Shown: one piece after another, positions 1 through 64,000 of the stretch
Numbering within the stretch: the stretch's first letter is position 1
Layout: each line of letters opens with the position of its first letter
Origin: Octopus sinensis
Taxonomy: Eukaryota
Reading direction: 5' to 3'
NCBI RefSeq assembly: GCF_006345805.1
Contig: NC_043007.1
Coordinates: 75,826,001 to 75,890,000 of the forward strand
DNA: 64,000 nt
Notes under the pieces: model-generated
The model's database searches: none
What the model saw: only the letters and a program-made list of their open reading frames with translations
Told to the model about the DNA's origin: nothing
Position numbers and translations under genes: made by a program

Positions 1-19
1 TCATTAACTGGTTGTTATA

Positions 20-1500
20 TTATTGATGTTATTTTCTTTCAGAACAGGTTATAACATTTTAATAAAACGTTTTTTTCTTTTGCCTTTCTTCCAACCTCAC
101 CTGTGTCATGTAGTTTGTGAAAAGGAAAAATTAGAAACATTTTCTGACCACATGTTTCAATGGAATTTAGCAAACATTAGCATTCTGGATTTGCTGACTG
201 TGAACTCATAAGTGTTCTGATAATGCACTCCCTGTTTCGCCTATGTATAGTCCCTCGTAATTAGGGGCATTTAACACACTAGATCAAATTTCTTCTTTTG
301 CAGTTAATATCTAGCATTTGTGAAAATCTGCCAATTTTTTTGTTCTAATGGATCTACCAGAATGCATGTATTACACTTGGATACTGTGAATGTTTTATCC
401 CGTTTGTTGAACTTTGCCTTTCTTAATAGTTTCTTTAGGCTATGTGGTTGCCTTTTGCTTAAGATAAGTGTTTGATTAGTTATTATGCTTTTTAATTATT
501 CCCTTTGTTTCATGATTGGCAAATTTGTTTTGATGATGTTAAATATGTTTTGGTGATGTGGATTGTGTGTTACTAGAAATGGTATTGTGTTCTGTTGATG
601 AGTTCGTCTTTCTCATGTTGCCCTAAGTTGTTCTATAGGTATCACTTTTGCTCATTGTATGCTATTTTCTATAAGTAGGAAAGAGTGTTTTTGCTTGAGC
701 AGAAATCCTTTGAGTTCTACAAGTCATATGTTCCTGGTATTTAGATCATCTACTATAATACAAGTTTTTCTGGCTAGACAGTACGGAATGTTGCATTTTG
801 TGTATGTTGGGTGGCATGATTTGAAACTTAGGTACTGGTGTGTATCTCTGTACTTTTGTAATGAATATCAGTTGTGAATGTGGTGTTGTTTTTAATTACC
901 ATTATGTCAAGAAATGGTAATTGTGTGTTGCTCATTCCTCTTCTGAATTTGAGACTAGTGGTGTAGATTGTTGAGGAGGGTGCTAAATTGTTACAGATTT
1001 TCTAGGGATTTGGTCCAAATTAGGAAACTATCATTGAGGTATCTTTTCTATGTGTCCTCTATATGCCTTCTAAAGGTCATGCCATAGTTTTCTTCAAATT
1101 TTGATATATGTTTTGTTCCAAGTACCCCAATACTATGTTCATGAAAAACTGGAGCAAATCACATTCCCATAGCTGTGCCTCAAATTTGGAGGTAGTTTTT
1201 TTCCGTTGAAAAGGAATAGAGTGTTTTCAAGGATTAGGCTGACTACGTCTAGTATGAATGTTACAGTAAATCTACTGGGGATCACTTCTCTATGTTTCTT
1301 GACCCAATATTTTATGGCAGTACTTCCCAAATCATGTGGAATGTTCGTATATAAGTTTGTTACATCAAAACAAACTAACAGTGAATCAGATTCTGTTGTT
1401 TTGGGAAGATGTGACAGGAAATCAATCCCAATTGAAACTGGGCATGTGACTACATAGTGGTTTTAGGATAATATCAGTGAGGTTGCTCAGATGATGTGTA
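20..1500 (-). mobile_element. Degenerate Penelope-like retroelement (RT plus GIY-YIG remnants)
   Basis: Minus strand reads FILDVVSLILENTLFLFNGK then, after a frameshift, YLQI*GTAMG..FAPVF (PLE RT motif). A YIGETG-like GIY-YIG remnant lies near 230-260. Many stops. Confidence 0.7.
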
Positions 1501-1633
1501 GGACAAGCTGAACCAGCTATAATAGGTCTTAGTTTAAGGTCTTTTGGTTGTAGTAGTTTTATGTATTCACTATTTTGTTTTTGTAGCATTTACTAAACCC
1601 TCCACTGTTCATGTTACTGGAGTTCATATATGA

Positions 1634-1675
1634 TTAATGGGGGAGAAAAAAAGTCATTTCTCCTCTGTGTACTAC
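1634..1675 (-). CDS. Candidate terminal coding exon of gene 1 (VVHRGEMTFFLPH*)
   Basis: ctacag acceptor, phase 0. Gap-free weak match to the start of the gene 2 last exon (VTTQGPGIIHLPT; V, G, L, P shared). Polypyrimidine tract is weak. Alternative: 5473-5453 (NALRID*). Confidence 0.25.
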   Translation of the reverse strand, partial: VVHRGEMTFFLPH

Positions 1676-2010
1676 CTGTAGTTGTGTGCTTATATAAGTT
1701 ATCAAAACTAAAATGTACAAATATATATGCCAACAGAAAAGAAATGTTATATAATCGCAGGTGTTACAACCAACAATAAGATTTTTTAATGTGATTTTTT
1801 CCCAGTACATCTGCAAGCATTTTTATCTTTAAATAACACTTTGAACATCAGAGATTCTGTTTCCGCAAGTTTTTTTTTTTTTTGATATAAGCATTTTAAT
1901 AACAAACTAGCAATCGAAATATATATTATACAAAACAAAATGTATTAATATACAATTATTAAATAAATATATTCACACATTTTAAATGTGGCTTATTCAA
2001 CTTTAACCAA

Positions 2011-2098
2011 CAAAGTGAATACTCAAAACTTTTTCTTTATGATTTACACATACAAAGTGAATACTCAAAACTTTTTCTTTATGATTTACACACACAAA
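2011..2098. repeat. 42-bp tandem duplication
   Basis: caaagtgaatactcaaaactttttctttatgatttacaca(t/c)a occurs twice, back to back. Confidence 0.9.
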
Positions 2099-2374
2099 GA
2101 AAACAAACTTTATTTGCCACAAATACGACAAACATCTGGAGAAAGATTTCAGGGAATAATCTGGCATTATTTCAAATCACTCTCAGGAACTCAAGGGTAA
2201 TCTTAGCTCTTCCTGAATCTGAATGCAATTTCAAATTACCAGGAGGTAGGCTGAATGGGTAGCAGGGTGGGATCTAAAATCACTACACTAGCATAATTTG
2301 AAAAAAAAAAAAAATCAGAGGTGAATTTACTGGTATGATTGTTTAGTATTTTTTAGGCCTTAGAATACACCTCT

Positions 2375-2772
2375 TTTACTCTTTTACTTGTTTCAGTCAT
2401 TTGACTGTGGCCATGCTGGAGCACCGCCTTTAGTCGAGCAAATCGACCCCGGGACTTATTCTTTGTAAGCCCAGTACTTATTCTATCGGTATCTTTTGCC
2501 GAACCACTAAGTGACGGGGAAGTAAACACACCAGCATCGGCTGTCAAGCAATGCTAGGGGGACAAACACAGACACACAAACACACACATACATATATATA
2601 TATATACGACAGGCTTCTTTCAGTTTCCGTCTACCAAATCCACTCACAAGGCATTGGTCGGCCCGGGGCTATAGCAGAAGACACTTGCCCAAGATGCCAT
2701 ACAGTGGGACTGAACCTGGAACCATGTGGTTGGTTAGCAAGCTACTTATATCACAGCCACTCCTGCACCTAT
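2375..2772 (-). mobile_element. tRNA-derived SINE, family A (CORE-like centre, LINE-like tail)
   Basis: On the minus strand: A box TGGCTGTGAT.., B box GGTTCAGTCCC, CTTGGGCAAGT core and a tail CCAGCATGGCC..GACTGAAACAAGTAAAAGAG. Multiple copies in the window. Confidence 0.85.
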
Positions 2773-3334
2773 GTTATTCCTGCTATTTACAGCATAATAA
2801 ACCATCGCATAGAGGACTGACTACCTTTGAGTTTGTTTAAAATAGAGAGATTAAGACTGCAATAAGATAATGAAAGGAATATTTACTGAGTAAGTGAATA
2901 CTATTAGACAAATAGAAGATACAAAGGAAAGTTAGATGTAACACATTCAGAGAATTTATGCAAATTCAGAATCAAATGTGTAAATATTCAGTGACCAGCA
3001 GCTAACTGCTTACAGTTTGATCTTTCTGCTAGTATACGCAATCATACATTAATGAGAATACATATGTACATTTATATACAAGTAAATGATAAGTACACAT
3101 ATGCATGCACACACATAAATATACAAAAGGAACATATAATATGTGTATAAATAATATATGTGACCATGTTTTCAAATCTAAGTGCAGTCTCTTTCTTTGT
3201 GCCTGTTTGGCTACCACACAGTTATGCTTGGAAACACATACACGCACAAAAATTCATGTACACTTTTATATGTAATTTTCTACATGGTGAAATTTAATTA
3301 TTCATTTTGAATTGATAAAAGGTGTTTTTTTTCT

Positions 3335-3680
<346 letters not shown>

Positions 3681-4299
3681 ACAAACAAATATATGTACTC
3701 ACTCACCATGCAGAAAATTACTAATACATACAAATAGAAAAGTGTATATCTGTATGTATGAGCAGTAATAGGAAATAATTAACTAATATACACAACAACA
3801 GTGGATTGTCAGTAGTAACTTAGTAAATGGTTCATGGTTAAACCATTAAATCAATATACTACAGTTGACTACAAAAAGATGAATGGAGACTACAAAAAGA
3901 TGAATGGAAATGAAAAATGTAAACAAAGCTTCAGATAGATTAAGGAATAAAATTAAGGAATGAAAAATTATAGAAGTGCTATCAGTTTGATGGCATTGAA
4001 AAGATTGACGTGTTTATATGATCAAAAGAAGGAGTACTTTCAGTAATTTTTCCCAGGAGGTTATTTTTGGTGAATAAGATTTTCAACCATATATTCATAT
4101 AAAGTTTGTGCGGTTTGCAGTTTTCCAGTGTAACGTCTCTCTCTCTGGATAAGGCTTTCTATTGGAGGTTCTATGTTATAAATTTCTTTTTATAAACATT
4201 GTAGGTAGCAAGCTAATGAAACTTGTTTGATGTACTGGCATGCCTAAATAAGTATGTAAATAACGTAATGATTTTAAAAATTTGGAGGTCATGCTTACA

Positions 4300-5340
4300 T
4301 AAGCTTGAGAGGTGTTACTGTTGACAATGGTAAAAGGTGCTGGTGTTGTTGGTCTTAAGAGGTGTTTTGATGATGGTGTTAAGAAGTGTTGATGGTCTTA
4401 GGAGGTGTTGGTGTTGATGGTCTTAAGAGGAATTGGTGTTTATACTGTTAAGAGATGTTGGTATTGATGATATTAAAGATCTTGGTGTTGACTGTATTCA
4501 GAAGTGTTGTTATTGACTATGCCATGAGGTGTTGGTGTTGACTATATAGGAAAATGTTGGTATTGACTATGCTAAAATGTGTTGACGTTGACAGTGTTAA
4601 GAGGTGTTGACAGTGAAAAGCAGTGTTGACGGTGAAAAGAGGTGTTGACAGTTAAAAGAGGTGTTGACGGTGAAAAGAGGTGTTGACAGTGAAAAGAGGT
4701 GTTGACAGTGAAAAGAGGTGTTGACGCTGATAAGAGGTGTTGATAGTGATAAGAGATGTTGACAGTGAAAAGAGGTGTTGATGGTGAAAAGAGGTGTTGA
4801 CAGTGAAAAGAGGTGTTGACGGTGATAAGAGGTGTTGATAGTGATAAGAGGTGTTGACAGTGAAAAGAGGTATTGACAGTGAAAAGAGGTGTTGACAGTG
4901 AAAAGAGGTGTTGACAGTGATAAGAGGTATTGATAGTGATAAGAGGTGTTGACGGTGAAAAGAGGTGTTGACGGTGAAAAGAGGTATTGACGGTGAAAAG
5001 AGGTGTTGACGGTGATAAGAAGTGTTGATAGTGATAAGAGGTGTTGACGGTGAAAAGAGGTGTTGACGGTGAAAAGAGGTATTGACGGTGAAAAGAGGTG
5101 TTGACGGTGATAAGAGGTGTTGATAGTGATAAGAGGTGTTGACAGTGAAAAGAGGTGTTGACGGTGAAAAGAGGTGTTGACAGTGATAAGAAGTGTTGAT
5201 GATGATAGGAGGTGTTGTGTTGATGGTATTAATAGGTGTTGTGTTGATGATGGTAAGAGGTGTTGATTTTGACAGTACAATGTTGGTGTTGACTGTTAAG
5301 AGGTGTTGATGCTGATGGTGGTAAAAAGAACTGATGTTGA
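4300..5340. repeat. 19-bp minisatellite (aaaagaggtgttgacagtg) with degenerate flanks
   Basis: About 33 units in the core 4597-5220, with variants ataagaggtgttgatagtg and aaaagaggtgttgacggtg. Confidence 0.9.
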
Positions 5341-5891
5341 CAGTACACTCATAGCTCCTTAGCTAAACAATTGTCAATGATTTTGCATTTGTTTTGTGGC
5401 ATATACTGAATCTGTGTGTTTTGCTCTGATTTACTGTATAAAGAATACTCTCTTAATCAATCCTTAATGCATTCTGAAACAAAACACAAGGCATTTTGAT
5501 GGACTCCTTTAAAATCTATCAACCTTCTAGATTATGTGCAACAATTCTCATGTTCTCTGTCCTAGAATACTTTCTTCTCTTTGCTAGAATGTTACTGCTT
5601 GGGACACATTTTGTCCTGGTACTTGACCACAAGCACTACCTTTGTCTATAATTTTCCTACTATATCATATACTTCACATTTCTTATATATTTCTGTTTCT
5701 ACTATTTTCCTTTTGAAAAGAAAATTTTGTGGATTATAAGCTGAAGTAACTCCAAATAACATGATTCAATCTCTTGCAGTCTAAACATGACCAATGTCAT
5801 ATATGGTTGCTCCAAATCTAAGATAACATAAATGGTGTGACATTTGCAATACAAGAAATAATTATCAAGTAAAGAATAAAATCGAACTAAC

Positions 5892-6011
5892 CTCATTTAT
5901 TGAACAGCAGCACAACAAGGATGAAGAGACAATTGACAAAACGAATTCCACAACCATAGCAAATGCTGCAAGACTAAACAAAATATAGAGTCTTGTTGGA
6001 TTATGATAACG
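5892..6011 (-). CDS. Gene 1 exon, TM4 (RYHNPTRLYILFSLAAFAMVVEFVLSIVSSSLLCCCSINE)
   Basis: tcttctttttcag acceptor and GAG|gttagt donor; 120 bp, phase 0-0. The xEFxLSIxSSxxCC pattern is typical of CD20/MS4A-like TM4. Confidence 0.85.
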
Positions 6012-7306
6012 CTGAAAAAGAAGAAAAAGAATAGTTGAATGAGAAAGAAAGTGACTGATATGATTATCTTGTTACAAAGAAAGTTATTTTCCATGCTTTT
6101 CTAGTGGTATGGGAATTAATCTTGCAAAATTGATATTTTGCTCTTAAAACCATTATGTCAAAATGGTTTAAATGTAGTCTTTTATTGTTTTACTAGTTTC
6201 AGTAATTTCAGTGTGGTCATGCTGGAGTACCACCTTCAAGGATATAGCCGATTATATCAACCTGTCAACTTAAAGTACTTTCACTGGTTCTAATTCCATC
6301 AGCCTCAGATGGATGAAAAACAAAGTTGTTGATCTAAGGAAGGATTTGAACTCAAAACCTAAAGGAACATAACCAAATATCACTACCTGTTCTGTAAGAC
6401 ATTTTACCATTTCTACATCCAGCAACTTGTATATAAATTCATATAAATATTACAGTGTTTCTCAGAGAAAATTTCAGGAAAGTAAAGTTTTATAGAAATT
6501 ATTACAGAGAAGTTTATAAAATGCACACACATAATTCTAACTGTAGGATTTCTATTAGAGAAACTATTGAAAAAATGAAGTAATAATATCCAATTATTAA
6601 TGATTATATTACTGTTCTGCAACATCAAATGATTATCTATTCTGACTATTTCAGCCAAACAATAACACCATAATTCCAAATATCTAAAATTAATTTTTAA
6701 AGTACCCACATTGTCTTTTATGTTAGTTAATGTTAATGCTAATTGGTGTTTGATGAGTTTTGTAATTTAGTTTTTATTTTGTAAAACAGAATTTTGAATT
6801 ATTTAGTCACTGGTTAGCAACAGGTGATATGCACAGTCTGAACACAAATACAAGGCCCTGAAGACAAACAAAACCATAACAAAAAATTAATTAAATGAAA
6901 GAAAAAAAAAAAAATGGGTTTAACAATCTACAAATGCTTCCCATCAAAATTTTTTGAGAGAAGAGTGAGAGGTGGTCAAAAGTTCAATATTGGTATAAAA
7001 TCCTTCCATTACAAGGAAGATGTTAAAAGTTGGGGGAATCATGCCCTTTTTTGAAGAGAGTACAAACATGTGTAATGATTTCTACAAGGAATTAGAACCA
7101 AGTTCTTGAATCAATTCACTTAGAACTTTCAGTACTCACAACTATCAACATGATAGTAAATTTATAATTATGATGAAAAATTAATGTACAGATTAAAAAT
7201 ACCCGGCTTGTCACTGCAGGACTACACAACTTTCACTTTCTCTAATTGATAACACAGAGAGGAAAAATCTTTTATTCTTTTACTCTCCTTCTTCCTAGTC
7301 ACTTAC

Positions 7307-7342
7307 AGATGAACTTATCTACCCACAGAATGGATAGCAGAA
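7307..7342 (-). CDS. Candidate 36-nt gene 1 loop exon with in-frame TAG (FCYPFCG*ISSS)
   Basis: ttgcag acceptor and CT|gtaagt donor; phase 0-0, between the TM3 and TM4 exons. TAG at 7321-7319. Confidence 0.35.
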
Positions 7343-7443
7343 CTGCAATTAATTGGTGTACAATAATTCAAAGAAGACAATTTATTATAGTTCTTGAATT
7401 TAAGTATATAGCTCAGAAAACAGTTGGTTAAAAATACACTTAC

Positions 7444-7533
7444 AAGCCATAATGCATGGCTAGCAAAAGCACCAATTCCAGTGTGTGCAAAGACAGATGC
7501 TGACAAAATGGAAAGGATCATATAGGTAATTTT
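7444..7533 (-). CDS. Gene 1 exon, TM3 (KITYMILSILSASVFAHTGIGAFASHALWL)
   Basis: tttcgtttcag acceptor and CTT|gtaagt donor; 90 bp, phase 0-0, hydrophobic. Confidence 0.85.
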
Positions 7534-7746
7534 CTGAAACGAAATATTAAAGAGTTTTAGTTTTTTGTTTTCAACATATTTATGTGCATATGTATATAAA
7601 TATGCATGTGTGTGTGTATGTGTGTGTTTGTGTGTGTGTGTGTGTATGTGTGTGCATACAGACATAGATATTTGTATGTGACTGTGTGCATGTATGGTTG
7701 TGTGTATATGAGATTGTGCAGGGAGTGTTGACTAATTTTGTCAGTT

Positions 7747-7922
7747 CATACAATTGTCCATTTTGTGGGTATTTATGTTTGAATACTTTACATAAACACA
7801 CATCTGTCTCTCTTTCTCTCTTTCTCTGGGTGGATGTGTATACAGAGAGAAAGAGAGAAAGAGAGACAGATGTGTGTTTATGTAAAGTATTCAAACATAA
7901 ATACCCACAAAATGGACAATTG

Positions 7923-7926
<4 letters not shown>
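7747..7926. repeat. Perfect inverted repeat, 81-bp arms with 18-nt spacer
   Basis: 7747-7827 is the exact reverse complement of 7846-7926. Confidence 0.95.
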
Positions 7927-7967
<41 letters not shown>

Positions 7968-7984
7968 CAGTTTTTGTGAGCCCA

Positions 7985-9328
7985 TGGATAGATAAAAAAT
8001 TCATGTTGTTTATGAATATGAGTCCCGTCGTGGAACCAATGCATCCCAGACAGTTCGAAACATCAATGAGGTGTTTAGTGAAGATGTGGCGAATAAGTGC
8101 ATTGTACATTGATGGTTTGAGAAGTTCCTGTTGGGTGACTTTACTCTTGAAAATCAGCCCTGTGGTAGACCTGAGACCAAGGTGGATAATGATAAGTTGC
8201 AAACTGTAGTACAAGTGGATAAATCTCACACTACATGTGAGTTAGTAGCAAGGTTTTATGTTTCAATTCCAACTGTATTGGACTATCTGAAACAAATCAG
8301 GGAGGTAAAGAAGCTGGACAAGTAGGTACCACACGAACTGAACAAGCATCAAATGACACATCATCTTAAAACTTGCTGCTCTTTGCTGTCACGACATAAA
8401 AGTGAACCATTTTTGCATTGTATTGTTATGCATGATAAAAAATGAATTCTTTTTAAAAATAGCAAGCGTTCTGCATGGTGGTTGGCTAGAGATGAAGTAC
8501 CAAAACACAATCAAAAAAAGAATATTTACCAAAAAAGCTAATTATTGTTTGGTGTCCAGCACTGGTGCCATCCACTACAGCTTCATGAGACCTGGTAAGT
8601 CAATTACAGTAGATGTATACATCAACCAACTGGAGGAAATGATGAGTGAATTCACAATTAAACTACTGAGATTGATCAACAGAGACAAGCCAATTCTCTT
8701 GCAAGATAATGCATGACCACATGCTGCTCAAAGAACGCTTCTCAAGTTACAGGAACTGAACTTGGAAGTACTCTGTCATCCACCATATTCACCTAACTTT
8801 GCGCCAACTGACAATCACATTTTCTAGGCATTAGACAACTTTTTGCAAGGAAAAAATTTCAAATCTGAAGAAGATGCAAAAACAGCCTTTTGAGGTTTCA
8901 TCACCTCTTCATCATCATCATTGTTTAATGTCCGCTTTCCATGCTAGCATGGGTTGGATGATTTGACTGCGGTCTGGCGAACCAGATGGCTGCACCACAG
9001 TCCAACCTAATCTGGCAGAGTTTCTACAGCTGGATGCCCTTCCTAATGCCAACCACTCCGAGAGTGTAGTGGGTGCTTTTATGTGCCACTGGCATGAGGG
9101 CCAGTCAAGTGGTACTGCCAACGGCCACGCTCAAATGGTGCTTTATATGTGCCACCTCTTGTTCTCCAGAATTCTTCACTGCTGGCATAAATAAGCTATT
9201 GATAAAATGGCAAAATTGTATTGATAATTTAGGTGTATACTTTGATTAACTACATTGCTTTCTGTTGAGATAAAGTAAAATAAACTTTTAGTTCGAAATT
9301 GGACATTTCATTCTTAATGACTTGATAT
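7985..9328 (+). mobile_element. Degenerate mariner (Hsmar1/cecropia-like) split by an RTE 3' fragment
   Basis: Remnants GRPETKVDND, *VPHEL, LLQDNA*PH, HPPYSPNFAPTD and PEFF..GINKL..KWQNCID..GVYFD*. Many stops. Interrupted at 8910-9158. Confidence 0.85.
8910..9158 (-). mobile_element. 5'-truncated RTE LINE 3' end with (GAT)n tail; further copies at about 10325-10560, 24735-25081, 29785-30130, 50525-50670, 56650-56880, 58115-58312, 59520-59770
   Basis: Same sequence as the 3' UTR contiguous with RTE ORF2 remnants at 61973-63395. Confidence 0.75.
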
Positions 9329-9764
9329 TTATATTAAGCATTAGTAGTTGTCTAACTTCAGGTCAGCCATGATCTAACAGATATATCATGAAAGGTGCTC
9401 TAACATCACTATTCAGCATGACCATATAGTTTTCAGTATACCTAGGGCTATTTTAACCAATGTGTCCTTCATTTTTAAAGGTAATAGATTGTGATGTGAC
9501 AGCTACTTTTAATACATCAACCAACCATGGATAGATGCCTCATTTGTTTGCAACATATTAGTGCTTATTGTTTCTGTCAAGTATGAGGTCTACTAATGAA
9601 AGACCAGATGAATATAAGAAATTTCTACTGTGTTACTAGCTTTAAGTGGATATAGTCAATATGTATATAATTATACAGCCATTTCAATAACTTTCGCACT
9701 TTAATTAAACTTCAAATATTTTGAACATTGAATAGAAAGGATTAATAATTGTAGAAATATTTAC

Positions 9765-9836
9765 CAGTTTCATAGAGTGAATTGGTGAGATTGAATTTTT
9801 ACCAACAATCATTCCAAATATCCCAACTACCATAAC
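9765..9836 (-). CDS. Gene 1 exon, end of TM2 plus inner loop (VMVVGIFGMIVGKNSISPIHSMKL)
   Basis: gattttag acceptor and CTG|gtaaat donor; 72 bp, phase 0-0. Completes the helix begun by ..GCIASLW. Confidence 0.8.
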
Positions 9837-11627
9837 CTAAAATCATATAAATGTCATATAATAATATAAAACATATTAAAATCAAACAAATATGAAGTTT
9901 ATAAAAAAACGTATGTTTAGAAATAGAAACAAATACAAAAGAATATCTTTTAGTCTTATCTCCCATGTTCCCATAGCTTCAGCAAGAATATAACCACTTC
10001 TTTTGTTTACCTACACTTGTCGATAACTTGTGGTGTTAGCGGTGTTATGTGCTGTGATGAGCTATGTGGTGTTGGTGGAGAGGATTGTAGATGAGGTAAA
10101 AGGGAAGTGAAGACTGCAGGGGCTGGCAGAAGAGCCACAGGGGCATGCATGGACAGGAAGCATGTGTGGTCAGTTCGAGCAGAGACAGCAGCGAGAAAAG
10201 ACATGTTTATTGAGAGTGACCGCTCATTCCGCTGAGCCCAATAGGTAAGGCCCTTTGTATTTCTTTCTCCCATTTGCTTCTTTTTTCTGTTGTCTTTTTC
10301 CTCCATCACACTACATAACTCAAATCACATTCATCATATTAATGCCTGTTTTCCATGCTGGCATGGGTTGGACAATTTGACAGGATCTGATTAGCCAGAG
10401 GACTGTGCCAAGCTCCAATGTCTGCTTTGGTATGGTTTCTACAGCTAGATGCCCTTCTTAACAGCGAGCTCTTCACACATAATGTACTGGGTACATTTTA
10501 CATGACACTAGCACAGGTGAAGTAACCATGTAACTCACAAGACAAAACTCCTGACTGACGGAAGTGGGGGCATAACATGAATCGATAATATGCGTTATAT
10601 TTTATTAATGTTGATTTTCCTATTGTCCTCTTATTGATTTTGATTTGTATTGTTCTTTGAGTTAAAATAAAAAAAAAGGCTGGTAATCATATGTTTTAAA
10701 TCAGAGTTGACTTAGGATGCTAAATGCTCTATTTAAATTTGCATACTTTTAGTATATGGCAATATTTTTGCACATGAGAACAAACAGTCACATTCAGTCA
10801 GCTCATCAATATTTTCTAACATTTCCAGTTAAAATCATTATATTCAGGATACACAAATTTTTTCTGCATTACAGCTAATACAGCTATTACAGCTAATACA
10901 GAGAGTGAATTAAAATTTTTATCAATAGGAATGCTTCAATTGTATCAAAATTGGCATAGTTTTTTTTTAAGAGTTTGTTTCACAACCAAGTTGTGGATTC
11001 AGTCCCACTGTGTGACACCTTGGACAAATTTCTTCTAACAAAGCCCCAGGCCAACTAAAGCCTTGTTAGTATATTTGGTAAATGGAAACTGAAAGAAGCC
11101 CATTGTGTGTGTGTATTTTTGAGTTTGAAAAGAAATGTTTGTTGCCATTTCAGCATTGTCTATTCCATACAGAATGACGTTACTATTATTTTTCAACCTC
11201 AGGGTTCAGCTGGTTAACGATGTCGTTCCATACCAAATAGCCATGTTGAAGTGGCAACAAACATCACTTTTTAGCAGAGTTACTACTTACATCTCTAATA
11301 GAGATGCAAGAACTAGCTACTTTGCATGTTGTAAGATCAGCAGCTGAATGTCGCTTACTTTTTTTATATATTGCGAGCTGGGGCGAATGGCTGCCATTAG
11401 CAGACAGGTGTTCAGTACTGAGGAGGAGCAAATACTCTGAAACCAGGCTGGTCTACTGGTCCTGTCAAATCATTAGATGGTTGGGGTTTACTGCCCTGCT
11501 ATAGTGGACACAGGTTGTGTCATTTACCAACTGGAGGTGTTCTCCTGGGGTTAAAAAATAGTAATAACGTTGCTCCATATGGAACAGTCATGTTAAAGTG
11601 GCCAGAAACATTACCTGTTTATATTTC

Positions 11628-12247
11628 TATACATACATTACATACATACATACATTACATAAATACATTACATACATACATTACATTACATACATTACAT
11701 TACATACATACATACATACATACATTACATACATACATTACATACATTACATTACATACCTTACATTACATACATACATTACATACATACATACATTACA
11801 TACATACATACATTACATACGTATATTACATACATACATACATTACATACATACATACATACATACATTACATACATACATTACATACATACTTTACATT
11901 ACATACATTACATACATACATTACATACATACATTACATACACACATACATTACATACATACATACATTACATGCATACATACATTACATACATTACATA
12001 CATACATTACATACATTATATACATACATTACATACATACATACATACATTACATACATACATTGCAATACATACATTACCTTGCATACACACATTACAT
12101 TACATACATACATACATTACATTACATACATACATTACATACATTACATTACATACATACATACATACATATATACATTACATTACATACATTACATTAC
12201 ATACATACATTACATACATACATACATACATACATTACACACATACA

Positions 12248-12278
<31 letters not shown>

Positions 12279-12464
12279 CATACATACATACATACATACA
12301 TACATTACATACATACATACATACATACATTACATACATACATTACATTACATACATACATACATTACATACATACATTACATACATACATTACATACAT
12401 ACATTACATATATACATACATTACATTACATACATTACATTACATACATACATTACATACATAC

Positions 12465-12506
<42 letters not shown>
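11628..12506. repeat. About 880-bp mosaic microsatellite of ATAC and ATTAC units ending in (CA)n
   Basis: Almost G-free on the plus strand. It produces the HTYI-rich ORFs in the track. Confidence 0.95.
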
Positions 12507-12508
<2 letters not shown>

Positions 12509-13154
12509 TTTTTTTAGAAAAACATATATCTGGTGAAGAAGCTCACTCTAAGAAGTAGAGCAGTCTATATTTATTACAGGTGAAGGCCAGTTTATAAAGT
12601 AATAAATCATTCTGTTAATTCCTTTTATTGTAAGTTAATGAAATATAAGTAACATTTTAAGAGGTAAAAATGATCATGGACTTGTGTTACAAATATTATA
12701 TACATTGTTTGAAATACTAAATTTATGCAGAATTACAATTATCAGCATTCAACAAATTGGCTACCAACTGTCCACTTTGTCTCCTGGGCAATTCTGAGTA
12801 TCTTGTTTATGTCCAATACTCTTTATTCTGTGAAAAATTCTGAAACTTTTGAACCATTTTTATCATATTTGAATGAAACAGATAAAACATTACATTTGAA
12901 AGAGTTGATCTCTGCCATCAGAAATTAACTCTTTATTTCTTGTTCAGGTTTTAAAAAGACCCCCACAAAAACAAAACAAAAAAATCCACCCAATTTTGGC
13001 ACCTGATGACAATTGATGAAATAGTTTGAAAAGTGATGTCATAATTTACAAAGTAAAAAATTGAAAGGGCTCAGGTTAATAGTCCTTAAATATTTTGCCA
13101 TGAATATTAACAGTAAGAAGTGAAAATATTTATTGCAATATAACTTTGATCAGT

Positions 13155-13600
13155 GTAAGGTGGCCAGCTGGCAGAATTGTTAGCATACCCAGCAAAATAC
13201 TGAGTGGCCTTTTGTCCATCTTTACATTCTGAGTTCAGATTCTGCTGAGGTCATCTTTGTCTTTCATTCTTTCATGGTTGATAACATAGATACCTATTTC
13301 TTTATTACCCACAAGGGGCTAAACACAGAGGGGACAAACAAGGACAGACATAGGTATTAAGTCGATTACATCGACCCCAGTGCGTAACTGGTACTTAATT
13401 TATCGACCCCGAAAGGATGAAAGGCAAAGTCGACCTCGGCGGAATTTGAACTCACAACGTAACGCAGACGAAATACCGCTAAGCATTTCGCCCGGCGTGC
13501 TAACGTTTCTGCCAGCTCGCCGCCTTGATACCAGTTGAGCACTGGGGCTAAGTAATTGACTTACCTCATCCCCTAAACTAGCCTTGTGCTAAACTTGGAA
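13155..13600. mobile_element. Young family-B SINE (13293-13526, minus) nested in an older same-type SINE (plus)
   Basis: The inner copy matches 33801-34033 and is flanked by gatacc direct repeats. The outer copy starts aaggtggccagctggcagaa and resumes agttgagcactgggg. Confidence 0.8.
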
Positions 13601-13653
13601 ATCAATATATCTTTGATCAATATGCAACTGTTACAAAGAATGTCAATACTTAC

Positions 13654-13860
13654 CCACAGGCTTGCAATACATCCAAATACGGCAGATATGTAGGGCAGCT
13701 CTTCAGTGTTGACTCCATAGTAGGGTGAATAGAGTAGTTGTCTGCCAAACCAACGCTTTGTATTGAAGGCAACCAGTGAAGAAGCAAAACAAAAACCCCC
13801 AAGGACCAAATGCATTATACCTGTTAATGTTAACCCTGAGTATGTGTGACGAACAAGCAT
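13654..13860 (-). CDS. Gene 1 first coding exon of a CD20/MS4A-like 4-TM protein (MLVRHTYSGLTLTGIMHLVLGGFCFASSLVAFNTKRWFGRQLLYSPYYGVNTEELPYISAVFGCIASLW)
   Basis: Acceptor tttttttttgattttag at 13885, in-frame TAA upstream of aagATG, TGG|gtaagt donor. TM1-loop-TM2 ending in W at a phase-0 intron, as in MS4A-type genes. Confidence 0.85.
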
Positions 13861-13993
13861 CTTCAATAGTTATGTGAGACTTATCTAAAATCAAAAAAAA
13901 AGTTCAATACAAATGAAATAGAGAGGACATTTGCTGCTGGTTTTCAAACACTCTTAACTTACAAAAACCATTAACATAAAATATTCTCAGATG

Positions 13994-14035
13994 CAGTTAC
14001 TCAGAGTTTCACGTTCCCGTTCGTCGGACAGTTTT
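13994..14035 (-). ncRNA. Minimal type I hammerhead ribozyme-like motif (PLE repeat copy 1)
   Basis: AAAACUGU-CCGACGA-ACG(GGAA)CGU-GAAACUCUGAGUA-ACUG: core with U4C, palindromic helix III, helix I partly truncated. Confidence 0.6.
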
Positions 14036-17000
14036 GTTAAAATAGAACAGAAATAACAATATGTTCAAAACTAGTTAAAGGATACACCTTTAAAAATGGA
14101 TTTGTTTCATTGGTCCTTTCAACGGTCTTAAGCATGCGATAAACAAAATAAGCAAAAATAAATGAATTCAATATAAATTATAAATTATAAAAATCGAGGA
14201 ATAACCTTAAATCGAAGAGCGGATTCAAAATACATACTGTCATTAATTATATATGAAATATAATTCGATTAATACAATTAATACATTAAAAATTTTAATA
14301 TTTCACAACAGTATATACGTATACTAAACCATCAATATACATATATACATACAAATACACAGACCACATATATATGCAGACATATATATATGCAAGACGT
14401 AAATATACACACAAATACACATATACATATGTATACACAATCTTGCCCGCATGCAAAAATCACTTGGTGTATACATATAGACGAGAAGTAAAACGCAGAG
14501 AGGGGAAAGAAATAGAAAAAGAAAAGGTAACGATCTTATAAGCAACAGATAGCTAAAGAAGTAAGAGAAGGGGAGGGGGTGTACAATTACAGGACTCTAT
14601 ACAAGTAACGAATAGGGGGAGAAACAGTACTTTTCTTTAACGAAAGAAAGGAAAAAAGCAAGAAGTCTGAATATGCGTAACGAACTTACACAAAATAAAA
14701 TTACGTATACATGTGTATATAAAAGTGTATATTAGCAGTAAATACACATATAAGAACACATATATAAATATATAGAGATAAGTACGTATATACACAACCA
14801 CACAAATTCAAGTGAATACATACATACATATACATCCGTGTATGTATGTGCATAAGTATAAACATACATGCTTACTTACACATATACATAGGCACATACA
14901 TACGAATACATATGCAGGCTAACAATACAAATATTCACATAAAAACATGTCTAGGTCCTGAAATATATACAAACATCATTATTTTTAAAAAATTGCTGAG
15001 TGCATGATAATAAAATTTAGATAAAAGACATGCAAAATAGAACACCCTATATCGAATTATCTATAAATTAAACGGTTAAAATGGGCTTATAAAATACAAT
15101 AGAATGAAATAAAATAAAATAAAAGCAGAATCCTAAACAAGAAAATAATATTTGTATATAACATTCGAAGGTTTTCCTAAAGAAATATGTCGAAATATAC
15201 ATAATAACTTTGCGATGAGAAATAAATCATGCATAATAAGAAACAAATCCAACAGTGTGATTTGCTAGCCGACATCTTAAATTTAGCTGCATGCCTGCAA
15301 GAATTCAAGAGTTCGCTTCTTTGATTTAAAGAGTTATTGTTTGGGAATAAAATGAAATATTTCTCCAACAGGCATAAGTCGCACTTGATAGTTCTTTTAT
15401 GTGCACCGTGCCTGTACGGTGCAGCTCTATCCAAAATACTCCATGTCACATTGAAAGATCGGACTTCTTTTTCTTTTAATTCCCAGATATATTTCGCTAG
15501 GCTGGTTCTCGTCCTATTTTCGGGGTCTCTGAAGGAATTTTTATGCGAATAGAATCGGGTTTTAAAAGAATTTTCGGAAGCCCCTGTATAAGTTCTATAT
15601 TCGTGTGAGCCTTCTATCTGCACCTTGGCTCTATAAACGATTCCTTTCTCCAGACGTTTTCCTTCCAACGGACAGCAGGACCCATCATTGCAATTACAAT
15701 TTTTAAGAAGAGAATTGGCACTATGGTTATTAGCAATTATCCTACTGTTGTGTTGGCTAATGAAAAAGGCGAAGTTTCTGCAGTAATAATAGCTGATCTT
15801 AAGCGTTCTTCTATTAAATATTCTATAAAACTTATGGTCAGGTTGAAAATGTCTAGAGACTAATTTCAAGAATTCCCTACCTACATTTGTTTTTACGGCC
15901 AAATTGAAAGCTGGGTTGAACCACAAAACTTTCCTACTCCTAGTTCTACGTGTAGCATTACTGCTAGCATTAAGTAGGTTATACTGGATCTTCTCAGATG
16001 CGTTATTGTAACAAGGTGCAGCATTTTGGAATGTTGCCTCATCCGAAGAAATTGACGATATTCGTCTACCTACATGACTGACTAAGTTCCTAAGAATAAC
16101 TGGCGGATGATTTGATTCTTTGCTAATATATCATAGCTTATCATTAAGCTTACGGTAAGGTTTAAATCTATCCGACCTTCAATCCAAATTTACATCTAAA
16201 AAGATCTACACTTTTCAGGTTAGTATCTATCGTAACCCGTAAACCTATCCTTTGGAAGAAAGCAATAAGGTCCTTCCTAAGTTTATCTGATTCATGGCCG
16301 TTGAAATTATGAGTGACTATAAGGCCGTCATTCCTATATAAACCTGCGTCTATAATCGGGAATTCTAGTTTTAGATTGTGTAGAATATAAGCTCCTATGA
16401 GCATACATAACTCAGATCCGTCGTATGCCCTCATCGGTACATCGAAAAGAGAATCCTCATTCTTCTTAACCCAGGTGGAATCCTCGTAAAAAAGAAGTGA
16501 TTTCCTCGCATGTATAATAATATCTATTTCCGAGTTATCGATGTTGACATACTGCTTGGCGAAGTCTAATGCTTTTAGGAGTAAAGGCCTAGATACTGAC
16601 GAGTAAAAGTCAATAATATCAAACTGCATAAAATTGCAGTTATACTTATAGTTAATCTCTTTGAATCAATCTATAACTGACTTACTATTCTTCCAAATTC
16701 TCAAATCTAATTCACTATCTAACTTAGCTAAAATACGGTCCAAAATATATTTGCTAATAATGCCTATTTCAGTTTTAGCCGGATAAATCTATCTACACTT
16801 AGGGTTTCTATGATGGACTTTTAGGGTAATAAAAGCGGATTGCGGGGAAAGATATTCTATCCTATCGCTAATCTTAAGATTGTTAGCTATTCTTCTTGCT
16901 TCCAAATTCACCTCTTTGTATATATTTGTGTTATCTTTTTTGTATGTATCCGTGATGCTATTCGAAATTAGACACTTGCAAACTCCTTTATCAAGTGCAT

Positions 17001-17148
17001 GTTTCTTGTCTTATCAGAAATAACGAAGATCTTATTCGAGTTGTTAATTTCCTTAATTTTTTTCCTTCATAAAGAAGGTGGAAAAAAGAGTACTCAAATA
17101 CCAAAGGTAGAGTAATATGCTCTATTTAAAAGCAGCAGAAATATAAGA

Positions 17149-17194
17149 AAAACTGTTACTCAGATTTTCACGTTCCCGTTCGTCGGACAGTTTT
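17149..17194 (-). ncRNA. Minimal hammerhead ribozyme-like motif (PLE repeat copy 2)
   Basis: Full 8-bp helix I (AAAACUGU/ACAGUUUU) but GAAAC is mutated to GAAAA. Confidence 0.55.
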
Positions 17195-17481
17195 GTTTTC
17201 CACCTTGTTTTACATTTATGTGCTTACTCCGGTGTAACCCGCTCCTTTTTAGAAAAAAATTGAGCGACTCTACACAAGTAGAAAGGAGAAACAGCTAAAA
17301 AAGATGGAACTTTACCCACTGGATTTTTCTCAGAAAAATATACAAATATACATTCATATACATATATATATATACAAATATATATGCATATATATAAATA
17401 CACATATATACATATATATATATACATACATATATACATACATATATATATATACATACATATATATATATCTCTTCTCTC

Positions 17482-17859
17482 TCTATATAAACGGCAGTTT
17501 GTCTGTGCGTGTTTCTGTGTGTCTGTTTGCTTGTACCCTCACCCTGACCACGGCTTTCAACCGATTCTGATGAAACTTGACACACACATAGCCCAATGTC
17601 ATAATTCAAAACTAACGCAGCGAAAATTTTGAAAAGTTCCCCCAGTTCTGAAAAAAACCGATAAATTCGACATGGGGTCGAGAATCAGGAATACGAACCA
17701 CAAATAGTCTAGGGGACGCAACTCTACCTTTTTTAAATCTCAAAAAAAATTTACCATCATTTTTTTCCATTTTTTTGCTATTTTTTGGCTATAACTCTCT
17801 AAAAATGCTTTATAGTTATTTCCCTTACAAACCTGAGCAACGCCGGGCGATACTGCTAG
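17482..17859 (+). mobile_element. Non-autonomous Helitron (truncated copy at about 63662-63870)
   Basis: 5' TC start (tctatataaacgg), 3' GC-rich hairpin cctgagcaacgccggg, CTAG end followed by T. Confidence 0.7.
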
Positions 17860-17875
17860 TACATATATATATACA

Positions 17876-17989
<114 letters not shown>

Positions 17990-18593
17990 CTTATATATAT
18001 GCATATATACCTATATACCGGAGTAAGCACATAAATGTGAAACAAGGTGGAAAAAAAGAGTACTCGAGTACCAGAGTACTCAAATACCAGTTTTGTTAAA
18101 ATAGAACAGGAACAACGATATGATCAAAACTAGTTAAAGGATATACCTTTAAAAATGGATTTGCTTCATTGATCTTTCAAATAAATTTATCAATATGATA
18201 AGCGTCTAATTAAGATACTCTTATTATATTGATAAATTTAAAATCTAGATAGATTAACAGAATCGTTGAAATTAGTAATTTAGTTTGCTTATCAATATTA
18301 GTTAGATCCTGTTATTATTTTGACTTTGATCGTTGTTATTATATTTATTGTTATTGACTGGTTTGGTAGAGGACTGGTGATTGTGATTGTACATCTTCAT
18401 AGTGTATTGTTCTTTGGTTCTAATATTTTTGCACCTTTCTTTAATTTGGGGTTGATAGGTTTTCTTACTTTCCATTAACATATTATTCTCGCTATTATAT
18501 CTTTTTTATATATTTTATATATATTGATAGATATTACTTACGATAGATATTAATTATTATATCTCTCTCTTTTTTTATTATAATATTTTATAT

Positions 18594-18710
<117 letters not shown>

Positions 18711-19076
18711 TAATCCAAACAAGAAAACAAAAAGACAACAACGCAAGGATGTGGAACAAATAAAGTATTATTGGACGCTCAGGAAAGAAGGGAAGAAGGT
18801 GGCTTATGTATTTGTAATACTAAATTTAAGTTAATTAGGTATTATATTATTTGATATTTAGTCAATTTTGTTATAGATTGTTATATTAAATCTTTAGATA
18901 CTACACATGTATATTTATTATTTGGTTAGCTTATTTAAGGAGTTTGTCTATATTTGAAATATTTCTTACTTTGATTACAATTTAATGACTTCTACTAGCT
19001 TTGTGTATTTTATTTAATTTTTAGGTATTTAATTATTTATGTATTATTTTATTTTTCCCTTATGTATATTTAGAAT

Positions 19077-19136
<60 letters not shown>

Positions 19137-19177
19137 GCATATTTATTAATTAATTATTCTATTGTTCTAGTTTATTT

Positions 19178-19268
19178 TTAACCTGATGAGCGACTACATT
19201 TATATCGAAGTGATTTCTCTACAACTATAATCATTTCTTAAATATAGCCACGAAACACATGTCATTTT
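19178..19268 (+). ncRNA. Degenerate minimal hammerhead-like motif in a PLE-type terminal fragment
   Basis: CTGATGAG, imperfect stem II (gcgactacattt/aaatatagccac), then GAAAC-ACAT-GTC. Confidence 0.45.
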
Positions 19269-19424
19269 TCTACCTATTATATACGTTTTTATTAATATTT
19301 TTTGCAATTTACTTAATCTTTACACTTAATTGTTATTCTAATTTTAATTTTTCTATTACATGTAATTTTCTAGATGGTGTAATTTAATTGTTCATTTTGA
19401 ATTGATAAAAGGTGTTATTTTCTA

Positions 19425-19465
<41 letters not shown>

Positions 19466-19954
19466 ACCTCATTTCTGTTTACATTCTGTGAATAATCTTC
19501 TTTCAATTTCTGTTGCAGCGCCCATTTCGCTTTTATCAATTTCTCACTCTATCTCTATAAAATTATTCAGAAATCCTTTTCATTTGTTTAAAATTGTTTC
19601 ATTTTAAAAAATTATTTAGAAATATAGAGAACCTTTATATATATTTATATATATATTTATTTATTTGTTACTTTATTTATATATTGTGCTATCCAAGTAG
19701 AATCTTTTGCATAACTTCTTCTCTTTCATTACTTTCTCTCTCTTTCTGTCTCTTCACCTCTCTCTGTCACACCATCTTTGTCCTCTTAGCCTCTCAATCT
19801 TCCCAAATATATAGACGCGAACATTAGAAATATAATCGTAATTAGTTTAGAAAACTTTCGTAGTTACAGATAGGTATATATTTATAATTAGTTTAGAAGA
19901 GAACTTTCGTAGTTGCAGATAGGTATATATTTATTTGTTACTATATATATATAT

Positions 19955-24506
<4,552 letters not shown>

Positions 24507-24561
24507 TATATATATACATATATACACATATATATATACATATGTATATATATATGTATAT

Positions 24562-24594
<33 letters not shown>

Positions 24595-24645
24595 CATATA
24601 TACACATATATATATACATATATACACATATATATATGTATATAT

Positions 24646-24690
<45 letters not shown>

Positions 24691-25805
24691 CACTAGCTTA
24701 AGGTGACCCGCTCTACGCGCGGGTAAGAGTGTGGTTGTTATTTTCTGTTGCATCCTTTTGGCACGTAAAAAGCACCATCCGAACGTGGCCGATGGCAGCG
24801 CCGCCTCGACTGGCTTCTGTGCCGGTGGCACGTAAAAAGCACCAACCGATTGTGGCCGCTGCCAGCGCCCCTTCCCCGTGGCACCTGTGCCGGTGGCACG
24901 AAAAAAGCATCCACTACAATCACGGAGTGGTTGGCGTTAGGAAGGGCATCCAGCTGTAGAAACACTGCCAGATCATACTGGAGCCTGGTGCAGCCTCCTG
25001 GCTTCCCAGACCCCGGTTAAACCGTCCAACCCGTGCTAGCACGGAAAACGGACGTTAAACGATGATGATGATGATGATGATTCCCCCTCTTTGTTTCTCT
25101 CTCCCTTTCCCACTCTCTTACTCTTCCTTTCTCTCGGACTCTCCCTCGCTTTCTCTTACTCTCTATCTTTCTTTATCTTTCTCCCATTTACAAACAACAA
25201 AAGATCTTGAATAAGTTGAGAAAGAAAGTAGTTTGAAAGGTCAATCATAAATATCAGGCAGTGACAACGGAAAGGTCTGCTTCAAGGCAGAAAGCAAAAC
25301 ATTAACATTTAAAAGGGACAGACGAACTTGCGAGCTGAATAAAAAAAAAAAAAATTGGAAACCAAAGTTTGAAAGGATAGAATCTGAGGATAGTAGAGTG
25401 AAGGGGAGTTAGACGCTATTAGACGACGTTATATATAGAAAGTGATGGGAAGGGAGGAAAGATGGTGAGTGACGGAGGAAGACAGATACATAAAATAATG
25501 AGAGTAGACTTGTCAAAGTGCGTTTTTGGTCCAAGCAACGACACCTTTTAAGATGGGGACTTCTAACCTAGCCCACTGGCATCGTCACCTCATTTTACAT
25601 GTCCCTGTAAATTTTGGAGTCAATCCGACGGGGTCTAGTGGCCTTTAACCCGTTCTCAATGCCAAAACCAGGCAAACAAACAAACAAACAAACTTTCCGC
25701 ATTTCAGTTTTATAAATAGATATATATATATCCATATGTATATATACATATATATATACATATGTATACAAACATGTATATTATATATACATATATATAT
25801 ACATA

Positions 25806-27096
25806 CGAGGGGCGTCCAATAAGTAATGCCTCTGACCCACTTGCAGTTGTTTGATCTAGCTGAAATTGTGCATGTGCAATTATTTATATCTCTATAGATT
25901 AAGTGGCAAATTACAGCTCTGAACTAATTGTGGTTTCCGATTTACAGGTGTTTGAACTGAGTCAAGTGTGAAATAGAGCATGTTGAGTGTCGAGCAGTGA
26001 TCCGGTTTTTGTATTTGAAAGGACGCACACCACGGGAGACTTTTGATGAAATGAAAGTAACTTATGGTGATGATGCCCCATCATATGACCTTGTAAAAGG
26101 CTGGCATCATGAATTCAAACATGGTCGGAACTCTGTGGAAACAGCTCCCAGAACTGGTCGCCCCCTTCTGCCATTGATGAGGCATCTGTCTGTCAAGTTG
26201 AGGCTGCCATTTTGGAAGATCGACGCATAACTATTCGCCAAATATCCCATGAGGTCAAGATTAGTACCGGGTCTGTGGAAACGATCATTCATGACCATTT
26301 GCATATGCAAAAGGTGTCTGCCAGATGGATTCCCAGGTTGCTCACACCTTTCCAGAAGCAAGAACGCGTCGATTGCTCGAGGATGAATTTGGAGATGTGC
26401 CAAGAAGATGAGTCAAAATTTTTCAAAAGACTGATTGCATAGGATAAAACCTGGGTCCATCACTATGATCCATAGACCAAAGCCCAGTCAATGCAGTGGA
26501 AGCACCGTGACTCACCTCCTCCAAAGAAAGCAAGGGTGCAGCCCTCCGCTGGCAAGATCATGCTTACAGTCTTCTGGGACCAGGACGGAGTAGTGAAGAC
26601 AGATTTCCTGGCAAAGGGTGCCACAATTACAGGAGTCTATTATGCTTCACTTTTGAGGAAATTAAGAGAAGCTATCAAAATCAAGAGGCGGGGCAAGATC
26701 AGCAAAGGCATCCTCCTCCTGCAGGACAACGCTCCGATCCACAACTCGCGTGTTGCCAGATCAGAAGCACAGGCGTGCGGCTATGAACTCATCCCCCATC
26801 CCCCCTACTCTCCTGACCTTGCACCCTCTGATTTTCATCTCTTCCCAGCCATGAAGTTGTTTTTGAAAGGAAAGCGTTTCCCAGATGATGCAGCCTTGAT
26901 TTCTGAAGTCACGTCGTGGTTGGAGGACCAAGCTGGGGTCTTCTACAAAAACGGTCTTCAGAGCTGCATCAAACGATGGGAGAAATGCGTAACTCTGGGT
27001 GGTTCCTATGTAGAAAAAGACTAATAACTGTTCCAAGTTTCGTTGCTCTACTGCTATGGGAAGTGGGTCAGGGGCATTACTTATTGAACGCCCCTC

Positions 27097-27097
<1 letters not shown>
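25806..27097 (+). mobile_element. Full-length mariner (irritans/Hsmar2-like), inactive D34D transposase
   Basis: TIRs cgaggggcgt(c/t)caataagtaatgcc(t/c)ctgacccactt and a TA duplication. Motifs WIPRLL, LLQDNAPIH, YSPDLAPSDF. Start codon ATA, one frameshift, two TAG stops. Confidence 0.95.
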
Positions 27098-27174
<77 letters not shown>

Positions 27175-28190
27175 TGTTCAATGTATTACCAAAATCATAT
27201 CAGCTACGCAAATGGTCATCCCTAAACGCCATTAAAAACATTTTATGATAATCTGATTACTCTCTCAGGAAATTCACGTCGTTCTCTTTGAGTATATAAA
27301 ATCAAGACCTGCTATACACATAAAATTCGTTAATTTTTTTTAAACACCTAAACTACATGTTATACACATAAATGAATACATTTTGATCAAAGTGGTAAAA
27401 GAGGCATGTGTCTTGCTATCTCTTCGTATATCTTTGGTTGCTCTAGATACAAAGTTTGACATATATGTGAAGAAGTCGATAAAATTAAAATAATTACCTG
27501 TTGAAGTTTGTATTACCGTTCTATTGCCACACAGGAAAATATGGTTGGTAAAAATTTTCTTTTAAAAATGCAGATACCAGTCACAATTATAACTGATAGA
27601 ATAATGTGACAGTAAAGAAATTTATGAATCGCAGTATTAAAGCAGGAAAAAAGTGTATACTATTATGTTGTTTGTATCTGTCTACATATATTACGTATAC
27701 TTTTCAATTGAAAAGAAAAATACAATACACAACATGCGCACGCATGTCACCTTTACATACATTATATTCTCCTTCACACAAATGTATGTATCTATGTACA
27801 TACGTATATATTCATGTGTGTATGTGTGTGTGTGTGGGGGGTTGTCTCAAATGCAAAGTTGTTTTGACAATCGCTACCGTTTCATTTCTTTTTAACTATA
27901 AAAGGCTGACTTCCATTACATCATCGGAATGTAAAACGTTAAGGTTATTTATTTATTCACCTGTTCATATCCGGTTAGAGCAATCTTTACCTTTCATACT
28001 AGCGTTGCCAATTGTCGGTTTAAAATTACTATAAGGTATCCTACGATGTTGAAATAAAAAGCTGATCAAGTAATTAAAGAGAACTAGCTAATTTGGTACT
28101 GGCGTAACCACATCGAAACGATTGTACAAATTGATTTCCGTAAAATATGTAAACACTGAATCGGCCATACATACATACATACATACATAC

Positions 28191-28231
<41 letters not shown>

Positions 28232-28567
28232 CATACATACACATACACCGAGTAACAATTTTCAGTTATCTCTCTCTTTCACACATTACTCTCTCTGTCT
28301 CTTCGCACACACTAACAGAAGCACTTCACTTACACATCATACTGTCTGTCTCGCACACCCCATCAAACACACACACGGGGACTTCAAAGAGAAACTTCCA
28401 CGTCATAAAATCGCTTCCTCTTAGTCTCTTTCGCTCTCATTACTTATGTAAAAAAATAGAATTTTTTTACGGAAATCGACGGAAGCGTGTGCTACGACAA
28501 CCGAAACATCGCCCTGAAGCGATTCAACTGGAGTCATTATGTATTAAAATGGCTATGTGTCTTCCGT

Positions 28568-28885
28568 GAAGGCGCGGGTTTAGTCGTTAGAGTATTCGGC
28601 TGACGATGATATGGTCTCGAGTTCAATTCTCGGTGACGTGTTGTGTCCTTGAGCAAGTTATTTTACTTCACGTTGCTACAGTCCATTCAACTGGCAAAAA
28701 AAAAAGAGTAATACCTGTACTTTAAAGGGCCAGCCTTGTCACACGCTGTGTCATGCAGAATCTCCCCGAGAACTACACGTGTGTGTGTGGAGTGCTTAAC
28801 CATTTACACGTTGATTTCACGAGCAGGCTCTTCCGTTGATCTGATCAACTGGAACCCTCGTTGTCTTAACCGAAAGAGTACTAGT
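28568..28885 (+). mobile_element. Degenerate tRNA-SINE
   Basis: aaggcgcgggtttagtcgttag..cgagttcaattc head. The body resembles the 41100-41280 SINE tail. Confidence 0.6.
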
Positions 28886-30415
28886 TATGTGTCTTCCACG
28901 CTGCAGTCGCTGTAGTTTCAATACACACTCTTTAACCAACTCACCTTCCTGGCAAATACAGCACAGAAATTCCCTGAATCAAAAAGTTTTAATAGACTAA
29001 AGATACCTCTTATTGAGAGGTGTGTAGCGAACTCTAGTGAACTTCCTCTCTCTCTATTACATATACATACATACGAACGTAGCAGGTAACAGCTAACCTT
29101 TGGACGCTGTTTTGGACCCTGTTGTGTCTACCACTCAGATTGCTTTATATTGGTGCAATTTGTCTCTTACTCCATCGCATGCCAACCGATCGCAGCCTCC
29201 AAATAAATCACGTGAGATAGTCTGTTCTAAATTGCATTTGAGCCTACCGTTAGCTATATAAACTCACCTCCTCCTAGCCTCGAAGTCTGTTGGTTCCAGA
29301 CCTTCTAAGGTCTAACCGCTGACCACATACAGCGACCTCCATCTTCGTCACCACCATCATGTCTCTCACCAGAGCCGTCACAGCACCAACACACTGCACT
29401 GGTTCTAACATATCACTATTTGTGAACTTTTCTCACCAGGGTTAACAGCTAACATACAACCCACGCAGATGCATGTAGATATGAATAAATGTACATCAAC
29501 CACTTCCATTTATCATTCAGTTTGTGTATATGTATATGTGGCCGGCATTAAAGACATTTAAAGTTACCACCTTGTTCCATATATTTCTTTATACCGGGTT
29601 TCTTGTCAAATGATACTACAGCTTTCTGAGTAGAGTCACATTAGATGGCTCCACAACCATATCCATCTAAAAGTGAAAAATGCTTTAGGTTGATGCTTAA
29701 TTTTGATGGGGAAATATTTTATTGGTTACACTCAACGCGTTAAAAACAACTTAACCATTGATTTTAACAAAAAGATATTTATAAATATCATCATCATCAT
29801 CATCATTTAATACCCGTTTTCCATACTGGCATGGGTTGGACGAACTGACAGGCACACCATGTCTGTTTGATATGGTTTATACAGCCGGATGCTACTCCTA
29901 ACGTCAACCACCTTACAGAATATACTTTATAAGTGGCACTAACACCAGTACTTTTTACATCGCTCCAGCACCGGTGCTTTTTATGTGGCCCTATAATCGA
30001 CAAGGTCACCAAGTATCTTGCAAAACAAGAACCCCCACTGGGATGTGGGATGTGGGGGTGGATTTGTGCCACCCCCACATTAAAGGTAAAAAGGGACAGA
30101 GATAGGTGTCTTACTGTAGAGTGAATACATAGATATCCCAGTTGGAAAAGAAAAGAGAGCGATAGTGAGAGGGATTGTGGTGAAACTATGTCAGGAAATG
30201 CCCTCGAGGGACATTGGAGATCGTGAGAATAAGTGAAGTAATAAAGAAGTTTGAATTGGGTGGATGGATAGGATAGGAGTGATTCTAGCAAATGATGGCG
30301 AGAAATAACGTGGATGCTCAGGGGTGCGGGTTTCTAGTTCTGTTACAGAATCTGGTTATCAGGTCCATACATACATACATACATACATACATACATACAT
30401 ACATACATACATACA

Positions 30416-30447
<32 letters not shown>

Positions 30448-30871
30448 GACAAGGGTAGTAGGCAGCATCAGCGTTGTTAGAAATTATTAGCCACAATAGC
30501 ACTAAAACTTAACAAGCTGACGAAGTCAGGGAAGCGAGAAAAACAACCAGCATACCAAAGCGAGCGACAATCGCAAATGAAATTGCAGATATACCCATAT
30601 CACATGATTTCGAACTCGTTTTGATATGTTGGCTATTTTTCTCGCTCCCCCGATTTCGTCTGCTTGTTAACTTCTATTGTGGTTAATTGAGTCTCTTTTG
30701 ACTCTGGTGCTATCTAGTACCCTTGTTTATAAATTTGCCTTCTGTTTTTTTTTGGGTTTTTTTTTGCTAACTGGCCACCTATATTATTATTTATTATTAA
30801 TAATAAAATCTTTATTCATGTGTGTGTGTATTGAAAAATGTGTGACATCCTTGGTACAGTTAGGTATACTC

Positions 30872-31276
30872 TTTACTCTTTTACTCTTTTACTTGTTTCA
30901 GTCATTTTGACTGCGGCCATGCTGGAGAACCGCCTTTTAGTCGAGCAAATCGACCCCGGGGCTTATTCTTTGTAAGCCCAGTACTTATTCTATCGGGTCT
31001 TTTGCCGAACCGCTAAGTGACGGGGACGTAAACACACCAGCATCGGTTGTCAAGCAATGCTAGGGGGACAAACACAGACACATAAACACACACACATATA
31101 AACATATATACGACAGGCTTCTTTCAGTTTCCGTCTACCAAATCCACTCACAAGGCATTGGTCGGCCCGGGGCTATAGCAGAAGACACTTGCCCAAGATG
31201 CCACGCAGTGGGACTGAACCCGGAACCATGTGGCTGGTTAGCAAGCTACTTACCACACAGCCACTCCTGCGCCTGT
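30872..31276 (-). mobile_element. Family-A SINE (other copies at about 39470-39838, 41972-42365, 44012-44160 minus; 10960-11120 and 52776-53205 plus)
   Basis: High identity to 2375-2772. Confidence 0.9.
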
Positions 31277-31299
31277 ATATTTGAAGATGGAAAAGAATG

Positions 31300-31770
31300 A
31301 CTGCATTAGTAGTTCAAATCAATTTAATTTTTTAATAATATAACTTTACAGCTTGGTTTGTAGATCTAGTAAGTTCTTTGTTAACTTCGATGGGGAGATT
31401 TTTTAAAGATTTCTTGTTAACTTTGCTGGAGAACTTTCCCCCTCCCAACTCCACTCTCAATCAATTATGGTTGTTTTTACCACTCACTATTTTCTTTCAG
31501 CTCTTGTTCATCAACACTCCATCACTCCCACACATTTTAATAAATCCCAACCTCACCCCAGACACACCTAAATCTCTTATGTATAGAATCACACAGCACA
31601 ACACAACCTGAAATCAGTTTGACAGTCGCTACCGATGAATGCGAGAAAGTTCTCTAGCAAAGTTAACAAGGAATCTTTAAAAGATCCCCCGAAATTAACA
31701 AAGAACTTACTAGATCTACAGACCCAAATTATATCATTAAAAAATTAAATTGATTAGAACTACCAGTGAA
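31300..31770. mobile_element. Foldback/MITE-like element with long imperfect TIRs (about 130 bp)
   Basis: 31300-31430 is the reverse complement of 31645-31770 (e.g. tgtagatctagtaagttctttgttaa / ttaacaaagaacttactagatctaca). Confidence 0.65.
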
Positions 31771-31819
31771 GTCATTCTTTTCATATATATATATATATAT
31801 TATATTATATTATATATAT

Positions 31820-46549: not shown

Positions 46550-47956
46550 ATGGCGACTTGCGCGGGGGTCACGGGAAAAAGAAATAATGATTCGTCGATA
46601 ATCATGAAGGATGTTTTCTTTGAGAAGAGTAAACTCAAGGAATATGAAGGGCTCTTCAAAGGGGAGGGTGATAGCGTGAAGCTGATCCCCCCCGCGAAGG
46701 CAAAAGAGGACAAGGAAAACAAGACAGTGACATATGGAACCCAAGACAAAGATACGAAGAAGCTGGCAAGAGTGGAGATGGCCGAAATCGAAAGGTGTCT
46801 GGGAGACATAATGGGGAAATCAACCTACGTGAGTGGAGGCAAGAAGTTTGGTACGGTGGAGGTGAGATGTGCAACGGAAGAAATTGCAGCCTCACTGGCT
46901 ACCACTGTACTAGGAGCCGAGGAATTTATAATGTGGCCCTCATACAAGGGAAGAGGAGGGGTCCGGGTTAAAATCCCGAATATGCCCCCAGAAGTGAAAA
47001 CAGAGTGGCTGGCAGCAGCTATTCTAGGAGCGGCAGAAGAGGAGGTGGAGGTGGAATCCTTTAAGGAGTCCAACGCGGTAAACTGGAGAGGATATGGGGT
47101 GGAACTGTGTTTGATGGCCACAGGGGAGGACATTGAAAGGTTCCCCTACAGAATTGAAATTGAGGATGAAGGGGCCCTCAGTGTAATTGTAGAGGGAGGA
47201 AAACCAAACTGTTGCTTGTGCGGGACGGGGGGGCACATTAAGGAGGAGTGCCTGTTATACGAATTCGTAGCGGAGTGCGAGCGGGAACTTGAAGAAAGGA
47301 AGAATACGGTAAATGAAAGGGAAAGCATGGAAAGGGAAACAAAACAGCAAGAGAGGGGAAATAGTGGGTCAGTGAAGGAAGGAGAAATAAAGGAAGGGAG
47401 AGAAGTGGAACCAAAGCAGAGTCAGGAAGAGAAAAAGGAAAGGGAAACAACAGGAAAGAAACAAGAGAGAGATCAGAATCAAACGAAGGGAAGGGACGGC
47501 ACACAAAAGGAGGAAGAAGGGGAACATAAAACACGAGAGAGGGAGAGAACAGACAAGGAACCAAAGGGACAAGAGAAGGAGGAGGAAGGAGAGGAGGGCA
47601 AAAGGAGAGAAGGAGAGAAGCAGAGAGAGGAGAACAAGGAAGAAATGGGCCCGAAGGGAAAAGCGAGGGAGAGCGTAGGACGGAAGCAAGATTACTGCTT
47701 CTACAAGTTGGTAACCTTCCATTTCTGCCCTGAAATGAAAGACTTGACATGTAATACGGAGGGACATATATGGGTCGACGGGATGACCGATCAGTGGCGG
47801 GAGACTGCTCTAATCCCTGAAGAAAGAGTCGCTGAGTTCCTCAGAGCTGCCGGAGAGAGTGTAATATTTTACACGAGTGTTCGAGTGAGAGAGCGGCTGC
47901 CTGAGGGCTCAGTGATTGACTTTAGAGAATTGAAAGCTATTATGGAATACGTATAG
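46550..47956 (+). CDS. Intact 468-aa Tx1/L1-type ORF1-like (gag-like) protein with CCHC zinc knuckle and charged tail; no ORF2 follows
   Basis: CCLCGTGGHIKEEC (CX2CX4HX4C) preceded by an RRM-like region (VRVKIPNMPPEV). Downstream 600 bp has no APE or RT motif. Confidence 0.8.
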   Translation: MATCAGVTGKRNNDSSIIMKDVFFEKSKLKEYEGLFKGEGDSVKLIPPAKAKEDKENKTVTYGTQDKDTKKLARVEMAEIERCLGDIMGKSTYVSGGKKFGTVEVRCATEEIAASLATTVLGAEEFIMWPSYKGRGGVRVKIPNMPPEVKTEWLAAAILGAAEEEVEVESFKESNAVNWRGYGVELCLMATGEDIERFPYRIEIEDEGALSVIVEGGKPNCCLCGTGGHIKEECLLYEFVAECERELEERKNTVNERESMERETKQQERGNSGSVKEGEIKEGREVEPKQSQEEKKERETTGKKQERDQNQTKGRDGTQKEEEGEHKTRERERTDKEPKGQEKEEEGEEGKRREGEKQREENKEEMGPKGKARESVGRKQDYCFYKLVTFHFCPEMKDLTCNTEGHIWVDGMTDQWRETALIPEERVAEFLRAAGESVIFYTSVRVRERLPEGSVIDFRELKAIMEYV

Positions 47957-49001
47957 AATTGTGAGAAGAGAGAGAAGAAAGAAGAGAAAAAAAAAAAAGA
48001 AAATTTTGTGAAATATATGTGACGAAAATGTAACCTCTTGATTCCGGGGATCGAGTGGGCATTTACATCTCATTGTAAATATTCTTTCATATGTCATTTT
48101 TTACTTTTATTTTTTCCTTTTCTTGTCATTCGCTTTCTTATTTTAAGTTCCCCGATTGTACTGTCCCATCTATGTTCGCCCCTTGTGGGTAGTAATAAAA
48201 TCACATGGAGGAAAGCACCTTCGAAAAGTGTCTTGGTGCGACTATGAAAGGTATCTAATCAGAGGCAGTAAATTTGCCACAATAGAAGCAAGGTTCGAGT
48301 TAACGGAGCGTGCAAGGGAGTACTCGACTCGAACTTGAAAAGTGGAAATATTTTATTTTTACCTTTATATCTGGGACGTAGGATAAAAATTAAAAATGCC
48401 CTTCCCCCCAGAAGTAGAGGTAGGCTGGATTGTAGTCACACTTCTATACAAGAGGGAGGACAAGATACAATTGATCGAAATTACAAGAGACGGGCTAACA
48501 ATTCCAGTCTGTTATATATTTTGAGTATTGTTATCACTAGCACTATCAAGATATAACTTTGTATTTTGTATTTTATGTGTAGATGTATATATATAGATGT
48601 ACATGTAATATGTACACATATATATATACACATATATACATGCACTAGCACTATGACCCGGCAACGATGGGTCTTTAATGCTAGTATATATACATAATTT
48701 TAAATTGAATTCATTTCAATTAACTTAAAATTTTAATTGTGATTCGAATTTAATTGTAGCCATGAAACGTACATAGTTTTTTTACTTATTATATATTAAT
48801 TATTTATTTTTATACTTTTTGAGATCTAGTTATATGTTTTATAAAAATATATTTTATTTGTTATTTATGTTTTGGTTTATGTCTATCACTGTTTGAGTTG
48901 CATAATAGTGGTTTTATTTTTAATTTATATTTTATATTACATATATATATATATATATAATGCTTTTTAAACAATTTTTAATTGCACAAAGTATGAAAAT
49001 T

Positions 49002-49859
49002 CTATTCCCTTTCATTGGGTAGTTGATGAAGGCATAGTTCTTTTGTAGCATCTGCATCTGGAGGAGAAGCATTGTATTGTGGAGGTATTTCTGTTCCAGC
49101 AGTATATGATGGAGAAGCAGTGTCTTGTGGAGGCATATGTTCTTCAGTGGCATCTGGAAGAGAAGCATTGTATTGTGGAGGCATTTCTGCTCCAGCAGTA
49201 TATGATGGAGAAGCAGTGTCTTGTGGAGGCATATGTTCTTCAGTGGCATCTGGAAGAGAAGCATTGTATTGTGGAGGCATTTCTGCTCCAGCAGTATATG
49301 ATGGAGAAGCAGTGTATTGTGGAGGCATATGTTCTTCAGTGACATCTGGAAGAGAAGCATTGTATTGTGGAGGCATTTCTGCTCCAGCAGTATATGATGG
49401 AGAAGCAGTGTATTGTGGAGGCATATGTTCTTCAGTGGCATCTGGAAGAGAAGCATTGTATTGTGGAGGCATTTCTGCTCCAGCAGTATATGATGGAGAA
49501 GCAGTGTATTGTGGAGGCATATGTTCTTCAGTGACATCTGAAAGAGAAGCATTGTATTGTGGAGGCATTTCTGCTCCAGCAGTATATAATGGAGAAGCAG
49601 TGTATTGTGGAGGCATATGTTCTTCAGTGACATCTGAAAGAGAAGCATTGTATTGTGGAGGCATTTCTGCTCCCACAACATATGAAGGATAAGCAGTGTA
49701 TTCTGGAGGCTTATGTTCTTCAGTGGCGTCTGGAAGAGAAGTAGTGTATTGTGGAGGCATTTCTGAAGGATAAGCAGTGTATTCTGGAGGTCTAAGTGCT
49801 TCATTTCTATCAGTTGGCAGATGTATAATCCCTGGTCCTTGTGTTGTGACAGCATTTTT
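49002..49859 (-). CDS. Gene 2 terminal exon, 285 aa, with a 96-bp (32-aa) tandem repeat carrying 14 PPxY motifs
   Basis: tttctgcttctacag acceptor, phase 0 (KNAVTTQGPG..), TAG at 49004-49002, AATAAA at 48918-48913. Confidence 0.85.
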   Translation of the reverse strand, partial: KNAVTTQGPGIIHLPTDRNEALRPPEYTAYPSEMPPQYTTSLPDATEEHKPPEYTAYPSYVVGAEMPPQYNASLSDVTEEHMPPQYTASPLYTAGAEMPPQYNASLSDVTEEHMPPQYTASPSYTAGAEMPPQYNASLPDATEEHMPPQYTASPSYTAGAEMPPQYNASLPDVTEEHMPPQYTASPSYTAGAEMPPQYNASLPDATEEHMPPQDTASPSYTAGAEMPPQYNASLPDATEEHMPPQDTASPSYTAGTEIPPQYNASPPDADATKELCLHQLPNERE

Positions 49860-50353
49860 CTGTAGAAGCAGAAAGATAATTTTAGAAAGGTTATATTAAC
49901 ATGTAAAATGTCTTTTAAATCATATTTATTTCCTTAGCCATTTAAGAGCTAATATATGTCATGTTTTCCTGTTTACCTTAAAACATTACCATTTCTCAAT
50001 GAGTTTGTTCCAAAATTTTCATACCCCACCAAAATCATCAAAATCATCATAATACTTGAAGCAAAAAAATTCCTAGTCCTTCTGTTCCACCCCAGAGTTC
50101 TGTTTGGTCCATTCTCAGAATGGACTAAACAGCACAGGAGATATGTGTGATGGAGAGTTGCTGAAGAGATCACAGGATGTGTGATGAAAGGTTTCCAGAC
50201 AGTAAACATAAAATAAGAACAATAATAAACAAGTGTGGAATGAATTTGGTGAAAAAAGAAGAAATATGACCATCCCGAAATACAAGAATATCTGTTTCAA
50301 CACATGACTTCACGTCAGGAACCTTGCAAAACAAATACACAAACGTAAAAATA

Positions 50354-50405
<52 letters not shown>

Positions 50406-51269
50406 AAATTGAAAAAGGAAAATACGCACACTTACATAGTTTTAATATAATTTTTAATATATCGACCGGTTTCGCTATCGCTATTCATGATATTATGTTT
50501 TACTTATTTGAATATATTATATTCATCATCGTTTATCGTCCATTGTCCATGTAGGCATGGGTTGGATGGTTTGACAAGAGCTGGCAAGCTGGGGTGCTGC
50601 ACTATATTCCAGTCTGATTTGCATGGTTTCTACGACTGGATGCCTTCCTAATGCCAACCATTTTATACATGTGCTAGGCTCTTACCACTAAGCAAAAAGT
50701 AAACAAACACAGAAAAACTTCACGAAATATATGAAAAATACCTAAAATTAAATTCTAATTGATATGAGCACAGGTAATAGACAATTTATAAAGTTTGCAC
50801 AAAAATAAAAACATGTACAGAGAAACTGCATGCAGACGAGAAGACTCAGCACAGCAAGTGATATGTTGCTATGGTAACTAGTTGTTAATGCCTTGCTGTC
50901 TGTTGATTAGCTAAAATTACACAAATTTTCAACTGTAGTTCCAAGTAACATTAAATTCTTTAATTTACAAGATAAAGTAATTGATTGAGTGTAATCAAAA
51001 TTCTCAAATCCATCCATTGCCCAAATCTGAGCAAAATTAAAGGGGGCTGATTTTGTGACTCAAACTAGATCCAAAAATGTTTAAAAGTTGATATTTTTTA
51101 TTTTGTTCACTTTGAATTTAATTGTTTTTAAATGCTTCCATCCATTGCTTTATACAAGAAAAAAGAAATTGGAAAATCTGGACCAAACAGAGAAATTCTA
51201 ACTTAACAAAAAATATACAAAGAGAAAGAAATGGTTGTTTCCAAAAGCCAAAAAAACCCCTTTGCATCA

Positions 51270-52100
51270 CAAATTTCATCAACCATGATACTGAAATAGT
51301 CAGCCTTCATGGCTTCATTAATGATTTGCCTCCTGATGACTGTTGCAAGACATTCAATTGATTGATTCTGGATAACAGGAGATAAATATGTGGCATTCTT
51401 TGGTACATTTTCCAGAAAGGCTGCAAATGCAGGATTATCTTTTGCTTTTCACTTAATAAAAATGTTGAAATTACTGTCTCCTTCCTTCTTCTCATGGAAC
51501 CAGCTTCCTCTTTTTGCAAGGGAAGTGATTACATGAAGAATTCATGAAAGAGTTAATCTGTTCTTTTCGGCTCGCTGAGCATATGCCTTAGAAAAATGTT
51601 CTGTGATTGATTTCTTTTCTCCTTGGCATATCATCAAAAATTCATCAACCCTTTTCATTACTCTTTAATGGGTATCTGACTTTTCATGATGAGTTAGAGA
51701 CCCTCTTTCTTGACCACAGGCATTCTTCCAATCCTGGAATGGTTTGGTAACAAATTCCGGATTGCTCATATCTTGGGCAGCAAAGTAAACACACAATGAA
51801 CAAAAAACTGAATCCAGTGACTTAGAATACCTAAGCCATGGGAACTTTTCTTCCCATGCTGGAGAATACCTTCTGTTCTGGTGATTCTTTGGGTATGTAA
51901 ACTGCTTTGGTGTCTTCCACTTCTGCTGAAGAATGGTCTTGTGCTCATTTTCGCCCATGGATGCTCGACTAACTAGCCCAATATCAAGTTCAAGAGAATT
52001 TTGCATTACTTGCTCCTGAATTTCAAAGACCCCACTTTTTGAATGGCTTTTATTTGTAGTACTGAGATGCTAGATGTCAGAGATTCATTGTTGGCATTAC
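51270..52100 (-). pseudogene. hAT-superfamily transposase N-terminal fragment (TTF-type zinc finger, ZMYM1/DUF4371-like)
   Basis: WEEKFPWLRYSKSLDSVFCSLC..FQDWKNA..HHEKSDTH, then ATYLSPVIQNQ and YFSIMVDE. Contains stops. Confidence 0.8.
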
Positions 52101-53209
52101 TAGTTTCAGGTGTAGGACAACTGGAGGTGTCTTGACCATCAGTTCTTTGGCATGTTGATCTAAAATTAAAATCAAGTATATCAACATTTATGATTCACTG
52201 TATCACATTTTAGATGAATTTTTGCATGAAATAAATATAATAGTCTTGTATCTGGAAACAAACTGCTAATGATTTTCACATTTGATAGCCCATAAAAGCC
52301 CAGCTAATGTTTGATAAATTGGCATATTTAGTCAGTTGATAACATGGCCAAACAATAATTGATGTCCATTATGTCAACCAAAAATTCATAATAATTATAA
52401 AAGTTTGCAAGTTTTGGTAAAACTTTCTTTAATATTCTGTACACATACATCTTTAGGATCTCTTCAGTTTTGCAGATTTTTAAATTATTTGTTTTTAACT
52501 AAACAGTTTGAAACTTCGTATACTGGTGTAATTTCTCATGTTGAACACGGTTTACTTACACTATTTTTGACAAAATTTCGTATTTTAGAAGTTATTCCAT
52601 GTTAAAGTTGTCATATTTGGGTAATTTTAAACAGTCAAAGATGTGTATTCAGCTGAAGAGAGCTACTGCTGTTTGTGATTGTAATTGAAGAGCAACAACT
52701 TCTGAGTCATCTCAACTACAATACCTGACTGGTTGTGTTTTAACTGTGTGACTTTTAATTTTCAAATCCCACCAGTAGGAGTAGGAGTGGTTGTGTGATA
52801 AGTAGCTTGCTTACGAACCACATGGTTCTAGGTTCAGTCCCACTGTGTGGCACCTTGGGCGAGTGTCTTCTACTATAGCCTCGGGCTGACCAAAGCCTTG
52901 TGAGTGGATTTGGTAGACGGAAACTGAAAGAAGCTCGTCGTATATATGTATATATATATATATGTATGTATGTGTGTGTATATGTTTGTGTGTCTGTGTT
53001 TGTCCCCCCAACATCGCTTGACAACTGATGATAGTGTGTTTACGTCCCTGTAACTTAGCGGTTCAGCAAAAGAGACCGATAGAATAAGTACTAGGCTTAC
53101 AAAGAATAAGTCCTGGGGTCGATTTGCTCGACTAAAGGCAGTGCTCCAGCATGGCCACAGTCACATGACTGAAACAAATAAAAAGAGTAAAAAGAGTAAA
53201 GAGAGTATT

Positions 53210-55200
53210 CTTCTGAACTATCAGTCTCAATATAGTCAACTTAGTTTGTAGGTATTCTGTTTTTTGTTATCCTGCTCCAGACCATTATGACCACTATATC
53301 ATGCCCCATGGGAAGATAATATCTAGAAGACATTCTCTCACAGTTGGCAATAATGTAGTTGATATCTTCAGTCTCGGGGTTACACAACCTACATTTGTTG
53401 AGCATCAATGTTTTCTGCCTTCTATGTTGTAGGTACTTGATGGGAATCTCTGTTCTTGGATTGCATGGGTGTAGCCTTCAAAGTGGGATATCATAAACTT
53501 ATTGGTACTTGCTAGCATAGCTTATGGGAGCGGTAGGGGTGGTCTGCCCCAGGCAGCACTTTCAAAGTTGTGGTACTTTTAGTCTGCTGTAGGCAATATG
53601 TGCTTTTTGTGGGGTCCGGGGGTGGCAAACAGAAGAACTGCCCCAGGTGGCACACATTCTAGCTACACTAGTGCTGGTACTCTATACCAAGCTGTTGACA
53701 TGATTGATCTCTTCTATGACTATTGTTTTATGTCCCAAGTACCCATGTACTATCTTCTCAGTGAACTAGTTCATTTTTCCTTCTGCTCTGATAAATAGAT
53801 CTTACCAATGTTCCTTGGGTAGAAAACTGTCTTTAGGTATACTAATTATGTTATTGTGGAGGCGCAATGGCCCAGTGGTTAAGGCAGCGGACTTGTGGTC
53901 GGAGGATTGCAGTTTCGATTCCCAGACCGGGTGTTGTGTGTGTTTATTGAGTGAAAATGCCTAAAAGCTCCACGAGGCTCTGGCAGTGAGTGGTGGTGAC
54001 CCTGTTGTACTCTTTCACCACAACTTTCTCTCTCTCTCTCTTCCTGTTTTTTGAGTAACACTGCAATGGACTGGCAATCCGTCCAGCTGGGGGGAACACA
54101 TGTGCCATAGAAACCGGGCCCATGAGCCTGGCTAGGCTTGAAAAGGGTGAAAAAAAAATTATGTTATTAGTTTCATGGTCACCAACTTGGGCAAGATAGT
54201 TATTGACCTCTTTCCTCTGCTGCCAATGTTGCTTCAGCATCACAATCTGTGCTTCATATGACATCAATACAGATTTTAGACCACAGCCACATTCCTTTTA
54301 TGGGAAGTATAGACTGTTTACATCTCAACTGATGCTGAGCAGTTTGTGAATTCTAATATCTATCTCATTGAGTTCTTGTAGTGACCAGTTCAGAAGGTCA
54401 AATCTAGGTGTAAGGCTAGGCACTGCAAAGGTGTTGTGGGCAATATGTTTTTTGTAAGATGGAAATTCTGATGACCATATTCTCTTTACTCTCTTGAGGT
54501 AGTCATTTCTGATTCTCCCCTTATTTACGGGTCCTGCATATCTAACTGACATTCTCATCTTGTCCAAGATACCTATAATTGTCATCTGACTGTGAAGGTT
54601 GTATTGTTAAGCCATTCATTTTAGGCTTTCAGAGGAGGGCATAACTTTTCTATGTTTTACTGTCAAAAAACCCCATCTAAACTCACCAAATTTCATCCCA
54701 ATGTTTGTAGGAAATTGAGTTATAAGGTCCAATTGCTTTTGTTATGTGGCTTATATTTGGCCCATACAGTTTCAGTTGTTGACAAAGGAAAGATGAGAAA
54801 TTCTTCTGGATCCATTTCTCTGGTCACTATATTATGAAACGACAAAGAAAACCCAACAGATGATTTTTTTTGGTAATGGGTGCTATCTAATTCAATCTGT
54901 TGCTTGTCACTCCTCAGGAGCAAAGTGGTATACCCAGTCTTGGTCAGGCATTCAATAGCACTCACAAATGGTTGTGTAATTTTGGTTGGCTCTAAAACCT
55001 TGATAATCCACCCATTTGTTTACTATTCAAAGCCTTCTGATTGTCCAGCCACGCTACCACTAAGTTCCTGTGATTTTTTTTCTGTTTTTTTCTTTTCTGG
55101 GAGCATTTTGTTAATTAGGAGCTGTCGTATACAACCCCACACATTATTCTTCCCTCCAGCTTGCTCAGGTATTGTAATGCTGTTGGTCATTCAATGACCC
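53210..55200 (-). mobile_element. Degenerate R4/Dong-type non-LTR retrotransposon fragments, split by a SINE and a small insert
   Basis: YLKRVKRIWSSE..KHIAHNTFAVPSL..LLNWSLQELNEIDIRIHKLL, and an AIQEQ-like C-terminal remnant near 53450. Confidence 0.65.
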
Positions 55201-55539
55201 TGCAAAAACAGATTGTATGTATATATTTATGTCATTATTCATATTTTTTTTCAAGATTTCTTGCTGATAGAGAAAGAGTCAGTTTCTATCCTAGATCCAA
55301 GACTCTTTCAGTGGAATTTCAGTAACATCATGTATGTATGTATGTATGTATGTATGTATGTATGTATGTATGTATGTATGTATGTATGTATGTATGTATG
55401 TATGTATGTATGTGTGCATGCATGTGTATGTTTGTATATATGTATGTATGTATGTATGTATGTGTGTATGTGTGTATGTATGTATGTATGTATGTATGTA
55501 GGTAGGTAGGAAGGTAGGTAGGTAGGCAGGCAGGCAGGC

Positions 55540-56050
55540 CAATCAATTGCTATGTTCAAGAAGTTGGCTTCTCTTAAGCAGTGTTCTACAGAGATTTGGA
55601 AACCTAGGTTGTTGAAGAAGCTATGAAGACTCTTAGAATTCATCTGTGAGTTGACAGTTGTTATTGTTGATAGCAAGGAACTATAAATCACCTTTAGAAC
55701 CTTGGAAGGTATCTTTCATGATATGCAAGAGGTATAGTCACTGATCTCTGCTGAATCGATTGCACACATGCTGATATCAAAATGTGTAGGGGAGTTTTTA
55801 TTGGACCAAAGGGTATCTTTATGTCTGACAAAAAGTTTGTCAAGCAAAAAAGAGCTTCTGTATTTCTTCATCTGAAGTCACAGGTATGGTTTATTCAAAG
55901 TTTATGGCTTTTATGAATAGCTGTTTTCTTATAGACAGGTAATAATTCAAGCAGTAGAAACTCTGTGGGGATAAGTTCAGAAGGTCAAAATTACTCAAAT
56001 ATATTTGCCACTCAAATCTTAAATAACCTTCAAGTAAAGTTTTATTAAAA
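55540..56050 (-). mobile_element. PLE RT fragment
   Basis: KAINF..SDEEI..HFDISM..DSAEIS..FNNLGFQISVE..ANFLNI, resembling 16168-16629. Confidence 0.6.
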
Positions 56051-56467
56051 AAGGTCCACTTTTTTTTAACAGATATCAGATAAACAGACAAACGTTTGTG
56101 TTAACTTAATGATGTTTGACGAATCTCATTATCTCTACACTTGCTTTCTTCTCTTAGCTAACATCTTACTACCTTCACTACTTTATCTCTTGATATTTAA
56201 CCACAAACATTGCTTTATCTATTTTTTTATCTTATCCTGTATTACTCATTTCCTATTGATTTTCATTTATTTTCCTTTCTAAGGGAACATTTTGCAGTTT
56301 ATAAGCTGAAGTAACTCCAAGTCATGTAACTCAATCTCTTGCAGTCTAAACAAGAACAATGTCATATATATGGTATCTTCAAATCTAAGATGACATAAAT
56401 GGTGCGACATTTGATGTGTCTTGCAATACAACAAACAATTATCAAATAAATAAAACACTGCACTTAC

Positions 56468-56560
56468 CTCTATTCCTGAACAGCGATAACAAAAATATAA
56501 AGAAGCAATTGCAAAAGTTAAATTCAGAAACAGTGAAAAAATTCCAACATAATGTATTGG
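56468..56560 (-). CDS. Gene 2 exon, TM4 (PIHYVGIFSLFLNLTFAIASLYFCYRCSGIE)
   Basis: tttcttttcttttgcag acceptor and GAG|gtaagt donor; 93 bp, phase 0-0. Flanks are collinear with those of 5892-6011. Confidence 0.85.
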
Positions 56561-58277
56561 CTGCAAAAGAAAAGAAACATTTGAAAGAGAAAGAAAGTGA
56601 TAGAAATAACATTGCCAAAAAGAAGTATTATTCATACTTTTCGAGTAGTCATCATCGTCATCATCATCATTTAGCATCCGCTTTCCATGCTAGCATGGGT
56701 TGGACGGTTCAACTGGGGTCTGGGAAACCAGATGGCTGCACCAGGCCCAGTCTGATCTGGCAATGTTTCTACGGCTGGATGCCCTTCTTATGCCAACCAC
56801 TCTGTGAGTGTAGTGGGTGCTTTTTACGTGCCAGATGGGGCTGGCAAATGGCCACGGTCGGATGGTGCTTTTTAAAGCTGATGTTTTACTTTTAAAGATT
56901 TCTGTGTAGTGTTAAAATAGCTTTAATGCAGTCTTTTACTGTTTTACTAGTTTCAGTAATTTGAATGTGGCATTGCTGGGGTACCACCTTCTAAGATATA
57001 GCCGATTATATTAACCTAAATTAATTTTACTGATTCTAATTTCATCAGCCTCAGATGGATGAAAAATAAAGTTGCTGACCGAAGGAAGGATTTGAACTCA
57101 GAACCTAAAAGAATATAACCAATTTACCACAACCTGTTCTGTAAGACATTTTACCATTTCTACACCCAGCAACTTGTACATTAATTTATATGAATATCAC
57201 TGTATTTTTCAGGAAATAAAATTTCTATAGAAATTACTATAGAGAAGTTAATAAAATGCATACACATAATTCTAACTGTAGGATTTCTATTAGAGAAACT
57301 ATTGAAAAAATGAAGAAATAATATCCAATTATTAATGATTCAATTATTGTTCTGCAGCATCAAATGATTATCTATTCTGACTATTTCAGCCAAACAATAA
57401 CACCATAATTCCAAATATCTAAATTTAATTTTTAAAGTATCCACATTGTCTTTTATGTTAGTTAATGTTAATGCTAATTGGTGTTTGATGAATTTTGTAA
57501 TTTAGTTTTTATTTTGTAAAACAGAATTTTGAATTATTTAGTGTCTGTCCAACAACAGATACTATGAATAAATGGTTTGTTTCTTCACTCCCAGCCTGAG
57601 CACAAGTACAAAGCACCTGATGATAATCACGAAGGAAACCATCCCTCAAAATTTAACTGAATTAAAGAAGATACAAAAAGTTTTTACGAAAACCAAAAAT
57701 TAGTTTAACAATCTATAAATGTTTTCCATCAATAAAAGTCAATAATTTAAAATAATTTCATACAATCACAACTTTGATTAATAATTTCTGATCTAGATAT
57801 TTTTAATCTGTACATTAATTGTTCATCACAGTTATAAATTTATTATCATGTTTATTATAGTTGTGAGTACTGTAAGTTCCAAAGGAATTGATTTCAGAAC
57901 TTGTTTCCAATTTCTTGGAGAAATCCTTCCACATGTTTGTAATGCTCTTCAAGAAAGGGCATGATTCCCAGTCTCTACCACCATCCTTGCAAAAGTAGTA
58001 TTTCATGTCAACATAGATATTCTGGACTACCTCATTTTCTCTTTGTTCTCAAAAACCAAAAATTGTAGGTTTGTCTCAAAGACCACATAGAACTACTGTT
58101 TTAACTATGTAACCTGTGCCGGTGGCACGTAAAAAGCATCCGCTACACTCATGGAGTGGTTGGCATTAGGAAGGGCATCCAGCTGTAGAAACACTGCCAG
58201 ATCAGTCTGGGTCTGGCGCAGCCTTCTGACTTCCCAGACCCCAATTGAACCGTCCAACCCATGCTAGCATGGAAAAC

Positions 58278-58315
<38 letters not shown>

Positions 58316-58545
58316 CCATTTTTACTTGTTAAAAATGATATGTGCAAAATAGCTTCATCAAAGAAAAGCTGCTTTTCCAAAACACAAATTTATTTAGTAG
58401 AAAAAGTCAATTATTCACATGCTTTCAATTTAAGCTGACAGTAAGCAGTTTTTGTTCTGATTTTTTATATCATAAAAATAAAAGAGTTAATTTTCATTGT
58501 TAAAGGAAAGTATCAACAAAATGATTCAGGTAAGAATATACTTAC

Positions 58546-58626
58546 TTCCTTACAAATAAATAGAAGGGTTACAAAACATGCAGCCATAATTCCTAACAAA
58601 ATATTGGAAACAAGATAGATTTTTCT
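58546..58626 (-). CDS. Gene 2 exon, TM3 (RKIYLVSNILLGIMAACFVTLLFICKE)
   Basis: Poly-T plus cag acceptor and GAA|gtaagt donor; 81 bp, phase 0-0. Parallels KITYMILSIL of gene 1. Confidence 0.85.
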
Positions 58627-58799
58627 CTGAAAAAAAAAAAAAAAAAAATGAAAGCATTTTATTTATCTTTCCTTCTACATATATATATATTTGTGTGTGT
58701 GTGTGTGTGTGTGTGCATGTGTGTGTGTGCATAAGTGTATGTGTGTATGTAAATGTAAATTTGCATGAACACACACACATAAACATATAAGTATATATA

Positions 58800-58862
<63 letters not shown>

Positions 58863-58896
58863 TTATATATACATCTATGCATAACATACACACACA

Positions 58897-58932
<36 letters not shown>

Positions 58933-59736
58933 CATACATACATACACATAAATACATATAGATAGATATACATATATTATGCATATCATATATATATATA
59001 TAGATAATTGAAAATATTTGGAGTCAACAAGGAGTACTGTTGGACATTTGTTTTTTAATCACTACAATTGTTTCCACACAATGCAGTTCTCTGGGCATGC
59101 AGGTACTTGATCATGCAAATGTTTCTCTGCACTATGAAATCTAGTTGTGTTTCCTCAGGCAATATGTAAATAAGTTTACATTCTCAGCTTCAAAAACATC
59201 CTGTCTGTCTGTGGTGGCCTGAATTTAATAGCAGTCACTGAGTTTATCATAGTGTGTTGTTGCTGAAGGATCGATGGCAAACTGCTTTGAATGTGTAGAT
59301 GTAGTAAGATGTTGCATCTGCTATTGTTATAGCTGCTGCCATTTTAAAGGGAATGGCATTTGTACTGTTGGTTTGTTCTTCATGGATGGTTAGACATGTG
59401 ACCGTCCTTAGCTGACCTTTATGAATTGGGCCATACATACATATACATGGTCATTCCATATACATCCATATACATACTAATGCTTGCACACATATACACC
59501 CCTCCCAAATATGACACATAAAAGCACCAACCGATCATGGCCATTTGCCAGCCTGTGCTGGCTCCTGTGCCGGTGGCATGTAAAAAACACCCATTACACT
59601 CACGGAGTGGTTGGCATTAGGAAGGGTATGCAGCTGTAGAAACACTGCCAAATCAGACTGGAGCCTGGTGCAGCCTCCATGGCTTACCAGACCCCGGTCG
59701 AACTGTCCAACCCATGCTAGGATGGAAAACGGACGT

Positions 59737-59771
<35 letters not shown>

Positions 59772-60099
59772 ATATATATATCAAAATAAGCGACAGGATA
59801 TCCAGAGGTGATGTAGTACGACTGTTTCAAGCAGCTCCACTTAATTGAGCAATGCAATCATTACATCAATTTAAATGCAGGGCTATCCTCAGCTGCATAA
59901 ATAAATAAATAGAATTTTTTTAATCAGTCGAACACATTTTTATAATTTTACTTAAATTCTCTAATAGGGTAAGAAGACAGATGAAGTCCATGCTGTTGTC
60001 ACTTCAGCTTAGAAGTTTCTAAGACATCAGGAAAAAAATTTTTTTAGGCTGTAACTTGTCAATGATTTTGGTTCAATTTTAATTTATTAGTCTTGTTTA

Positions 60100-61300
60100 T
60101 CAATTCTTTGTTTATCAAATCTAAGACTAGAGAATAGTATCTGTTAGGAAAGGGCATGAGGGAGTTGACAGAATCATAGTGGGTATAGTTATAAAACTTG
60201 TCAAGGTTATCTTGAAGTAGTATAAAGTAACTAGCTATAATGAAGTTGGGTAGTGGAAGACCTTAAATCAAGATGTTAACTACCAGTTAAAAGGGCAAGA
60301 CGCTAATAAAACCAATGATGATAATACGGAGGAAATTTTATCATGGGGTACTATAGGTGATTGATTTAAACAATATTGTTATATTGTATAAAGATAAAAT
60401 TTAGGGTTACCAAGAAAAATATTATTACCAAAAAGATAAATTTTGAATAATTTTGGATATATACGAAAATTTTCAACAATAGAAAGAGAAAAAAATTAAG
60501 TAGAATTAGTTTAATATTCATTCATATACTTAATTATTTACTCATTAGATGGTATTTATAAAGACTGATCACTAACATTTACTAACAGAATACTGGGGCG
60601 ATAGAACATGCTAACTATATATTAATTATAATCTAAGAGGTACATTATAAGTTGTGAAGTTATCGGTGCTAATATAAATTTCTAGGGGTACAAAATTTGA
60701 AGGTTTACTTACATAAAGGCTATTATAAAAATAATATGATCAATAGCGTAGAACACCATAGAAAGGAATAAATAGTTTAATCTCTAACACCATAGTGAAG
60801 TATATATACCATATTATCAACAATAGAAAGAGATTATATAGAATTTGTTTAATAATTCTATCATTATACTTAATTATTTACTCATTAGGTGGTATCAATA
60901 AAGACTGATCACTGGTATTTACTAAAGGAATATTGGGGTGATAGATCATGCTAACTATATATTAATTTTAAGCTAAGAGGTATAATATAGGTTATAACGT
61001 TTCCAAATCTAATACGTACATGATAATATAGTTTCCTATGGGTACATAATTACATATAAAGGCATTTATAAAAATAATGATATTATCAGAAGGGTGGAAC
61101 ACTGTAGAAAGGAATAAATAGTTTAATTTTACCACCAATCAAAACCGAACATCAGCAAATGTTACAAGATGACCCTTTAAGAGAATCAACCAACTGAAAT
61201 GGTTGATGACCGTTCCCCACAGGGAAGCTAACTAGGTAGAATAACATACTTCACCACCAGGAAAATAAGACATCACCAGTACTTTAAAAAGTCAAAAATC
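60100..61300 (-). mobile_element. Highly decayed PLE-like fragment with internal duplication of about 300 bp (60480-60780 / 60800-61100)
   Basis: NYTHYDS remnant resembles the PLE YLHxxSxHP region; the duplication is visible. Confidence 0.35.
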
Positions 61301-61833
61301 AGATCTGTTCATGGGAAAAATTATAAATACACCGGATTCCAAAAAGAAAAAAAAACCCGTTACAAGCGAAAGTCCATGCACACAGCAGAAAAAGAATCAC
61401 AGAAACTTTAAACAAAACCCCTTTTTTAACTATCTTCATTATTCCCTTATTTTTCTCCCTCAGTATGATCAAAACTTTGGTGATCCACATTTCTTATTGA
61501 TTACTTCTAACATTATTGAATTTTGTACATTTAAACAAAATGATCCACATTTTTTATATTATTGAATATTGTGAAAATTTAAATCATTTAAAATTTTATT
61601 GAAACTTGTAAACATTGAAAGTTTTAAACATGATTTTCTAATTCATAATTTTAAATTTTTACCATTGATAAACAAAAAATATTGTTGAAACTAGTTTGGT
61701 ATGTATGTAAATAAATTTATTTAAAAGCATTTAGATGCATTTTCAACAACAAATTTTCCTATATTTTTTCCTACATGGAAATACACCTCTTGTTATATAT
61801 ATATGTATGAATAAATGTATGTATGTATGTATG

Positions 61834-61867
<34 letters not shown>

Positions 61868-61908
61868 TGTGTGTGTGTATATATGTGTGTGTGTGTATAC
61901 ACACACAT

Positions 61909-61972
<64 letters not shown>

Positions 61973-61974
<2 letters not shown>

Positions 61975-63395
61975 TCATCGTTTAACGTCCGTTTTCCTTG
62001 CTAGCATAGGTTGGACGGTTCGACTGGGGTCTGGGAAGCCAGAAGGCTGCACCAGGCTCCAGTGGGACCTGGCAGTGTTTCTACAGCTGGATGCCCTTCC
62101 TAACACCAACCACTCCGTGAGTGTAGTGGGGGCTTTTTATGTGCCACTGGCACAGGTGCCAGGCAAGGCTGGAAATGGCCATGATCGGTTGGTGCTTTTT
62201 ATGTGCCACCGGCACGGAAGCCAGTCAAGGCGGCACTGGCATCGGCCACGTTCGGATGGTGCTTTTTACGTGCCACCGGCACAGGGATCACAACTACAAT
62301 CTCCATTGATTTTTTATGTTGATGTAACTTGACTCAGTAGGTCTCCTCAAGCACAGGGTCGAAATGGTGTTTCTTTATTTGCCACCTGCACAGGAGTCAG
62401 TCCAGTGGAACTGGCAACGACTGGGTGCCAGTCATCGAATTTGGTTCAATTTCGAATTCACTTGCCCCAACAGGTCTTCGTAAGTAGAGTTTAGTGTCCA
62501 ATGAAGGGAGGTTGGCATGGGTGACAGTCGTCGGATGTGGTTTGATTTCGAATTCAATATTGATTTCACTTGCCTCAACAGGTCTTCACAAGCAGAGTTT
62601 TGTGTCCAAAGAAGGAAAAGTATGTATAAGTGGGCTAGCTACATCCCTGGCAAAGGCCACGGGTTATGGACTCACTTGTCCTGCTGGGTCTTCTCACACA
62701 GCATATTTCCAAAGGTCTCAGTCACTAGTCATTGCCTCGATGAGGCCTAATGTTCGAAGGTCATGCTTCACCACCTCGTCCCAGGTTTTCCTGGGTCTAC
62801 CTCTTTTACAGCTTCCCTCCAATCGCTAGGGAGTGGCACTTTTTCACACACCTATCTTCATCTATTCTCGCCACATGACCATACCAGCGCAATCGTCTCT
62901 CTTGCGCACCACAACTGATGCTTCTTAGGTCCAGCTTTTCTCTTAAGGTACTTACACTCTGTTGAGTATGCACACTGACATTACACATCCATCGGATCAT
63001 ACTGGTGTCATTGAAGCTTACGCATGTCCTCAGCAGTCACGGGTCATGTTTCACTGCCATGTAGCATGGCTGTTCATACACATGCGTCATACAGTGTGCC
63101 TTTTACTCTGAGCGAGAGGCCTTTTGTCACCAGCAGAGGTAAGAGCTCTCTGAACTTTGCCCAGGCTATTCTTATTCTAGCAGTTACACTTTCAGCACAC
63201 CCGCCCCCGCTACTGACTTGGTCATCTAGGTAACAGAAGCTATCAACTACTTCTAGTTTTTCTCCCTGGAAAGTGACAGAAGTTGTTCTCTGCAGATTTT
63301 CAGTGTTTATTGCTCCTGAGCATCTGCCACATACAAAAACTATCTTCCTAGTTAGCCTTCCTTTGACATTGCTGCACCTCTTATGTGTCCATAGC
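61973..63395 (-). mobile_element. RTE-clade LINE, 3' part of ORF2 plus long 3' UTR
   Basis: EVVDSFCYL..RIRIAWAKFRELLPLL..MLHGSE, MIRWMCNV..RRLRWYGHVAR; ends in a (GAT)n tail. Confidence 0.88.
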
Positions 63396-63626
63396 TTACT
63401 GGGTACATCTTATATATAAACGCCATGATAGATCGTTAGCACCTACATGCATTTTTTTCTCTCCTTGTTTTTTTTCTGTGTATCTTTCTGTCAAAGAGCG
63501 TAGGCGCAAAACGTAAAAGACTTGTTCTATTTCTATTCCTGAGCACCATACTAATACATTTGTTTGTTTGTACTCCACCTGCCTTCGTCTTTTGTTTATT
63601 TTCGTAAACCTTCCCGTTATATATAT

Positions 63627-63670
<44 letters not shown>

Positions 63671-64000
63671 GGCAGTTTGTCTGTCTCTGCGTCTGTGTGT
63701 CTGTCAGGTTGTACCTTCACCCTGACCACGGCTTTCAACCGATTCTGATGTAACTTGACACACACATAGCCCAATGTCATAATTCAAAACTAACGCAGCG
63801 AAAATTTTGAAAAGTTTCCCCAGTTCTGAAAAAAATTGATAAATTCTACATGGGGTCGAGAATCTAAGCTTTTTATATGCAACACATTTTCTGTTGTAGT
63901 TTTCGCAACTTGCAATCGATTTTCACCAAACTCATAGTGAAGCTTAATGTTACCCTAAGAAACTTAATTCTGACGTTAGTTTTCCATGCAATACCTTACC

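What the first reader, a model, noticed from the sequence alone, without database searches (positions are those of the whole stretch)
49002..49859. Cytoplasmic tail built from a higher-order repeat with 14 PPxY motifs
Seen: alternating 16-aa halves MPPQYNASLPDATEEH and MPPQYTASPSYTAGAE (96-bp unit), giving 14 PPxY plus 2 PPQD variants and extra xPSY motifs. Established: PPxY binds class I WW domains (NEDD4-family ligases, YAP). Inference: with 4-TM topology the tail is cytosolic and would be an unusually multivalent, copy-number-tunable WW/ubiquitin-ligase scaffold. Gene 1 shows no such tail.
Basis: partly seen in the sequence, partly recalled or inferred. Interest (0 to 1): 0.7.

Follow-up and report, generated by a model that had tools for sequence, protein, structure and literature searches.

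The report
Octopus membrane protein tail: 14 PPxY motifs
The last coding exon of an octopus-specific CD20-like membrane protein gene is a tandem repeat that places 14 PPxY docking motifs, the kind ubiquitin ligases bind, in one probably cytosolic tail; this is an extreme, copy-number-variable form of a known adaptor design, and whether the gene is expressed is still unproven.

Summary
Window 49859..49002 (minus strand) is an open exon holding a 96-bp x 7.4 tandem array with 96% matches and no indels. It encodes 14 PPxY (12 PPQY, 2 PPEY), 2 PPQD and 6 xPSY, with PPxY every 16 residues.

The window is Octopus sinensis chromosome CM016869.1. The exon is the terminal exon of a divergent member of a mollusc-wide 4-TM family that belongs to the CD20/MS4A-like superfamily.

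- **Frame and splice.** Paralog tails align to this frame from the exon's first codon. Canonical phase-0 splice sites support the 56468>49859 junction.
- **Motif conservation.** PPxY occurs in 20 of 49 family tails against 3.3 expected, often at the extreme C-terminus. N-glycosylation sequons are at chance level.
- **Origin of the unit.** The 32-aa repeat unit is an amplified copy of the ancestral two-PPxY tail module.
- **Copy number.** O. vulgaris has 5.4 units (10 PPxY).

Caveats:
- The TM1 and TM2 exons lie outside the window.
- The two public annotations disagree; O. sinensis calls only a 252-aa tail-only ORF.
- I have no transcript or protein evidence.
- Selection tests have little power.

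The closest known system is ENTREP/FAM189A2, a CD20-homology protein with a PPxY tail that activates ITCH, followed by NDFIP.

The parts
49002..49859 (-). Terminal coding exon (exon 5) of 'gene 2': 285 codons plus a TAG stop. It has a 33-aa unique lead (KNAVTTQGPGIIHLPTDRNEALRPPEYTAYPSE), the PPxY array, and a unique end (ELCLHQLPNERE).
   Evidence: Translation. The acceptor tacag|AAAAAT is visible. The O. vulgaris ortholog P0001 is 95% identical to the query, which included this exon. The paralogs P0002, P0003 and P0006 align from the first codon.
49054..49765 (-). Tandem array of a 96-bp (32-codon) unit x 7.4. The unit is built from two diverged 48-bp halves, MPPQYNASLPDATEEH and MPPQYTASPSYTAGAE.
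   Evidence: TRF gives 96% matches and 0% indels. The O. vulgaris array has 5.4 units.
49002..49760 (-). ATG-initiated 252-aa ORF inside the exon. This is the only gene product on record at this place in the O. sinensis assembly.
   Evidence: ORF list. An exact look-up returns GCA_006345805.1 CM016869.1:75875002-75875760, with no other called gene within +-10 kb.
56468..56560 (-). Exon 4, encoding TM4: PIHYVGIFSLFLNLTFAIASLYFCYRCSGIE. Acceptor ttttgcag|CCAATA, donor GAG|gtaagt, phase 0 at both ends.
   Evidence: Sequence. Identical in O. vulgaris. Homologous to the TM4 exons of gene 1 and P0002. Kyte-Doolittle hydropathy peak of 1.88.
58546..58626 (-). Exon 3, encoding TM3: RKIYLVSNILLGIMAACFVTLLFICKE. 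Acceptor t(n)cag|AGAAAA, donor GAA|gtaagt, phase 0 at both ends.
   Evidence: Sequence. Identical in O. vulgaris. It occupies the same position as the 90-bp TM3 exons of gene 1 (7533..7444) and P0002. Hydropathy peak of 2.38.
45671..45718 (-). Relic half-unit of the repeat (YTAGAEMLP*YNASPP), about 92% identical to array units and carrying an in-frame stop. It lies 3.3 kb downstream of the gene.
   Evidence: tblastn and blastn.

Best explanation
The region is the last coding exon of a young, fast-evolving paralog ('gene 2') in a tandem cluster of octopus genes. These genes encode small four-helix membrane proteins of the CD20/MS4A-like superfamily.

**Reconstructed gene.** It has five exons with phase-0 introns throughout:
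- exon 1: TM1 plus the first half of TM2
- exon 2: the rest of TM2
- exon 3: TM3
- exon 4: TM4
- exon 5: the tail

Exons 1 and 2 lie beyond the right edge of the window. Exons 3-5 are at 58626..58546, 56560..56468 and 49859..49002.

**Origin of the array.** The ancestral tail of this subfamily carries one module with two PPxY motifs (HMPPQYTxYPxYxxGAxMPPQYxAxxxxVxExx). In gene 2 this 32-aa module was amplified by unequal crossing-over into a 96-bp coding minisatellite. The result is 14 PPxY at 16-residue spacing in a disordered, strongly acidic tail.

**Inferred topology.** As in CD20 and Fc-epsilon-RI beta, both termini face the cytosol.

**Inferred mechanism.** The tail is a highly multivalent ligand for class I WW domains, meaning NEDD4-family HECT ligases and possibly Yorkie/YAP, Kibra or MAGI. 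It would recruit, cluster and probably activate these ligases at a membrane, as NDFIP and ENTREP do with 2-3 motifs. The outcome would be ubiquitination and endosomal sorting of itself or of neighbouring cargo. Valency changes with repeat number.

**Shown:** the repeat, the frame by homology, splice-site compatibility, the family relationship, family-wide PPxY enrichment and the interspecies copy-number difference.

**Inferred:** expression, the full 4-TM product, cytosolic orientation, WW binding and ligase activation.
For: **Repeat and motifs.**

**Species and locus.** The window is collinear with O. vulgaris OX597824.1 at 98-99% identity. Exact look-ups place it on O. sinensis CM016869.1.

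**Gene structure**
- Canonical phase-0 junctions for exons 3-5.
- Exons 1 and 2 are intact with canonical sites in O. vulgaris.
- P0002 and gene 1 have the same five-exon layout.

**Frame.** P0002, P0003, P0004 and P0006 align to KNAVTTQGPG and to the MPPQY module in this frame.

**Family**
- A profile of the octopus cores finds 50 representatives, including scallop, mussel, unionid and Nematostella proteins.
- Two of these, P0024 and P0052, pass Pfam's CD20 (PF04103) threshold at 38.2 and 28.2 bits against a cutoff of 27.9.
- The AlphaFold model of the P0002 core has pLDDT 75 and pTM 0.70. Its best PDB matches are Fc-epsilon-RI beta (MS4A2), sarcospan and CD20, with TM-scores of 0.57-0.67.

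**Topology**
- Four hydropathy peaks of 1.62-2.63.
- K+R count of 9 on the N-terminus, loop 2 and proximal C-tail, against 3 on loops 1 and 3.

**Motif function**
- PPxY is present in 20 of 49 family tails against 3.3 expected; none of 200,000 simulations reached 20. In 10 tails it lies within the last 18 residues.
- N-glycosylation sequons are at chance level, 34 observed against 32.4 expected.
- A relative, P0018, has its core and PPAY tail in one uninterrupted ORF on ~1-kb run assemblies, consistent with a spliced mRNA.

**Precedent**
- ENTREP/FAM189A2 has a CD20-homology region and two cytoplasmic PPxY motifs that bind ITCH WW domains and activate ITCH (PMC8811627).
- Clustered PY substrates are better recognised by NEDD4 (Mund and Pelham, as cited in PMC8509885).

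**Copy number.** 7.4 units with 14 PPxY in the window, against 5.4 units with 10 PPxY in O. vulgaris. The two species split about 2.5 Mya (PMC10700109).
Against: - **No transcript or peptide evidence.**
- **The two public annotations disagree with each other and with my model.** O. sinensis has only a 252-aa tail-only CDS. The O. vulgaris model P0001 has an unrelated N-terminus and only TM3(part)-TM4-tail.
- **Gene 2's core is the most divergent in the family.** It is 38% identical to P0002, has a 6-residue gap in TM3, has CYRC in place of the near-invariant CCCC, and its TM1 is only marginally hydrophobic with a peak of 1.62.
- **No signal of purifying selection.** dN/dS between paralog cores is about 0.7-0.9. 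In the tail module dN (0.25) exceeds dS (0.09). From inspecting the unit table, all the variants I could see among central repeat units are non-synonymous. One of them, Y to D, destroys the motif in two units.
- **Low power between species.** There are only 2 substitutions in about 430 bp of unique exon, so this comparison cannot show constraint.
- **Structural evidence is weak and indirect.** Foldseek E-values are 0.011-0.08, and the model is of a paralog, not of gene 2.
- **Exons 1 and 2 could not be checked in O. sinensis**.
Confidence: 0.45

Rival explanations
1. Gene 2 is a neutrally drifting or decaying young duplicate. The array is a minisatellite that happens to sit in a former coding exon. 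Its many PPxY are a by-product of amplifying a module that was functional in the parent gene, and they have no selected function of their own.
For: - dN/dS near 1 in the core, and dN greater than dS in the tail module.
- The variants I could see among central units are non-synonymous, and the Y-to-D change kills two motifs.
- Gene 2 has lost the conserved CCCC, has a shortened TM3 and has the most divergent core in the family.
- Neither annotation recovers a full 4-TM product.
- A scrambled relic of the repeat lies 3.3 kb downstream.
- Minisatellites are common here; for example, a 19-bp array lies at 4587-5217.
Against: - All five exons keep open frames and canonical phase-0 splice sites.
- Exons 3 and 4 are identical in two species.
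- Gene 2 retains the 19 residues that are invariant in alignment A1.
- The array period is exactly 32 codons with no indels in either species.
- dN/dS is equally high between gene 1 and P0002, both of which are conserved and annotated. A high ratio is therefore a family trait, not a sign of decay.
- The two PPQD units are shared by both species, while the copy-number change lies elsewhere in the array.
Confidence: 0.3
2. The product is the tail alone: a soluble, acidic 252-aa PPxY-repeat protein translated from the ATG at 49760, as in the O. sinensis gene call. It would act as a cytosolic decoy or scaffold for WW-domain proteins without any membrane anchor.
For: - This exact 252-aa ORF is the only product on record at the locus in GCA_006345805.1.
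- An in-frame stop lies just upstream of the acceptor. The open segment begins at 49895, so an unspliced transcript would give exactly this ORF.
Against: - The 33 codons before the ATG are conserved with paralog tails from the first codon of the exon: KNAVTTQGPG against ENAVETQGP, EIAVTTQGPG and KNAVTTQRQE.
- The acceptor is strong and in phase with an intact TM4 exon.
- All relatives carry the tail on a 4-TM core, including the cDNA-like contigs.
- The basis of the gene call (ab initio or transcript-supported) is unknown.
Confidence: 0.12
3. The tail is extracellular or lumenal. It would be a Pro/Ser/Thr-rich stalk N-glycosylated at its 7 NAS sequons, and the PPxY motifs would be irrelevant to WW domains.
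For: - There are 7 NxS sequons at regular spacing, and the composition is P/A/T/S-rich.
- NxS/T sequons also occur in the tails of several relatives.
Against: - Sequons in family tails are at chance level, 34 against 32.4 expected, while PPxY is about six-fold enriched.
- An even number of TM helices, no signal peptide, a positively charged N-terminus and a positively charged TM2-TM3 loop all indicate N-in/C-in.
- The closest folds, CD20 and Fc-epsilon-RI beta, have cytosolic termini (established knowledge).
- The cysteine cluster at the end of TM4 in the family looks like a cytosolic palmitoylation site (inference).
Confidence: 0.04

Closest known systems
ENTREP/FAM189A2 (and FAM189A1/B): CD20-homology membrane proteins with cytoplasmic PPxY motifs that bind and activate ITCH (PMC8811627)
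   Same: - A CD20-like membrane region is followed by a long disordered cytoplasmic C-terminal tail.
- The PPxY motifs in that tail are the functional elements.
- The proposed action is the same: recruit and activate a NEDD4-family ligase at a membrane and drive endocytic sorting.
   Different: - ENTREP has 2 PPxY motifs in a 343-aa non-repetitive tail and also binds epsin. Here there are 14 motifs in a 32-aa tandem array.
- Orthology to FAM189 was not tested.
- The octopus proteins do not themselves reach Pfam CD20. The link runs through a profile and a fold comparison.
- The published ENTREP isoform was predicted to be single-pass.
NDFIP1/NDFIP2 (yeast Bsd2): PY-motif membrane adaptors and activators of NEDD4-family ligases
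   Same: - Small polytopic membrane proteins whose cytosolic PPxY motifs engage several WW domains and relieve ligase autoinhibition.
- Multivalency is the operative principle (own knowledge; also the discussion in PMC8811627).
   Different: - NDFIP proteins have three TM helices, and their 2-3 PY motifs are in the N-terminal region.
- They are an unrelated family and non-repetitive.
MS4A/CD20 family proper (CD20, Fc-epsilon-RI beta/MS4A2) and sarcospan
   Same: - Best structural matches to the paralog core model.
- Four TM helices, both termini cytosolic, roughly one exon per helix, and genes in tandem clusters.
- The C-terminal tail carries a signalling motif; in MS4A2 this is an ITAM (own knowledge).
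   Different: - Sequence similarity is below Pfam detection for the octopus members.
- To my knowledge, vertebrate MS4A tails are not PPxY arrays.
Paralog tails in the same octopus family: P0004 (O. bimaculoides) with three copies of the 16-aa unit PPQ[YH]IAQPPNVTGAYL, and P0006 (O. sinensis) with about 7 VYPPN pentapeptide repeats
   Same: - Same gene family and same tail exon.
- Independent tandem amplification of short Pro/Tyr modules.
   Different: - Far fewer PPxY: 2 in P0004 and 0 in P0006.
- Different unit lengths.
Other 4-TM or polytopic proteins with PY motifs in cytosolic tails: LAPTM4/5, connexin 43, occludin (own knowledge; Cx43-ITCH in PMC11006747)
   Same: A PY motif in a cytosolic tail targets the protein or its partners to NEDD4-family ligases and lysosomal sorting.
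   Different: They have 1-3 motifs, belong to unrelated folds and have no repeat array.

Membership tests
CD20-like / MS4A superfamily (Pfam PF04103) | Four transmembrane helices in a compact core of about 150 aa | tested here: met
   The reconstructed gene 2 has four Kyte-Doolittle peaks of 1.62, 2.63, 2.38 and 1.88. Only TM3 and TM4 are in the window; TM1 and TM2 come from the O. vulgaris locus. The AlphaFold model of the paralog core has four long helices.
CD20-like / MS4A superfamily (Pfam PF04103) | Significant match to the Pfam CD20 profile | tested here: inconclusive
   P0001, P0002, P0014 and P0018 have no CD20 hit, even at E<=1 to 10. The octopus-core profile does retrieve P0024 (E 1.9e-12) and P0052 (E 5.8e-4). 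These pass the CD20 threshold at 38.2 and 28.2 bits against a cutoff of 27.9. Membership is therefore transitive, not direct.
CD20-like / MS4A superfamily (Pfam PF04103) | Fold similarity to solved MS4A structures | tested here: inconclusive
   Top PDB matches of the P0002-core model:
- 8k7t_B and 8y81_B (Fc-epsilon-RI beta): TM-score 0.59-0.67, E 0.011-0.08
- 9c3c_n (a chain of the dystrophin-glycoprotein complex entry; I take it to be sarcospan, which the output does not state): TM-score 0.59
- 8vgn_G (CD20): TM-score 0.57-0.59, E 0.66
The ranking is consistent but the statistics are weak, and the model is of a paralog (pLDDT 75), not of gene 2.
CD20-like / MS4A superfamily (Pfam PF04103) | N- and C-termini cytosolic | not testable with these tools
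   Only the positive-inside tally is available: 9 K/R on the predicted cytosolic segments against 3 on the predicted outer loops. The rest is analogy.
PPxY-type WW-domain ligands / NEDD4-family adaptors (NDFIP and ENTREP type) | Canonical [L/P]PxY motif(s) | tested here: met
   14 PPxY in 285 residues, against 0.68 expected from composition.
PPxY-type WW-domain ligands / NEDD4-family adaptors (NDFIP and ENTREP type) | Motif conserved among homologs beyond what composition predicts | tested here: met
   20 of 49 family tails carry PPxY against 3.3 expected. In 10 tails it lies within the last 18 residues. The representatives are less than 50% identical to each other but are still related, so the test is not fully independent.
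PPxY-type WW-domain ligands / NEDD4-family adaptors (NDFIP and ENTREP type) | Motifs lie in a cytosolic, accessible (disordered) region | not testable with these tools
   Inferred from topology, from the composition of the tail (P 17.5%, 40 D+E against 6 K+R), and from pLDDT below 50 at residues 162-171 of the paralog model, the start of the tail.
PPxY-type WW-domain ligands / NEDD4-family adaptors (NDFIP and ENTREP type) | Physical binding to WW domains and activation of, or ubiquitination by, a HECT ligase | not testable with these tools
   This needs a pull-down, ITC or two-hybrid experiment and an in vitro ubiquitination assay.
MARVEL domain proteins (UniRef label on paralog P0003) | Match to the Pfam MARVEL profile (PF01284) | tested here: not met
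   No MARVEL hit for the octopus proteins. The only hit is 17 bits against a cutoff of 32.8, in the distant Nematostella relative P0047, where CD20 scores higher.
Protein-coding exon (as opposed to a non-coding minisatellite) | Period divisible by three, no frame-breaking indels, frame shared with homologs, splice sites in phase | tested here: met
   The period is 96 bp with 0% indels in both species. Homologous tails share the frame. The junctions are phase 0. By contrast, the array at 4587-5217 has a 19-bp period. Transcription itself was not tested.

The most novel reading that the evidence does not exclude
The O. vulgaris/O. sinensis lineage has evolved, within a CD20-like family whose tails ancestrally carry one or two PPxY, a membrane-anchored 'super-adaptor'. 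Its 10-14 evenly spaced PPxY motifs could bind many WW domains at once and nucleate clusters or condensates of NEDD4-family ligases on a membrane. The dose would be set by a repeat number that changes on a timescale of 2.5 million years or less. It would be a natural case of evolutionary tuning of ubiquitin-ligase recruitment through motif valency.
Probability: 0.25. Interest if true: 0.65.

Novelty: new variant of a known kind. Interest (0 to 1): 0.45.

Why it matters
Membrane adaptors that use PPxY motifs to recruit and activate NEDD4-family ligases normally carry one to three motifs. This holds for NDFIP, ENTREP, LAPTM and the arrestin-related adaptors.

A natural protein with 14 motifs at fixed 16-residue spacing, differing by four motifs between sister species, would be a ready-made series for studying valency. 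It could show how valency and spacing control WW-domain engagement, ligase activation and possibly clustering.

The work also defines an unnamed mollusc-wide branch of the CD20/MS4A-like superfamily with a conserved C-terminal PPxY. That links the family as a whole to ubiquitin-dependent sorting and parallels vertebrate ENTREP.

If the gene proves to be unexpressed, the case is still useful. It would show a short linear motif module amplified by minisatellite dynamics in a dying duplicate.

Tried and rejected
- **Pfam on P0001, P0002, P0014 and P0018:** no informative hit.
- **Third word-index protein search, using exons 1-4 plus the unique tail lead:** it returned nothing, not even P0001, which shares about 110 identical residues with the query. 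The negative result is uninformative. It cannot be read as absence of transcripts or orthologs.
- **Structure prediction of the reconstructed gene 2:** I used the paralog core instead.
- **Confirming exons 1 and 2 in O. sinensis through the scaffold that carries the P0002 ortholog (L010):** no match to gene 2's exons, and no blastn hit of 500 bp or more to the first 21 kb of the O. vulgaris locus L001, which holds those exons.
- **Selection tests.** Paralog dN/dS is about 0.7-0.9 everywhere, including between two well-conserved genes. The interspecies comparison has 2 substitutions in about 430 bp. Neither has the power to decide function.
- **MARVEL label from UniRef:** not supported by Pfam.
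- **Extracellular glycosylated stalk:** rejected on sequon statistics and topology.
- **Cephalopod rhodopsin's PPQGY-repeat C-tail and synaptophysin's Tyr/Gly/Gln-repeat tail as analogues (recalled from memory).** The paper search found only a reference to Matsushima et al. 1990. Those repeats are not PPxY, so I did not pursue them.
- **ORF length as evidence of coding:** rejected, because a second frame on the same strand and a long ORF on the plus strand are also open across the array.
Full report
**1. What is in the sequence**

On the minus strand, 49859..49002 translates without a stop into 285 residues followed by TAG. Tandem Repeats Finder gives a 96-bp unit x 7.4 at 49054-49765, with 96% matches and no indels. 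The unit is two diverged 48-bp halves encoding MPPQYNASL[S/P]D[A/V]TEEH and MPPQYTASP[S/L]YTAGAE.

A script counts the following:
- 14 PPxY (12 PPQY, 2 PPEY)
- 2 PPQD
- 6 xPSY
- 7 NAS sequons
- PPxY spaced at exactly 16 residues through most of the array

Shuffling the tail's composition gives 0.68 PPxY on average.

Openness of the frame is not evidence of coding. A second frame on the same strand is open through the array, and a long ORF spans it on the plus strand.

**2. Where the window comes from**

The window is collinear with Octopus vulgaris OX597824.1 (31.48-31.53 Mb, locus L001) at 98-99% identity.

Exact protein look-ups place it on Octopus sinensis GCA_006345805.1, chromosome CM016869.1, with record coordinate = window coordinate + 75,826,000.

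The window's gene 1 exons carry the O. sinensis variants of LOC115217098 (GRQLLY, HALWL) and not the O. vulgaris ones. The two species diverged about 2.5 Mya (PMC10700109).

**3. The gene**

- **Acceptor.** The exon starts at a strong acceptor, ttctgcttctacag|AAAAAT.
- **Exon 4, 56560..56468.** It encodes PIHYVGIFSLFLNLTFAIASLYFCYRCSGIE and ends GAG|gtaagt in phase 0. The junction reads ...CYRCSGIE|KNAVTTQGPG...
- **Exon 3, 58626..58546.** It encodes RKIYLVSNILLGIMAACFVTLLFICKE, again with canonical phase-0 sites.
- **Exons 1 and 2.** No TM1 or TM2 exon exists between 58626 and 64000. In the O. vulgaris locus they lie upstream of the point that corresponds to window position 64000:
  - Exon 1 is at L001 3957-4124: MIVGFMYTRMRKTGIFHLCSGG...FIILLS|gtaagt. 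Its 5' leader is homologous to gene 1's.
  - Exon 2 is at L001 15288-15359: IIAIGIVGIITGETANPERTTIML|gtaaat.

The reconstructed product has 138 core residues plus the tail, and four hydropathy peaks of 1.62, 2.63, 2.38 and 1.88. The neighbouring paralogs have the same five-exon, all-phase-0 layout. These are P0002 in O. vulgaris and gene 1 in the window (13860..13654, 9836..9765, 7533..7444, 6011..5892).

**4. The frame is fixed by homology**

The tail of the adjacent paralog P0002 reads ...CCCSGIG|ENAVETQGPEV...HMPPQYTVYPPYVAGAQMPPQYTAYVPNVDENAM... The O. bimaculoides protein P0003 reads ...SGIEEIAVTTQGPGV...HMPPQYSAYPPYAVGAQMAPLYNASVPNVAEGAM... Both align to gene 2's tail from the first codon of the exon and across one full 32-aa unit.

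The repeat unit is therefore the whole ancestral two-motif tail module, amplified.

Other paralogs have amplified different pieces of the same exon:
- P0004: PPQ[Y/H]IAQPPNVTGAYL x 3
- P0006: VYPPN x about 7

This tail exon is a hot spot for coding-repeat expansion.

**5. The family**

The first search found only P0001 and P0002. The second, with P0002, found nine Octopus proteins, P0002 among them, all uncharacterised. No Pfam family matched them.

A profile of seven octopus cores searched against 1.84 billion representatives gave 50 hits. Named hits include proteins from Pecten/Ylistrum, Mytilus, Sinanodonta and Nematostella. The rest come from run assemblies.

P0024 and P0052 pass Pfam's CD20-like (PF04103) threshold, and P0047 and P0038 come close.

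An AlphaFold model of the P0002 core (pLDDT 75, pTM 0.70) has these best PDB matches:
- Fc-epsilon-RI beta (MS4A2)
- 9c3c chain n of the dystrophin-glycoprotein complex, which I take to be sarcospan
- CD20

TM-scores are 0.57-0.67 and E-values are weak, from 0.011 upward.

I therefore file the family as a divergent branch of the CD20/MS4A-like superfamily. That placement rests on transitive and structural evidence, not on a direct profile match. The UniRef label 'MARVEL' on P0003 is not supported.

**6. PPxY is a family feature**

Among 49 representatives with a tail of at least 20 residues after the TM4 cysteine cluster, 20 contain PPxY. Shuffling each tail predicts 3.3, and none of 200,000 simulations reached 20.

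In ten tails the motif lies within the last 18 residues. Examples are ...TTPPAYIPQA...QPPAYKQQA...NPPPYKQ...ANPPEYQP and ...KNPPPYCP.

N-glycosylation sequons in the same tails are at chance level, 34 against 32.4.

One relative, P0018, has its 4-TM core and PPAY tail in an uninterrupted ORF on ~1-kb assemblies from four sequencing runs. In a family with multi-kb introns, that indicates a spliced mRNA.

This is the strongest argument that the motif, not just the composition, matters, and that it works on the cytosolic side.

**7. Topology**

- The N-terminus is MIVGFMYTRMRKT, with 3 K/R and no acidic residue.
- The TM2-TM3 loop has 3 K/R.
- The two predicted outer loops together have 3 K/R, against 9 on the predicted cytosolic segments.

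With four helices and no signal peptide this gives N-in/C-in, as in CD20 and MS4A2 (established knowledge). The family's cysteine cluster at the cytosolic end of TM4 (CCCC; CYRC in gene 2) looks like a palmitoylation site (inference).

The tail is strongly acidic, with 40 D+E against 6 K+R. The start of the tail has low confidence in the paralog model.

**8. Copy number**

The O. vulgaris assembly has 5.4 units. Its protein P0001 has 10 PPxY and 2 PPQD, against 14 and 2 in the window.

- The two PPQD units at the 3' end are shared, so they predate the species split.
- The difference lies in the central units.
- O. sinensis keeps an older-looking half-unit, KPPEYTAYPSYVVGAE, which O. vulgaris lacks.
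- Both arrays are in frame.

A collapse during assembly cannot be excluded without reads.

**9. What weakens the functional reading**

- **Annotation.** The O. sinensis record has only the 252-aa ATG ORF 49760..49002 at this place, and no other called gene within 10 kb. The O. vulgaris model P0001 joins an unrelated N-terminus to part of exon 3, then exon 4 and the tail. Neither annotation recovers a 4-TM protein.
- **Divergence.** Gene 2's core is the most divergent member of the family.
- **Selection.** Paralog dN/dS is 0.7-0.9 in every pair, including gene 1 against P0002. In the tail module dN is 0.25 against dS of 0.09.
- **Repeat variants.** From inspecting the unit table, the variants among central units that I could see are non-synonymous.
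- **Between species.** Exons 3 and 4 are identical, and the unique tail parts differ at 2 sites. That is too few to test.
- **No transcript evidence was obtainable.** The one search that might have found transcript-derived fragments failed even to recover P0001.

**10. Mechanism proposed**

If the gene is expressed as reconstructed, it yields a small CD20-like membrane protein. Its cytosolic tail presents up to 14 class I WW ligands separated by 12-residue linkers.

NEDD4-family ligases carry 2-4 WW domains and are autoinhibited. PY-motif adaptors relieve this: NDFIP by own knowledge, and ENTREP/FAM189A2 as shown in PMC8811627. Clustered PY substrates are recognised better (Mund and Pelham, as cited in PMC8509885).

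The array would therefore recruit and activate several ligase molecules per tail. It would drive ubiquitination and endosomal sorting of itself or its neighbours, or it would sequester WW proteins such as Yorkie. Tyrosine phosphorylation of PPxY could switch binding off (established for WW ligands; not tested here).

**11. Comparison and novelty**

The design of a CD20-like membrane region with a PPxY tail that activates a HECT ligase is known from ENTREP, and the principle is known from NDFIP.

New here:
- The valency of 14, where 1-3 is usual. I could not find a survey to quantify this, so the comparison rests on my own knowledge.
- The origin of the array by tandem amplification of the ancestral two-motif module.
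- The interspecies change in copy number.
- The recognition of a mollusc-wide CD20-like subfamily with a conserved C-terminal PPxY.

I rate it a new variant of a known kind. Interest is 0.45 and confidence in the full mechanistic statement is 0.45.

Noticed in passing
window 13860..13654, 9836..9765, 7533..7444, 6011..5892 (minus strand): Gene 1 is O. sinensis LOC115217098 (XP_029642555.1, 214 aa), a 4-TM paralog. Its tail (GTSVWVSTNQTAEF...YPPNVVPAYEPVQEKHGFEMKCP) has no PPxY. Its tail exon ends about 1 kb to the left of window position 1, so it is not in the window.
   Followed up: yes
window 49859..49002 against L004 52380-52598 (P0002 tail exon, O. vulgaris): The tail module of gene 2 is much closer at synonymous sites to P0002's tail (dS about 0.09) than the TM exons are (dS 0.35-0.8). 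The 15-nt ATGCCTCCACAATAC is identical in all copies. This suggests gene conversion or exon exchange between the head-to-head neighbours, or constraint at the nucleotide level. There are few synonymous sites (about 22).
   Followed up: partly
window 45718..45671 and 45636..45601: A 48-bp relic of one repeat half-unit carries an in-frame stop. Next to it, in scrambled order, is a 36-bp copy of intron sequence from just upstream of the tail exon. Microsatellites flank the pair. It looks like the remnant of a rearranged partial duplicate.
   Followed up: partly
window 43692..43585 (minus strand): A 57% identical match to residues 21-57 of the odd N-terminus of the O. vulgaris model P0001 lies downstream of gene 2. 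That N-terminus may derive from a dispersed repeat and not from a genuine exon.
   Followed up: no
window 46419-48202: About 1.8 kb is present in O. sinensis but absent from the collinear O. vulgaris locus. It coincides with a stretch of unusual composition in 46001-48000 (GC 0.43, GC skew +0.35, AT skew +0.31).
   Followed up: no
window 4587-5217: A large non-coding minisatellite (19-bp unit x 33, with a higher-order 95-bp unit) lies in gene 1's last intron. Several frames are open across it purely because of the repeat. It is a useful contrast to the 96-bp coding array.
   Followed up: partly
window 52069..51668, 63409..62721, and repeated about 150-250-bp elements (e.g. 62136..61978, 56911..56693, 50681..50529, 10497..10342, 9130..8921): Transposon debris sits in the introns. 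There is a hAT/TTF-zinc-finger-like ORF (YSPAWEEKFPWLRYS...CSLC), a LINE/RTE-like reverse-transcriptase fragment, and many copies of a SINE-like element (translating as ...HPAVETLP...PVEPSN...). The identifications are from motifs I recognise and were not searched.
   Followed up: no
O. vulgaris OX597824.1 about 31.4815 Mb against 31.4869 Mb (L004 / L001): P0002 and gene 2 are arranged head to head with start codons about 5.3 kb apart. Gene 1 follows gene 2 on the same strand. In O. sinensis the P0002 ortholog (LOC115230846) sits on an unplaced 49.5-kb scaffold. Its 10-kb upstream flank gave no blastn hit of 500 bp or more to the first 21 kb of L001, which points to an assembly gap or a rearrangement next to this window.
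   Followed up: partly
proteins P0024, P0027, P0028, P0030, P0031, P0033, P0036, P0039, P0042: A bivalve subgroup of the family ends in a different conserved C-terminal motif, Y-x-(K/R)-(L/M)-(K/R)-(K/R/Q)-(W/L)-(A/V/T)-(L/M)-P, in place of or in addition to PPxY. This may be a second short linear motif of unknown partner.
   Followed up: no
tool behaviour: The word-index protein search returned no hit for a query sharing about 110 identical residues with P0001, which an earlier search had found. Negative results from that tool should not be read as absence.
   Followed up: yes
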